Shown one piece after another: positions 1 to 64,000 of a stretch of 64,000 bases of DNA; the stretch's first letter is position 1, and each line of letters begins with the position of its first letter. The position numbers and the translations under genes were made by a program. The DNA is from Gammaproteobacteria bacterium (GTDB lineage Bacteria > Pseudomonadota > Gammaproteobacteria > JAABTG01). The stretch covers positions 166,793 through 230,792 of the forward strand of contig JAGNLM010000003.1 in NCBI GenBank assembly GCA_017999615.1, in the 5' to 3' direction. Below the pieces are notes generated by a model. It saw only the letters and a program-made list of their open reading frames with translations, did no database searches and was not told the DNA's origin.

Positions 1-200
1 AGCGTCTGGGCCAAGTCCTTCGTGTAGCCATCGCGCACAGCTGACGTACCCTGCAGGATCATTCCGAGGATGAGAGCGATAATGACGAGGACTACTACGA
101 CTTCAAAGAGGGTGAAGCCGGTGATTCTTCTTGGGTTCTCCTTGGGTATACCCGAACATAGGTCGCGCGTAAGGCGGGTGCCGCTCAACGCAAGCCTCAC
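1..200 (-). CDS. Prepilin-type N-terminal domain protein, partial (3' end runs off the window; start uncertain)
   Basis: Reverse-strand translation gives ...ENPRRITG|FTLFEVVVVLVIIALILGMILQGTSAVRDGYTKDLAQT. This is the class III signal-peptide motif G/FTLxE followed by a hydrophobic helix. It lies directly downstream of the 254..1324 pilin-like gene on the same strand. The only in-frame canonical starts (GTG 200, TTG 188, ATG 251) give unusually long leaders. Confidence 0.6.
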   Translation of the reverse strand, partial: MRLALSGTRLTRDLCSGIPKENPRRITGFTLFEVVVVLVIIALILGMILQGTSAVRDGYTKDLAQT

Positions 201-253
201 CTCCAAAAGGGAGAACAGTTGATTCCCATGGCTCAAACCGTGGTTGTGCATAA

Positions 254-1324
254 CTATGGGCAAACGCCTGGTACTCGAAAGAGCAGGCTCGCTTCCGAGC
301 GTGTGCGCATAAAGTTGTCAGCAGTTGTCGCGAGGTTTCCGTCAGGGCCGCGAGATGTGAGAGTGTATTTGGGAGTCTCAAATGGTGCGGTGTGGGACAC
401 GGTGGTTGTCCCGTCTATATAAATCTGAATGGCGTTTCCCCAAGGGTCATTGACGCCCGTACTGGTCGGCACCTCACAGTTGGTGAGGACTTGGGCGAGC
501 ACGGTCGCTTCCGCATCATCGAACCGCTGTTGCATTTCCGCTTGAACGGAAGGCAAGGCGCCCGAGAGAATCAGAGGCCCCAAGAGCTGAGCGTTCGTGA
601 AACCGCTGACCACATCATCGAAGGGTCCACTGCCACCGACCTTTTCGGAGTAATCACGCTGGACGTACGTGGGATCCACATCGGTGTTCTCCCTCTCATC
701 GGGTGATGAGCCAGCGTCGGGCAAGGAATTCTGGACGCCCTTCACCGTATACGCACCCAGTCCGTTCTTGCCGTGGGATACGACCACCACGACGAGTTGG
801 TTGGCGATTGGGGTGACGGCGGTAGCGTCCGGTTTTAGCACGAGGCTACCGGTGCTTGCCGGTCGCACCGCTGGCTGGGATGGAGTCCCGCGTGTCGTCC
901 AGGAATTCAGGGGGTCGGTACCACTATTATCAGAGACGTGATACGTGAAGTAATTACCCCACCCGTCCAGCGCATCGTCTCTGCTGAGACCGAGGTCTCT
1001 GTACGGGAGTATCCCGACGTACGCCGCACAGTTGGTAGTGGGGTCGTTCGCAGTGGTGCGGTTGTCTTCCCCACTGCCGTCAGGCAAGTGGGACTCGTCA
1101 AACGGAGGGCCAAAGTCTCGGTCGGGGCAAGGAAGGTACATGTGCCGCCCCAGGTGATCGATGAGGGCATTCTTGATGGTTTCGATCTTTGCCCTTGTCT
1201 TGGCGTAGCCGCCAGTCGTCATCTGTGCGTTGAATGCAGCAAGTCCCAGGGTGAGCATCGTGCCGATAATCACCAGTACGACGGCGAGTTCGACCAGGGT
1301 GAAGCCGGATTCAGTTCTCTTCAT
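254..1324 (-). CDS. Large pilin-like protein (prepilin N-terminal methylation motif), LPCPD-family paralogue P1
   Basis: ATG at 1324 gives MKRTESG|FTLVELAVVLVIIG (short basic leader, Gly-Phe, Glu5). About 356 aa, far larger than a structural pilin. Contains YLPCPDRDF, VVVVVSHGKNGLG, ENTDVDPTYVQRD and GPFDDVV, all shared with the 4193..6013 and 6010..6867 products. Confidence 0.8.
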   Translation of the reverse strand: MKRTESGFTLVELAVVLVIIGTMLTLGLAAFNAQMTTGGYAKTRAKIETIKNALIDHLGRHMYLPCPDRDFGPPFDESHLPDGSGEDNRTTANDPTTNCAAYVGILPYRDLGLSRDDALDGWGNYFTYHVSDNSGTDPLNSWTTRGTPSQPAVRPASTGSLVLKPDATAVTPIANQLVVVVVSHGKNGLGAYTVKGVQNSLPDAGSSPDERENTDVDPTYVQRDYSEKVGGSGPFDDVVSGFTNAQLLGPLILSGALPSVQAEMQQRFDDAEATVLAQVLTNCEVPTSTGVNDPWGNAIQIYIDGTTTVSHTAPFETPKYTLTSRGPDGNLATTADNFMRTRSEASLLFRVPGVCP

Positions 1325-1644
1325 GGCAGAGCCAAGTACCGTGCGGCAGTGAGCGCACCATAGGGTATCGGCCAAGGGCGAGGTCCTCTTAGGCCGAACA
1401 CCGGAGTGTGGAGGGATAGGATATCACCGCCAGCAGGGGACGACCGGGGGACGGGCTCAGGGAGAGGGAGAGTCTGGAAAGCCCTGATGCGGACGAGGAG
1501 CGCAGGGTAAGGAAGGCTCCCAGAGGGTAGGCGGGGCCCCCGTTGGCGCCGTCCTCTAAAGCAGGTACGCGTGGGGCAGAGCAGGCCTGGCGACGGGCGG
1601 AAGGCAGCGCCCCAGCCAGTGCTCAAAGACAGCGTCCTTGCCGC

Positions 1645-2316
1645 CTACTGCCTCCGGCGGCCGCGTGCGAGATGGAGGCTGGCCAACGCAGATGCGAGGA
1701 AAAGCAAACTGGCAGGCAACGGCACTTCGGCGATGCGGACGTTGTCCATCGTGAAGCCTTCGAGGACGGCCTCCGTCTTCGCATCGGCGAGGCCAAAGGT
1801 GACCCGACTGAAAGGCGTCGAATCGACAAAGCCGAGGAAGCCATCCCCGGTAAAGCCGGGTATCTGGTCGAGACGGATTACCGAGGTGCCCACTTGTATG
1901 GTCAGGACGTCTTGCTCCGACGTCCCGGACCAGTCGGCAGCGAAGGCGACTACCGGCGCAGTCGTCTTGAAGTCGACGTAGAGTTGTTTAGGGCCACAAC
2001 CGGTGGCTGGGAGCGATGAATCGCAGACTCTACCCTGGAACACGAGGCCGCTGTCACCGGCCTTGAGGATCCGGACGGCTTCCTGGTCATTGCTGTCCAA
2101 CCAGATGCTCAGAATGCCTTTGGGCTGGATCACCGTGGTATTGGGAGAGAGGGAGCCCGCGGGCGCCTGGTCAAACGTCTCGAGCTCAACCGCCAGTCCG
2201 CCTACTGCTATTTCCCACTGGCTGGCGGCGGTGTACGCGGTGAGTGCCAAAGCGGAAGGGGCGAGCAGCGTCGCCGCTAAAGCCAGAAGGGCAGAGCGCC
2301 CCTTCTTGAGATACAT
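1645..2316 (-). CDS. Exported protein with C-terminal VPLPA/PEP-CTERM-type sorting signal
   Basis: N-terminal signal peptide MYLKKGRSALLALAATLLAPSALA. The C-terminus reads EVPLPASLLFLASALASLHLARGRRRQ, which is motif, then TM helix, then basic tail. The body ends in the FGxxD...EGFxMDNV pattern common in PEP-CTERM cargo. Confidence 0.75.
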   Translation of the reverse strand: MYLKKGRSALLALAATLLAPSALALTAYTAASQWEIAVGGLAVELETFDQAPAGSLSPNTTVIQPKGILSIWLDSNDQEAVRILKAGDSGLVFQGRVCDSSLPATGCGPKQLYVDFKTTAPVVAFAADWSGTSEQDVLTIQVGTSVIRLDQIPGFTGDGFLGFVDSTPFSRVTFGLADAKTEAVLEGFTMDNVRIAEVPLPASLLFLASALASLHLARGRRRQ

Positions 2317-2807
2317 GACAGTCCCTCCCCCGGCGCGACCCTGCGGACTGGGGACAGGGCGCGCCGCCGTTTTTGTTACCCGCAGAACTCAGGGCTGTAT
2401 TTCATGCCCGGGCGGGCGGAGGACCGCCGCACGCGCACCGTCCCCCAGGGAGGTCCGCGTCGACCCAGGCTTTGTCCCCTCCACAGGCAAGAGCGGGACC
2501 AGATCCAAATGACCCAGGTAGTTCAGGCCATTATGCCGGGGTCATGAGGTCGGACGCGAGGGCGTTGTAAAGGTCCACGACAGCCGCGGCGGGGTCTGCC
2601 ATCTTGCCTGAAGTCTCTGGAATCCTCGCAACCATCTGTTGTTCATATGAACTCTCTGTGGGCGGTGTGGCCGGGGCTGAGAGACCCCCGTGTCAAAACC
2701 GCCGACACGCCTGGGTGTCAAGCGACCCCAGTGGCCCGCGGAAAGGGCTTGCGGCCCCCGGCGGGGAGGACTCTACTTTTGGAACCCTTTCTGCGGAGCG
2801 CATTCCC

Positions 2808-3422
2808 GTGAGACAGCCAGCCAGCCCGACCCTACCCCTCGCCCTCTGCCTCCTGCTCTGCGCGAGCCCGGCGGGGGCCGATGACGTCACCGACCCGATC
2901 GACTCGGCCCGGAGCGCGTACAGCCAGGGGGAGTTGCGTCAGGCGGTGCAGGGTCTCCAGGACGCCATCGTGCGCATCCAGGAGAAACTCCAGGGGAACT
3001 ACGGCGCGCTGATGCCCGAGCCGCTGGCGGGCTGGAGGGCCGAGGCAGCCGAGTCCCAGACCCTCGGCATGGCGATGCTGGGGGGCGGCACCCAGGTGTC
3101 GCGCCGCTACCTCAAGGAGGACACGGGGGAGTCGGTGAACGTGCAGATCATGGCTGACTCTCCGTTCCTGCCCATGATGGCGATGGTGCTCTCGAACCCC
3201 ATGATGATTCAGTCCGACCCGAGCACCAAGCTGTACCGCCAGGGGGCGTACCGCGGGACCATCAAGCACGAGGCCGGCAGCGACCAGTGGGAGATCAGTC
3301 TGCTGGTCGCGAATCGGATCCTCGTGCAGGTCGAAGGCCAGGGCCTGAAGGGCCCAGAGCCGGTCGAGAGCTACCTGAAGGCGATCGACCTGCAGGCCGT
3401 GGAGAAGGCCTTCGCCTCGTAA
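2808..3422 (+). CDS. Hypothetical exported protein
   Basis: GTG at 2808 gives VRQPASPTLPLALCLLLCASPAGA (signal-peptide-like), followed by a non-repetitive, normal-composition 180-aa body. I do not recognise a family. The longer TTG-2604 start would add a non-protein-like extension. Confidence 0.5.
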   Translation: MRQPASPTLPLALCLLLCASPAGADDVTDPIDSARSAYSQGELRQAVQGLQDAIVRIQEKLQGNYGALMPEPLAGWRAEAAESQTLGMAMLGGGTQVSRRYLKEDTGESVNVQIMADSPFLPMMAMVLSNPMMIQSDPSTKLYRQGAYRGTIKHEAGSDQWEISLLVANRILVQVEGQGLKGPEPVESYLKAIDLQAVEKAFAS

Positions 3423-3484
3423 CCCGAGCGGACCCGGAACCACGGCACACCGAGCCGCACACCGACGGGGAGCCACGAAACGCC

Positions 3485-3952
3485 ATGGAACACCTGCGCG
3501 TCCCATCGAAGGTCCGGATCATGACCGCCGTTCTTCACGCCGTTTTCGCCGTCCTGTTCCTCGGGCTGGCGCCGCAGGCGCTCGAAGCGGAGGAGCTCCC
3601 GAGCTTCCGCCGCGGCCTGTGGGAGTTCCAGCGCACCATGGACATGGGCGGCGGCGAGAAGACCCTCTCCTCCCGCCGCTGCACCGAGCCGGGGGAGGAC
3701 ATGCGGCGGCAGAACGGGACGTTCGCGAAGGCCGGCTGCAAGGTTTCGCCGGTCGATCGCAGGGGCAGCGTCTATAGCTTCGTCGCCGACTGCAGGGGGG
3801 CCGGTATGGGCAACGTGGTCTCCCAGAGCGTGATTACGGTGGAGAGCGACACCGCCTACACGGTCGAGGTCGAGGCCTCGGGGGACGTGGGCCCTGGCGG
3901 CGGGAAGCGCAAGGAGACGCTCAAGGCGCGGCGCGTCGGCGATTGCCCCTGA
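3485..3952 (+). CDS. DUF3617-like exported protein
   Basis: Hydrophobic N-terminus (MTAVLHAVFAVLFLGLAPQALEA). Then GLWEF...C-T-E...C...C...RRVGDC, the Cys spacing and GLWE/RxGDC ends typical of DUF3617. Start ATG 3485 or 3521. Confidence 0.55.
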   Translation: MEHLRVPSKVRIMTAVLHAVFAVLFLGLAPQALEAEELPSFRRGLWEFQRTMDMGGGEKTLSSRRCTEPGEDMRRQNGTFAKAGCKVSPVDRRGSVYSFVADCRGAGMGNVVSQSVITVESDTAYTVEVEASGDVGPGGGKRKETLKARRVGDCP

Positions 3953-4090
3953 CGGTGAGCCGGGGGACCTGCGCCGTCGCGAATCTCCCGGGATTGCGTC
4001 GAAGTCTTCCCACGGACCGCCCGTTCCTGCGGGCGTAGCGTTCGTTTCAGGGGCTGCCACCGACCGCGGGGACTGCGACTCCGGCGGTGA

Positions 4091-4157
4091 GTGACCGGTC
4101 ACGCACGAGCTGACGGCTCAGGTACGAACTGACGGCTCAGGCACGAGCTGAGCGCTC
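4091..4157 (+). promoter_or_regulatory. 12-nt perfect palindrome plus three 19-nt-period direct repeats upstream of the 4193 gene
   Basis: GTGACCGGTCAC at 4091-4102. ACGAGCTGACGGCTCAGG at 4105-4122, ACGAACTGACGGCTCAGG at 4124-4141 and ACGAGCTGAGCGCTC at 4143-4157. The block ends about 35 nt before the start codon. Confidence 0.3.
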
Positions 4158-4192
4158 GCGGCGAGCCCCCCTCACCGACGGATGGGGTGCCC

Positions 4193-6009
<1,817 letters not shown>

Positions 6010-6013
<4 letters not shown>

Positions 6014-6867
6014 CGCAGGGCCAGCACCTCCGGGAAGAAGGCTTCTCACTCATCGAGATGGCCGTCGTCGTGGTGATCATGAGCCTCCTCCTCGGGGGGC
6101 TCCTGGGACCGCTTGCGGCCCAGCAGGACGCCCAGAAGACTGCGGAGACCCGGCGTCTGCTCGAGGAGGTGCGGGAGGGCCTGCTCGGGTTCGCGGCGGT
6201 GCAAGGACGTCTGCCGTGCCCGGACCGCCTGGCGGACGGCGACGGTCTGGAGGACCCGCGGGAGGACGGCGCCGACCCGCCCGAGGACGGTTGCGGGGGA
6301 GGGGAGTACGGGGGGTGGGTGCCCTGGGTGACCCTCGGCGTCAGCCCGCGCGACGCCTGGGGCCGGCGGCTGCGCTACCGGGTGACGCGCGAGCTCACCC
6401 GCCGCGTGGGCGACCCGTCGGCGGCCGCCTGTGTGGCGGCCCCCCCTGGGGGAGCCGGCTCCGCTACCGCCTCCGCTTCCTCTTCTGTTGCGGCCTCTCA
6501 CAACCCCTGTACGCTGGAGCTGGGCGACCCCGGTGACATCACGGTCCAGGGGCGGGACCTCGCGACCCGCGCCGAGCGCCTGGTGGCCCGGGAGCTGGCC
6601 GCCGTGGTCCTGTCGCTGGGACCCAATGGCCTCGGAGGGGTCGACGTTGCCGGCGCGCCTCTGCCCCCGCCCGCCGCAGGCGCGGAGGACGAGCTCCGCA
6701 ACCTGGACCTCGACGCCACCTTCGTCGCCCGGGACCGCTCACCCACCGCCTCGGGATGCCGGGACAGCACTGCCGCGGCACCGCCCTGCGAGTTCGACGA
6801 CCTGCTGCTCTGGGTGTCGCCCCACATCCTCTACAACCGCCTGGTGAGCGCCGGGCGGTTGCCTTGA
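6010..6867 (+). CDS. Large pilin-like protein (prepilin N-terminal motif), LPCPD-family paralogue P3
   Basis: GTG 6010 overlaps the P2 stop. VTQGQHLREEG|FSLIEMAVVVVIMSLLLGG. Also RLPCPDRLADGDG, AVVLSLGPNGLGG, RNLDLDATFVARD and CEFDDLLLW. Confidence 0.8.
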
Positions 6868-6894
6868 CCTTGCTCCTCGTCTGAAGGCCACTTG

Positions 6895-6924
6895 CCGAAG
6901 TCCCGTTTTGGGACTACCCTTCGG
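6895..6924 (+). promoter_or_regulatory. Imperfect hairpin/palindrome immediately upstream of higB (candidate operator, or terminator of the preceding gene)
   Basis: CCGAAG (6895-6900) pairs with CTTCGG (6919-6924). It encloses AGTCCC-GTTTT-GGGACT (6899-6915). The higB ATG is at 6928. Confidence 0.3.
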
Positions 6925-6927
6925 TCC

Positions 6928-7230
6928 ATGCGAGTGATTGCCGTGTCTGCCCTTCGGGCCTTCTGGGAGCGTTATCCCGATGCCGAGCAGCCGCTGAGGG
7001 CTTGGTATGAGGAAGCCACGATTGCGACCTGGACCCAGCCCGCGGACATCAAGGCGCAGTACCGCAGCGCCGGCGTGCTGAAGAACCGTCGCGTGGTCTT
7101 CAACATCAAAGGCAATCACTACCGGCTGGTTGTGGCTGTTGCGTACAAATTGCAGATCGTCTACGTGAAGTTTATCGGCACTCACAAGGAGTACGACGCA
7201 GTGGACGCAGAAACCGTTGAAATGGCCTGA
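6928..7230 (+). CDS. higB: Type II toxin HigB (RelE-superfamily mRNA interferase)
   Basis: MRVIAVSALRAFWERYPDAEQPL...FNIKGNHYRLVVAVAYKLQIVYVKFIGTHKEYD matches the E. coli K-12 HigB-type pattern (N-terminal xxKALxxFxxKYP, C-terminal THKEYD). It sits upstream of an HTH antitoxin. Confidence 0.85.
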   Translation: MRVIAVSALRAFWERYPDAEQPLRAWYEEATIATWTQPADIKAQYRSAGVLKNRRVVFNIKGNHYRLVVAVAYKLQIVYVKFIGTHKEYDAVDAETVEMA

Positions 7231-7248
7231 CCGGCCACGGAGGAAAAC

Positions 7249-7620
7249 ATGGACATTCGCCCTATCCACACCGAGGCAGACTACAAGGCCACTCTCAAAG
7301 AGATTTCGGCGTTAATGGATTCCGACCCTGATCTGGGTACGCCGGAGGGTGATCGTCTGGACATCCTGGCCACGCTGGTGCAGGCCTACGAGGCCAAGCA
7401 TGCCCCTGTGACTGCGCCTGACCCGGTGGAAGCCATCAAATTCCGGATGGACCAAAGCGGTCTGTCCATCAAGGATCTTGAGCCTATCATTGGCAAAAGC
7501 AACCGCGTCTACGAAGTCCTGAACCGCAAGCGTCCGCTGACGCTGGCTATGATCCGCAGACTGCATCAGAGCCTGGGCATCCCGGCCGATGTGCTGATTG
7601 CGGAGACTGTTACCGGGTAA
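7249..7620 (+). CDS. higA: Type II antitoxin HigA (HTH, XRE-like C-terminal domain)
   Basis: Has the architecture of E. coli HigA: an N-terminal helical part, then IKFRMDQSGLSIKDLEPIIGKSNRVYEVLNRKRPLTLAMIRRLHQSLGIPADVL. Starts 19 nt after higB. Confidence 0.85.
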   Translation: MDIRPIHTEADYKATLKEISALMDSDPDLGTPEGDRLDILATLVQAYEAKHAPVTAPDPVEAIKFRMDQSGLSIKDLEPIIGKSNRVYEVLNRKRPLTLAMIRRLHQSLGIPADVLIAETVTG

Positions 7621-7632
7621 TCAGCCTGTCGC

Positions 7633-9312
7633 TCACCCCCCGCTCAGCTCGAAACACACCGCGCCCGGCTCGTTGCGGCTGAGCGTGAGGCGATAGCCGA
7701 GGCCCTCGGCCTGGCGGGCGGCCTGGAAGAGGCCGATGCCGAGGCCGGTCTTCGAGTCGACCGGCTCCCGGAAGAGCGAAGCGGCGATGGCCGGGGGCAC
7801 GGGCGTGCCGGTGTCGCACACGGTGAGGCGCAGCTTCTCGCCGTCGTCCACGAGTGTCACCTGCACCCCGATGCGGGGCTGGGCCTGGCGCTTGACCCGG
7901 GCGTTCTCGATCAGGTTCTCGGTGACGCTGTCGAGGAAGTCGACCGACAGGTCCCGGTCGACCGCGACGTTCCCCGTGAAGCCAATACCGTCGGCGGCGT
8001 GCCGGTCGGCCAGCTCGCGCCACCAGGCCCGCAGGCTGCCGAGCTCGACCCCGCTCGAGGTGTCCCCCGGGGACTTGAGCTTGTCGAGGGCCAGCTGCAG
8101 GCGATGGGTCAGGTGCGGCAACTGCCGGCGCACCAGGGCGTGCGCCTCCTCGGCGCGCCGCGGGTCGGTCTCCTGGAGCACCGTGCCCATCGTGTAGAGC
8201 GACTGCAGGAGGTTCTTGATGTCGTGGGTGACGCGGGCGCCGGTCTCGTGGATCGCCTGCAGGTGGGCCTGGCGGGCGAGCGTGCGCTGGGCGCGCTTGG
8301 CGGCGTAGAAGAAACCGATGACCTGGCTGAGGAGCTTCGCGTGCAGGAGGAGTGCGGTGCCCGGGGAGCGCCGGGTGTAGAGCGTCACGCTCAGCTCCTC
8401 GCCCGGGATGGGGTTGGCGTAGCGCGTCTCGCGCCCCGCACGGCCCTCCCCGGCCGGGCTCGTCCACGCGCAGCCCTCGACCCAGGGGAGGTTCGCGAGC
8501 TGGCTCATCGCCGCCTCGAGGAAGGGCTCGGGCTCCGTGTGCTGGCGGGCGGCGCGCGCGAGGCCGGCGAGCCACTGCTCGAAGGGCGACCCCACGTTCA
8601 GCAGGTAGCGGGTCCAGAGCTGCCCGAGGCCGCTGAACCCCGGACCCGGGGTCAAAAGCCAGCTCATGGCGAAGAGGAAGGCAGCGATGCCGACGAGGGT
8701 CTGCAGCACCGCGACGGGGTACGACTCGCCCGTCCGGTACATGACCAGGAGCGCGCCGAGGGCGAGCACCGCGGTCAACGTGGCGGCGGTCAGGGCGTGG
8801 AAGAGGTCGACCGGCTGCTCGGCGGGGCGCTTCGGGACCGGGATCATCAGGAGCAGCACGGGCGTGAGCAGGAGCCCCACGTAGAACAGGCGCTCCACGT
8901 CCCCGGGCAGGGGCACCGAGAAGGCCTGGCTCGTCGTGCCGATGACGAGCTCGCCCACCAGCACGAAGAGCGTCACGCCGTAGGCGAGCCGCTCGCGCCG
9001 GTCGACGAAGACCCGCCCGCCGATGAGCCCGATCAGCACCAGGAGCCACAGGAAGACGAGCCAGCCGCTCATCCAGGCGACGAACGCGAAGGCGAAGACG
9101 ATGAAGGCTGCCGCGGTCTTCGGGTCGAGCCGCTCGTCGCTCCTCCAGATCGGCTGCCAGAGCAGGAACAGCCCCAGGTGCGCCAGCATCAGGGAGCGAG
9201 AGACCGCGCTGCCGAAGCCGCCCCAGATGGCCCCGTGCAGCGGCGGCAGCATGGCGGCGAGGAGCCAGTGCTCGTCGAGCCGTGCGAGTCGTACGAAGGT
9301 CATTTCGATCAA
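7633..9312 (-). CDS. Sensor histidine kinase with polytopic membrane N-terminal domain (orphan; no response regulator adjacent)
   Basis: About 240 aa of repeated hydrophobic segments. H-box ARVTHDIKNLLQSL, N-box ENLIENARVK, G-box TGLGIGLFQAARQAEGLG. Confidence 0.85.
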   Translation of the reverse strand: MIEMTFVRLARLDEHWLLAAMLPPLHGAIWGGFGSAVSRSLMLAHLGLFLLWQPIWRSDERLDPKTAAAFIVFAFAFVAWMSGWLVFLWLLVLIGLIGGRVFVDRRERLAYGVTLFVLVGELVIGTTSQAFSVPLPGDVERLFYVGLLLTPVLLLMIPVPKRPAEQPVDLFHALTAATLTAVLALGALLVMYRTGESYPVAVLQTLVGIAAFLFAMSWLLTPGPGFSGLGQLWTRYLLNVGSPFEQWLAGLARAARQHTEPEPFLEAAMSQLANLPWVEGCAWTSPAGEGRAGRETRYANPIPGEELSVTLYTRRSPGTALLLHAKLLSQVIGFFYAAKRAQRTLARQAHLQAIHETGARVTHDIKNLLQSLYTMGTVLQETDPRRAEEAHALVRRQLPHLTHRLQLALDKLKSPGDTSSGVELGSLRAWWRELADRHAADGIGFTGNVAVDRDLSVDFLDSVTENLIENARVKRQAQPRIGVQVTLVDDGEKLRLTVCDTGTPVPPAIAASLFREPVDSKTGLGIGLFQAARQAEGLGYRLTLSRNEPGAVCFELSGG

Positions 9313-9415
9313 TGGCCTCGGGACAGTGACACCAGAAGTCAGCGACTTCGGGGGGCGGTGCTATAGTAGCCCGAGCACCACCAGAAGCGCCCCTCGCACG
9401 CGAGGCAAGCCCCCC

Positions 9416-10192
9416 GTGACCGCCGCCCGACAGGTCCGCGCCATCGCCGGCCTGACCCTCCTGGAAGCCCTGCGCGGCCGCCTGCTCTGGCTCGTGGTCC
9501 TGATCCTGCTGGCCGGCCTCGGGCTGGCCGAGCTCCTCGGCTCCCTCGCCATCACCGAGACGCGCCAGACCCAGGCCGCGCTCCTGGGGGCGGTGCTGCG
9601 ACTTGCGGCGGTGCTGGTGACGAGCCTCTTCGTCATCACGAGCGTGGTGCGCGAGCAGAACGACAAGGTGCTCGAGCTCTACCTCTCGCTGCCCCTCCCG
9701 CGGGCGGCGTACCACCTCGGCAAGCTCGCGGGCTTCGCCGCCTGCGCGGGGGTGGCGGCGGCGCTCCTCGGCGCGCTGCTCCTGCTCTACGCCCCCCCGC
9801 AGCAGGTGCTGCTGTGGACCCTCTCGCTCTTCGCCGAGCTGCTCGTCGTGGTCGCGGCGAGCCTGCTCGCGTTGTACACGTTCAGCCAGGTGACGGTGGC
9901 GCTCTCGGTGGTGCTCGCCTTCTATTTCCTCGCGCGCGGCATCGGCGCGATCCAGCTGATGAGCCAGGGGCCGCTGGTGGACCCGGGGGCGCTCTCGAGC
10001 CGCGTCATCGGCGGGCTGGTGGACGGCATCGCCTTCCTGCTGCCGGACCTCTACCGGTTCACGCCGAGCGAGTGGCTCGCCTACGGCACGGGAAGCGTGG
10101 AGGCCCTGGTCCCCGTGCTGGCCCAGACCGCGGTCTACGTGACGCTCCTCACGGGGGCGGCGCTCTTCGATCTCTACCGGAAGAATTTCTGA
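9416..10192 (+). CDS. ABC-2-type transporter permease-like integral membrane protein
   Basis: GTG 9416. About 6 hydrophobic segments. The N-terminal AGLTLLEALRGRLLW pattern is typical of ABC-2/NosY-like permeases. No ATPase gene is adjacent. Confidence 0.55.
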   Translation: MTAARQVRAIAGLTLLEALRGRLLWLVVLILLAGLGLAELLGSLAITETRQTQAALLGAVLRLAAVLVTSLFVITSVVREQNDKVLELYLSLPLPRAAYHLGKLAGFAACAGVAAALLGALLLLYAPPQQVLLWTLSLFAELLVVVAASLLALYTFSQVTVALSVVLAFYFLARGIGAIQLMSQGPLVDPGALSSRVIGGLVDGIAFLLPDLYRFTPSEWLAYGTGSVEALVPVLAQTAVYVTLLTGAALFDLYRKNF

Positions 10193-10194
10193 CC

Positions 10195-10929
10195 TTGGCG
10201 GCCGAACGCCCCCTGCGCGACGTGCCGCTCCTGGCGCTCCTCCTGCTCCTCGCGGGTCTCGCGGCGCAGGTGGCCTGGCACGCCGGGCGCCCCGGCCCGA
10301 CGGCGCGGGCGGAGGCCCTCCCGGATCCGCCCGCCGGGGCGGTGCTGCGGGTCGCGAGCCTCGGCGAGCCGGTGGCGCTCGCCCGCGCCCTGATGCTCTG
10401 GCTGCAGGCCTTCGACAACCAGCCGGGGCTCAGCATCCCCTTCCGCGAGCTGGACTACGGGCGCGTGCGCGCCTGGCTCGGCCGGGTCCTGGACCTCGAC
10501 CCTCGCGGCCAGTACCCGCTGCTCGCGGCGAGCCGGCTCTACGGCGAGGTGCCGGTGCCCGAGAAGCAGCGGCTGATGCTCGACTTCGTCCACGAGCAGT
10601 TTCTCGCCGACCCCGACCGGCGCTGGCCCTGGCTCGCGCACGCGGCCATCGTCGCGCGGCACCGGATGCAGGACCTGCCGCTCGCCCTGAAGTACGCCCG
10701 CGCCATCACCGAGCGGGCGACCGGCCCCTCGGTACCCCCCTGGGCGCGGGACATGACGGTGCTGGTGCTGGAGGAGATGGGAGAGCTCGAGGCGGCGCGG
10801 GTCCTGGTCGGCGGGCTCCTCGAGTCCGGCCGCCTGCAGGACCCCCACGAGGCCCGCTTCCTCGACGGAAAGCTGAGGGAGCTCGAGGCGAAGAGTGTCG
10901 AGAAATCGTCAGATCCGACGAGGAAGTGA
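10195..10929 (+). CDS. Hypothetical membrane-anchored protein
   Basis: TTG 10195 lies 3 nt after the permease stop. One N-terminal TM (VPLLALLLLLAGLAAQVAW), then a helical-repeat-like soluble part. Family not recognised. Confidence 0.45.
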   Translation: MAAERPLRDVPLLALLLLLAGLAAQVAWHAGRPGPTARAEALPDPPAGAVLRVASLGEPVALARALMLWLQAFDNQPGLSIPFRELDYGRVRAWLGRVLDLDPRGQYPLLAASRLYGEVPVPEKQRLMLDFVHEQFLADPDRRWPWLAHAAIVARHRMQDLPLALKYARAITERATGPSVPPWARDMTVLVLEEMGELEAARVLVGGLLESGRLQDPHEARFLDGKLRELEAKSVEKSSDPTRK

Positions 10930-10949
10930 CAACCCCGTCACGGTTTTTT
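10926..10949 (+). terminator. Weak intrinsic terminator candidate
   Basis: GTGAC-N6-GTCAC followed by GG+TTTTTT. A T6 run is rare in this GC-rich DNA. It sits between convergent genes. Confidence 0.35.
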
Positions 10950-10984
10950 CATGGGCCGACGCGACCGGCTCCGCCCGCCCCGCC

Positions 10985-12271
10985 TCACACCGCCGGTCGC
11001 GTCGGGACCGAGGCGAACCCGTCCGGGGCGTCCGGGTCGAGCTCCCCTGACCACCCGGTCGGCCGCGGGCCCTGGGTGAAGACCCGCAGGTTGTTCAGGT
11101 ACAGCCCGTAGAGCCGGTCCTCGGGGTGCTCGGCCCAGAGCCGCCCGAACCGCGTCACCGCCTCGTCCCAGCGCCGCGCGTAGAAGCTCGCGAGCGCCCG
11201 CTCGTGGTCGGCGAGCCAGCGGGTGACCTCGGGGGTCAGGGATTCCTGCTCCCCGACCGGCTGGTACAGGCGAAAGCCGTCCGTTTTGCCGCGCACCCGC
11301 AGGGTCCCCACCTCGCGATAGACGAGGTCGGGCGCACCGGCGCGGGTCGACTCGGTCACCAGGACGTCGGCGTGCGTCTCCCGGGTCAGGGCCTGCACCC
11401 GGGCGGCGACGTTCACCGGGTCGCCGACCACGGTGTAGGCGACGCGGTAGCGCGAGCCCATGTTGCCGACGCTCATGGTGCCGGAGTTGATCCCGATCCC
11501 CATCTCCACCGCGGGCGCGCCGCGGCGCGTGAGGTCCGCCCGCAGGCAGGCGAGCGCCTGCTGCATCTCCACCGCCGCCAGCACGGCGTGCTGCGCGTGG
11601 CTCGGGTCGCGCAGGGGCGCGCCCCAGAAGGCCATCAGCGCGTCGCCGATGTACTTGTCGATGGTCCCGCCGTGGCGGTGCACGACCTCGGTGAGCGGCG
11701 TGAAGACGTCGTTCAGGAGCTGGACCAGCTGGCGCGGCTCGAGCCGCTCGGCGATGGCGGTGAAGTCGCGGATGTCCGCGAAGAGCACCGTCATCTCCCG
11801 GGCCTCGCCGTCCATGGAGAAGCCCTCCGGGTCTTCGGCCAGGGCCTGCGCCACCTGGGCCGGCACGTACTGGCCGAAGCGGGCGGCGAGCTGCCGGCGG
11901 TCGCGGGTCTCGAAGACGTAGCTCGCCAGCACCGTCAGGGCGAAGATCACCAGGGCCGCGAGCAGCGCGTGCTCCATGGGCACCAGGGCCCCGGACTGGG
12001 GGCGCGTGAAGCCGAGGTACACGGCCGGTGCCACGGCGGCGAGGGTGAGGAGGGAGGCCTGCAGGGGCCGGAGTGCGGGCAGGCCCAGGGCGAGGATGAG
12101 CCCGCTGACCGCGAGGCTCACGAGCTCCGGGCTCCCGAGCGCCTCGGCGAGGGGGACCTGGTAGGCTGCGCGGGCGAGGAAGAGCGTGAGCGCCAGCAGC
12201 CCTGCGACCGCCTGCAGGGCGTAGCGGGTGCCGTCGATCTTGCGGCCGGTGCTGCGGCGCTGGCTGGCCAT
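10985..12271 (-). CDS. Membrane-bound class III adenylate/guanylate cyclase
   Basis: About 4 N-terminal TM segments. Catalytic core MTVLFADIRDFT, IDKYIGDALMAFWGAP, YTVVGDPVNVAARVQ. About 90-aa C-terminal extension. Confidence 0.85.
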   Translation of the reverse strand: MASQRRSTGRKIDGTRYALQAVAGLLALTLFLARAAYQVPLAEALGSPELVSLAVSGLILALGLPALRPLQASLLTLAAVAPAVYLGFTRPQSGALVPMEHALLAALVIFALTVLASYVFETRDRRQLAARFGQYVPAQVAQALAEDPEGFSMDGEAREMTVLFADIRDFTAIAERLEPRQLVQLLNDVFTPLTEVVHRHGGTIDKYIGDALMAFWGAPLRDPSHAQHAVLAAVEMQQALACLRADLTRRGAPAVEMGIGINSGTMSVGNMGSRYRVAYTVVGDPVNVAARVQALTRETHADVLVTESTRAGAPDLVYREVGTLRVRGKTDGFRLYQPVGEQESLTPEVTRWLADHERALASFYARRWDEAVTRFGRLWAEHPEDRLYGLYLNNLRVFTQGPRPTGWSGELDPDAPDGFASVPTRPAV

Positions 12272-12387
12272 GGGGTCAGTTCACAGGGCTCTGCCCGGGG
12301 AGTCTAGCAGCAAGACCCGGGCCCGCCCCTTTCCACGACCCACGAACTACGACCCAGAACCCACGATCCAGAACCCACGGCGCGTGA

Positions 12388-12403
12388 TGGCACGGATATC
12401 GCA
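12388..12403 (+). promoter_or_regulatory. Sigma-54 (RpoN) -24/-12 promoter candidate for the pilin gene
   Basis: TGGCACggataTCGCA versus consensus TGGCAC-N5-TTGCW (GG-N10-GC intact), 68 nt upstream of ATG 12471. Three GTGGGT repeats (bottom strand, about 12330-12385) lie upstream as possible enhancer-binding-protein sites. Confidence 0.55.
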
Positions 12404-12470
12404 TCTTGAATCGCCACCGATTCACCGAAAACCGGTCGGTACGGACAACAACCCGGCGGGAGGAAACGCC

Positions 12471-13211
12471 ATGACGCGCAGACAGCACGGCTTCACCCTG
12501 GTCGAGATCGCCATCGTCCTGGTGATCATCGGCCTGCTCCTCGGCGGCATCCTGAAGGGCCAGGAGCTCATCAACTCCGCCCGCGTGCGGAACATCGCCG
12601 ACACCAACTCGGGGATCCAGGCGGCCTACTTCGGGTTCATCGACCGGTATCGGGCGGTGCCGGGGGATATGACTCAAGCTGCGGCTGAAGCGGCGATCGG
12701 ACAGGATATGAACTCGGGGGGTAACAACAACGGCCGTTTAGACGCGGTGGGCGGAAGTGACTTGGTCGAGGCCGCTGCGCTCTGGGAGCACCTGTGGAAG
12801 GCTGGCTTCATTCAGGGCAGCTACGATGGTACGGCGACCGCCCTTACGGACTATCCGGGGGTGGCACCGAAGAATCCGTTCAACGGATCTATTATTTTGT
12901 ACCGGACGTCAGATTATCGAGACAACAAGCCCGCCACGCCATCCGTTCGGTTGAACTTGATGTTGGGCCAGAACATCCCTGCGAGCATCGCGCGCGAGCT
13001 CGATGTGAAGGTCGACGACGCACGGCCGCTGACCGGGGTCCTGAGGCTCGCCCCAAAGACTGCTGCGACTTTCACGACTCTCGCTTCGGCTGACGACGAC
13101 TGCATCGATTTCACGGCAGGTGCAAACCCAGGTGATCCGCCAAGTGCTTACGGGAATGAGTACGATATCAAGAAGGACCATCAGGACTGCCCAGTGGTGT
13201 TCTTGTACTAG
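12471..13211 (+). CDS. Type IV pilin (long, 246 aa) with C-terminal disulfide loop
   Basis: GGGAGG Shine-Dalgarno. MTRRQHG|FTLVEIAIVLVIIGLLLGG has a 7-aa leader and Glu5. Two Cys near the C-terminus (DDDC...HQDC) resemble the D-region loop of type IVa pilins. The 3' half is visibly A/T-richer than the surrounding DNA. Confidence 0.85.
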   Translation: MTRRQHGFTLVEIAIVLVIIGLLLGGILKGQELINSARVRNIADTNSGIQAAYFGFIDRYRAVPGDMTQAAAEAAIGQDMNSGGNNNGRLDAVGGSDLVEAAALWEHLWKAGFIQGSYDGTATALTDYPGVAPKNPFNGSIILYRTSDYRDNKPATPSVRLNLMLGQNIPASIARELDVKVDDARPLTGVLRLAPKTAATFTTLASADDDCIDFTAGANPGDPPSAYGNEYDIKKDHQDCPVVFLY

Positions 13212-13226
13212 CGTGGGAACAAACGC

Positions 13227-13260
13227 AAAAAAGGGGTCGAACTGAATATTCGACCCCTTC
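13227..13260 (+). terminator. Hairpin formed by a GGGGTCGAA repeat element; probable terminator of the pilin gene
   Basis: AAGGGGTCGAA-ctgaata-TTCGACCCCTT followed by CTCCTC, 16 nt after the pilin stop. Same repeat family as 14845-14858 and 16956-17069. Confidence 0.55.
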
Positions 13261-13349
13261 TCCTCCCGGTAATCCGGACAAGTAGCGCCGGACGCTCGCC
13301 CCGATTTCGCCCATGGCAGTCGGTCCATGACCGACGAGGTCCAAGACCT

Positions 13350-13428
13350 CATCCTCGAACCGCTCCGCGCTCTTCAAAACCGGGTCGGAAGCCTGCGGCA
13401 TCGCGATGCGCAGCGAGCTCAGCGACGT
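13350..13428 (+). repeat. 79-nt direct repeat, copy A
   Basis: CATCCTCGAACCGCTC...CTGCGGCATCGCGATGCGCAGCGAGCTCAGCGACGT. Matches 14864-14942 with about 6 mismatches. Contains the 12-nt palindrome GCATCGCGATGC. Confidence 0.9.
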
Positions 13429-13658
13429 CAGGAATCGGATCGGACGTCTCGAGTCAGCCATGATCGAAGTCCGACGCGACGAGGCCGGAACGGCGGAGAT
13501 CGATCCTCCCCCGCATCCGTCAACCCCGAACCGACATCTCCCTACGGGAGGATGAGAAGGCTCGCCTCTTCGTCAGTGTCGAATGCCAGCAGATGCGCTC
13601 GATGCCGGAGTAGCATCGATAGGATCAGCGTCAGTTCCGGCATTTCCCACATGCAGCT

Positions 13659-13892
13659 TCACGCTACCGAAGAGGCCGCCAGCCGTCGCTCACGAGCGGC
13701 CGCGAAGGCCAGGGCAGCACGAATGTGCTCGGGGCGGAGGTCGGGGAAGTCTGCGAGGATCTCTGCCTCGGACATGCCACCCGCCAGGTATTCGAGGATG
13801 TCGTAGACGGTGATTCGCGTGCCACGAATGCACGGCTTACCCGAGCGAACCCCCGGCGAGATGGAAATGTAATCTTCCCAGACCACGCTCAT
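13659..13892 (-). CDS. DUF433-family putative antitoxin
   Basis: ISISPGVRSGKPCIRGTRITVYDILEYLAGGMSEAEILADFPDLRPEHIRAAL is the canonical DUF433 core. Confidence 0.8.
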   Translation of the reverse strand: MSVVWEDYISISPGVRSGKPCIRGTRITVYDILEYLAGGMSEAEILADFPDLRPEHIRAALAFAAARERRLAASSVA

Positions 13893-13910
13893 ACCCTAGT
13901 CGCGGTGCCG

Positions 13911-14087
13911 TCACGATGCAGGGCGGCCAATCTTCCCCCTGTCGGCCGCTTGCTGGCCCTGGAAACAGGTCTGATGGTAGACGCTGTCGTCGCTGTCGTT
14001 GCGGGGGAAGGCGAGGTCGCTCTCCGCCTGCTCGAGCCAGCGCGCCGCTGCAGCCTTCGGGTCGCGAAGTCTGTTGATGTCCCGCTT
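13911..14087 (-). pseudogene. HEPN-domain toxin remnant (no start codon, diverges and stops after about 58 codons)
   Basis: Immediately after the vapC stop and in the same frame: KRDINRLRDPKAAAARWLEQAESDLAFPRNDSDDSVYHQTCFQGQQAADRGK. It resembles the HEPN N-terminal half (WLxxAxxDLxxA...Y..aCFhaQQAaEKaLK). No ATG/GTG/TTG start, and the C-terminal half is absent. Confidence 0.5.
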
Positions 14088-14525
14088 TCAGGCACCGCCC
14101 GGAAACGGCACGCTCATGCCCAAGACCCGCGCGGCCTTGTTGAGCCGGATGTCGAAAGACAGGAAGGCGACCGGCATCTGCGCGATCCGCATGGTTTCGT
14201 GGGCAGCGGCCAACTGCACGCTGTCGTAGGCGCGCAGCGCAAACGCGTCGGCGTATTCGCCGGCTTGCTCCACCACCGCTTGGGTGACCTCCAGAACCAG
14301 GAAGCTCGGCCAGTCCCGGGCCAGCGCCTGTTTCGCCATCTCGATGGCGGGGCGGTCGACTGGAGTCTCGCGGGCCCGGCGCGAGAACGCGGCGTGGGCC
14401 TCGGCCCACGCAAAGCGGCAGACGGCGACCGCCTCAGCGCCTGCCGCCAGCTCTGCCACGGCGTCGCTGTCCGGCTCGACGACGTAGAGCTTGACCAGGG
14501 CCGAGGTGTCGCAGTACCCGATCAC
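14088..14525 (-). CDS. vapC: PIN-domain toxin VapC
   Basis: GTG 14525 gives VIGYCDTSALVKLYVVEPDSD...AYDSVQLAAA...FLSFDIRL. This is the PIN acidic-residue pattern. The start overlaps the upstream antitoxin stop (GTGA). Confidence 0.85.
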   Translation of the reverse strand: MIGYCDTSALVKLYVVEPDSDAVAELAAGAEAVAVCRFAWAEAHAAFSRRARETPVDRPAIEMAKQALARDWPSFLVLEVTQAVVEQAGEYADAFALRAYDSVQLAAAHETMRIAQMPVAFLSFDIRLNKAARVLGMSVPFPGGA

Positions 14526-14785
14526 CCCCGGTCCTCGATCACGATGGTGGAAACCGCGGGGCCGCTCGCTGCAAGCTCGATCCGGGCGCCGGCCGGTTTG
14601 CCGCCGCCCCACACGGCTGCCCCGGCCGCGACCAAGCTCGGGATCCCCCTCTCCGCCGCCGCTTGTACCCCGCTAACGCGCGCGACCACCTTGCGGTAGG
14701 CCGTGACCTCAATGACCTGCCCCGCGCGAGCCTGGGCGAGGTACCGCTACAAATGAGCTTTGAACTCGCGAATTGGAACGTGCAT
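14522..14785 (-). pseudogene. Phd/YefM-like antitoxin reading frame interrupted by an in-frame TAG at codon 13
   Basis: ATG 14785 gives MHVPIREFKAHL-TAG(14749..14747)[27 protein letters not shown]...STIVIEDRG-TGA. The N-terminus fits the MxxVxIxEFKxxLSxYLxxAxxGxxVxIT pattern. There is no canonical restart (ATG/GTG/TTG) in the first ~18 codons after the TAG. Confidence 0.7.
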
Positions 14786-14844
14786 TGGTGACCCATACTG
14801 CGCTCGTGACCGCCATATTGTAGTCTCAAACGGCGGCTGACGGA

Positions 14845-14858
14845 GAAAAGGGGTCGAA
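14845..14858 (+). repeat. Half-copy of the GGGGTCGAA repeat element
   Basis: GAAAAGGGGTCGAA lies 5 nt upstream of 79-nt repeat copy B. Confidence 0.6.
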
Positions 14859-14863
14859 AACCG

Positions 14864-14942
14864 CATCCTCGAACCGCTCGGCGCTCTCCAAACCCAGGTC
14901 GCAAGCCTGCGGCATCGCGATGCGCAGCGAGCTCAGCGACGT
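14864..14942 (+). repeat. 79-nt direct repeat, copy B
   Basis: Aligns base for base with 13350-13428. Similarity stops abruptly at 14942, 6 nt from the 3' end of the HigA-like fragment. Confidence 0.9.
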
Positions 14943-14947
14943 GTCGC

Positions 14948-15187
14948 CTACCTGGCGTCTCGGGGCAGGACGTCGCGGGTGATCCGATCCCCGGCGGCGA
15001 GCTCCGCGGTCCGAAGGTCGTACGCAGCCTGCAGATTGAGCCAGGACTGGGCGTCGGTGCCGAAGTGGCGTGCAAGCCGCAGGGCGGTGTCGCCGGTGAT
15101 GCCGCGGCGCCCCCGCACGCTGTCGTTGACCCTCACATGATCAATGGGGCCAGAGATCATTGATCCGACTTCGCGGGCCCCATGCAC
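14948..15187 (-). pseudogene. HigA-family (XRE HTH) antitoxin fragment lacking its N-terminal part and lacking a HigB partner
   Basis: HVRVNDSVRGRRGITGDTALRLARHFGTDAQSWLNLQAAYDLRTAE matches the C-terminal two-thirds of HigA/VapI antidote proteins (..RINDIVRGRRGITADTALRLARYFGTS.QFWLNLQ..YDL). The frame opens only 15 nt after the stop of the upstream PIN gene, in the same frame. Confidence 0.6.
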
Positions 15188-15202
15188 GGCGGAGCCCCTC
15201 GG

Positions 15203-15643
15203 TCAGCCATGTCGCGTCCCGCTATCGACAAGCCGCAAGGCTTCCGCTGGCGGCACGATCGGAATCTCCCGGTATCGGTGCAGAGAGAGCAAGTCCTCAT
15301 CTCCGGAAACGATCATGTCACTCTGGCCGAACACAGCCAGGGCGAGCACCGCATCGTCATCGGGGTCGCGCGACACTGGCCCCGGAAGGGGAGGCGTGTC
15401 GATTATCTCGGCCAGTTCTTGAAGGCTGGTCAGTACCTGCTGCGGGGAGATCCCCGATCGCGAGAGGATGAGGTCAAACTTCGGTCGCTGAAGTACATCA
15501 ATGAGCTCGGTCAAGAGCGCCGAGCTGCACAAAAGAGTCAGCTGTCCATCGCGCACGCGCTCCAGAATCGTGTGGGGTGGCCCGCGCCATAACAAACCGG
15601 ACAGCAAGACATTGGTGTCAAGGACGATCCGCACGGCGATCAC
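15203..15643 (-). CDS. PIN-domain toxin (TIGR00305-like putative toxin family)
   Basis: RIVLDTNVLLSGLLWRGPP...LLTELIDVLQRPKF...DPDDDAVLALAVFGQSDMIVSGDEDLL. Confidence 0.8.
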   Translation of the reverse strand: MIAVRIVLDTNVLLSGLLWRGPPHTILERVRDGQLTLLCSSALLTELIDVLQRPKFDLILSRSGISPQQVLTSLQELAEIIDTPPLPGPVSRDPDDDAVLALAVFGQSDMIVSGDEDLLSLHRYREIPIVPPAEALRLVDSGTRHG

Positions 15644-15905
15644 GCTCCCGGCGCGACGCCTTGACCTCGGCGTTGATCTCCCCGATGGACATCGGTGCGA
15701 TCCCCGCTGCCGCCACCCGCTCTGCTATCAATAGCAAGGAGTCCGCTGCCCGCCTGCCGCGGATCGCCTCATTGAGTAGCCGCTCGAGCGCTTCGGGTGT
15801 GAGCAGCCCAGCCTTGCGCGCAGCGTCTACGACCGCGTCGGGTAACTCCATCTGGATCTTCGTCACAACGGTGTCTCCGGTAAGGTAACGCGGTGAATCG
15901 GCCAT
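15618..15905 (-). CDS. Putative cognate antitoxin of the 15203 PIN toxin
   Basis: Small ORF directly upstream of the PIN gene and overlapping it. MELPDAVVDAARKAGLLTPEALERLLNEAIR is ribbon/helix antitoxin-like. The true start may be the internal ATG (codon 19). Confidence 0.5.
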   Translation of the reverse strand: MADSPRYLTGDTVVTKIQMELPDAVVDAARKAGLLTPEALERLLNEAIRGRRAADSLLLIAERVAAAGIAPMSIGEINAEVKASRRERDRRADRP

Positions 15906-16163
15906 GTATCGATGGTGTCCGATCTCATCGAGTAACCCCCCATGGTGACGACAATGTCATCTCCTTAACCTGCGGTCATACCCTAGTCGGAGCGCCGGCT
16001 CGGCGCAAGAACGGCGTGCCCTTGACGCGGCGGTGAGCCGGTGGCTCAGTCTCGCTCCGGTGGCCGCCGGGGGCTGAGCGAACCCCCGTTCTCCAGGGCG
16101 CGCGCGTGTGCCTTCCGCGCGGACGGGTGAACCGGTCTCTCGCTCGGTATAGGATTTGCCCTC

Positions 16164-16991
16164 ATGGCCACTCCTACCTCTACCTCTACCCCCACGGCCA
16201 CGGCAAGCCGCACCCCCGTCCGGGCTTCCGCGCCCGTTCCCGCCCCTGCCCCCGTTCCTGCCCTCGCCATCGAGTCGGTGGCCAAGTCCTTCGGACGGCA
16301 GCCGGTGCTGGAGCGCGTGACGCTCACGGTGAGCGCGGGGGAGTTCGTGGGGCTCGTGGGCCTGAACGGGGCGGGCAAGACGACCCTCATCAAGGGGCTC
16401 CTCGACTTCGCGGCGCTGGACGCGGGGACCATCTCGATCTTCGGCGTCGACCACCGGCGCACGCGGGCCCGCGAGCGCCTCGCGTTCCTGCCCGAGCGCT
16501 TCAACCCCCCCTACTTCCTCACCGGTCGGGACTTCCTCGCCCACATGGCGAAGCTCCACGGGCGGGGCCACGAGGAGGAAGAGGTGCTCGAGACCGTCGA
16601 GGGGCTCGACCTCGACCCCGCCGCGCTTGCGAGGCCGGTGCGCTCCTACTCCAAGGGCATGGCCCAGAAGCTCGGTCTCGCGGCGACGCTGCTGAGCGGG
16701 CGTGACCTCTACGTGCTGGACGAGCCCATGAGCGGTCTCGACCCGCGGGCCCGGGCGCTCTTCAAGCGCCGGCTGCTCGGCCTGCGCGAGCAGGGGCGGA
16801 CCGTCTTCTTCAGCACCCATCTGCTCACCGACGTGGACGACCTCTGCGACCGCCTCGCGGTGCTGCACGAGGGCCGCGTGCGGTTCCTCGGCACGCCCCA
16901 GGAGTGCTGCCGGCGCTACGAGGCCTTTTCCCTGGAGCAGGCCTTCCTGCAGTGCATCGAAAAGGGGTCCATCGAAAAGGGGTCGAACTGA
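16164..16991 (+). CDS. ABC transporter ATP-binding protein (orphan; no permease adjacent)
   Basis: Walker A GLNGAGKTT, signature YSKGMAQKL, Walker B LYVLDEPMSGLD, H-loop STHLL. Low-complexity N-terminal extension TPTSTSTPTATASRTPVRASAPVPAPAPVPA. The last 11 codons and the stop are encoded by repeat-element DNA. Confidence 0.9.
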   Translation: MATPTSTSTPTATASRTPVRASAPVPAPAPVPALAIESVAKSFGRQPVLERVTLTVSAGEFVGLVGLNGAGKTTLIKGLLDFAALDAGTISIFGVDHRRTRARERLAFLPERFNPPYFLTGRDFLAHMAKLHGRGHEEEEVLETVEGLDLDPAALARPVRSYSKGMAQKLGLAATLLSGRDLYVLDEPMSGLDPRARALFKRRLLGLREQGRTVFFSTHLLTDVDDLCDRLAVLHEGRVRFLGTPQECCRRYEAFSLEQAFLQCIEKGSIEKGSN

Positions 16992-17069
16992 ATGTTCAGG
17001 GCGAAAATTCAGTTCGACCCCTTTTCCCGCCCCTTTTCCCGCCCCGGATATTCAGTTCGACCCCTTTTC
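16956..17069. repeat. Composite cluster of the GGGGTCGAA(CTGAAT) palindromic repeat family (REP/BIME-like)
   Basis: Tandem ATCGAAAAGGGGTCC/ATCGAAAAGGGGTCG (16956-16985). Forward arm GAAAAGGGGTCGAACTGAAT (16974-16993). Two exact reverse-complement arms ATTCAGTTCGACCCCTTTTC (17007-17026, 17050-17069). Tandem CCCCTTTTCCCG x2 (17018-17041). Confidence 0.85.
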
Positions 17070-17096
17070 TAAAGTTTGCCCCCCCGGGCCCGCTAG

Positions 17097-18014
17097 ATGA
17101 GCAACATCTGGAGGGCTTGGGCGATGCGGGTTGCGACGGGGCTGGGGGCAGAGAGCGAGCCGGCGGCAGAGGGTGGCGGGGTGCCGGGTCTCGGCTCCGA
17201 CGCGCTCGCGCGGCTGCTCGAGGCGCTTCCCATCGGCGTGGGGCTACAGGACCCGGAGGGGCGCTTCTTCTGGGTCAACCCGGTCCTCGTGCGCCAGCTC
17301 GGCATGCCGGCCGAGCAGATCCTCGGGCACACCCTGGACACGCTGCCGCTCGAGCGCCTGATGCGCGACGACGGCCTGCACCTGTACCACGTCCCGCGGG
17401 TCGTGCAGGGGCGGTCCGAATGGCTGGTGGTGACGGGAGTCTGGCTGCCGGAGAACGGCAGCGGCGGGCTGCGCGTCTCGCTCTTCGAGGACGTCACCCA
17501 GACCGAGCGTTTCCGGCGCCAGGTGGACCGCCTGCAGCAGGCGCTGCACGGGCAGGTCTCCACCGACGAGCTGACCGGGCTCCTGAACCGGCGAGGCCTG
17601 ATGAGCCAGCTCGAGGCCCAGGTCTCCCGCAGCCGGCGCTACCACAACGTGCTGTCGGTGCTCGTGATGCGCCTGCACTGCCTCGACGGCCGCGCAGAGG
17701 CCCCGAGCGAAGAGACGGTGACCACGGTGGCGCGCCTGCTGCGCGACCAGACCCGCTGGCCGGACATCATCGGCCGGTGGGACGAGCGGGACTTCGTGCT
17801 GGTGTTGCCGGAGACCTCAGCGGAGTCCGCGCAGCGGCTCACCGACAAGCTCCGCCACCACATCGCCGAGCTGCCCCCGGTGGACGGGGCCGAGGACAGG
17901 ACCTGGGCCGTGGACTTCGGGATCTCCGAGTGGGAGAAGGGCGACAGCGCCCAGACCCTGGTGGACAAGGCGGCCGCTACGGCGGCTGGGCGTCAGTCTT
18001 CCAGGATCTCGTAG
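17097..18014 (+). CDS. PAS-GGDEF protein with degenerate active site
   Basis: PAS-like N-terminal half (LLEALPIGVGLQDPEGRFFWVNP). GGDEF-domain scaffold DELTGLLNRRG...IGRWDERDFVLVLPET, with DERDF in place of GG[DE]EF and RLHCLDG in place of DxDxFKxxND. Confidence 0.8.
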   Translation: MSNIWRAWAMRVATGLGAESEPAAEGGGVPGLGSDALARLLEALPIGVGLQDPEGRFFWVNPVLVRQLGMPAEQILGHTLDTLPLERLMRDDGLHLYHVPRVVQGRSEWLVVTGVWLPENGSGGLRVSLFEDVTQTERFRRQVDRLQQALHGQVSTDELTGLLNRRGLMSQLEAQVSRSRRYHNVLSVLVMRLHCLDGRAEAPSEETVTTVARLLRDQTRWPDIIGRWDERDFVLVLPETSAESAQRLTDKLRHHIAELPPVDGAEDRTWAVDFGISEWEKGDSAQTLVDKAAATAAGRQSSRIS

Positions 18015-18409
18015 TCGTGAGACATCTCCGCGGTCTTCCCCAGCATCATCGAGGCCGAGCAGTACTTGTGCGCGGAGAGATCGACCGCGCGCTTGACGTG
18101 GGCCTCCGCGAGCCCCTTGCCGCGGATGCGGTAGTGGACGCGGATGCGGGTGAAGACTTTCGGGTGATCCGTGGCGCGCTCGGCGTCGACGAGGACCTCG
18201 CAGTCGGTTACCGGCTGGCGGGCCTTCTTTAGGATGAGGAGGACGTCGAACGCCGTGCAGCCGCCCATCCCCACCAGCAGCATCTCCATCGGGCGCATGC
18301 CGCGGTTGTTGCCGCCGTTGTCCACCGCGGCGTCCATCACTACGGCGTGGCCGCTGTCGGCCTCGCCCACGAAGGTGATGTCCTCGACCCACTTCACCCG
18401 CGCCTTCAT
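17993..18409 (-). CDS. osmC: OsmC-family peroxiredoxin
   Basis: [19 protein letters not shown]...[12 protein letters not shown]. Shows the two conserved Cys contexts of OsmC/Ohr. Confidence 0.85.
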
Positions 18410-18553
18410 CGGAAGCCTCCCATGAGCACTCCTGAATCCAGGTTACCACGGTTCGACAAGGGGACGCGCTTTGCCTATCCTTCGGGAGCGAGACCGTTAC
18501 AGCGAGGCTTGCCCCCGGTGAGCTCCAAGCTCAATCTCCCGGCGTCGTTGCGG

Positions 18554-19171
18554 ATGCGGCTGACGCCGGAATTCGAGAAATTCCTGGATCAGAGTCATCG
18601 CCGCATCTACCCGCCGAAGAGCGTCATCATCAACGCCGGTGACGTCTCGAACGACCTTTTCTATATCGTCCGCGGGTCGGTGAGCGTCCTCATCGAGGAC
18701 GACAATGGCCGCGAGATGGTGCTCGCCTATCTGAACGAGGGCGATTTCTTCGGCGAGATCGGGCTCTTCGACGAGGAGCGCCGCAGGAGTGCGTGGGTGC
18801 GGGCGCGCACCCGCTGCGAGGTCGCGCAGATCAGCTACGAGAAGCTGCAGGAGCTCTTCAAGGGCTCCTGCGAGGTGCTCTTCCGGATCGCCTCGCAGCT
18901 CGCGCTGCGCCTGCGCAACACGAGCCGCAAGGTGGGCGACCTGGCCTTCCTCGACGTGTCGGGGCGCGTGGCCCGCGTGCTGCTCGAACTGTGCAAGCAG
19001 CCCGACGCCATGACCCACCCGGACGGCATGCAGATCCGCGTCACCCGCCAGGAGCTCGGCCGGATCGCCGGCTGCTCGCGGGAGATGGTCGGCCGCGTCC
19101 TGAAGGACCTCGAGGAGCGCAACCTCATCTGGGCCAAGGGCAAGACGCTCGTGGTCTACGGCACCCGGTAG
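18554..19171 (+). CDS. crp: cAMP receptor protein CRP/Vfr
   Basis: Near-colinear with E. coli CRP and P. aeruginosa Vfr: [85 protein letters not shown]. An alternative GTG start at 18518 is possible. Confidence 0.9.
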
Positions 19172-19971
19172 GGCGAGCCGAAAAGCTTCTGGAGCTTCTC
19201 GCCGGGCTCCGGGGCGCGCATGAAGGCCTCGCCCACGAGGAAGGCGTGCACGCCGCCGACGCGCAGGTGGGCGACGTCCTCGCGGGTGTGCACACCGCTC
19301 TCCGTCACCAGCAGCCGGTCGGCCGGGACGAGCGCCCTCAGGCGCAGCGTCGTCTCGAGGTCCGTGCGGAAGGTGCGCAGGTCCCGGTTGTTGACGCCGA
19401 TGAGGGGGGCGTCGACGGCGAGCGCCCGGTCCAGCTCCTCCTCGTCGTGCACCTCCACCAGCACGTCCATGTCCAGGTGCGCGGCGAGCCCGGCGAGCTC
19501 GCGCAGCTGCGCGTCGCCGAGCGCCGCGACGATGAGGAGCACGCAGTCGGCCCCGATGGCGCGGGCCTCGTACACCTGGTATTCGTCGACGACGAAGTCC
19601 TTGCGCAGGACCGGGAGGCCGCAGGCGGCCCGGGCCGCGACGAGGTGTTCGTCGGCGCCCTGGAAGAACTCGCGGTCGGTCAGCACCGAGAGGCACGCGG
19701 CGCCGCCCGCCTCGTAGCTGCGGGCGATCGCGGCCGGGTCGAAGTGCGCCCGGATCACGCCCGCGCTCGGCGAGGCCTTCTTGACCTCGGCGATGACGCC
19801 CGCGCGTCCGGCGCCGATGGCCTCGCGCAGCGCATGGGCGAAGGGGCGGACCGGCGCAGCCTGCTCGACGCGCCGGCCGAGCTCGCGCAGGGGGACCCGC
19901 TCGGCCCGCTCGGCGACCTCGCCGGCCTTGTGGGCGAGGATGCGGCGCAGGACGTCGGTGTGCTCAGCCAC
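19156..19971 (-). CDS. trpC: Indole-3-glycerol phosphate synthase
   Basis: GTG 19971. [44 protein letters not shown]. Confidence 0.9.
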
Positions 19972-20002
19972 GGGTCTCAGCCAAGGGTGTCTGCCTCGGG
20001 CT

Positions 20003-21049
20003 TCAGCCGCGGGCCGCGGCCGGCTGCCACCGGCGCGTGAACGCGGCGAGCTCGTCGACCTTCGCGCGGGCGGCGCCGCTCGCGATGGTGGCGCGGGCGA
20101 GCTCGATGCCCTCCGCGATGGAGGCGGCGCGATTGGCCGTGTAGAGCGCGGTGCCGGCGTTGAGGACCACGATCTCGCGCGCCGGGCCTTCGCGGTTCTC
20201 GAGCGCATCCAGCACCATGGCGCGGGACTCCGCGGGGCTCGCGACCTTGAGCTGGCGGTTCGAGACCATGCGCAGCCCGAAGTCCTCGGGGTGGATCTCG
20301 TACTCGCGGATCTCTCCGTCCTTCAGCTCGCCGACCATCGTCGCGGCGCCGAGCGAGACCTCGTCCATCCCGTCCCGCCCCCACACCACCAGCACGTGAT
20401 CGGCGCCGAGGCGCTGCATCACGCGCACCTGGATCCCGACCAGGTCCGGGTGGAACACGCCCATCAGGGTGTTCGGGGCCCCGGCGGGGTTGGTGAGGGG
20501 GCCGAGGATGTTGAAGATGGTGCGCACGCCCATCTCCCGGCGCACCGCGGCCACGTTCTTCATCGCGCTGTGGTGCAGCGGCGCGAACATGAAGCCGATG
20601 CCGAGCTCCTCGATGCAGGTGGCCACCTGCTCGGGGGTCAGCTGGATGTTGACGCCGAGGGCCTCGAGGGCGTCGGCGCTGCCGGAGGTGGAGGAGACGC
20701 TGCGGTTGCCGTGCTTGGCGACGCGGGCCCCGGCCGCGGCGACGACGAACATCGAGGCGGTGGAGATGTTGAACGTGTGCGAGCTGTCGCCGCCGGTGCC
20801 GACGATGTCCACGAGGTCGGAGTGCGGCGGTACCGGGACCCGCGTCACCAGGTCGCGCATCACCCGCGCGGCGGCGCTGATCTCGTCGATGGTCTCCTTC
20901 TTGACCCGCAGGCCGGTCAGGATGGCCGCGGTCATGACCGGCGAGAGCTCGCCGTTCATGATCTGGCGCATCAGCGAGAGCATCTCGTCATAGAAGATCT
21001 CGCGGTGGTCGATGGTGCGCTGCAGTGCCTCCTGGGGGGTGATCGCCAT
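20003..21049 (-). CDS. trpD: Anthranilate phosphoribosyltransferase
   Basis: [38 protein letters not shown]. Confidence 0.95.
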
Positions 21050-21061
21050 CGGGGCCTCCTC

Positions 21062-21646
21062 TCAGCGATGCGGCTCGAGAAAATTGCGCAGGATGTCGTG
21101 GCCGTGCTCGGTCAGGATCGATTCGGGGTGGAACTGCACGCCCTCGATCGGGAGCTCGCGGTGGCGCACGCCCATGATCTCGTCCACCGCGCCGGCGGTC
21201 TTCTCGGTCCAGGCGGTCACCTCGAGCACGGCGGGCGCGCTCGACTTCTGGATCACGAGGGAGTGGTAGCGCGTGGCGCGGAACGGGCTCTCGATGCCGC
21301 GAAAGACGCCGGCGCCGGTGTGGTGGATGGGCGAGGTCTTGCCGTGCATCAGCTCGCCGGCGTGCACGATGCGCCCGCCGAACACCTGCCCGATGCACTG
21401 GTGCCCGAGGCAGACTCCGAGCAGCGGCACGTGCGGGCCGAAGCGGCGGATCACGTCCATGGACACGCCGGCCTCGTTCGGGGTCGCGGGGCCGGGTGAG
21501 ATCACGATGTGGTGCGGCGCCATCGCCTCGATCTCGGCGAGGGTCACCTCGTCGTTGCGCCGGACCACGACCTCCGCGCCGAGCTCACCCAGGTACTGGA
21601 CCAGGTTGTAGGTGAAGGAGTCGTAGTTGTCGATCATCAGGAGCAT
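21062..21646 (-). CDS. trpG: Anthranilate synthase component II (glutamine amidotransferase)
   Basis: [33 protein letters not shown]. Confidence 0.9.
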
Positions 21647-21655
21647 GGGGTTCCC

Positions 21656-23134
21656 TCACTCCAGGCCGGCCTCCGCGGTGGCGACGGCGCGGAAGATCGC
21701 GCGGCCCTTGTTCAGGGTCTCTTCCCACTCCTGGGCGGGGACGGAGTCCGCGACGACGCCGGCACCCACCTGGATGTGCAACTGGCGGTTCTGGATGACG
21801 GCGGTGCGGATCGCGATGGCGGTGTCCATGTCGCCGCGCCAGCTCACGTAGCCGACCGCGCCCGCGTACACCCCGCGCTTGACGGGCTCCAGCTCGTCGA
21901 TGATCTCCATGGACCGCACCTTGGGGGCGCCGCTCACCGTCCCGGCGGGGAAGGTGGCGCGCAGCACGTCGAGCGCGGTGAGCCCGGGCCTGAGGCGTCC
22001 CACCACGTTGGAGACGATGTGCATCACGTGGGAGTAGCGCTCGATGACCATGCGGTCGGTCACCTGGACGCTGCCCACGCGGGCGACGCGGCCCACGTCG
22101 TTGCGCCCGAGGTCGATCAGCATCAGGTGCTCGGCGAGCTCCTTGGGATCGGCGAGGAGCTCGCGCTCGAGCCGCCGGTCCTCTTCGTCCGTCGCCCCGC
22201 GCGGGCGGGTCCCCGCGATGGGCCGCACGGTGACGGTGTCGCCCTCGAGGCGCACCAGGATCTCGGGCGAGGACCCGACGATGTGGAACTCGCCCAGGTT
22301 GAGGAAGAACATGTAGGGCGAGGGGTTCAGCGAGCGCAGCGCCCGGTAGAGGTCGAGCGGGTCGGCCCGGTAGGGCACCGACAGGCGCTGGGAGAGCACT
22401 ACCTGCATGCAGTCGCCGTCGACGATGTAGCGCTCGATGCGCTCCACCGCCGCCTCGAAGCCCGCGCGGGTGAAGCCGGAGACGAAGTCCGTCTCGGCGA
22501 CCCGGCCGCTCGGGGCCGCGGGGGCGTAGGGGGTGGTGCGGGTGCGCAGCCCGTCCACCAGCTCGTCGAGGCGCCCCTGGGCCCGCTCCCAGGCGTCCGG
22601 GCGGGTCGCGTCGGCGTGCACGACCAGGAAGAGCTTGCCCTTCAGGTTGTCGAAGACCAGGACCTTCTCGGACTCCATGAGCAGGATGTCCGGCAGGCCG
22701 AGGGGGTCGGGACGGGTGCTCTCACCGAGGCGTGGCTCGATGTAGCGCACCGTGTCGTAGCCGAAGTAGCCCACCAGCCCACCGGTGAAGCGGGGCAGCT
22801 CCGGGAGGTCCGGGGCGCGGTAGCGGTTGCGGTAGGCGGCGATCCACGCGAGCGGGTCGGGGGTCTCGACCGACTCCAGCACCTGCCGGTCGCGCTCGAG
22901 CCGGACGTGGTGGCCGTGGACCCGGATCCGGGTGCGGCTCGGCAGCCCGATGATCGAGTAGCGGCCCCACTTCTCGCCGCCCTGCACCGACTCGAGCAGG
23001 TAGGAGTAGGGGGCTCCGGCGAGCTTCAGGTAGGTGCTGAGGGGGGTGTCGAGGTCGGCCAGCACCTCGCGGTACACCGGGACCCGGTTGTAGCCCTCGC
23101 GGCCAAGGGCGGCGAAGCGTTCGGGGGTCATCAT
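21656..23134 (-). CDS. trpE: Anthranilate synthase component I
   Basis: [49 protein letters not shown]. Confidence 0.95.
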
Positions 23135-23149
23135 GCCGCCGGCGCCTCG

Positions 23150-23875
23150 TCAGTCCAGCAGGTCGCGAAGCTCGTACAGGGAATCGATCACCGCGTCGGG
23201 CTCGGAGTCCCGGATGTCGAGCCCGTGGTTGTACCCGTAGCTGACGCACACGACGGCGAAGCCGGCCGCGCGCGCGGCCTTCACGTCGACCGAGGAGTCC
23301 CCGACCATGAGCGAGGCCTGCGGCGCGACGGCGAAGTACTGGGCGACGTAGAGCAGCGGCATCGGGTCGGGCTTCTGCTCGGGCAGCGTGTCGCCGCTCA
23401 CCACGAGCGCGAAGTACGGGGCGATGCCGAGCTTCTCCAGCAGGGGCTCGGTGAACTGGGCCGGCTTGTTGGTGACGCAGCCGAGCTTGTAGCCCCGCTC
23501 CCGGAGCAGGTCCAGGGTCTCGCGCACACTCGGGTACAGCTGGCTGCGCTGGGTGGTGTTCTCCAGGTAGGCGGCGAGAAAGAGCGGCATGGCCCGCTCG
23601 AAGAGCTCCACCTCCGGCTCGCCCTCGAGGCTCCCGGTGAGGGCGCGCTTGACCAGGCGCTCCACGCCATTGCCCACCCAGGCGCGCACGCGGCTCTCGC
23701 CGCACGGGGGCAGACCGAGCTGCTCCATCATGCGGTCCACGGAGAACGCCAGGTCGGGAACGCTGTCGACCAGGGTGCCGTCGACGTCGATCAGCACCAT
23801 GGCGGGGCGCCGGGGGATCCCGCGCAGGGCGGGTGCCGCGGTCGCGGAAGGGGCGACGGGGCCGTCTTCGCTCAT
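23150..23875 (-). CDS. gph: Phosphoglycolate phosphatase (HAD family)
   Basis: VLIDVDGTLVDS, VTNKP, MVGDSSVDVKAARAAG. A later ATG (MVLID) is an alternative start. Confidence 0.85.
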   Translation of the reverse strand: MSEDGPVAPSATAAPALRGIPRRPAMVLIDVDGTLVDSVPDLAFSVDRMMEQLGLPPCGESRVRAWVGNGVERLVKRALTGSLEGEPEVELFERAMPLFLAAYLENTTQRSQLYPSVRETLDLLRERGYKLGCVTNKPAQFTEPLLEKLGIAPYFALVVSGDTLPEQKPDPMPLLYVAQYFAVAPQASLMVGDSSVDVKAARAAGFAVVCVSYGYNHGLDIRDSEPDAVIDSLYELRDLLD

Positions 23876-23902
23876 GGGGTTCTCGCTGCTCCTCGTGGGG
23901 GC

Positions 23903-24577
23903 TCAGGTCCGGGCGCGGGCGAGCTCCGCCCGCATGGCCCCGACCGTGGCCCGGTAGTCCGGTGTGCCGAAGATGGCCGAGCCCGCGACGAAGGTGTCCG
24001 CGCCCGCCTCGGCGATCCGGCGGATGTTGTCGACCTTCACCCCGCCGTCGACCTCGAGGCGGATGGCGCGCCCGCTCTGCTCGATCATCCTGCGGGCCTC
24101 GCCGAGCTTCGCGAGCGTGGAATCGATGAACTTCTGGCCGCCGAAGCCGGGGTTCACGGACATCAGGAGGATCATGTCCACCTTGTCCATCACGTACTTC
24201 AGGTGATCCAGCGGGGTCGCGGGGTTGAAGACCAGCCCCGACTTGCAGCCCGACTCCCGCACCAGGGCGAGGGAGCGGTCGATGTGCTCGGTCGCCTCCG
24301 GGTGGAAGGTGATGTAGGTCGCGCCGGCCGCAGCGAAGTCCGGGATGATGCGGTCGACCGGCTTCACCATCAGGTGCACGTCGATGGGGGCGCTGACCCC
24401 GTGCTTGCGCAGGGCCGCGCACACGAGCGGCCCGATGGTCAGGTTCGGCACGTAGTGGTTGTCCATCACGTCGAAGTGGACGACGTCGGCACCCGCCGCC
24501 AGCACGCGGTCCACTTCCTCCCCGAGCCTCGCGAAGTCCGCCGACAGGATGGAAGGCGCGATCCAGAAGTCCGTCAT
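23903..24577 (-). CDS. rpe: Ribulose-phosphate 3-epimerase
   Basis: ATG 24577 gives [41 protein letters not shown]. Confidence 0.9.
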
Positions 24578-24730
24578 GCTCACCGTCCCCTGCAGGCAGG
24601 AATCGGCCCGTTCACGCACGCCGAAGGCTCAAGGGTACCGGAACGGGTGGGCTTTTTCAGCCCCGCGGGGCGGGGGGCTCGCGCGGTGGGGGCTGGCGCG
24701 GCGGTGGCGTGGCCCGCGGGGCGACGCGCG

Positions 24731-25354
24731 TCAGCCGGGCGGGCTCTCCACCGGGATCGCGTGCTCGGACGGCTTGCCCACGTCGGCGCCCATCAGTTGG
24801 TGGATCTTGCGCACGTAGTGCCGGGTGATGCGCGGGGCGTACTTCTCGACCCCGACCCAGCGGCTCACGTCGCGGCCCGCGCTCTTCGCCTTGTCGTAGA
24901 CCTGCCGGATGCGCCCCGGGCCGGCGTTGTAGCTCGCGAAGGTGAAGCGCAGCGCCTCCCCGTGGCCCACGCGGCCGTCCCAGTAGTCGTAGTTCTCGCG
25001 GTTGTAGGAGATGCCCGCGGCGATGTTCCAGCGGGCGTCGTGGATCGCGCCGAAGGAGGGGTTCTCGCGCTTGATCGAGGCGTACGTCCGCGGCAGGAGC
25101 TGCATGATCCCCGAGCCGCTCTTGCTGACCGCGTTCGGCTTCAGGCCCGACTCGACGACCCCCTGGGCCTTGAACCAGCGCCAGTCGAAGCCCGGCCCGA
25201 AGTAGCGCTTCGTCCACTTGCGGAACTCATCGTCGTAGCGGTCGGTCCACTCGTCCACGCGTGTCTGCGGCTCTAACGCGGACGCCGCCAGCACCAGCGC
25301 CGGTATCACCACCAGCGCGAGTGCCCATGGCACCCGCCGCAGCCACGGTCGCAC
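24731..25354 (-). CDS. Lytic transglycosylase (SLT domain), exported
   Basis: Signal peptide MRPWLRRVPWALALVVIPALVLAASA. Also VVESGLKPNAVSKSGSGIMQLLPRTY...YNAGPG. Confidence 0.8.
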   Translation of the reverse strand: MRPWLRRVPWALALVVIPALVLAASALEPQTRVDEWTDRYDDEFRKWTKRYFGPGFDWRWFKAQGVVESGLKPNAVSKSGSGIMQLLPRTYASIKRENPSFGAIHDARWNIAAGISYNRENYDYWDGRVGHGEALRFTFASYNAGPGRIRQVYDKAKSAGRDVSRWVGVEKYAPRITRHYVRKIHQLMGADVGKPSEHAIPVESPPG

Positions 25355-25364
25355 CGTCCAGGCC

Positions 25365-25595
25365 TCAGTTCAGGCCCATGCCGATGACGAGCCCGAGGCC
25401 CGTCCCGATGCCGATCATTACCCCCATGAGCCAGAGGCCCACTGCCTGGTTGCCCTTGGCGAGCTCGTCTCCGATGTCGAAGGTCACGAGGTGATTGAAG
25501 ATCTTACATCCGAGCCACATGAAGAACAGGGTCAGCAGCCCCCCCATCAGGGCATAGAGGAAATTCAGGAAGATGGGGTCGATCGTCGTGCTCAT
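25365..25595 (-). CDS. DUF350-family small membrane protein
   Basis: 76 aa with two TM segments around DIGDELAKGNQAVG. Confidence 0.65.
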   Translation of the reverse strand: MSTTIDPIFLNFLYALMGGLLTLFFMWLGCKIFNHLVTFDIGDELAKGNQAVGLWLMGVMIGIGTGLGLVIGMGLN

Positions 25596-25845
25596 GTCGG
25601 TGCGGGTCCCGGGGAGAGTTAGCCCAGTTAAGGTTAGGTGTTCGCGGGGCTCAGCTCAAGGCGCCAGCGCGCCGATTGCCGACGGCTGCCAGATTTCCCG
25701 CAACATCCATCCGTTGCGGTGGGCGCGTCGCGCGGGTGGCGCAGGCCGGGCCGGGCCCGCGCGTTGGCGCCGGGGGCCGTTTGACCCATAATTCCGTTTA
25801 TCGGAACGGGGCTCCGACTTATCGCCCCGCGAGCGGCGGTGTGGC

Positions 25846-26754
25846 ATGGGCGACCGCAGACTTCAGGTGTTCCACACGGTGGCGCGGCTCCTCAGCTTCA
25901 CCAAGGCGGCCGAGGCCCTGCACATGACCCAGCCTGCCGTGACCTTCCAGGTCCGGCAGCTCGAGGGGCATTTCGACACCCGCCTGTTCGACCGCACCCA
26001 CAACCGCATCGGCCTGACCGAGGCGGGGCGGCGGGTGTACGAGTACGCGGAACGGATCTCCCGCCTCTACGAGGAGATGGACGGGGCGGTGCGGGAGCTC
26101 ACCGGTGACGCTGGCGGGACCCTTCTCATCGGCGCGAGCAACACCATCGCCGAATACATGCTCCCGGCCCTGCTGGGCGACTTCAAGGCAAGCCACCCCG
26201 AGGTGGGCATCCGGCTCCGGGTCTCGAACACCGAGGCGGTGGTCGCGATGGTCGAGGGCAACGAGGTCGACCTCGGCGTCGTGGAGGCCCCGGTCCCGAA
26301 CCGCGGCCTCGTGGTGGAGCTCTGCCGCGTCGACGAGCTGGTCGCGGTGACCGCGCCCGGGCACCCCCTCGCCGGCAAGGAGCGGGTCGCGGTGGCCGAG
26401 CTGCTGGAATACCCCTACATCGCCCGGGAGGAGGGCTCGGGCACGCGCGAGGTGGTGCAGGAGTACCTCGAGGCCGCGGGGGTGGCGTCCAGCGGGGTCG
26501 ACACGGTCATGGAGCTCGGGAGCCCCGAGGCCGTGAAAGGCGCCGTGGAGGCGGGGATGGGGGTCGCGGTCCTCTCGCGCACGACCATCCAGAAGGAGCT
26601 GCGCCTGGGGACGCTGGTAGCCATCCCCCTTGACCCGCCGCTCGAGCGGCCGTTCTCGTTCGTGCACCAGAAGCAGAAGTTCCGCCTCCGGGCGATGGTG
26701 GAGCTGCTCAATTTCGCCAGCGCCTACTGCAGCACGCACCAGCGGGCGGGCTGA
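25846..26754 (+). CDS. LysR-family transcriptional regulator
   Basis: RRLQVFHTVARLLSFTKAAEALHMTQPAVTFQVRQLE (wHTH) plus a substrate-binding domain. Confidence 0.85.
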   Translation: MGDRRLQVFHTVARLLSFTKAAEALHMTQPAVTFQVRQLEGHFDTRLFDRTHNRIGLTEAGRRVYEYAERISRLYEEMDGAVRELTGDAGGTLLIGASNTIAEYMLPALLGDFKASHPEVGIRLRVSNTEAVVAMVEGNEVDLGVVEAPVPNRGLVVELCRVDELVAVTAPGHPLAGKERVAVAELLEYPYIAREEGSGTREVVQEYLEAAGVASSGVDTVMELGSPEAVKGAVEAGMGVAVLSRTTIQKELRLGTLVAIPLDPPLERPFSFVHQKQKFRLRAMVELLNFASAYCSTHQRAG

Positions 26755-26779
26755 GGCCGGCGGGCCGGCCTGCCTCCGC

Positions 26780-26793
26780 TTGACCTTTATCAA
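26780..26793 (+). promoter_or_regulatory. FNR/Dnr/NnrR-type box
   Basis: TTGACctttATCAA versus consensus TTGAT-N4-ATCAA. It lies 74 nt upstream of ATG 26867, with a TAGAGT -10-like hexamer about 24 nt downstream of the box (class II geometry). Confidence 0.6.
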
Positions 26794-26866
26794 GGCTGGC
26801 CCCGCGCGGGGGTGACTAGAGTCGCGTGCCGAAGCCGCCCCCCGGGCGCAGACCCCCAGGACACGC

Positions 26867-27175
26867 ATGATCGTCGAGCCGGTCGAGGTGCAGGACTTCC
26901 TGCTCGCGGTGATTGCGGGCGCCCTCATCGTGCTGGCGGGCGCGGTCTACGCGCTTGTCTTCGCCATCTCGCGGATCCAGGGCCGCCCGGGCCTGATGCC
27001 GTTCGCCTACGCCGCCTACGCGACGCTCGTGGTGGCGGTGGTGTTCCTCGCGCGGGCAGCGCACTTCAGCGGGTTCTGGACGTTCATCGCCGTGCTGATG
27101 GTGGTGGGGTATCTGCTGGCTCCGCACGGGGTCTGGCGGCTGTGCGTGGGCACGCACCCCGAGGAAGTTCCCTGA
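26867..27175 (+). CDS. Small hydrophobic membrane protein, first gene of the nor cluster
   Basis: 102 aa with three hydrophobic segments. AGGA Shine-Dalgarno. It sits between the Dnr box and norC. Family not recognised. Confidence 0.5.
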   Translation: MIVEPVEVQDFLLAVIAGALIVLAGAVYALVFAISRIQGRPGLMPFAYAAYATLVVAVVFLARAAHFSGFWTFIAVLMVVGYLLAPHGVWRLCVGTHPEEVP

Positions 27176-27198
27176 GCGAAACAGGAGGAGGGCTACGT

Positions 27199-27795
27199 AT
27201 GGCGGCAGCACCCTGGTGGGCGAGCGAAAACGCCTGGAAGAAGATCGCGATCTGGGTGACGGGGCTGAGCCTCGTCGTCCTGATCTTCCTCACCTTCGAC
27301 TCGATGCAGCAGATCGCGGCCGGCGGCAAGAGAGTGCCCGGCTATGACGTCATCAACCAGCGCATCGATTACCGCTTCGACGACGTGCGCAAGTACCAGG
27401 TGCCGGTCATCGGCGCGCAGGCCCCGCTCTTCGGCAAGAAGGTCTCGGCCGAGGAGGCCGAGGCGCTGGTGACCCACGGCAAGAAGACGTTCCAGGGCCG
27501 CAATTGCATCAACTGCCACACGATCCTCGGCAACGGCGCCTACTACGCGCCCGACCTGACCAAGGCGTGGCTCGACCCGGCCTGGGGCGTCGAGGCGGCG
27601 CGCGAGTCGTTGATGATCGAGTTCCTGAAGAACCCGGACCAGAACGCCCGCACCTTCGGCACCGGCCGCAAGATGGCCCACCTGAAGGTGACCGACGAGG
27701 AGGCGAAGGCGCTCGTGGCGTACCTGAAATGGGTCTCGTCCATCGACACCAACGGCTTCCCGTACAACTTCAAGACGATCCAGCAGGGGGGTTGA
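27199..27795 (+). CDS. norC: Nitric-oxide reductase cytochrome c subunit (NorC-like, extended)
   Basis: AGGAGGAG Shine-Dalgarno. N-terminal TM anchor, heme-c motif CINCH, then TILGNGAYYAPDL and YLKWVSSIDTNGFP as in NorC. About 45 extra residues precede the heme motif compared with classical NorC. Confidence 0.8.
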   Translation: MAAAPWWASENAWKKIAIWVTGLSLVVLIFLTFDSMQQIAAGGKRVPGYDVINQRIDYRFDDVRKYQVPVIGAQAPLFGKKVSAEEAEALVTHGKKTFQGRNCINCHTILGNGAYYAPDLTKAWLDPAWGVEAARESLMIEFLKNPDQNARTFGTGRKMAHLKVTDEEAKALVAYLKWVSSIDTNGFPYNFKTIQQGG

Positions 27796-27797
27796 AC

Positions 27798-29264
27798 ATG
27801 GCCGCGGCAGCAATCGGCGTGCTCGACACGAGCAGTCTGAACGGCGGGCAGAAGCTCGCCGTGAAGTACTACATGGTCGCCATCGTGCTGTTCGTGGCGC
27901 AGGTACTGTTCGGCATCCTGGCCGGACTCCAGTTCCTGTACCCGGACTTCCTCTATGGCGTGCTCGACTTCAACGTCAACCGCATGGTCCACATCAACGC
28001 GATGGTGGTGTGGATGCTGATGGGCTTCATCGGGTCGGTGTACTGGCTGCTCGAGGACGAGACGGGCAGCCCCGTGGTGGGCCTGAAGATCGGGGAGATC
28101 ATCTTCTACGTGCTGACCGGGGCGGTCGCCGTCGTCGTGCTGGTGTACCTGTTCGTGCAGATTGGCCCCGGCAACGACATGACCCGCTGGTTCATCAACG
28201 AGGGCCGCGAGTACATCGAGGCCCCGCGCTGGGCCGACATCGGCATCGTCGTCGCGGTGCTCACGTTCTTCTTCAACGTGGTCGCCACGGTGATGAAGGG
28301 GCGTGCGACGGGCATCACCGGCGTGCTGATCGCGGACCTGCTGGCGTTGTTCGGCCTGTACCTCGCGGGCATGTTCTACACCACCAACGTGTCGATCGAT
28401 CAGTACTGGTGGTGGTGGGTGATTCACCTCTGGGTGGAGGCCACCTGGGAGGTGCTGGTCGGCGTGATCATGGCCTGGGCGCTGATGACGGTGCTCGGCA
28501 CGCGCCGCGTGGTGGTGCAGACCTGGCTCTACATCGAGGTCGCCCTGATGTTCGGCTCGGGGATCCTCGGGCTCGGGCACCACTACTTCTGGATCGGGAC
28601 ACCCGACTACTGGTTCTGGATCGGCGGCTTCTTCTCCGCGCTCGAGCCGATCCCCCTGGTGGCGATGGTGGTGCACGCGGTGTACGACTCCGGTGCGCAC
28701 AAGATGCGCAACTCCAACCACCCGACGCTGGCGTGGGTCATCGCCCACGCCTTCGGCAACTTCTTCGGCGCCGGGGTCTGGGGCTTCATGCACACGCTGC
28801 CCCAGGTCAACCTCTACACCCACGGCACCCAGTGGACGACCTCCCACGGGCACCTGGCCTTCTTCGGCGCCTACGCCACCATCAACATCGCGATGTTCTA
28901 CGTGGCGGCCCAGAAGCTGCGGGGCAACGTCTGGATGGGGGCGGGCATCGCGGGGGCCTGGCGCTGGAAGTGGGCGCTCTTCCTGCTGAATGCCGGCATG
29001 CTCACGATGACGGTGGCGTTGCTTGCCTCCGGTTACGAGCAGTCGTTCATCGAGCGCGCGATCGAGGGCGCGACCTGGTCGGGCTACTTCGCTGGCCAGT
29101 CCCACCCGTGGTTCGTGCAAGGCATGCAGTGGCGCATGTGGGGTGGCTGGGTGATGCTGCTCGGCCTCGCGCTGCTGCTCTGGGACCTCTTCACCATCGG
29201 TGCCGGCGAGAAGCGCAAGGCGTACTCGCCGAGCGAGGACGAGGCCGCGAGGACCGTGGCCTGA
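27798..29264 (+). CDS. norB: Nitric-oxide reductase large subunit (heme-copper oxidase superfamily)
   Basis: 12-TM-type profile. VIHLWVEATWE, GLGHHYFWIG, SHGHLAFFGAY are the histidine/glutamate signatures of cNOR NorB. Confidence 0.9.
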   Translation: MAAAAIGVLDTSSLNGGQKLAVKYYMVAIVLFVAQVLFGILAGLQFLYPDFLYGVLDFNVNRMVHINAMVVWMLMGFIGSVYWLLEDETGSPVVGLKIGEIIFYVLTGAVAVVVLVYLFVQIGPGNDMTRWFINEGREYIEAPRWADIGIVVAVLTFFFNVVATVMKGRATGITGVLIADLLALFGLYLAGMFYTTNVSIDQYWWWWVIHLWVEATWEVLVGVIMAWALMTVLGTRRVVVQTWLYIEVALMFGSGILGLGHHYFWIGTPDYWFWIGGFFSALEPIPLVAMVVHAVYDSGAHKMRNSNHPTLAWVIAHAFGNFFGAGVWGFMHTLPQVNLYTHGTQWTTSHGHLAFFGAYATINIAMFYVAAQKLRGNVWMGAGIAGAWRWKWALFLLNAGMLTMTVALLASGYEQSFIERAIEGATWSGYFAGQSHPWFVQGMQWRMWGGWVMLLGLALLLWDLFTIGAGEKRKAYSPSEDEAARTVA

Positions 29265-29432
29265 CCCGAGACGGCCGGGGGGGCGCCTCGCGCCTCCCCG
29301 GGCCGGTTTCCCGGGCCGCCCCGGCGGCATCCAGGAAACCGGCAACCTTCAGGAATTTCCTCGGCCGGAAGCGCCAGGCCCTCCTGCCCTCTCACGGGAC
29401 GGACCGAGCGCTTCCGGGGCGAGGATCCCGCC

Positions 29433-30110
29433 TCAGATCTGCAGGCGCTGACGCAGCCCCGGGCGGTCGAGCAGGACGATCTCCTGGCCCCGCACCTCGA
29501 TCAGCCCCTCCTCGCGCAGGTTCGCCAGGATGCGCGACAGGGTCTCCGGTTTGATGGACAGCCGGCCTGCCAGCACGTGCTTGGGGAGGTCCAACTGCAC
29601 CGTCTCCTGGGCGCGGGTGTCCTGGAGCAGATAGCTCACGACGCGGAAGGTGGCGTTGTGCAGGCAGAGCCCCTCGACCTCGCTCACCAGCTCGTGCAGG
29701 TGCGCACTCATGTTGGCCATCAGGCGCGAGCAGGTGTCGAAGGAGTGGCCCAGCGTCTCCCGGAAGGTCCCGCTGTCGATGGCGACGACCCCGGCGTCCC
29801 CGATCGCCTCGGCGCACACCGGGTAGGCGTTGCCGCGCATGAACATCACTGCCTCGGCGAAGCTCCGCCCGGGGCCCACGATGTCCACCACCTTCTCCTG
29901 GCCGGCGGGGGAGAGCCGGTAGAGCTTGATCCGGCCGAAGCGCACGATGAAGAAGCGGCTGGCCTTCTCGCCCTGCCGGAAGAGGACGTCTCCCCGTTTG
30001 AGCGGCTGGACCTCGGCCGTGGCCGCGACCTGTGCCAGGTCCTCCGGGGAAAGGGCGGAGAGCAGGTAGTGCCTCCCGAGCTCGAACGCCGTGGCCTGGG
30101 GCCCCTTCAT
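29433..30110 (-). CDS. Crp/Fnr-family regulator (Dnr/NnrR type, no N-terminal Cys cluster)
   Basis: ATG 30110 with GGGGGGAG Shine-Dalgarno. cNMP-like beta-barrel plus C-terminal HTH LAGRLSIKPETLSRILANLREEGLI. Convergent with norB. Confidence 0.8.
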   Translation of the reverse strand: MKGPQATAFELGRHYLLSALSPEDLAQVAATAEVQPLKRGDVLFRQGEKASRFFIVRFGRIKLYRLSPAGQEKVVDIVGPGRSFAEAVMFMRGNAYPVCAEAIGDAGVVAIDSGTFRETLGHSFDTCSRLMANMSAHLHELVSEVEGLCLHNATFRVVSYLLQDTRAQETVQLDLPKHVLAGRLSIKPETLSRILANLREEGLIEVRGQEIVLLDRPGLRQRLQI

Positions 30111-30271
30111 GTCTCCCCCCACTCCCTCACCGCTCCGGCTCCGGGCGCCGGCTCGCGCAGAGTCTGGCATCCCGGGCCGCGGATCGCCACGCAGCCTGCC
30201 CCGGGCCATTGCGGCAGGCCAGGGGGTGGGCTTACCCTGCGCGCCGGTCCGGTAGTGCCCGGAGGCCCACC

Positions 30272-30775
30272 ATGATCCCGCTCACGCTCACCGACCTGCC
30301 GAGTCCCCGCGAGGTGCTCTCCTCCGCGGTGGAGCGTCTCGGGCGCGCCACTGCCCCCGTGCACGGCCTGTTCGCCGTGCCGACGCTGAACCGCCTGCTG
30401 GAGCAGCCCCTGCGGGAGGGACGCCTCGATTTCCTGGAGGGCCGCGTGGTGGCCCTGCGGGTGCGGGACCTCGGGGTGGACCTGCGGGTCAGCCTGGCCG
30501 GGGGGCGGCTGGTGGAGTGTGCCTGTGGCGGCGAGCCCGGGCTCGTCCTCACCGGTGACGCCTACGACTTCCTCCTCCTCGCCGCCCGGCGGGAGGACCC
30601 GGACACCCTGTTCTTCCAGCGGCGCCTGGCGATGACCGGCGACGCGGCCCTCGGGCTGCGGGTGAAGAACCTTCTCGACGAGCTCGAGGGCGGGGCCTTG
30701 CCCCCGGCCCTTCAGGCGCTGGTGGGGCGGGCCTTCGAGCTCTGGGAGCGCAGGCCGGGCTCGCCGCGCCAGTAG
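30272..30775 (+). CDS. ubiT: SCP2-domain ubiquinone biosynthesis accessory factor UbiT (YhbT-like)
   Basis: SCP2 pattern ...LTGDAYDFLLLAARREDPDTLFFQRRLAMTGDAALGLRVKNLLD. Adjacent to the ubiU/ubiV homologues. Confidence 0.7.
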   Translation: MIPLTLTDLPSPREVLSSAVERLGRATAPVHGLFAVPTLNRLLEQPLREGRLDFLEGRVVALRVRDLGVDLRVSLAGGRLVECACGGEPGLVLTGDAYDFLLLAARREDPDTLFFQRRLAMTGDAALGLRVKNLLDELEGGALPPALQALVGRAFELWERRPGSPRQ

Positions 30776-31620
30776 CCGTCGGCGAGACCGAGGGGGGCGA
30801 GGGGAAGGAGCCGGGCGACGCCGGCCTCGGGGGTCTCCTCCCCGGCCAGCACCGCGGCGAAGGCCGCGACCGCCGCCTCGGTGTGGCGATGGACCGGGGC
30901 GATCCGCAGCGACTCCACGCCGAGCCGCTCCAGCTCCGGCACCTGGCCGAGCAACTGGTAGATCTGCGCGGACTGCACCTGAACCCCGTTCAGGACGAGG
31001 AACGGGCTGTCGTCCTGGGTCCGCAGGGCGAGCCCGTCGGGGTGCTCCAGGCACTTCAGCTGGCAGTCGTCCTTGGGCAGCCCGTGGGCGCGGGCGGTGA
31101 AGCAGCGGGCGGACTGGGCGAGGGGGAGCCGTCCGAAGGCGAAGACCTCGGTCTCGACCCCCGCCGGGCGGCTCGCCTGGAAATCGGCGAGGGTCGCCCC
31201 GGAGAGCTCGAAGGGCATCACCCAGCGCCGCAGCCCGAGCCCGGCGAGGAACGCGAGCGTCTGCCCGTTGTAGACGTTCATCCCGGGGCCTGCGACGAAG
31301 GGCTGGCCCCGGAGGGCGTAGAGCGCCGCCGCATCGTTCGCCTCCACCAGGAACTCGCCGTTGGCGCAGATCCGCTCGATGGCGCGCCAGTCGGCGTCGG
31401 CCTCGAGGATGGTGGCGGTCGAGAGCACGACCTCCTTGCCCGCGGAGGCGAGCCGGCGGGCCAGCTCCAGCCACTCGGCGAAGCGCAGGTGCCGGCGCTT
31501 CGGGCAGACGACCTCGCCGAGGTAGACCGTGTGGACAGGCCAGCGGGCCGCCGCCTCGTAGAACTCGAGCAGCGCCTCGCTCGGCCAGTAGTAGGGGACG
31601 GGACCGAGGGCGAGTCTCAT
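30712..31620 (-). CDS. ubiV: U32-family protein UbiV (O2-independent ubiquinone hydroxylation)
   Basis: MRLALGPVPYYWPSEALLEFY...VYLGEVVCPKRR is colinear with E. coli YhbV. The ATG overlaps the ubiU stop (ATGA). Confidence 0.8.
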   Translation of the reverse strand: MRLALGPVPYYWPSEALLEFYEAAARWPVHTVYLGEVVCPKRRHLRFAEWLELARRLASAGKEVVLSTATILEADADWRAIERICANGEFLVEANDAAALYALRGQPFVAGPGMNVYNGQTLAFLAGLGLRRWVMPFELSGATLADFQASRPAGVETEVFAFGRLPLAQSARCFTARAHGLPKDDCQLKCLEHPDGLALRTQDDSPFLVLNGVQVQSAQIYQLLGQVPELERLGVESLRIAPVHRHTEAAVAAFAAVLAGEETPEAGVARLLPLAPLGLADGYWRGEPGLRSQSSKARPTSA

Positions 31621-32612
31621 CGCCATTGCCGGTCGTAGGCCCCGAGGGTGGTCTGGGTCCCCTCCGAGAGGGCGCGCAGCGCCGTCACCCAATCGGGCCG
31701 GGGACGGTAGGTCTGCGGCGAGCGCTTGCAGGCGTCCATCGCCTCGCGCCACACCCGGGTGACCCGGGCGACGTAGGCGGGGCTGCGCTGGCGACCCTCG
31801 ATCTTGATCGCCGTGACCCCGATCTCCTGCAGGCGCGGCAGCAGGTCGAGGGTGTTCAGGCTGGTGGGCTCCTCGAGCGCGTAGTAGGGCGCCCCCCCGG
31901 AGTGGTAGCGGCCCTTGCAGATCACCGGGTAGCCGGCGTGCTCGCCGGCGCCGTAGCGGTCCACCAGCACGCCGCCGAGGCGCACCTCGAGGCCCGCGGG
32001 AGACTCGTCCCAGCGCACGAATTCCGCCGGCGAGCAGGCCCCGCAGGTGTTCGGGGACTGTCCGGTGCTGTACGACGACAGCATGCAGCGGCCCTCCGCC
32101 ATGATGCAGAGGCTGCCGAAGCCGAAGACCTCGACCTGGGTGGGGCTCTTCTCCGCCACGGTCTGTACCTGCTCCACCGAGAGCACCCGGGGCAGCACCG
32201 CGCGGCGCACGCCGAAGTGCTCGTGGTAGAAGGCGAGCGCCGCGTGGCTGGTCGCCGAGGCCTGCACCGAGAGGTGCAGGGTCAGGTCGGGCCAGCGGCG
32301 CGACGCGTAGGCGAGGAGCCCCATGTCGGCGAGGATGAGGGCGTCGACGCCGAGCTCGGCCCCGCGGTCCACCGCCCCCTGCCAGCGCGCCCAGCCCGCG
32401 GGCTGGGGATAGGTGTTGATGGCGAGGAACACCCGCACCCCCCGCGAGTGGGCGTAGCGGATCCCCTCGTGGGCGTTGTCGGGGGTGAAGTTCAGGCCGG
32501 GGAAGTGGCGGGCGTTGGTGTCGTCCCGGAAGCCGAAGTAGACGGCGTCGGCGCCGTTGTCCACGGCGGCCTTCAGCGACGGGAGGTTGCCCGCGGGGCA
32601 GACGAGCTCCAT
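31617..32612 (-). CDS. ubiU: U32-family protein UbiU
   Basis: MELVCPAGNLPSLKAAVDNGADAVYFG, Cys cluster CIMAEGRCMLS...NTCGAC, and IKIEGRQRSPAY. Confidence 0.85.
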   Translation of the reverse strand: MELVCPAGNLPSLKAAVDNGADAVYFGFRDDTNARHFPGLNFTPDNAHEGIRYAHSRGVRVFLAINTYPQPAGWARWQGAVDRGAELGVDALILADMGLLAYASRRWPDLTLHLSVQASATSHAALAFYHEHFGVRRAVLPRVLSVEQVQTVAEKSPTQVEVFGFGSLCIMAEGRCMLSSYSTGQSPNTCGACSPAEFVRWDESPAGLEVRLGGVLVDRYGAGEHAGYPVICKGRYHSGGAPYYALEEPTSLNTLDLLPRLQEIGVTAIKIEGRQRSPAYVARVTRVWREAMDACKRSPQTYRPRPDWVTALRALSEGTQTTLGAYDRQWR

Positions 32613-32626
32613 CGGCCGGTCCGCCC

Positions 32627-34039
32627 TCACAGCACCGCGGAGGCGTGGTCGGCGAGGCGCGAGCGCTCGCCCCGCAGCAGTGTCACGTGCCCGCTGTGGG
32701 CCCAGTCCTTGAAGCGGTCCACGACGTAGGTGAGCCCCGAGGTGGTCTCGGTGAGGTAGGGGGTGTCGATCTGACCCACGTTGCCGAGGCACACGAGCTT
32801 GGTCCCGGGGCCGGCCCGCGTCACCAGGGTCTTCATCTGCTTGGAGGTCAGGTTCTGGGCCTCGTCGAGGATGAAGTAGCGGTTCAGGAAGGTCCGCCCG
32901 CGCATGAAGTTGAGGGAGCGGACCTTGACCCGCTGGGAGAGCAGGTCGGAGGTCGCCGCGCGGCCCCACTCGCCCCCCGCGGAGGTCTCGGTCAGGACCT
33001 CCAGGTTGTCCATGAGGGCCCCCATCCAGGGCGTCATCTTCTCCTCTTCGGTCCCCGGCAGGAACCCGATGTCCTCGCCGACGGGCACGGTCACGCGGGT
33101 CATGATGACCTCGCGGTAGCGCTTGTGGTCGAGGGTCTGGGAGAGCCCTGCGGCGAGGGCGAGAAGGGTCTTGCCGGTGCCCGCCGTCCCGAGCAGGGTG
33201 ACGAAGTCGACCTCCGGGTCCATCAGCAGGTTGAGCGCGAAGCTCTGCTCGCGGTTGCGCGCCGTGATGCCCCACACCGCGTGGTGCGGGGACCGGTAGT
33301 CGGTCGCGAGCTCCAGGGTCGCGCCCTCGCCCTCGCGGCTGCGCACGAGCGCCTCAAAGTCCCGCGGCGAGCCCTGGTAGACGAACTGGTTCGGGTACCA
33401 GTCGCGGGTGATCGGGCCGGTGATCCGGTAGAAGGTGCGGATGCCCTCCTTCCAGGAGTCGACCGGCTTCGTGAACAGGTCCCAGAAATCGCCCGGCAGC
33501 TCCGCCGTGCCCCGGTAGAGCAGGTTGACGTCGTCGAGCACCTTGTCGCTGTAGTAGTCCTCGGCGGGGATGCCGAGCACGTGCGCCTTGATCCGCAGGT
33601 TGATGTCCTTGGACACCAGGATGACGGCGGCGTCCTGGCGCTCGGCCTGCAGGGCCCGCGCGGTGGCCAGGATGGAATTGTCGAGGCGGCTGCCCGGCAG
33701 GCTCTCGGGCAGGCCGTCCGGGTAGGTGCGGGTCTGGAAGAACAGGCGGCCGCGGGCGGGGGACGCGGCGCCCGCGTTCTCCGGCGCGGGCAGCTCGATG
33801 CCGTGCTCGATCCCGTGCCGGTCGGCGCCGTCCACGAGCTCGTCGAGGAAGCGGCTCGCCTGGCGGACGTTGCGCGCGACCTCCGAGACGCCCTTCTTGG
33901 CCCCGTCGAGCTCTTCGAGCACGACCATGGGCAGGTAGACGTCGTGCTCCTGGAAGCGAAAGATGGCCGCCGGGTCGTGCATCAGGACGTTCGTGTCGAG
34001 CACGAACACGCGCCGGCCCGAGGCGTGCTTGCGCCCCAT
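32627..34039 (-). CDS. PhoH2-type protein (N-terminal PIN domain fused to PhoH ATPase)
   Basis: [13 protein letters not shown]...VVLEELD (PIN). GTAGTGKT Walker A, ILDEAQN Walker B (PhoH). Confidence 0.85.
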
Positions 34040-34043
34040 CGCG

Positions 34044-34598
34044 CTACTTCACCGGCGCGAGCATCGCGTCGAGGTTGAGCGCGTCGCAGAAGTCCATGAA
34101 CTCCCCGCGCAGGGCCGCGATGGAGTGGTCGCCGGGGACGGCGACCGTCATGTGCAGGGAGAACATCGGGGCCCCGGTGTGGGGCGCCTGGTAGACCGTG
34201 GTGTAGAGCTCTTCGACGTTGATGCTGCGCTCGGAGAAAAAGTTGGCGATGTCGTGGACGATCCCGGGGTGGTCCATCGCCACGACCTCGACCGCGTAGG
34301 GGACGACGTTGCCCACCCCCGTGCGGGATTCGGTGCGCCGGCTCGTGAGGGTGAGGCCGAGCTTCTCCTGGAGCTTGGGGAGCAGGTCCTCGATCTTCGC
34401 GATCGCGTTCCAGGTGCCCGAGAGCAGCATGATCAGGGCGAACTCGTTGCCGAGCACGGTCATGCGGCTGTCGGAGATGTTGCAGCCGGCGTCGAGCACC
34501 GACTGGGACAGCGCCTTGACCAGGCCCGGGTGGTCGTGTCCGAGCGCAGCCACCACGAGGTGGTTCTCGTTGGGTTTTCCGCGGCGGGTGATGGTCAT
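34044..34598 (-). CDS. gcvR: Glycine cleavage system regulator GcvR-like (tandem ACT domains)
   Basis: ATG 34598. Two ACT-like repeats ([17 protein letters not shown].., [19 protein letters not shown]). Divergent from dapA, as in enterics. Confidence 0.7.
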
Positions 34599-34781
34599 CG
34601 GCTGGGGAATTCCGTCGGGCCGGTAATTGCCGGCGCACCAGGTTCGAGGGCGGTGATCGAAGGTGTGGAAGAGGGCGCTGAGAGTATACCGAAACCCCCC
34701 GGGCGACCAAGGGGAGAGCGCCGCGACCCGGGGTCTTCGGGGCGGATTTCTCCTTGTCTTGCCCCGAGCGGACCAAGTAGC

Positions 34782-35687
34782 ATGATTGCCATGGCAACGC
34801 GAACTCCGGCCCCCTTCCGGGGCAGTATCGTGGCCCTCGTCACGCCGATGCGTGCCGACGGGGCAATCGATGACGAGAGCCTGGCGCGGCTCGTCGAGTT
34901 CCACGTGGAGAACGGCACCGACGGCATCGTGGTCGTCGGCACGACCGGCGAGTCCGCGACGCTCGACACCCCGGAGCACTGCGGGCTCATCCGCCGGGTG
35001 GTCGAGCTGGCGGCGGGCCGGGTCCCCGTGATCGCGGGCACCGGCGCGAACTCCACGACGGAGGCCATCGAGCTCACCCAGTGCGGCAAGGAGGCGGGGG
35101 CGGACGCCTGCCTGCTGGTGACCCCCTACTACAACAAGCCGACCCAGGAAGGGCTGTACCGGCACTTCCGGACCGTCGCCGAGGCCGTCGACATCCCCCA
35201 GATCCTCTACAACGTCCCGGGGCGCACCGCCTGCGACATGCTGCCGGTCACGGTCGCCCGGCTGGCGAGCGTGCCGGGCATCGTGGGGATCAAGGAGGCG
35301 ACCGGCAAGGTGGAGCGGGTCACGGAGATCCTCGACCGTACCGGCGGCGCGATCTCGGTCTACAGCGGCGACGACGGCACGGCGCGCGAGGCGATCCTCG
35401 CCGGCGCCCGGGGCGACATCTCGGTGACGGCCAACGTGGCGCCGCGGCTGATGCACGAGATGTGCATGCTCGCCCTCGCGGGGGACCGCGAGGGGGCGCT
35501 CGAAGTGGACGAGCGGCTGATGCCGCTGCACAAGGCGCTGTTCGTGGAATCCAACCCGATCCCGGTCAAGTGGGCCCTGTACGAGATGGGCCTCATCCCC
35601 GAAGGGATTCGCCTCCCCCTCACCCCGCTCTCGGAGGGGCTCCGCCCCGTCATCCGCGAAGCCCTCACGAAGGCGGGCCTGCTGTGA
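34782..35687 (+). CDS. dapA: 4-hydroxy-tetrahydrodipicolinate synthase
   Basis: [38 protein letters not shown]. Confidence 0.95.
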
Positions 35688-35698
35688 GTGCACGAATC

Positions 35699-36844
35699 AT
35701 GACGCGAAGCGCCGTCTTTCCCCGTCTCTCCATCGCGCTGGCCGCGCTGGCCCTCGCCACGCTGCCCGGGTGCGGCACCCAGGGAGGCGCCGGCGACATC
35801 GTCAAGGACCGGCAGCTCGAGTACAAGTCCGCGCAGAGCATGCCGCCCCTCGAGATCCCGCCGGACCTCAGCCGCTCGAGCATCGACGACCGGCTGGCGG
35901 TGCCGGACGCGGCCCCGCCCGGGGGTACGGCGCGCTACTCGGAGTACGCCGGCGAGCGCAGCGGCGCCGAGCGCATCGCGAAGGCGGGCGTCCTGCCCGA
36001 CGTACCCGGGTTCCGGGTCATGCGCGACGGGGACAAGCGCTGGCTGGTGGCCGACGGCGAGCCGACCCGGTACTGGGAGCGGGTGCGGGCCTTCTGGCTC
36101 GAGAACGGCTTCACCCTGAAGATCGACAACCCGACGGCCGCCGTGATGGAGACGGACTGGGCGGAGAACCGCGCCAACATTGCCGACAGCTGGCTGCGCA
36201 AGCTCCTCGGCAAGGTGGGCGACTGGGCCCACTCCACTGCGACCCGCGACCTCTTCCGCACGCGCCTCGAGCGCGGCACGGGCGGCACCACGGAGATCTA
36301 CGTCAGCCACCGGGGGGTGGAGGAGGTCGTGCGCAGCGGCGTCTCCGAGACCACCGTGTGGCAGCCCCGTCCTTCGGACCCGGAGCTCGAGGCCGAGATC
36401 CTGAGCCGGATGATGGTGTTCCTCGGGGTGAAGAAGGACCAGGCCGAGAAGGCCGTCGCCGCGAGCCAGACCCGCCCGTCCCAGGCCCGACTGGAGCGCG
36501 ACGCGGGCGGCCCGCTGCTCGTGGTCGACAACTCCTTCGAGCAGGCCTGGCGGCGCACGGGCCTTGCCCTCGACCGCATCGGCTTCACCGTCGAGGACCG
36601 GGACCGCTCCCGCGGCCTGTACTACGTGCGCTACATGGACCCGGCGGAGGGCACGAAGAAGGAGCCCGGCTTCTTCTCCAAGCTCTTCGGTGCCGACGCG
36701 AAGGACGCGAAGGTCCAGTACGTCGTCTCCCTGAAGGGCGAGGGCTCGGCCACCCGTGTCGTCGTCGCCGACCCGAGCGGCGCCCGGGACGGCTCGAAGG
36801 CCGCAGAGAAGATCCTCACCCTGCTCCAGGACCAGTTGAAATAG
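35699..36844 (+). CDS. bamC: Outer-membrane protein assembly factor BamC (lipoprotein)
   Basis: Lipobox ALATLPG|C. Conserved dapA-bamC order. ETDWAENRA and the C-terminal helix-grip-like repeats. GTG 35684 is an alternative start. Confidence 0.8.
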   Translation: MTRSAVFPRLSIALAALALATLPGCGTQGGAGDIVKDRQLEYKSAQSMPPLEIPPDLSRSSIDDRLAVPDAAPPGGTARYSEYAGERSGAERIAKAGVLPDVPGFRVMRDGDKRWLVADGEPTRYWERVRAFWLENGFTLKIDNPTAAVMETDWAENRANIADSWLRKLLGKVGDWAHSTATRDLFRTRLERGTGGTTEIYVSHRGVEEVVRSGVSETTVWQPRPSDPELEAEILSRMMVFLGVKKDQAEKAVAASQTRPSQARLERDAGGPLLVVDNSFEQAWRRTGLALDRIGFTVEDRDRSRGLYYVRYMDPAEGTKKEPGFFSKLFGADAKDAKVQYVVSLKGEGSATRVVVADPSGARDGSKAAEKILTLLQDQLK

Positions 36845-36865
36845 CCCAGGACCAGTTGAAATAGC
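36826..36865 (+). repeat. Perfect 20-nt tandem duplication spanning the bamC stop codon
   Basis: CCAGGACCAGTTGAAATAGC occurs twice in a row (36826-36845, 36846-36865). Confidence 0.95.
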
Positions 36866-36884
36866 CGGAAGGGAGCGCTGACGT

Positions 36885-36909
36885 CACCCGGGGGGCGTCC
36901 CCCGGGGTG
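36885..36909. terminator. GC-rich hairpin between convergent bamC and der
   Basis: CACCCGGGGGG-cgt-CCCCCGGGGTG (one mismatch). No clear U-tract. Confidence 0.3.
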
Positions 36910-36934
36910 CCCCCGCGCGGGGCCTCGCAGGGGA

Positions 36935-38338
36935 TCAGCCCTTGCGCCGGACGTGGCGGACCATGCGCTGGCGGTGGCGGACCTGGCGGGGAGTGAGCTC
37001 GTTGCGTCGCCCCGCAAAGGGGTTGGCGCCCGTGCGCAGCTCGATCCGCACCGGGGTGCCCTCCAGATCCAGGGCCTCCCGGAACCGACGCGTGAGATAG
37101 CGCCGGTAGCTCTCCGGGAGCTCGTCCGCCTGGTTGCCGTGGATGACGACCACCGGGGGCCGCTGGCCGCCCTGGTGCGCGTAGCGCAACTTGATCCGGC
37201 GCCCGCGCACGAGGGGCGGGGCGTGGGCCGCTACCGCGTCCTGCAGCAGGCGGGTCAGCACGGGCGTGGGCATCTTGCGGCTCCCGGCCTGGGCGGCTCG
37301 GTCCACGACCGCGAACAGCTCGCCGACCCCGCTGCCGTGCAGCGCCGAGATGAAGTGCGGGCGCGCGAAGTCCACGAAGGCCAGGCGGCGGTCCAGCTCG
37401 GCCTTGACGCGTGCCCGCTCGTCCGGGGCGAGCCCGTCCCACTTGTTGACGCCGAGGACCAGGGCGCGGCCCGCCTCGAGCACGTGGCCGAGGAGGTGCA
37501 GGTCCTGCTCGGCGATGCCCTCCCGGGCGTCGAGCAGGAGCACCACCACGTCGGCTGCCTCGATCGCCTGCAGCGTCTTGACCACGCTGAACTTCTCGAT
37601 CCGCTCGGCGATCCGCGCCCGGCGCCGCACCCCCGCCGTGTCGATGAGGACGTAGGGGCGGCCGTCGCGCCGGAAGGGCACCTCGACGCTGTCCCGGGTG
37701 GTGCCCGGGGCATCGAAGGTGAGCTGGCGCTCCTCCCCGACCATCCGGTTGACGAGGGTCGATTTCCCCACGTTCGGGCGGCCCACCACCGCGACCCGGA
37801 CGCCCTCGGCCTCGGGCCCGGCCTCCGCGGGCCCCGGGGGGAGGGCGGCCTCGACCGCCTCCACCAGCGCTGCGCTGCCGTGTCCGTGGGCGGCGGAGAC
37901 CGGGATCGGGGTGCCGAGGCCGAGCGCGTGGAACTCCGCGACCGCGCTCTGGGGCTCGAGGCCCTCGGTCTTGTTCACCACCAGGAGGACGGGGCGGCCG
38001 TAGCGGCGCAGGCGCTCCGCGGTGTGCTCGTCGCCGGGGGTGCGGCCGGCCCGCCCGTCCACCATCAGCAGGACCAGGTCGGCCTCTTCGACGGCCTGCA
38101 GGGCCTGGCGCGTCACCAGGGGGTCGAGACCATCCTCGCTCTCGGTGAGTCCGCCGGTGTCGACCACGATCCAGGGTCGGGCGCCCACGCGGGCGCGGCC
38201 GTACTGACGGTCCCGCGTGAGGCCCGGCTCGTCGGCGACGAGGGCCTGGCGCGAGCGGGTCAGGTGATTGAACAGCGTCGACTTGCCCACGTTCGGCCGG
38301 CCGACGATGGCGACGACAGGGACCTGGCCTTCAGGCAT
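36935..38338 (-). CDS. der: Ribosome-associated GTPase Der (EngA)
   Basis: Two G-domains ([24 protein letters not shown]) plus a KH-like C-terminus. Confidence 0.95.
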
Positions 38339-38395
38339 GACGTGCCCTCGTTGGCGGGGGAGCGGCGATTCGGAGCGGGCCCGGGAGCGGGCCCA

Positions 38396-39547
38396 TCAGT
38401 CTCCGGCCCGCAGCGCCTCCACGGTCCCGCTGCGCCCGTAGGCGTAGAGCACGCCGCCCGAGGCCTCCGGGGCCGAGTGGAAACCCGAGCTGTCGACCCG
38501 ATAGCGGGCGACGAGCTCGCCGTCCTCGCGCCGCAGCCAGTGCAGATAGCCTTCCAGGTCGCCCACCACCACGTAGCGCGCGACCAGCACGGGCGCGGTC
38601 AGCCGGCGCCCCTTCATGCGCTCGTCCTTCCACACCACCTGGCCGTTGAAGCGGTCGAGCGCCCAGAGCACGCTGTCCTCGTCGGACACGAAGACGAGGC
38701 GGCTGTCCACCGCGAGCCCTGCGCTCGAGGAGAGGTCCTTCTGCCAGTAGGGCTTACCGCTGCCGGGCTCGAGCGCGGCCACCTGGCCCCGGTAGGCGAC
38801 GGCGTAGACCGCGTCCTCGGCGAGGGCCGGGGCGGAGTCGATGTCCACCATCCGCTCCAGGTCCGAGCGCCCGCGGGGCGAGGCGATGCGCGTCTCCCAG
38901 ACCTGGCGCCCGTCGCGGGCGGCCACGGCGACGAGGCGGCCACCGTCGAAGCCGTCGATGACGAGGTCACCGGCCACCACGGGGTCGCCGGTGCCGCGCA
39001 GGGAGAGCAGGGGAACGCCCTTGTCGAAGACCCACAGACGGCGCCCGCTCTGCACGTCCAGCCCGAAGAGGCGCCCGTCCACGGTGCGCACCGCCACGAT
39101 CCCGCTCCCGACCGCGGGTGGGGAGAGGACCTCGCTGCTGACGCGGGTCTGCCAGCGCACCGACCCGGACTCCACGTCGAGGGCCAGCACCTGCCCGTCC
39201 GCCGTGCCCACGACCACCGTGCCGCCCCCCAGGGTGGGGCCGGCGGAGACCGGCGTGCGCGTGTCGGTCTCCCAGATCTCCTTGCCCGTCTCCGCGTCGA
39301 GCAGGGTCACGCGGCCCTTGGGGTCGGCGACCGCGACCCGTCCCCCGCGCACCGCGGCGCGCAGGTCCAGTACCTGCCCCTTGCTGCTCGCACCGGCGTC
39401 GTGGGACCACAGGGCGTGCACCGTGACCCGGGGCGTGAAGTCCACGAGCGGCGCGGGCCCCCCGGCCTCGTCGCCGCCGAACCACCCGAGGCTCGAACAG
39501 CCGCCGAGCAGGGTGGCGAGGGCGAGCAAGCCGAGGCGGCGGGTCAC
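38396..39547 (-). CDS. bamB: Outer-membrane protein assembly factor BamB
   Basis: Lipobox LLGG|CSS. Repeated beta-propeller (PQQ-like) blades. yfgM-bamB-der order. Confidence 0.9.
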   Translation of the reverse strand: MTRRLGLLALATLLGGCSSLGWFGGDEAGGPAPLVDFTPRVTVHALWSHDAGASSKGQVLDLRAAVRGGRVAVADPKGRVTLLDAETGKEIWETDTRTPVSAGPTLGGGTVVVGTADGQVLALDVESGSVRWQTRVSSEVLSPPAVGSGIVAVRTVDGRLFGLDVQSGRRLWVFDKGVPLLSLRGTGDPVVAGDLVIDGFDGGRLVAVAARDGRQVWETRIASPRGRSDLERMVDIDSAPALAEDAVYAVAYRGQVAALEPGSGKPYWQKDLSSSAGLAVDSRLVFVSDEDSVLWALDRFNGQVVWKDERMKGRRLTAPVLVARYVVVGDLEGYLHWLRREDGELVARYRVDSSGFHSAPEASGGVLYAYGRSGTVEALRAGD

Positions 39548-40203
39548 GACTGGCCCTCCCCGCTGGCCTCGGGCTGTCCGAGGTCGTCGAGCTTCATGCG
39601 CACCAGGGGCTGGGTGGGTGCGCCTTCGCCGAGGCCCTGCAGGGCCTCGAGGTACGCCCGGCGCGCGCCCGCCGTGTCGCCGCGGGTGGCGAGCACGTCG
39701 CCCCGGAGCTCCGCGAAGGCCGCCCGGAACGCGGCCGGTGCGTCGGCCGACGCGGCGGCGAGCGCCTCGTCGAGCTTGCCCTGGGCGAGCAGGACCCGCG
39801 CCTTCTGGAGCCTCGCGGCGGGCACGAGCTCGCCCAGGAAGGAGCCGTCGATGACGCGGTCCAGATGGCGGGCCGCGGCGTCCAGGTCACCCTGCCCGGC
39901 GGTCAGCCGGGCGAGGAGCAGGGAGGTGAGGCCGGCGTAGAGGCTGCGGGGGTGGTGCTCGACGAGCTGCTCCCCGAGCAGGACGGCGCTCTGGCGGTCA
40001 CCCGCGGTGGCCTCGGCGAGCACGTTCTCGTAGCGCAGCGAGGCGGTGGCCGCCTCACGGTGCTCGTAGTCCTGCCAGGCGCGCCAGCCGAGCACGGCCG
40101 CGAGCCCCAGGCCGACCCCGAGCACGATGGATTTCCCGTTCTCCTTCCACCACTTGCGCAGGGCCTCTACCTGCTCCCGGTCGCTGTCGTAGATGTCGAC
40201 CAC
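39544..40203 (-). CDS. yfgM: YfgM-family membrane-anchored TPR protein
   Basis: EQVEALRKWWKENGKSIVLGVGLGLAAVLGW plus a TPR-like C-terminus. Located between hisS and bamB. Confidence 0.75.
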   Translation of the reverse strand: MVDIYDSDREQVEALRKWWKENGKSIVLGVGLGLAAVLGWRAWQDYEHREAATASLRYENVLAEATAGDRQSAVLLGEQLVEHHPRSLYAGLTSLLLARLTAGQGDLDAAARHLDRVIDGSFLGELVPAARLQKARVLLAQGKLDEALAAASADAPAAFRAAFAELRGDVLATRGDTAGARRAYLEALQGLGEGAPTQPLVRMKLDDLGQPEASGEGQS

Positions 40204-40299
40204 GTTCGTCTCGCTCCTGTCCGGTCCCTTGCTGCCGCGGCGCCGTCGGGTGCGCCCCGGCCGTCCGTGCGGCGCGGGTCCGTACCCCGGCGGGTCGGC

Positions 40300-41577
<1,278 letters not shown>

Positions 41578-41619
41578 GGGGTGGGCGACCTCGATACCGG
41601 GCAGGGGACCCGCGCTGGC

Positions 41620-42660
41620 TCAGCCGCCCACGGTGAAGCGGGCGATGTCGCGGGAGGTGTGGGGCGCATGGTCGAAGAGCGCGCCATTGTACTCGACCTG
41701 TGCATCCCGGGCGTATCCGAGGATCACCCGAAACGGCGGCGTCCCGCTCAGCGAGAGCACCTGGCCGCCCTTGGCCTGGTTGAAGAAGAGCCGCTTGCCG
41801 CCGCGCTCGTAGACCTCGACCCAGGAGTCGTGCTTGAAGCGCAGCACCAGGCGGTTCGGGCCACCTTCCGGGACGGCCGGAGGGGTGGACGCTGGCTCTG
41901 CGGCGGCGCTCGCCGCGGTGGTCCCGGGCGCTACGGGCCCGGGCGGCGCTGCGGGCGCGGCCGTGCCCGTGCCGGCCGGCGGGGTGGAGGCCGTGGCGGC
42001 GGCGGTGGCACCGGCCCTCACCGGCAGGGCGGGCGTGGGGGTGCCGGGGGCTGCGGTCGTGCCGGGGGCCAAGACCGGGCCCGCCGCGAGCGCAGGGGCG
42101 CCTGCCACGGCAGGGGTCGGGGCTACGGCCACCGCCGGGCTCGCCGCAGGTGTGGGCGGGGGCGCGGCCGCCCGCCCGGTCAACGCAGGGGCGGCCAGGA
42201 CCGGGGGCGGGGTGGCGCCGGCCTGGTCGAGCGGCACCGGCTCCGGCGTGCGCTCGTAGCGCCACCACAGCACGCCGAGGGTGACCAGGGCGGCCACGAT
42301 GACGTAGGTCATGAGCCGCACGGGCAGGTCGGAGCTACGGACCTCCTGGCGTCGGGACAGGTCGGCCACCAGCCCCGGAGGGGTGTGGCCCTCGCGGTCG
42401 TAAGCCTCCACGATGGGCTCGGGAGGCAGGCCGAGCAACCGGGAGTAGCTCCGCAGATAGCCCCGCACGAAGGTCGGCTCCGGCAGGGCACGGTAGTCGT
42501 CGCGCTCGAGGGCGTCCACGACGCGGCGGTCGAGCCGCAGGCGCACCGCCACGTCGTCCTGGCTGAGTCTCGCTGCCGTGCGCGCCTCGCGCAGACGGCG
42601 CCCCGGGCTCGCGGAGCCGTCCTCGGCCACGCCGGGGATGTCGAAGGGATGGACTGTCAC
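41620..42660 (-). CDS. rodZ: Cytoskeleton protein RodZ
   Basis: N-terminal XRE HTH (GRRLREARTAARLSQDDVA), TM segment, Pro/Ala-rich linker, C-terminal DUF4115-like domain. Confidence 0.8.
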   Translation of the reverse strand: MTVHPFDIPGVAEDGSASPGRRLREARTAARLSQDDVAVRLRLDRRVVDALERDDYRALPEPTFVRGYLRSYSRLLGLPPEPIVEAYDREGHTPPGLVADLSRRQEVRSSDLPVRLMTYVIVAALVTLGVLWWRYERTPEPVPLDQAGATPPPVLAAPALTGRAAAPPPTPAASPAVAVAPTPAVAGAPALAAGPVLAPGTTAAPGTPTPALPVRAGATAAATASTPPAGTGTAAPAAPPGPVAPGTTAASAAAEPASTPPAVPEGGPNRLVLRFKHDSWVEVYERGGKRLFFNQAKGGQVLSLSGTPPFRVILGYARDAQVEYNGALFDHAPHTSRDIARFTVGG

Positions 42661-43412
42661 TTGGTGCGTCCCAGGGAGACCTCACGGGCCTCGGCAGAGT
42701 CGGGGAAACGGGACCTCAGGAGCCCTGCGTAGTTCGCGGCGGCCCGGGTGTCGCCGAGCGCACGCTCGACGCGCACACCGAGGGCGAGGCTCTGGGCGCC
42801 CGGCTCGGTGGTGTCGTGATAGCGCTGCAGGAGGCCGCGCGCGGCGTCGGCCCGTCCCTGAGCCAGGCTCAGCTCCGCCAGGGCGAGCAGGGCGGGCGGG
42901 TAGGAAGGCCTCGCCGACAGGGCTTGGCGCAGGTACTCCTCCGCCCGGTCCGGTGCCCCGTGCCGGCTCAGGCAGAGCCCGGCGTTGGTGTAGGCGATCT
43001 CGGGTGTCTCGTAGCCGCGGTTGTCCGCCGCGTGCCGGAACTGCTCCTCGGCCTCGGGCACCCGGTCGAGCCGGCAGAGGAAGTTGCCGAAGTTGGTCGC
43101 GATGGACGCGTTCTCGGGGGCGAGCCGCAGGGCGTCCCGGAAGTGCGACTCGGCCGCCTCGTTCTCCCCGAGGCGGTCGTAGAGCACGGCAACGGCCAGG
43201 TGGGCGTCGGGCGAGCTGGGATCGGTCTTGACCGCCCGGCGCAGCTTGTCGAGGGCGATGTCGGTCTTGCCCTCCTGCAGATAGCCGATGCCGAGCTGCA
43301 GGTTGATCTGGGCGAGACGCGCGGCCCGTGTCTCCGGGTCCAGGGTCTGGCCTCCGGCGCAGCCCCCGAGCGCCGCCGCGGCGGCGAGCGCGAGAAGGAT
43401 CCCTCTGGTCAT
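42657..43412 (-). CDS. pilW: Type IV pilus biogenesis/stability lipoprotein PilW (TPR)
   Basis: Lipobox ALGG|CAG. TPR repeats. Conserved rlmN-pilW-rodZ position. Confidence 0.8.
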
Positions 43413-44518
43413 TGGCCGCCACCCTCTGCGTAGACCGGATACGGGCAGGATAGCCGGGCCCGCCGCGGGCGCGCCAGCACCCGGCCCACCAGTTGCCCGC
43501 AGGCCGCGTCGATGTCCTCGCCGCGGGTCTTGCGGGTGATGGTCATCAGCCCCGCCTCGAGCAGCACCTCCCGGAAGCGGTCGACCACGGCGACCGGAGA
43601 GCGCGCATAGCCCGACTCCGGGAACGGGTTGAAGGGGATCAGGTTGACCTTGGCGGACCGGTCGCGCAGCAGCGCGGCGAGCTCACGGGCGTGCTCGAGC
43701 GAGTCGTTGACCCCCGCCAGCATGACGTATTCGAAGGTCACCACCGACTTCGGGGCATCCGCGACGTAGCGCCAGCAGGCCTCGAGGAGCTTGCCGATGG
43801 GGTACTTGCGGTTGATGGGGACCAGCTGGTCGCGCAGGGCGTCGTTCGGGGCGTGCAGGGACACCGCCAGGCTGACCGGGCACTCGACCCGCAGGCGCTC
43901 GATCGCCGGCACCACCCCCGCCGTGCTGACGGTCACCCGCCGCCGGCCGAGGCCGAAGGCGAGGTCGTCGAGCAGGAGCTGGAGGGCGGGCACGACCTGG
44001 TCGAGGTTGAGCAGCGGCTCGCCCATCCCCATCAGGACGACGTTGGTGAGCGGGCGCCCGGCGCCCCCCGCCGCCAGCTCGCGCCGGGCCTGCCAGACCT
44101 GGCCGACGATCTCGGCGGTGGTGAGGTCGCGGTTGAAGCCCCGGTAGCCGGTGGAGCAGAAGCTGCAGCCGAGGGCGCAGCCCACCTGGGAGGAGATGCA
44201 GAGGGTCCCGCGCTCCTCGTCGGGGATGTAGACGGTCTCGACGCAGTTGCCGTCGTCGAGACCCATCAGCCACTTCCAGGTCCCGTCCGCGGACTGCTGG
44301 CGGCCGGCCACCGGCGGCGGCTCCACCCGGGCGGTCTCCTGGAGCCGGGCGCGCAACGCCCGGCTCAGGTCGGTCATCGCCTCGAAATCGAGCTCGCCCC
44401 GGTGATAGACCCACTTCAGGACCTGGGTCGCGCGGAAGGGCTGTTCGCCGAGCCCGGCGAAGAACTCCCGCAGCGCCGCGGGGCTCAGGCCGAACAGGTT
44501 CACGCGGGACTCGGACAC
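43409..44518 (-). CDS. rlmN: Dual-specificity RNA methyltransferase RlmN (radical SAM)
   Basis: [34 protein letters not shown]. Confidence 0.95.
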
Positions 44519-44522
44519 GGCC

Positions 44523-44954
44523 TCAGCGGGTCCGCTTGCAGACCTCTTCCGGGCGGAAGAAGTGCGCGATCTCGGTGGCGGCGGTCTCCGGCGCGTCCGA
44601 CCCGTGCACCGCGTTCTCCTCCACGCTGGTCGCGTAGTCCGCCCGGATGGTGCCGGGCGCGGCCTTCGCGGGGTTGGTGGCGCCCATCACCTCGCGGTTG
44701 CGGGCGATGGCGTTCTCGCCCTCGAGCACCTGGACCATCACCGGCCCGGAGGTCATGAAGGCGACCAGGTCGGCGTAGAAGGGCCTCTCCCGGTGGACGG
44801 CGTAGAAGCCCTCGGCCTGCTCCCGGGTGAGGTGCAGCATCCGCGCCGCGACGACCCTCAGGCCCGCCTTCTCGAAGCGGGAATAGATCTCGCCGATCAC
44901 GTTCTTCGCGACCGCATCGGGCTTCACGATGGACAGCGTGCGCTCAATCGCCAT
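44523..44954 (-). CDS. ndk: Nucleoside-diphosphate kinase
   Basis: [19 protein letters not shown]. Confidence 0.95.
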
Positions 44955-45059
44955 AGGTCTCGTTTCCTTGAAGGAGGACAGGGGCGGGGCCCCGCGCGGC
45001 CCGGCCCTTCAGCGTGGCCCGCCCGCGGGGCGGGCGGGCGCGGCTCGGCCCGGGCGGCG

Positions 45060-45566
45060 TCAGTACCGCCCGTGCTGCTTGGTGATGTAATTCGCCATCT
45101 CGACGTACTGGGCGTTCATCCGGCGCAGGATCTGGTGCACCGCCTGGACGATGGCCTGCATCAGCCGGTACACGATCCAGGGCTGGTCCTGCAGCAGGGC
45201 CTCGACTCGTTCCCGGTCGAAGCTGATGACCCCCGCCTCGCCCACCGCCCGCAGGCTCGCGCTGTGGGGGCGGCCCGTGACGAAGCCCATCTCGCCTGCC
45301 AGGTCGCCCGGGCGGAGAAGCGCGAGCGTGGTCCACTCGCCGCACCCGCAGTCCCGGGTCACCGCGATCATCCCTTCGGTGACGAGGTGGAAGGCGCGGT
45401 CGGTGTGGCCTTCGGCAATCAGGACCTCGTCCGCTGCCAGCCGGCGCGCCTCGCCGATCCCAGCCAGGGTCCGGCACTGCTCGTCGTCCAGCTGGGCCGC
45501 CAGGGAGGACCCCCGCAGCGTGTCGTAGACGGTCGACGGCTCCATCGCCCGCGCCTCGCCAGTCAC
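45060..45566 (-). CDS. Stand-alone cyclic-nucleotide-binding domain protein
   Basis: CNB beta-barrel: EVLIAEGHTDRAFHLVTEGMIAV...LRPGDLAGEMGFVTGRPHSASLRA. No output domain. Confidence 0.75.
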   Translation of the reverse strand: MTGEARAMEPSTVYDTLRGSSLAAQLDDEQCRTLAGIGEARRLAADEVLIAEGHTDRAFHLVTEGMIAVTRDCGCGEWTTLALLRPGDLAGEMGFVTGRPHSASLRAVGEAGVISFDRERVEALLQDQPWIVYRLMQAIVQAVHQILRRMNAQYVEMANYITKQHGRY

Positions 45567-45615
45567 CCGATCGAGCCAGTAAGTTTGGCGGGGAACGGCG
45601 GGGACTGCAACGACA

Positions 45616-46122
45616 TCAGGACGGCATGTCGAAGGTGACCGCGGTCCGGCTCCGGCTCATCTCGTGGGGCCCGCAGGTGACGACCGCACCCCGGTCCTGG
45701 CGCCGCGCGACCTCCTTCACTGCGTCCCGGGCCACCAGGGTGGCGAGGCTCACGCCGTCCAGGAAGCGGTGGATGTGCTCGCTCAGCTCGCACCAGAGCT
45801 CGTGGGTGAGGCAGCGCTGGTCGGCCTGGCAGTTGCCGCGGCCGCCGCAGCGGGTGGCGTCCACCGACTCATCCACCGCCTCGATGACCTCGGCCACCGC
45901 GATCTCCTCGGCCGGGCGCCCCAACCGGTATCCGCCACCGGGGCCCCGCGTGCTCTCCACCAGACCCTTGCGTCGCAGTCGGGAGAAGAGCTGCTCCAGG
46001 TAGGAGAGCGAGATCGCCTGACGGCGGGAGATGTCGGCCAGGGTCACCGGCCCCTCTCCCCGGTGGAAGGCCAAGTCCAGCATGGCAGTGACGGCGTAGC
46101 GCCCTTTGGTGGTGAGCCTCAT
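45616..46122 (-). CDS. iscR: Rrf2-family Fe-S regulator IscR
   Basis: [33 protein letters not shown], and the Cys triad [13 protein letters not shown] plus His. Confidence 0.85.
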
Positions 46123-46197
46123 GTGGGGAACCCCGCGCGGATGCCTTCCGGCTCGATAGACCTGTCAGTCGTTGACCTGCGATAGGGCTACCATGGC

Positions 46198-46222
46198 ATC
46201 ACTGACATCCGCAGTCAACTAT
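46198..46222 (-). promoter_or_regulatory. Candidate type-1 IscR binding site
   Basis: The bottom strand reads ATAGTTGACTGCGGATGTCAGTGAT. It matches 18 of 25 positions of ATASYYGACTRWWWYAGTCRRSTAT. It lies about 76-100 nt upstream of the iscR ATG and overlaps the cysE 3' end. Confidence 0.35.
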
Positions 46223-47015
46223 TGGCCGCGGGTTCTCCCTTGGGCTCCTCCTCCGCGTCCAGGGGGGCGCTGGCGGGCTCCACGCGGCAGGCCCCGAGCG
46301 CGGGCAGGTCCACGTCCGGCACCTCGGCCCCGAGACGGCGCAGGGTCTCGCACATGAGCTCGAGCTTGCGGTCGGTGGCGTGCAGGTGGTCCAGCATGCA
46401 ATTGATGGCGTTGGCCACCGGGTCCGGCATGCTCTGGGTCACGCCGTAGGCGTCGAAGCCCATGCGCTGGGCCATCTGCTGGCGGTGGCCCGGCGGGGCC
46501 TCGCGCGCCTGCACCACGCGGCCCGGGATGCCCACCACGGTGGCGCCGGGCGGGACGTCCTTGACCACCACTGCGTTCGAGCCGATGCGCGCGCCGTCGC
46601 CCACCGTGATCGGCCCGAGCACCTTGGCGCCCGCCCCCACCACCACGTTGTTGCCGAGGGTGGGGTGGCGCTTGCCCTGCTGCCAGGTGGTGCCGCCCAG
46701 CGTCACGCCGTGGTAGAGCGTGCAGTCGTCGCCCACCTCGGCGGTCTCGCCGATCACCACCCCCATGCCGTGGTCGATGAAGCACCGGCGCCCGATGCGC
46801 GCCGCAGGGTGGATCTCGATGCCGGTCAGCACCCGCGCGATGGTGGAGAGCCAGCGCGCGAGCCAGCGCAGGTCGACGTTCCAGAGGAAATGGTTACCCC
46901 GGTGCAGCAGAACGGCGAGCACGCCCGGGTAGGTGGTCAGGACCTCGAACGAGTTGCGCGCCGCGGGGTCGCGGGCGAAGACGCTCTGCAGGTCGTCGAG
47001 GAATCGCTCGAACAT
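46215..47015 (-). CDS. cysE: Serine O-acetyltransferase
   Basis: ATG 47015 gives [21 protein letters not shown]. Hexapeptide repeats [11 protein letters not shown]...[11 protein letters not shown]...[11 protein letters not shown]. Confidence 0.9.
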
Positions 47016-47106
47016 GCGCACGAAGTATACGCGGCCTGCCTCGGCGAGGCGGGGCGGGGGTGCGGTGCCCTCGAAGGCGGGTGCGGGCATGGGGTAGAGT
47101 CTGCAC

Positions 47107-48399
47107 ATGGGAAACGAGTCCGCAAGCGACCTTCCTGGAAGCGCCATTCCTGCAGGCGCCATTCCTGCAGGCGCCATCCGGCGCCGCCCGTCCCTCGCGG
47201 CCCGCGTGGGCGAGGTGGTCATCGGCGGGGGCGCCCCCGTCGTGGTCCAGTCCATGACCAACACCGAGACCGCCGACGTGCCGGCGACCGTGGCCCAGGT
47301 GGCGGCGCTCGCCCGGGCCGGCTCGGAGCTGGTGCGGGTCACCGTGGACACCGCCGAGGCGGCTGCCGCGGTGCCCCGGATCCGCGAGGCCCTCGCGCGC
47401 CAGGGCGTGGCGGTCCCGCTCATCGGCGACTTCCACTTCAACGGCCACAAGCTGCTCACCGATCACCCGGCCTGCGCCGAGGCCCTGGCCAAGTACCGCA
47501 TCAACCCCGGCAACGTGGGCCGCGGCGCCAAGCGTGACCTGCAGTTCGCGACGCTCGTCGAGCTGGCCTGCCGGCACGAGCGTCCGGTGCGGATCGGCGT
47601 CAACTGGGGCAGCCTCGACCCCGAGCTGGTGGCCCGGATGATGGACGAGAACGCGTCCCTTCCCGAGCCGGGGGGGGCGGCCGAGGTGATGCGCGCGGCG
47701 ATGGTGCGCTCCGCGCTGGAGAGCGCGGCGCAGGCCGTGGAGCTCGGCCTGCCGCCCGAGCGCATCGTGCTCTCCTGCAAGATGAGCGCGGTCCAGGACC
47801 TGGTGGCGGTCTACCGGGACCTCGCCCGGCGCTGCGCGTACCCCCTGCACCTGGGCCTCACCGAGGCGGGCATGGGCGTGAAGGGGATCGTGGCCTCGAC
47901 GGCGGCGCTCGCCGTGCTCCTGCAGGAGGGGATCGGCGACACCATCCGGGTCTCGCTGACGCCGGAGCCCGGGGGGGACCGGGCCGCCGAGGTGCGGGTC
48001 GCCCAGGAGGTGCTGCAGTCCATGGGCCTGCGCGCCTTCGCCCCGACCGTGGTCTCCTGCCCCGGGTGCGGGCGCACCGCGAGCACCTACTTCCAGGAGC
48101 TTGCCCGGGACATCGAGGCCTACCTGCGCCGCCAGCTGCCCGAGTGGCGCCGGGAGCTCCCCGGGGTGGAGCACCTGACCGTGGCCGTGATGGGCTGCGT
48201 GGTGAACGGGCCGGGTGAGAGCAAGCACGCCGACATCGGGATCAGCCTGCCCGGGACCGGGGAGCACCCGGTAGCCCCCGTGTACGTGGACGGGGAGCGG
48301 GCGGTGACGCTGCGCGGGGACCGGATCGCCGAGGAGTTCCAGGCGCTGGTCGAGGGCTACGTGCGCGAGCGCTACGGGCGGGGTGCCTCCCACGGCTGA
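47107..48399 (+). CDS. ispG: 4-hydroxy-3-methylbut-2-en-1-yl diphosphate synthase
   Basis: [34 protein letters not shown]. The N-terminus contains a tandem 15-nt repeat ([10 protein letters not shown]). Confidence 0.9.
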
Positions 48400-49066
48400 G
48401 GGGACGGCGCCCGGTGGGCTCCAGGCGCGCCGCCTCGGGCGGGTGGGCTACGCGAGCGCCTGGGAGTCCATGCGCCGCTTCACCGGGGAGCGCGGACCGG
48501 CGACCCCCGACGAGGTCTGGCTGCTGGAGCACCCGCCGGTCTACACCCTCGGCCGGGCCGGGCGGGAAGAGCACGTGCGCGACCCGGGGGCAATCCCGGT
48601 GGTGCGCTCGGATCGCGGTGGGCAGGTGACCTATCACGGGCCGGGGCAGCTCGTGGCCTACGTGCTGGTGGACCTCGGCCGGCGGCGGCTCGGGGTGCGG
48701 CGCTTCGTGGAGCTCCTGGAAGAGGCGGTCCTGGGCACCCTGGCCGCGGGCGGCGTGGCCGGGGACCGGCGGGCGGGCGCCCCCGGCGTCTACGTCGAGG
48801 GGCGCAAGGTCGCCTCGCTCGGCCTGCGGGTGCGTCAGGGGCGGACCTACCACGGCCTCGCCCTGAACGTGGACCTGGACCTGGAGCCCTTCGCACGCAT
48901 CGACCCCTGCGGGTACCGGGGGCTCGCCGTCACGCGCCTGCGGGACCTGGGCGTCCCCTGGGGGGTGGAGGAGGCCGGAGAGCGGCTCCTCGCGGCGCTC
49001 GGCCGGAGGCTGGGCGAGGAAAGCGGCGCCGCGTGCGCTACCATCCCCACCCCGGACGCGGGGTAG
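48383..49066 (+). CDS. lipB: Octanoyltransferase LipB
   Basis: [27 protein letters not shown], and KVASLG with the catalytic Lys context. Confidence 0.85.
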
Positions 49067-49078
49067 GAGCCTGGCCCG

Positions 49079-50137
49079 ATGTCTCTCGGACCCTTGATGA
49101 TCGACCTGGCGGGCACCGAGCTCAGCGCCGAGGAGCGTGAGCTGCTGCGCGACCCTCGGGTGGGCGGCGTGATCCTCTTCAGCCGCAACTTCGTGGACCC
49201 GGCGCAGCTCGCCGCGCTCGTCGCCGAGGTGCACGGGGTGCGCAGCCCCCCGCTCCTGGTGGCGGTCGACCACGAGGGCGGGCGGGTGCAGCGCTTCCGG
49301 GGCGGTTTCACGGCGCTGCCGGCCGCCGCGCGCTACGGCGAGGCCTACGACCACGCCCCCGCGAGGGCGCTGCAGGTCGCGGAGACCGGGGGCTGGCTGA
49401 TGGCGGCCGAGCTCCGGGCGGTCGGGGTGGACCTCAGCTTCGCCCCCGTGCTGGACCTCAACCGCGGCGTGAGCCACGTCATCGGCGATCGCGCCTTCCA
49501 CGCCCGCCCGGAGGCCGCCGCCGAGCTGGCCCGTGCCTTCATGCGGGGGATGCAGCGGGCCGGGATGGCCGCGGTGGGCAAGCACTTCCCCGGCCACGGC
49601 AGCGTCGCGGCGGACTCCCACGTGGCGCTGCCCGTGGACCCGCGCCCCCTCGCGGACATCCGGGCGGAGGACCTCCTCGTCTTCGAGCGCCTCGTCCACT
49701 ACGGGCTGCCGGCCATCATGCCGGCCCACGTGGTGTTCCCCGCGGTGGACGATCGCCCCGCGGGGTTCTCCCGGACCTGGCTGCAGGAGATCCTGCGGGG
49801 GCAGCTCGGGTTCCAGGGGGCCATCGTGAGCGACGACCTGAGCATGGCCGGGGCGACCTTCGTGGCGAGCCGGGGGGCCCGGGCCCGGGCGGCCCTGGAC
49901 GCGGGGTGCGACCTCCTGCTGCTCTGCAACGACCCCGGGGGGGTCGGCGAGGTGCTGAACGCGCTCGCCGGTTACCGCAACCCGGTGTCCCAGGCGCGCC
50001 TCGCCCGCCTGCACGGCCGCGGCCACGCGCTGCGGGGGGACCTCGAGGCGAGCGCCGGTTGGCGCGACGCCGCGACCCTCATCGCCCGCCTGGAGCGCGA
50101 GCCGGAGCTGGCGCTCGGGGACGACGGCCTGGCTTAG
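49079..50137 (+). CDS. nagZ: Beta-N-acetylhexosaminidase NagZ
   Basis: [36 protein letters not shown]. Confidence 0.9.
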
Positions 50138-50224
50138 GAGACTTCCGGCCGTCGTTACAATCGCCCCGGAGAAAGGCTAATCTTCGCCCTGCGCGCGCAA
50201 TTCCAAGGGGCAACGGCTACCTCC

Positions 50225-50545
50225 GTGACTGCCGCACCTTCCCACTCGCGCGCCGACGCCACCTCGCTGTTGCAGTGGGTGTGGCGCTCGTACTTTCGCA
50301 CCGCGCTGATCCCGCTGCTGGTGGTCGAGGTGGCGTTCATCACCATCTATCTGGTGGCCAACCATCTCGCTACCCAGGAGAACATCGGTGCGGTCCGCGC
50401 CATCGCCAGCGACGAGCTGCGTCGCATCACCCAGCGCGAGGCGGTGGTGATTCAGCAGCAGTTGCGGGCCATCTCCCAGGTGACGGACCTGTTGCGCCGG
50501 CAGACCGCCACCATTCTGGCGACGCCCGCCTGGCTGGCGAGCGGG
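50225..50545 (+). pseudogene. N-terminal fragment of a membrane sensor protein (TM plus start of a periplasmic sensor domain); the frame degenerates after about 105 codons
   Basis: LLQWVWRSYFRTALIPLLVVEVAFITIYLVANHLATQENIGAVRAIASDELRRITQREAVVIQQQLRAISQVTDLLRRQTATILATP is typical of the first 100 aa of Cache-type sensors. The remaining 130 codons of the ORF are Arg/Pro/Gly-rich and unlike protein sequence. Confidence 0.35.
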
Positions 50546-50589
50546 CCTACCATCCCTCCTACGTCCAGAAGATCGAGCGGCTGCGCGGG

Positions 50590-51069
50590 ATGGAATGGCC
50601 GGGTCGCGCCGCGCTCATGGAACTGTACGCGCAGGCGTGGGACCACAAGTTCCATCCCGACTACGCCCGTTTTGCCCGCGAGGACACCGCCGCCTGGCAG
50701 GGCCGGGTGGTCGGGGCCTGGCTCGACACGCTCCGCTGGCTCGAGGGCGTGCGCACCGGGACGCCCGTGGACCGGTGGGATGCCTACTGCTCGCCTGGCC
50801 TTTCCAAGGGCCAGGGTGGGGGCGCTGGGGGTTGGTTGCGCAACCTGGCGATCACCGTGCGCGACTTCGGGCCGGCCGAGCCCTGGCGCCGCCCGCGCTG
50901 GTCGCTGCGCTACCCGCGGGAGCGCCTGATCTCGGCGCTGCCTCTGTTGCTGTCGCCGCCGCAGGCCAGGGCGACTCCGCCGCTCGCCGCGGCGCTGGCC
51001 CTTGCGGCCGGCACGCCGTGGCGCGACACGGCCGAGGCCTTCCTGCGCCTGTGGCGCCGGTACGCGTGA
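50590..51069 (+). CDS. Hypothetical protein (or 3' part of a frameshifted or fused gene)
   Basis: In a different frame from 50225: MEWPGRAALMELYAQAWDHKFHPDYARFAREDTAAWQGRVVGAWLDTLRWLEG... has protein-like composition. The start is uncertain, since protein-like sequence begins about 50540. Family not recognised. Confidence 0.35.
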   Translation: MEWPGRAALMELYAQAWDHKFHPDYARFAREDTAAWQGRVVGAWLDTLRWLEGVRTGTPVDRWDAYCSPGLSKGQGGGAGGWLRNLAITVRDFGPAEPWRRPRWSLRYPRERLISALPLLLSPPQARATPPLAAALALAAGTPWRDTAEAFLRLWRRYA

Positions 51070-51098
51070 GGACGCCGCCGGCGGCGAGGCCGGCCCTG

Positions 51099-51962
51099 TC
51101 AGTGCAGCACGGAGGACAGCAACGAGCGGTAGCGCGACACCAGGGGGCCGGATCCGCCCAGGAGGTCGAACACCGTGACCATCGTCTTGCGCGCGGCGCC
51201 GCCGCGGAAGTGGCGGTCCTGCTGCAGGATGGAGTACAGCAGCTCGAGCGCCCCCTCGTAGTCGGAGGTCAGGATCCGGTGCGCGGCCAGGTGGTAGCGG
51301 GCCTCGAGATCGGAGGGCTGTGCGGCCACCTGGCGCTCGAGCGCGGCGCGGTCGGGCGCCTCCTGGACGAGGCGGGCGAGCGCGAGGCGGCTCTGCATCG
51401 CGGTCACGTCGGGGTCGAGCTGGCGGTTGGCGGGGAGCCCCCGCAGGACCTCCTCGGCCTCGGCGAACCGGCTGAGGTCCCCCAGGACCCCGGCGAGGTC
51501 CAGGGGCACGCGCGGGTTCTCGGGGTCCTGGGCGAGGGCCTCGCGCAGGAGCGCCACCGCCGTCTCGCCCTGTCCCTCGGCGTGCGCCGCGAGGGCCTGC
51601 TCGCGCTGGGTGTCGGACTCGCGGGCGACGTGGGCGGAGAGGAACTCGCGCACCGCCCCTGCGGGCAGGGCACCCATGAACTCATCCACCACCTGCCCGT
51701 CCCGGAAGAGCTTCACCGTCGGCAGGCTGCGCACCCCGTAGCGGGCCGCAAGCCCCTGTTCCACGTCGGTGTCGACCTTCGCCACGAGGAGCTTGCCCTG
51801 GTAGTCCTCGGCGAGCTTTTCCAGCACCGGCGCCAGCATCCGGCACGGCGCACACCAGGACGCCCAGAAGTCCACCAGCACCGGCACGCGGCGCGAGGTC
51901 TCGAGGACCCGTTCCTGGAAGGCCGCCTCGGTGACGTCGAACACGAAGGGAGATGGACTCAT
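51099..51962 (-). CDS. Thioredoxin-domain protein with C-terminal TPR region (YbbN/CnoX-like, but with an intact CxxC)
   Basis: VLVDFWASWCAPCRMLAP, followed by about 180 aa of TPR-like helical repeats. Confidence 0.85.
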   Translation of the reverse strand: MSPSPFVFDVTEAAFQERVLETSRRVPVLVDFWASWCAPCRMLAPVLEKLAEDYQGKLLVAKVDTDVEQGLAARYGVRSLPTVKLFRDGQVVDEFMGALPAGAVREFLSAHVARESDTQREQALAAHAEGQGETAVALLREALAQDPENPRVPLDLAGVLGDLSRFAEAEEVLRGLPANRQLDPDVTAMQSRLALARLVQEAPDRAALERQVAAQPSDLEARYHLAAHRILTSDYEGALELLYSILQQDRHFRGGAARKTMVTVFDLLGGSGPLVSRYRSLLSSVLH

Positions 51963-51988
51963 GGACACCGCCGCTCCTCGCGCGCGCC

Positions 51989-52765
51989 TCAGAGGGCGCA
52001 GCACTGCAAATCGAACTCCACGTCCTCGCTCACCTGGGTCGGGCGTGCCTCGGGGCCGCCGCTGGTGAGGAAACGTACCGTGAACCGATGGCGTCCCGCG
52101 CTGATCTCCGGGAACATGGGCGCGGTGGACGGGATGAAGACCCGGATCATCTGGTAGGGCACCGCCGGGTCGATGTTGCGCTGGAAGAACCCGGCCGCGG
52201 CCAGCTCCCGGCTGGGGCGGGCGCTCTGGCGGATGAGCCGCAGGCTGACCGTGATGGCCTCCCGTACCAGATCAAAGGCGCCGAGCCAGGCCTGGAGCTG
52301 GACCACCCGCTCCTCGGCCGGCCGCTCGAGCCAGTACTGGTAGGCCGGGATGTCGAAGCTGCAGGTCCCGGCGGGGATGGTGCTGCGCTGGCGCACGGCC
52401 GACAGCAGCTCGTTCTGGCGCAGCTCGGAGCCGGGGACGCTGTCCACCGCGCGCAGGGCGAGCAGGGGTTGCCGGACCTCGTCCAGCGCCCGGTCCAGCC
52501 GTTCCAGGTCCACCCCGCGGTTGCTGCGCAGGCCCTCGAGCTTCCCCACGTGGCGCTCAAGCTCCTTGATGAGCTCCGCCTTCAGGTCCGCGCGGGTGAG
52601 CAGGGCGAGGATGTCGAGCGTCGCCTCGAGGCTCGACCGGCTGTCCCAGGTGCTGGACCCCTCGAGCCGGTAGGACGCCCGATCGAAGAGGAACTCCAGG
52701 CGGAGCATCGCCCGGATCCGCTCGTTCAGCGGCTGCTCGTATGCCGTGTGGCGGGCTTTCTGCAC
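51989..52765 (-). CDS. zapD: Cell division protein ZapD
   Basis: YEQPLNERIRAMLRLEFLF is colinear with the E. coli ZapD N-terminus. Conserved coaE-zapD adjacency. Confidence 0.85.
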   Translation of the reverse strand: MQKARHTAYEQPLNERIRAMLRLEFLFDRASYRLEGSSTWDSRSSLEATLDILALLTRADLKAELIKELERHVGKLEGLRSNRGVDLERLDRALDEVRQPLLALRAVDSVPGSELRQNELLSAVRQRSTIPAGTCSFDIPAYQYWLERPAEERVVQLQAWLGAFDLVREAITVSLRLIRQSARPSRELAAAGFFQRNIDPAVPYQMIRVFIPSTAPMFPEISAGRHRFTVRFLTSGGPEARPTQVSEDVEFDLQCCAL

Positions 52766-52838
52766 CGACCGTTCCCCACGCTGCGCCGGGCCTCGCGTGC
52801 GGAGGCCCCGAACGAGCCGAGTGGCCCGAAATTCTCCC

Positions 52839-53471
52839 CTATCGTCCCTCCGGCCGCAAACTGGCCTGGGCCAGACGGCGGTAGCGGTGGTGCAGGGCCT
52901 CGACCTCGCGGCGCAGACGCGCCTCGGCGCCCGTGTTGCGCACCACGTCGTCGGCGGCGGCGAGGCGGACCGCCCGGGGGGCCTGGGTCCGTATGATCGC
53001 GCGGGCGGCCTCGGGCGTCACGCCGTCCCGGGCGCAGACCCGCTCCACCTGGAGCGGCTCGGGGGCGTCCACGACCAGCACCCGGTCCACCAGGTTGCGC
53101 TGGCCGCTCTCCACGAGCAGCGGGATGACGAGCAGGCAGTACTCCGCGTCCGCGTCCGCGGCCCGGGCGAGGGCCTCCATGCGGGCCCGGATGCGCGGGT
53201 GCAGGATGGCCTCCAGGCGCGTGCGGGCGGTGTCGTCGGCGAAGATGCGGGTGCGCAGGCGAGCCCGGTCGAGCCGGCCGTCCGGGCCGAGCACCCCCGG
53301 CCCGAAGGCGGCGGCGACCTCGGCGAGGGCCGGCGTGCCCGGCTCCACAACCTCGCGCGCCACAAGGTCCGCGTCGATCACGGGGACCCCGAGCGAGGCG
53401 AAGATCTCGGCGACCGTGCTCTTCCCCGACCCGATCCCTCCGGTCAGCCCGATGCGCAGGTGGCAGGCCAA
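52839..53471 (-). CDS. coaE: Dephospho-CoA kinase
   Basis: TTG 53471 preceded by GGAGGG. IGLTGGIGSGKST P-loop. Confidence 0.85.
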   Translation of the reverse strand: MACHLRIGLTGGIGSGKSTVAEIFASLGVPVIDADLVAREVVEPGTPALAEVAAAFGPGVLGPDGRLDRARLRTRIFADDTARTRLEAILHPRIRARMEALARAADADAEYCLLVIPLLVESGQRNLVDRVLVVDAPEPLQVERVCARDGVTPEAARAIIRTQAPRAVRLAAADDVVRNTGAEARLRREVEALHHRYRRLAQASLRPEGR

Positions 53472-53487
53472 GGCGAGGTTTCCCTCC

Positions 53488-54363
53488 TCAGGCCACCGCG
53501 CCGAGGTAGGCCTCCGCGAGGCGGCTGCCCCAGAGCAGCGCGGCCCAGCCCCCGAGCGCCAGGTAGGGGCCGAAGGGGATGGGGACGTTGCGGTCGTGGC
53601 CCCGGAACAGGATGAGCGCGACGCCCACCAGCGCCCCGCCGAGCGAGGCAAGCAGCACGATCACGGGCAGGGACTGCCAGCCGAGCCAGGCGCCCAGCAT
53701 GCCGAGCAGCTTGAAGTCGCCGTACCCCATGCCCTCCTTGCCCGTGAGGAGCCGGAAGGCGTGGTAGACGGTCCAGAGGAGACCGTAGCCCGTGATGGCG
53801 CCGAGGACGCTCGCCTCGAGCGGCGCGAAGAGTCCGCCGAGGTTGAGCGCCACGCCGACCCAGAGCATCGGCACGGTGATGACGTCGGGGAGGATCTGCT
53901 CGTCCAGGTCGATGAAGGCGAGGGCGACGAGGGCCCAGGTGAGGACGAGGGCCGCCGCGGTCTGCGCGCTCGCCCCGAAGCGCCAGGCCACCGCGACGGA
54001 GAGGAGCGCCGTCAGCGCCTCGACCAGGGGGTAGCGCAGGGGGATGCGGGTCTTGCAGGCGCGGCAACGCCCGCGGAGCCAGAGGAAGCTCAGGATCGGC
54101 ACGTTCTCCCAGGCAGAGATGGGGTGCCCGCAGTGGGGGCAGCGCGAGCGAGGGACGACCAGGTCGAAGCGCTCGGCCGCCGGCGCGGGGACGGCATCCT
54201 CTCCCGCGAGCGCGGCACACTCCGCCTGCCAGGAGCGTTTCAGCATCACCGGCAGGCGGTGGATGACCACGTTGAGGAAGCTCCCGACCACGAGGCCGAG
54301 GAGCCCGGTGACGGTGTAGAGCGCCGCCGGCTCGCCCGCCAGCCAGGAGAGGGCCTCGTTCAA
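53488..54363 (-). CDS. pilD: Prepilin peptidase / N-methyltransferase PilD
   Basis: Colinear with P. aeruginosa PilD: VGSFLNVVIHRLP, CPHCGHPISAWENVP...CRAC, TGKEGMGYGDFKLLGMLGAWLGW. TTG 54363 start inferred from the alignment. Confidence 0.9.
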   Translation of the reverse strand: MNEALSWLAGEPAALYTVTGLLGLVVGSFLNVVIHRLPVMLKRSWQAECAALAGEDAVPAPAAERFDLVVPRSRCPHCGHPISAWENVPILSFLWLRGRCRACKTRIPLRYPLVEALTALLSVAVAWRFGASAQTAAALVLTWALVALAFIDLDEQILPDVITVPMLWVGVALNLGGLFAPLEASVLGAITGYGLLWTVYHAFRLLTGKEGMGYGDFKLLGMLGAWLGWQSLPVIVLLASLGGALVGVALILFRGHDRNVPIPFGPYLALGGWAALLWGSRLAEAYLGAVA

Positions 54364-54416
54364 TCGGGTTCGCCTCTGCGCCTCTGCGCCTCTGCGGTGA
54401 ATTCCCGGCCGCCGCC

Positions 54417-55640
54417 TCAGATCACCTCGCCCATCTTGAAGATGGGGAGGTACATGGCGACGACCAGCCCGCCGATGACGACGCCGAGGACCGCCATGAT
54501 GATCGGCTCCATCAGGCTCGAGAGCGCGTCGACCAGATTGTCGACCTCCGCCTCGTAGAAGTCCGCGACCTTGGCGAGCATCTGGTCGAGCGAGCCCGAC
54601 TCCTCGCCGATGGACACCATCTGCACGACCATGTTCGGGAAGAGTCCGCTCTCGCGCATCGTCGCCTGCAGCTGCGTGCCCGTGGCGATGTCGTCGCGCA
54701 TCTTCAGGATCGCCCGCTCGTAGACGACGTTGCCCGAGGCGTGGGCGACGGACTCCATCGCCTCGACGAGCGGCACGCCGGCCGCGAACATCGTGCTCAG
54801 CGTGCGCGCGAATCGCGCGATGGTCCCCTTCATCTGGAGCTCGCCGAAAAGCGGCACCTTCAGGGACAGCCGGTCCAGCAGGTCGCGCAGGCCGCGCGAG
54901 CGCTTGCGGCCCTCGATGAATGCGAACACCCCGATGCCGACGGCCCCGAAGATGGCCCACCAGTACTCGACGAAGAAGTCCGAGATATGGATGACCATCT
55001 GGGTCATCGCCGGCAGGTCGCCGCCGAAGCTCGTGAACAGGGAGGCAAACTGCGGGATCACGAAGATCATCAGGATCGCCGTGATCACGAAGGCCACCAC
55101 CATGATGGCGGCCGGGTAGAACATGGCCTTCTTGATGCGCGCCTTCAGCGCCTCCGTCTTCTCCTTGTACGTGGCGATCTTGTGCATCAACTCCTCGAGG
55201 ATACCGGCGTGCTCGCCGGCCCGCACGAGGTTGACGTAGAGGTCGTCGAACTGCAGCGGGCGCTTCGCGAGCGCGTCGGCGAGGTTATTGCCGGACTCCA
55301 CGTCGGACTTCACCCCGAGGATCAGCTCCTGCATCGAGGGGTTCTCGTGCCCCCGGCCCACGATCTCGAAGGACTGCACCAGCGGCACGCCCGCCGAGAG
55401 CATGGTCGCGAGCTGGCGGCTGAAGATGGCGATGTCCTTCGGGGTGATCTTCTTCTTGCCCGCGAGAGAGAGCAGCGAGCGGGGCTTGCGGCGGACCTTG
55501 ATGGGGTTGACGCCCTGGCGACGCAGCAGCGCCTTCACGAGGGCGTCGCTGCTGCCGGACATCTCGCCCTTCACGCGTTTGCCCGCGCGGTCCGTCCCCT
55601 CCCACAGGAACATGTCCTGCTTCATTGCCGTTTGGGCCAT
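54417..55640 (-). CDS. pilC: Type IV pilus platform protein PilC
   Basis: Two GspF-type repeats (FSRQLATMLSAGVPL.., FARTLSTMFAAGVPL..). Confidence 0.95.
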   Translation of the reverse strand: MAQTAMKQDMFLWEGTDRAGKRVKGEMSGSSDALVKALLRRQGVNPIKVRRKPRSLLSLAGKKKITPKDIAIFSRQLATMLSAGVPLVQSFEIVGRGHENPSMQELILGVKSDVESGNNLADALAKRPLQFDDLYVNLVRAGEHAGILEELMHKIATYKEKTEALKARIKKAMFYPAAIMVVAFVITAILMIFVIPQFASLFTSFGGDLPAMTQMVIHISDFFVEYWWAIFGAVGIGVFAFIEGRKRSRGLRDLLDRLSLKVPLFGELQMKGTIARFARTLSTMFAAGVPLVEAMESVAHASGNVVYERAILKMRDDIATGTQLQATMRESGLFPNMVVQMVSIGEESGSLDQMLAKVADFYEAEVDNLVDALSSLMEPIIMAVLGVVIGGLVVAMYLPIFKMGEVI

Positions 55641-55646
55641 GGCTCG

Positions 55647-57368
55647 CTACTCCAGGGTCACGCGATTGATTTCTTCGAGGCTGGTGATGCCGTTCCGCAC
55701 CTTCAGGAGCCCGGACTGGCGGATGTCCCGGATGCCCTCGCGGCGCGCCTGATCCGCGAGCTCCATGGCGTTACGGTTCTCCATGATGAGCCGGCGCATG
55801 CCCTCCGAGACCGGCATCACCTGATAGATGCCCACGCGCCCCTTGTAGCCCTCGTTGCAGCGGTCGCAGCCGACCGCGCGGAAGACGGTCATCCCGCTCT
55901 CCACGTCCTCCGGCGAGAAGCCTTCGGCGAGGAGCCCGTCGCGGGGGATGTCCACCGGCGCCTTGCAGTGGGGACAGAGCCGCCGGGCGAGCCGCTGGCC
56001 GATGATCACGTTGACCGCCGTCGCCACCGCGAAGGGCTGCACGCCCATGTCCACCAGGCGCGTGAGGGTCTGGGGGGCGTCGTTGGTGTGCAGGGTGGAG
56101 AGTACCAGGTGGCCGGTCTGCGCGGCCTTGACCGCGATGGACCCGGTCTCGAAGTCGCGGATCTCGCCGACCAGGATGATGTCCGGGTCCTGGCGCAGGA
56201 AGGCCTTCAGGGCCTTGGCGAAGGTCATCCCGGTGCGCTCGTCCATCTGCACCTGGTTCACCCCGGGCAGGTTGATCTCGACCGGGTCCTCGACCGTGGA
56301 GATGTTGCGGTCGGCGGTGTTGAGGATCCCCACCCCGGTGTAGAGCGACACGGTCTTGCCGCTGCCGGTCGGGCCGGTGACCAGGAACATCCCGTAGGGC
56401 TTCATGATCTGCTCGAGGAAGATCTTCTTCTGGTCCTCCTCGTAGCCGAGCATGTCGATGCCGAGGAAGGCGCTCGACGGGTCCAGGATACGCATGACCA
56501 CCTTCTCTCCCCACAGGGTGGGGCAGGTGCTCACGCGGAAGTCGATGGCCTTGTTGCGGGAGAGCTTCAGCTTGATGCGCCCGTCCTGGGGGACGCGCCG
56601 CTCGGAGACGTCCAGGCGCGCCATGACCTTGATGCGCGCCGCCATCTTCCCGGCCAGCGCGATCGGCGGCTTGCTCGTCTCGTGGAGCACGCCGTCCATG
56701 CGCAGGCGCACCCGGTAGTACTTCTCGTAGGGCTCGAAGTGGATGTCGGACGCACCCCGGCGGATGGCGTCCAGCATCGTCTTGTTGACGAACTTGACGA
56801 CCGGGGCGTCGTCGACCTCGGCCGAGGAGACGTCCTCCTCGCGGTGGTCCTCGCCGACCTCCAGCCCCTCGAGGTCGCCGAAGTCCTCGCCGGCGGTGAG
56901 GTCCTGGAGGCTCGTGTCGTTCGCCTCCATCGCCCGCTCGATGGCCCGGGAGAGCTTGTCCTCCTCGACCAGGATCGGCTCCGTGGTGATCCCCACGTGG
57001 AACTTGATCTCGTCGAGGGCCTGGATGTTGGTGGGGTCGGAGACCGCGAGGTACAGGCGGTTCGCCCGCCGGAAGATGGGCAGCGCGTGGTGGCGGGTGA
57101 TGAGCTTCTCGTCGACCAGGCGCATCACGTCGGGGTCGGGGTCGATGGCCTGGATGTCCACCAGCGGCACCCCGAACTCCTGGGAGGCCGAGTGGGCGAT
57201 GTCCTGGGCGCTCGCGAGCTTGTGGGACACCACGTAGGCGACGAAGGGCATCTTCTGCCGTGCGGCCTCATCGGTGGCGGAGACCGCCTCGGGCTCGCCG
57301 ATGAGCCCGTCCTGCACCAGCCTGCGGGCGAGTCCGCCGAGGTGAAGCCGGGACGTGAAAACGGCCAT
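55647..57368 (-). CDS. pilB: Type IV pilus assembly ATPase PilB
   Basis: GSPII N-terminal domain, Walker A GPTGSGKT, Asp/His boxes, tetracysteine CPHC...CDRC. Confidence 0.95.
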   Translation of the reverse strand: MAVFTSRLHLGGLARRLVQDGLIGEPEAVSATDEAARQKMPFVAYVVSHKLASAQDIAHSASQEFGVPLVDIQAIDPDPDVMRLVDEKLITRHHALPIFRRANRLYLAVSDPTNIQALDEIKFHVGITTEPILVEEDKLSRAIERAMEANDTSLQDLTAGEDFGDLEGLEVGEDHREEDVSSAEVDDAPVVKFVNKTMLDAIRRGASDIHFEPYEKYYRVRLRMDGVLHETSKPPIALAGKMAARIKVMARLDVSERRVPQDGRIKLKLSRNKAIDFRVSTCPTLWGEKVVMRILDPSSAFLGIDMLGYEEDQKKIFLEQIMKPYGMFLVTGPTGSGKTVSLYTGVGILNTADRNISTVEDPVEINLPGVNQVQMDERTGMTFAKALKAFLRQDPDIILVGEIRDFETGSIAVKAAQTGHLVLSTLHTNDAPQTLTRLVDMGVQPFAVATAVNVIIGQRLARRLCPHCKAPVDIPRDGLLAEGFSPEDVESGMTVFRAVGCDRCNEGYKGRVGIYQVMPVSEGMRRLIMENRNAMELADQARREGIRDIRQSGLLKVRNGITSLEEINRVTLE

Positions 57369-57508
57369 GTTCTGGGGTGCCTGCCGGTGAGTAAGCTCTG
57401 GCTAATGGTAGTTGAGCGGTCCGGCGCCGCCAACGACGGCGCGGCCGATCCCGCTGGGAGATCGGCCGCTTGCCGCCCGGACTTGAGTCCGCGGGTGCGA
57501 AAGGGGCC

Positions 57509-60100
<2,592 letters not shown>

Positions 60101-60146
60101 CGGTGTCGCTCCTCAACCGGGGCCGCGGCGGCCCTTCACTCCCCGT

Positions 60147-60175
60147 AACGTGAGGGTGAGACGGGAGCTTTCAAG
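60147..60175 (-). promoter_or_regulatory. Sigma-32 (RpoH)-type heat-shock promoter candidate for clpB
   Basis: The bottom strand reads CTTGAAA-N13-CCTCACGTT, versus consensus CTTGAAA-N13-15-CCCCATNT. It lies about 45-75 nt upstream of the clpB ATG. Confidence 0.4.
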
Positions 60176-60178
60176 AGC

Positions 60179-60292
60179 GGAAATGGGGACATTCTGCTTT
60201 TCCCGTCTAGCACCCACCTTCCCGAACGCTCGGGTACCCGGGCTCTGAATAGGCGTTGTCGGTGATGGGAAAAGCAGAATGTCCCCATTTCC
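60179..60292. repeat. 114-bp element bounded by 26-bp perfect inverted repeats (MITE-like or long hairpin)
   Basis: GGAAATGGGGACATTCTGCTTTTCCC (60179-60204) is the exact reverse complement of 60267-60292, with a 62-nt spacer. It lies between the acyltransferase stop (60298) and the clpB -35. Confidence 0.85.
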
Positions 60293-60297
60293 CCATT

Positions 60298-60990
60298 TCA
60301 CCCCTCAATCACCGCCTTCAGCCGCGCCAGGCACTCGGGTGCGCCCAGCTCGGCGCAGGCGATGGGCGGGAAGGTGCGGATGCGGGCCCGGCTGCGCAGG
60401 AAGGGGGCGAGGGTCACGTGGCGCTCGGCCCGGATGCCCTCCACGCGGGCGGGGACGACCGGGCAGCGCACCTGGGCCGCGAGCCAGGCGACGCCAGGCT
60501 TGAGCGCGCGGGGCGGGTCGGACTCGAGGTGGATCCGGCCGTGGGGGAAGAGGGCCACCGCCTCGCCGGCCTGCAGCGCCCGGAGTGCCGCGCGCAGGGC
60601 CTGCTCGGGCCGGGCTCCCCGGTCCACCGGGATGCAGCCGGCGGCCCGGAAGAGCCACTGCAGGCCCCAGCGCTCGTACTGCTCCCGGGCGATGAGGAAG
60701 CGCAGGGGGCGCCGGCTCGCGGCCACGAGGAGCAGGGGATCGAGCCCCGAGACGTGGTTGGAGGCGAGGAGCACCGGACCGCGGTCCGGAAGGGGGAGCC
60801 AGACCTCCGGGAGCCGGTGGTAGCGGCGGCAGAGCAGGCGGTTCAGCCCGTCCAGGCGGTTCAGCCAGGGTCCGCCCCAGTCCGGCCCGCGGTGGGCGTC
60901 GACCGTGCGCCACAGCCCGCTGCCGAGCAGGAGCAGGACCAACACCAGGACGAGGACTGCGAGCGCAGTCAGGGCGAGGCCCGTGGTCAC
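60298..60990 (-). CDS. Lysophospholipid/1-acyl-glycerol-3-phosphate acyltransferase family protein
   Basis: GTG 60990 overlaps the pgeF stop (GTGA). N-terminal TM segment. HX4D motif NHVSGLDP. FPHGRI block. Confidence 0.8.
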   Translation of the reverse strand: MTTGLALTALAVLVLVLVLLLLGSGLWRTVDAHRGPDWGGPWLNRLDGLNRLLCRRYHRLPEVWLPLPDRGPVLLASNHVSGLDPLLLVAASRRPLRFLIAREQYERWGLQWLFRAAGCIPVDRGARPEQALRAALRALQAGEAVALFPHGRIHLESDPPRALKPGVAWLAAQVRCPVVPARVEGIRAERHVTLAPFLRSRARIRTFPPIACAELGAPECLARLKAVIEG

Positions 60991-61799
60991 GGCCGCTCCA
61001 GCTTGGCGGGCCGGGCGGGCCGGGCGGGGGAGTCGCTCGCGTCCCCGGGGTTGGGGGCGATCCAGACCAGGGTGGCGATGCGCCCGGTCACGCCGTCCCG
61101 GCGGTAGGAGTAGAAGCGCTCCCCGTCCCCGTAGGTGCAGAGCCCGCCGCCGTAGACCTCCCCGACCCCGGCGCGGGCGAGCCGCCGGCGGGCGAGGGCG
61201 TACATGTCCGCGAGCCAGTGCCCGGGGCGTCCGCTCGGGGTAAAGGCGCCCGCGGTCCCCGGGTCGGGGGCGAGGAAGGCCTCGCGCACCTCCTCTCCCA
61301 CCTCGTAGGCCTCGGCTCCGATGCCGGGCCCGAGCCATGCCAGGACCTCCCCGGGCGGTCGCCCGAGGGCTGCGAGGGTCGCCTCGAGCACGCCCGCCGC
61401 GAGGCCCCGCCAGCCGGCGTGGGCGGCTCCGACCCGGGAGCCGTCCCGGGTGCAGAAGAGCACCGGCAGGCAGTCCGCCGTCAGCACCGCGCAGACCGGC
61501 CCCGGCCGCTGAGCGACGCTCGCGTCGGCCTCCGGGGCCGTGGGCAGGCCTCCCCGGTCGGCGCCGGCGTCGACCACGACCGCGCCGTGGACCTGGGCGA
61601 GCCAGGCGGGCTCGGCGGGCAGGCCGAGCCGGGAGCGAAGTGCGGCCCGGTTCTCGGCCACCCGTTGCGGGTCGTCCCCCACATGGGTCGCGAGGTTGAA
61701 GGAGGCGTAGCGCCCCGAGCTCGCACCACCCCCCCGGGTGGTGGTGACAGCGCGCACCCCCGGCGGCGCCGGCCAGTCGGGCAGAAGGGTCAGGGTCAC
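60987..61799 (-). CDS. pgeF: Peptidoglycan editing factor PgeF (YfiH, laccase-domain protein)
   Basis: TADCLPVLF, GAAHAGWRG, FYSYRRDG. Confidence 0.9.
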   Translation of the reverse strand: MTLTLLPDWPAPPGVRAVTTTRGGGASSGRYASFNLATHVGDDPQRVAENRAALRSRLGLPAEPAWLAQVHGAVVVDAGADRGGLPTAPEADASVAQRPGPVCAVLTADCLPVLFCTRDGSRVGAAHAGWRGLAAGVLEATLAALGRPPGEVLAWLGPGIGAEAYEVGEEVREAFLAPDPGTAGAFTPSGRPGHWLADMYALARRRLARAGVGEVYGGGLCTYGDGERFYSYRRDGVTGRIATLVWIAPNPGDASDSPARPARPAKLERP

Positions 61800-62836
61800 C
61801 GGCGCCCCCGCACGGTGCGGCCCCCCCCGGTCCCGTCCCCGGGCGGATCACCCCGAGCCCCCTCGGGGGGCGCCGCGGCGAGGCCCGGGTGGAGGTCCTC
61901 TGCGAGGGAGCGGAGCAGGGCGCGCAGGTCGGCCGGGAGGGGCGACTCCCACGACATTGGGCTCCCGGTCGCGGGGTGGGTGAGCTCCAGGCGGGCGGCG
62001 TGCAGGGCCTGGCGGCGGAAGGCGCGCAGCGCCCCGGCGAGCTCGGGGCTGCACCCTGCCGGGATGCGCAGCCGGCCGCCGTAGACCGGGTCGCCCACGA
62101 GGGGGTGGTGCAGGGAAGCCAGGTGCACGCGGACCTGGTGGGTCCGCCCGGTCTCCAGACGCACCCGCACGTGGGTGTGGGCCCGGAACCGCGCCACCAC
62201 CCGGTAGTGGGTGACCGCCGGGCGACCGCCCGGGACCACCGCCATGCGGGTGCGGTGGCGGGGGTCGCGCCCGATGGGGGCGTCGACCGTGCCGCCGCCG
62301 GTCAGCACCCCCGTGGCGACGGCCTCGTACTCGCGCACCACGGAGTGCTCGCGCAGCTGCTCCACGAGCGAGCGGTGCGCCCGCAGCGTGCGGGCGACCA
62401 CCAGCAGGCCCGAGGTGTCCTTGTCGATCCGGTGCACGATGCCCGAGCGCGGCAGACGGGCGAGGTCGGGGTCCCGGTGCAGGAGGGCGTTCACCAGGGT
62501 GCGGTCCGGGTTGCCGGCCGCGGGGTGCACCACGAGACCGGCGGGCTTGTCGACCACCAGCAGGTCGGCGTCCTCGTAGAGGACTTCGACCGGCATCTCC
62601 TGGGCCTCCCAGCGCTCGTCGCGGGGAAGGCTGCCGCGGACCTCGATCCAGTCGCCGCCCCGAACCGGGTCCCGGGCCCGCAGGGGCCCGCGGTCGCACT
62701 GCACCCGGTCCTCGCGCAGCCACTGCTGGAGCCGGGTGCGGGAGAAGTCCGGCAGGAGCGCGGCGAGCGCGCGGTCCAGACGCAGCCCGGCCAGCTCGGC
62801 CGGGACCTGGACCCGGATGGGCTCGAGCTCCGTCAT
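61796..62836 (-). CDS. rluD: 23S rRNA pseudouridine synthase RluD
   Basis: S4 domain (RLDRALAALLPDFSRTRLQQWL), HRIDKDTSGLLVVA, and an about 40-aa Gly/Pro/Arg-rich C-terminal tail. Confidence 0.9.
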   Translation of the reverse strand: MTELEPIRVQVPAELAGLRLDRALAALLPDFSRTRLQQWLREDRVQCDRGPLRARDPVRGGDWIEVRGSLPRDERWEAQEMPVEVLYEDADLLVVDKPAGLVVHPAAGNPDRTLVNALLHRDPDLARLPRSGIVHRIDKDTSGLLVVARTLRAHRSLVEQLREHSVVREYEAVATGVLTGGGTVDAPIGRDPRHRTRMAVVPGGRPAVTHYRVVARFRAHTHVRVRLETGRTHQVRVHLASLHHPLVGDPVYGGRLRIPAGCSPELAGALRAFRRQALHAARLELTHPATGSPMSWESPLPADLRALLRSLAEDLHPGLAAAPPEGARGDPPGDGTGGGRTVRGRR

Positions 62837-62881
62837 CCCTCGTGCTTGGTCCCGAGACCCGCCCTGCGATACCCTACGCGC

Positions 62882-63670
62882 ATGATCCTGCGACACCTTT
62901 CCGCGATGGTCCTGGTGAGCCTGGTGGCCCTGAGCGCCGGCTGCGGCATGCTCCCCGAGAAGAGCGACGAGACGCGCGACTGGTCGGCCCAGAAGCTCTA
63001 CTCCGAGGCCCGCGGCGCGCTGAACGACGGGAACTACTCTCAGTCCGTCGGTTACTACGAGAAGCTAGAGGCGCGCTACCCGTTTGGCAAGTACGCCCAG
63101 CAGGCCCAGCTCGAGATCGCCTACGCATACTACAAGGACGAGGAGCCCGATTCCGCCCTCGCGGCCCTCGACCGCTTCATCAAGCTGAACCCGCGCCACC
63201 CCAACATCGACTACGCCCTCTACCTGAAGGGGCTGGTGAACTACAACCGCGGCCAGGGGCTGGTGGAGCGCTTCCTCCCCGTCGACCCGGCCGACCGCGA
63301 CCCCGGCGCGGCGCTGCAGTCCTTCGAGGACTTCTCGCAGCTGGTGCGCCAGTACCCCGAGAGCAGCTACGCCGAGGACGCCCGCCAGCGCATGCTCTAC
63401 CTGCGCAACAACCTGGCGCTGCACGAGCTGCGGGTCGCGAAGTACTACATGCGCCGCGGCGCGTACGTGGCCGCCGCGAACCGGGCCAAGTACGTGGTGG
63501 AGAACTACCCCCGCACGCCGGCGGTCCCCGACTCCCTCTCGGTGCTGGCGAAGGCCTACCGGGAGCTCGGGTTGAAAGAGTTCGCGGACGACGCTATGCG
63601 GGTGCTGCGCACCAACCACCCCGAGCACCCCGGGGTCTCCGAGGCCGGCCGCACGCTCGGCGACGGCTGA
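62882..63670 (+). CDS. bamD: Outer-membrane protein assembly factor BamD
   Basis: Lipobox LSAG|CG. TPR-like repeats. Divergent from rluD, as in E. coli. Confidence 0.9.
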   Translation: MILRHLSAMVLVSLVALSAGCGMLPEKSDETRDWSAQKLYSEARGALNDGNYSQSVGYYEKLEARYPFGKYAQQAQLEIAYAYYKDEEPDSALAALDRFIKLNPRHPNIDYALYLKGLVNYNRGQGLVERFLPVDPADRDPGAALQSFEDFSQLVRQYPESSYAEDARQRMLYLRNNLALHELRVAKYYMRRGAYVAAANRAKYVVENYPRTPAVPDSLSVLAKAYRELGLKEFADDAMRVLRTNHPEHPGVSEAGRTLGDG

Positions 63671-63700
63671 CCCGGCGACGGCTGACTCGGCGACGGCTGA
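63656..63700 (+). repeat. Three tandem 15-nt units, each ending in TGA, at the bamD 3' end
   Basis: CTCGGCGACGGCTGA / CCCGGCGACGGCTGA / CTCGGCGACGGCTGA. The first TGA is the bamD stop. Confidence 0.95.
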
Positions 63701-63734
63701 GGGCTGCCCCCGGCCGCCTCAGGGGGTGTAGAGC

Positions 63735-64000
<266 letters not shown>

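Follow-up and report, generated by a model that had tools for sequence, protein, structure and literature searches.

A toxin–antitoxin (TA) island of about 2.9 kb (~13212–16056) lies in an Ectothiorhodospiraceae-like gammaproteobacterium between two housekeeping genes, one pilin-like and the other for an ABC ATPase, within the 64,000-nucleotide stretch of DNA analysed here as a whole and referred to as the window. Most likely it is a horizontally acquired island occupying a variable intergenic hotspot, in which an ancestral array has been eroded by microhomology deletions and point mutations. Two apparently intact TA pairs are accompanied by the broken remains of at least six other modules, so that the pile-up of intact and truncated modules described in the original prediction is a genuine one; profile matches support most of its fragments, and the coordinates and junction geometries of all the genes and fragments listed there hold, most of them with family support. 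The weakest annotations are those of Phd and HEPN. Strictly, the only complete module in the window is AT95–PIN_3, and Phd–VapC is complete except for an amber codon.

Setting of the island

The locus was compared with strain variants from sewage metagenomes and with a sister species, on contigs labelled L001 and onwards, of which L011 is the sister-species outgroup carrying long alleles. The arrangement of the window was found again at 98.6–99.7% identity in seven metagenome contigs (L001–L004, L006, L007, and L009, with L004 and L009 covering only part of the compared stretch), and because these come from other samples an assembly artefact is ruled out. Some metagenome contigs may combine sequence of strains that occur together, and such chimerism weakens inferences of linkage but not the existence of the junctions themselves. 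Recombination is suggested by a fall in identity from 99% to 76% at the boundary between the island and the pilin gene in L008 and L093, whose pilin alleles are different.

Alignment of the locus across relatives, proposed earlier as a check, located insertion-free sites in three of them (L013, L014, and L156), where the pilin-like gene directly adjoins the ABC gene, with a 54-nt spacer in L156. The same site carries MazEF, HigBA, an orphan HicB, an AbrB-type (MazE-family) antitoxin ORF, and AT95–PIN_3 in L011, and a ParE module in L158. Since these two contigs hold other TA cargo between pilin and ABC genes, the suggestion of a TA hotspot is borne out. GC content is 0.56–0.69 over most of positions 12300–16050, rising to 0.73 near 14250–14700, as against 0.69–0.79 in the flanks. 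The pilin-side edge of the island is marked by a REP-like palindrome (13229–13262) directly after the pilin-like gene, whose core, AAAGGGGTCGAA, occurs at just three loci in the 64-kb window (13230/13249, 14847, and 16976–17067).

Modules and remnants

The complete module consists of AT95 (15618–15905, minus strand), the cognate antitoxin, and an apparently intact PIN_3 toxin (15203–15643, minus strand) whose gene it overlaps, in agreement with the antitoxin and PIN toxin predicted at 15905–15203. The toxin is full length and above cut-off, matching PF13470 (E=4.5e-19, 69.8 bits) over model positions 1–114 of 115 and TIGR00305 at E=3.5e-22 (78.9 bits), and shares 91% protein identity with the L011 copy at a dN/dS of 0.27, the corresponding ratio for AT95 being 0.25. 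As read from these alignments, both genes are intact in both species and under purifying selection. AT95 itself has no match in Pfam or NCBIfam, and in 43 of 55 metagenome loci its homologue is followed directly by a PIN_3 homologue; AT95 represents an antitoxin family lacking a curated model and consistently paired with PIN_3 toxins.

Only 15 nt past the PIN_3 stop, and in the same frame, an ORF running from a GTG at 15187 to 14948 on the minus strand encodes the C-terminal ~60 codons of a HigA antitoxin (HigA', 14948–15132). Its last 48 residues match positions 32–79 of the 81 in TIGR02607 (E=7.9e-15, 54.5 bits against a cut-off of 47.7), leaving ~31 N-terminal model positions and part of the Xre-type helix-turn-helix (HTH) missing, and homology to the intact 100-aa HigA of L011 (92% nucleotide identity) sets in at about codon 40 of the latter. 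HigB (PF05015, E=1.2e-17) stands next to HigA only in L011 and is missing from the window, so the description of a HigA-family antitoxin deprived of its N-terminus and its partner was correct. Because HigA' begins within the HTH recognition helix, a normal fold is unlikely. On the other hand, a dN/dS of 0.12 relative to the L011 gene (11 synonymous and 4 non-synonymous changes, which are small counts) and the fact that both of its population SNPs are synonymous speak against long neutral drift, and the truncation may be recent, or the sequence gene-converted, or some function kept.

HigA' retains its stop codon, and 3' of it lies a relic of a former island edge (14846–14942, plus strand), in which the left arm of a REP (14846–14858) is fused at a GGTC.AA microhomology to a 91-nt fragment of the sg segment. 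This fragment is copy B (14852–14942) of a direct repeat, 91 nt at 91% identity or 79 nt at 93.7%, whose copy A (13338–13428) lies within the sg segment proper (13327–13555, plus strand); the repeat copy and adjoining half REP noted earlier are thus both present. The repeat is the sole long direct repeat and is internal, not placed at both island ends, and the modest likeness of its copies fits an origin from diverged alleles. The duplicated edge suggests accretion through recombination between island variants. The coding status of sg is doubtful, since it has no Pfam match and mismatches between its alleles number 9, 15, and 14 by codon position, with no third-position bias; a 59-aa ORF in L008 is frameshifted in the window. 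The C-terminal part of HigA, the sg fragment, and the REP half together form a 303-bp block (14829–15131) with TGAG on both sides, which is missing in L005, L010, L092, L094, L096, L098, L099, and L100. These are the more divergent strains (~96–98% identity), and whether the block was deleted or inserted is less certain.

The next pair on the minus strand is a Phd-like antitoxin (14522–14785) and an apparently intact VapC (PIN) toxin (14088–14525), the antitoxin stop overlapping the toxin start (GTGA). The family match of the former is weak (PF02604, E=1.2e-3; TIGR01552, E=4.3e-4; 19 bits against a cut-off of 29.8), and a full-length homologous Phd–VapC pair occurs in L103. VapC matches PF01850 at E=3.5e-10 (41 bits against a cut-off of 23.6) over positions 2–119 of 120, and its conserved acidic residues were noted by eye. 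The amber codon attributed to the antitoxin is indeed there, at codon 13 (TAG, 14747–14749). In 8 of 10 compared loci this codon is TCG, and the window, L007, and L010 alone have TAG; it is a segregating TCG>TAG SNP. L004 presents a lesion in the toxin, a VapC frameshift caused by a 1-nt deletion at 14474.

VapC is followed, with zero spacer and in frame, by the remnant of a HEPN toxin (HEPN', 13911–14087, minus strand), approximately the N-terminal third of the domain, without a start codon and without the C-terminal two-thirds. It matches PF05168 over positions 2–35 of 117 (E=3.5e-4), its 21.2 bits falling just below the cut-off of 22, and four of its six best PDB matches are HEPN proteins (1wol, 1o3u, 1ufb, and 3o10, over their residues 4–46). 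The fragment ends at about codon 50, and the catalytic motif presumably sits in the part of the domain beyond that point. As had been noted, the MNT antitoxin is missing, the VapC stop adjoining the fragment. Upstream of HEPN' in L097, the N-terminus of MNT survives as a weakly matching remnant (PF01909, E=0.013, with an LFGSFARG motif), and the indels are reciprocal: L097 keeps 222 nt, including this motif, that are absent from the window, and the window keeps 80 nt of HEPN absent from L097. HEPN' is also homologous to a remnant in L011 (83% over 70 nt). Five contigs (L092, L094, L096, L098, and L100) lack 599 bp (14010–13412), with the junction GACCTCGC/GCATC, and this short form is derived, because HEPN in the outgroup L011 is continuous across the breakpoint (window positions 13955–14024). 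In L093, 717 bp (14051–13335) are missing.

DUF433 (COG2442; 13659–13892, minus strand; PF04255, E=3.4e-26, 91.3 bits) begins 18 nt after HEPN' and is an intact antitoxin, now orphaned, whose sequence is identical in ten compared loci. Pairs of DUF433/COG2442 with PIN proteins have been described as VapBC-type TA systems (PMC3834315). The 29-codon ORF earlier seen in the place of its toxin (13573–13662, minus strand), which overlaps the DUF433 stop, is an internally deleted DUF5615 (PIN-like) toxin: alignment with L008 reveals an in-frame deletion of 213 bp between GTGAAGCTGC and GTGTGGCTGC, together with a 1-nt insertion at 13626. Only L008 carries the intact 110-aa protein (PF18480, E=1.6e-29, model positions 1–104 of 110).

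Further remnants beyond those listed earlier are the 3' end of mazF, the 5' end of DUF433, and the former island edge described above. A conserved junction element of ~55 nt, J1 (13880–13935, minus strand), extends across the start codon of DUF433 and cuts HEPN' short. Two copies of its core, CGACTAGGGTATGA, are present in the window, where chance would give 0.15, and one in L011. The second copy, J2 (15950–16009, minus strand), includes ~10 degenerate codons of a DUF433 5' end with a stop at codon 5, and for J2 and J3 the better interpretation is a relic of such a 5' end and its upstream region. Next to J2, and directly upstream of the ABC gene, lie the final 57 nt of a mazF/pemK toxin (mazF', 16000–16056, plus strand), ending in …RALDAAVSRWLSLAPVAAG and 89% identical in nucleotides to the 3' end of the intact MazF of L011 (PF02452, E=8.4e-22). 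The latter is preceded by an RHH antitoxin; full MazEF is absent from the window. The junction of J2 and mazF' sits at a 10-nt repeat, TCGG[C/T]GCAAG, and removal of a single 2450-bp stretch between such repeats from an L011-like array would produce the arrangement found upstream of AT95.

Origin of the junctions

In the proposed course of events, the ancestral array would have held complete MazEF, HigBA, AT95–PIN_3, Phd–VapC, MNT–HEPN, and DUF433–DUF5615 modules. Lineage by lineage it would then have been eroded by illegitimate deletions of 80 bp to 2.5 kb at microhomologies of 2–10 nt, often across cassette boundaries, and along a second route by nonsense and frameshift point mutations. As the cassettes lie head to tail, a deletion spanning a boundary leaves an intact gene against a fragment of its neighbour, and abutting intact and truncated genes are what such deletions are expected to leave in a packed array, making a special insertion mechanism unnecessary. 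Five truncations are in fact deletions (80–2450 bp), flanked, where this was scored, by microhomologies of 2–10 nt, and for them other contigs retain the longer allele, with the DUF5615 toxin intact, a remnant of MNT, HEPN without a break, and complete HigBA and MazEF.

Which deletions persist may depend on a selective filter that we infer, as we do the route of entry and the modules that stay active. Deletions inactivating a toxin would be tolerated and thus survive, which would explain why what remains consists of pieces of antitoxins or of toxin stubs that are catalytically dead. With a broken Phd beside an intact-looking VapC, the window strain shows the 'wrong' order for a filter of this toxin-first kind. 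A further assumption is required to explain it: for example, VapC might be subject to polarity through its translational coupling, translation might re-initiate internally, or the toxin might already have been weak. Cassettes may have entered and been shuffled through ordinary recombination, homologous or illegitimate, with further alleles of the island, the pilin, REP, and ABC flanks serving as anchors, and one such accretion would have left the REP half and sg fragment as an internal relic of the old edge.

The mechanism originally put forward, serial displacement in which each incoming TA cassette inserts into the 5' portion of the cassette already there and removes that cassette's first gene, the hotspot being recombinase-independent or served in trans, now appears unlikely. 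It would account for the gain of different TA cargo at the site in three lineages, for at least one accretion on the pilin side (the edge relic at 14846–14942), and for the loss of both HigB and the 5' part of HigA', and the ambiguous direction of the 303-bp block leaves it some room. Nevertheless, every truncation whose direction could be determined is a deletion or a point mutation: the DUF5615 stub arose by internal deletion, HEPN' has lost both of its ends and its MNT partner partly survives in L097, the 599-bp, 717-bp, and 2.45-kb differences are simple deletions, with an uninterrupted long form in the outgroup or a sister strain, and the amber codon is a SNP. The accretion relic, moreover, is situated 3' of a HigA with an intact stop and not in its 5' part, and no segregating insertion allele was found among ~20 variant contigs.

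A reading in which the orphan antitoxins and fragments (DUF433, HigA', and the Phd remnant) are not decaying but kept for anti-addiction or for regulation of neighbouring modules is improbable. Anti-addiction is a published idea for chromosomal TA systems (PMC7167474), and both the invariance of the intact DUF433 in the ten loci and the low dN/dS and purely synonymous polymorphism of HigA' are in its favor. Against it, the substitution counts are small, HigA' starts inside the HTH recognition helix (TIGR02607 positions 32–79 only), and many strains lack the segments carrying HigA' (303 bp) and DUF433 (599/717 bp); 30 blocks of the collection contain the exact DUF433 protein, versus 614 for AT95. 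An identical architecture conserved over a long evolutionary distance, which would have implied function, was not observed. Instead, the architecture varies between strains of the species and is not shared by the sister species, which favors decay.

It is similarly improbable that short motifs common to otherwise unrelated cassettes, namely the J element, the TCGG[C/T]GCAAG and GATTGGCCGCC strings (J/mazF), and the multiple HigA copies, act as preferred crossovers and make the pilin–ABC site a recombinase-free, microhomology-guided exchanger that both captures and prunes TA modules, in place of a passive graveyard. In a lesser variant of this idea, the truncated HigA', with its few non-synonymous changes, might have been co-opted as a new small protein. 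Least probable is that a recombinase outside the examined region serves a site-specific cassette array, integron-like and degenerate or of another kind, or a tRNA-linked integrative island. The cassettes are small and dense and share one main orientation, as do those of chromosomal integrons, and the ~55-nt J element precedes two different cassettes, but Pfam integrase and transposase families are absent among the genes called within ~8–10 kb on either side, the 64-kb window has no tRNA or tmRNA and no Rfam family at threshold, the island has no inverted repeats besides REPs and weak chance pairs, with none at cassette boundaries, J2 and J3 are better explained as DUF433 relics, and the J core does not occur at 55 further AT95 loci. 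At 0, 15, and 18 nt, the junction spacers leave no room for attC, and the earlier remark that integrase, transposase, and attC-like sites are lacking stands within these limits.

Comparison with known systems

Chromosomal integrons are rich in TA cassettes, and in the (super)integrons of Vibrio small TA operons are densely arranged in tandem, mostly in one orientation, among orphan and truncated genes. The present island shares the dense tandem array, the single main orientation, and the orphan and truncated genes, but it has no intI, attC, or cassette-length spacers, and its junctions are illegitimate, with microhomologies of 2–10 nt. Its components match the families of PIN/COG2442 (DUF433) VapBC-type (PMC3834315), HEPN–MNT, HigBA, and MazEF modules, although only partial modules of these kinds remain in the window.

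Decay of TA systems by deletion and nonsense mutation is established, according to the account given in PMC7167474 (citing Mine et al. 2009 and Ramisetty & Santhosh 2016), and the locus is an ordinary, well-documented kind of chromosomal TA decay involving no new insertion mechanism. As portrayed in that account, ccdO157 of Escherichia coli decays between folA and apaH (Mine et al. 2009), likewise at an intergenic site between core genes that is empty in relatives, with within-species deletion and nonsense polymorphism progressively inactivating the module and no mobile-element signature. The differences, on the same description, are that ccdO157 is one module whereas at least eight modules of different families are found here, and that here boundary-spanning deletions predominate, giving the 'butted' geometry, and were recognized in metagenome contigs and not in isolates. 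The horizontally acquired chromosomal type II TA loci of Ramisetty & Santhosh (2016), in the outline offered by PMC7167474, similarly combine conserved intergenic location, patchy occupancy, and degenerating copies; compared with that outline, the present site brings together several unrelated TA families and its cargo differs in three lineages (window, L011, and L158).

The locus raises no new biological question, yet it provides a clean natural example in which a single wild population segregates for several stages of TA decay, from an intact toxin through an internally deleted toxin to loss of a whole module, with antitoxin nonsense in some strains versus toxin frameshift in another. The sister species, for its part, keeps modules that are left in the window only as stubs of 57–185 nt.

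Setting and occupancy of the toxin–antitoxin island

The decaying toxin–antitoxin (TA) island extends over roughly 13212-16056, between a pilin-like gene encoding a prepilin N-methylation motif (12228-13211, plus strand) and an ABC ATPase gene (16164-16991, plus strand), within the wider gene order trpEGDC-crp-osmC-GGDEF-ABC-island-pilin-cyclase. Its GC content is mostly 0.56-0.69 (reaching 0.73 near 14250-14700), compared with 0.69-0.79 outside. Among the genes called up to about 8-10 kb to each side, none is listed with a Pfam integrase or transposase family, the window contains no tRNA, and an Rfam scan of the region gave no family above threshold, its sub-threshold matches falling on REP hairpins only. 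Only three sites in the 64 kb have REP-like palindromes (GAAAAGGGGTCGAACTGAATATTC…): one just past the pilin-like gene (13229-13262), one inside the island, where a half copy is present (14846-14858), and one around the ABC gene's 3' end, made up of two units (16974-17069), the first overlapping the last codons of that gene. The N-terminal extension of the ABC reading frame (16164-16250, plus strand) is of low complexity, rich in Pro, Thr and Ala, and does not align to positions 9902-10045 of the sister-species locus L011; since homologues measure 239-249 aa, the true start codon probably lies further downstream.

Comparison with relatives bears out the original prediction of an insertion hotspot. 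In three more distant relatives (L013, L014 and L156) the site is empty and the pilin-like and ABC genes are adjacent, separated in L156 by a 54-nt spacer with the trp-crp-osmC synteny unchanged. Other TA cargo occupies the site in a fourth, L158, namely a ParE toxin (PF05016, E=1.2e-16) with a 62-aa ORF upstream and an unrelated 431-aa ORF, and also in the nearest catalogued genome, an uncultured Ectothiorhodospiraceae MAG (L011) whose ABC protein is 85% identical. The L011 island, 4.3 kb in length, holds intact MazEF and HigBA modules, an AbrB-type (MazE-family) antitoxin ORF and an AT95-PIN_3 pair, together with a C-terminally truncated second HigA (HigA''), an orphan HicB, a 27-nt HigA scrap and a HEPN stub.

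Anatomy of the island

The element order, spacers and frames were reproduced throughout when the minus strand was translated from 15905 down to 13573, and the proposed pile-up of TA modules was confirmed and extended by this translation, by family searches and by recurrence in other contigs. The same arrangement appears in seven metagenome contigs from other samples at 98.6-99.7% identity, and is therefore not an assembly artefact. Most listed elements are backed by family matches: the PIN_3 toxin (15203-15643, minus strand; PF13470 E=4.5e-19, TIGR00305 E=3.5e-22), a full-length VapC (14088-14525, minus strand; PF01850 E=3.5e-10), DUF433 (13659-13892, minus strand; E=3.4e-26), and the HigA remnant HigA', which scores above the TIGR02607 cut-off (E=7.9e-15) while covering only model positions 32-79 of 81. 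Exact-protein look-ups returned records for DUF433 and AT95 and none for the PIN_3 toxin. A 91-nt repeat is also present, its copies 91% identical, with the half REP adjoining copy B.

The HEPN piece and the Phd-like ORF are weaker annotations. The former, a 58-aa fragment (HEPN'), reaches 21.2 bits against a Pfam threshold of 22 over positions 2-35 of 117, and found no match as query in a word-indexed homologue search. Of the six PDB sequences that match it best, four are nevertheless HEPN proteins, aligned at their N-terminal residues 4-46, and a homologous remnant exists in the sister species, so that its assignment draws on Pfam, the PDB matches, the L011 homologue and a remnant in contig L097 of MNT, the nucleotidyltransferase antitoxin partner of HEPN. 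The Phd-like ORF gives a weak family match (E about 1e-3); the metagenome locus L103 carries a full-length Phd-VapC pair at 50% and 65% identity. Read-through fusion was considered for the in-frame abutments PIN_3/HigA' and VapC/HEPN' and rejected, the MNT remnant that follows VapC in L097 being in another frame; two junctions would both fall in frame by chance about once in 9 cases.

No Pfam or NCBIfam model matches AT95 (95 aa; 15618-15905, minus strand). Because a PIN_3 homologue lies directly downstream of AT95 homologues (40-74% identity) in 43 of 55 metagenome loci, AT95 is the cognate antitoxin of PIN_3, and represents an antitoxin family without a curated model. Between the window and L011, dN/dS is 0.25 for AT95 and 0.27 for PIN_3, values that would fit live modules.

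Origin of the truncations

The prediction further held that each newer cassette had landed in the 5' part of the resident one, displacing modules serially. This mechanism finds no support: wherever direction is determinable, the truncated pieces are the remains of deletion or point mutation and do not mark the arrival of a new cassette. About 20 same-species contigs from sewage metagenomes, gathered by exact-protein look-ups, were compared for structural variation in the island. In contig L008, DUF433 is followed by an intact 110-aa DUF5615 gene (PF18480, E=1.6e-29), and the 29-codon ORF found at this position in the window is the same gene minus 213 bp in frame, between GTGAAGCTGC and GTGTGGCTGC, plus a 1-nt insertion. 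Five contigs (L092, L094, L096, L098 and L100) lack 599 bp (14010-13412), joining GACCTCGC to GCATC, with loss of the rest of HEPN', a J element, DUF433, the DUF5615 stub and the 3' part of the segment sg. This short form is derived, because the HEPN sequence of the outgroup L011 runs unbroken over the breakpoint. A separate and independent deletion of 717 bp is found in L093; an apparently novel 100 nt between PIN_3 and Phd in that contig proved to be scaffold Ns and was discarded. Between VapC and HEPN', L097 still has 222 nt coding for an MNT-like N-terminus (LFGSFARG; PF01909, E=0.013), but 80 nt of HEPN' present in the window are missing from it, so that a complete MNT-HEPN module once stood here and was eroded differently in each strain. 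Finally, a 303-bp block (HigA', the sg fragment and the REP half), with TGAG at both flanks, is missing in eight contigs, for which a single microhomology deletion would be the simplest reading, though the change may have run in the opposite direction, as an insertion.

A further junction lies beyond the region originally described, where a 57-nt mazF/pemK 3' remnant (16000-16056, plus strand), 89% homologous to the intact MazF of L011, sits directly upstream of the ABC gene. Window positions 15138-16009 correspond to 6494-7363 of L011, and 16000-16056 to 9814-9870, the 3' end of its intact mazF. The two L011 segments thus matched upstream of AT95 are 2450 bp apart and each ends in TCGG[C/T]GCAAG; a single deletion between these repeats would convert an L011-like array into the window junction, removing HicB, HigA'', the AbrB-type ORF with adjoining sequence, HigBA, MazE and most of MazF.

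Point mutation is exemplified by the amber codon in Phd (14747-14749), a TCG>TAG SNP confined to the window, L007 and L010. Programmed recoding was rejected on account of this polymorphism. In these three loci Phd is broken and VapC (14088-14525) apparently intact; L004 presents the reverse state, an intact Phd with VapC frameshifted by a 1-nt deletion (equivalent to 14474). The amber allele is found both with the 303-bp block and without it, a pairing of backgrounds that recombination or chimeric assembly could have produced. One may speculate that the broken Phd is tolerated because the mutation has a polar effect on VapC, whose translation is coupled to that of Phd by a GTGA overlap, or because an internal GTG (14689) permits re-initiation, giving a 55-aa product (14689-14522).

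Probable accretion and plausible allelic exchange

Microhomology deletions and point mutations eroding the island, with occasional recombinational accretion, would together explain its anatomy. Copy B, a fragment of sg (13327-13555, plus strand), and the REP half are fused via GGTC.AA microhomology and are 91% identical to the present edge; with REP followed by sg, they resemble an earlier island margin on the pilin side that has since become internal. A single recombination event joining divergent variants of the island may then have brought in Phd-VapC, MNT-HEPN and DUF433-DUF5615 at that margin. The pilin alleles of L008 and L093 are different ones, and in both contigs identity falls from ~99% to 76% at the island/pilin boundary, making allelic exchange anchored in the flanks plausible and suggesting that pilin and island are exchanged together as alleles. 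The C-terminal part of the pilin-like gene is hypervariable (12228-13211, plus strand; L008 4092-4430; L093 7652-8368; L011 4875-5657), nucleotide identity of the gene being 76% in some same-species strains and protein identity about 60% in the sister species.

The sg segment, which contains the 91-nt repeat, encodes an intact 59-aa ORF in L008 (3715-3894, minus strand) that is frameshifted in the window. It was not called a gene, since Pfam gave no match and the differences between its alleles are not biased towards third codon positions; it may be a small gene, a regulatory RNA or a spacer.

The J element, conserved and about 55-90 nt long, is seen at 13880-13935 (J1) and 15950-16009 (J2), and in L011 (7285-7376) and L097 (8095-8190). 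Its core CGACTAGGGTATGA has two copies in the window against 0.15 expected, and it lies upstream of two different cassettes, DUF433 and AT95, and in L011 between AT95 and the orphan HicB. A hicA 3' end or a recombination site was rejected, the plus-strand translation having no Pfam support. Copies J2 and J3 contain about ten degenerate codons of the DUF433 start, and J is best read as the DUF433 5' end plus an upstream relic. The 5' part of J1 and J3 (GATTGGCCGCC, K-I-G-R-L/P) resembles the 'RIGRLS' region of L011 mazF; a preceding mazF-like 'KIGRL' stub is a speculative addition.

Selection on the relics

Compared with the intact HigA of L011, HigA' has a dN/dS of 0.12 (11 synonymous and 4 non-synonymous changes), and both of its population SNPs are synonymous; on these counts it has not been evolving neutrally ever since the two species diverged. 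The pattern is most simply explained by a recent truncation, and gene conversion or residual function could also account for it. Most relics are parts of antitoxins or toxin stubs without catalytic regions, the pattern to be expected were losses to persist only when they inactivate a toxin; the amber Phd and apparently intact VapC of the window are the exception. DUF433 (13659-13892) shows zero SNPs in ten compared loci, VapC around a dozen polymorphic positions. In the collection, 30 blocks index the exact DUF433 protein against 614 for AT95, and the form bearing DUF433 thus seems to be the less common one across the population at large. In the L011 island three HigA-derived pieces are seen (at 7630-7938, about 6455-6480 and 8583-8885), which comprise an intact copy, the N-terminal 66 codons and the 27-nt scrap fused to HEPN'. 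Taking both species together, four independent junctions lie inside HigA genes, and repeated HigA copies may act as recombination substrates.

Relation to known systems

Chromosomal TA modules are known to decay through deletion and nonsense mutation at conserved positions between genes, positions that are empty in relatives; PMC7167474 reviews the examples, ccdO157 in E. coli and E. coli TA inventories, and DUF433/COG2442-PIN pairs are recognised VapBC-type modules (PMC3834315). The island differs from an integron, having neither a nearby intI nor attC sites between its cassettes, and likewise lacks the defining features of a tRNA-linked island. What is particular to the locus is its density, with no fewer than eight modules drawn from different families, and the many stages of decay caught segregating, which makes it a further example of established TA decay rather than a new phenomenon. 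About 6 kb from the island, a HigB_toxin (PF09907) match at about 6928-7620 belongs to a 230-aa product called as a single gene in the compared locus L001 (16273-16965) and as two genes, of 123 aa and 100 aa, in L002 and L003, a gene-call difference that constitutes another TA-related polymorphism.
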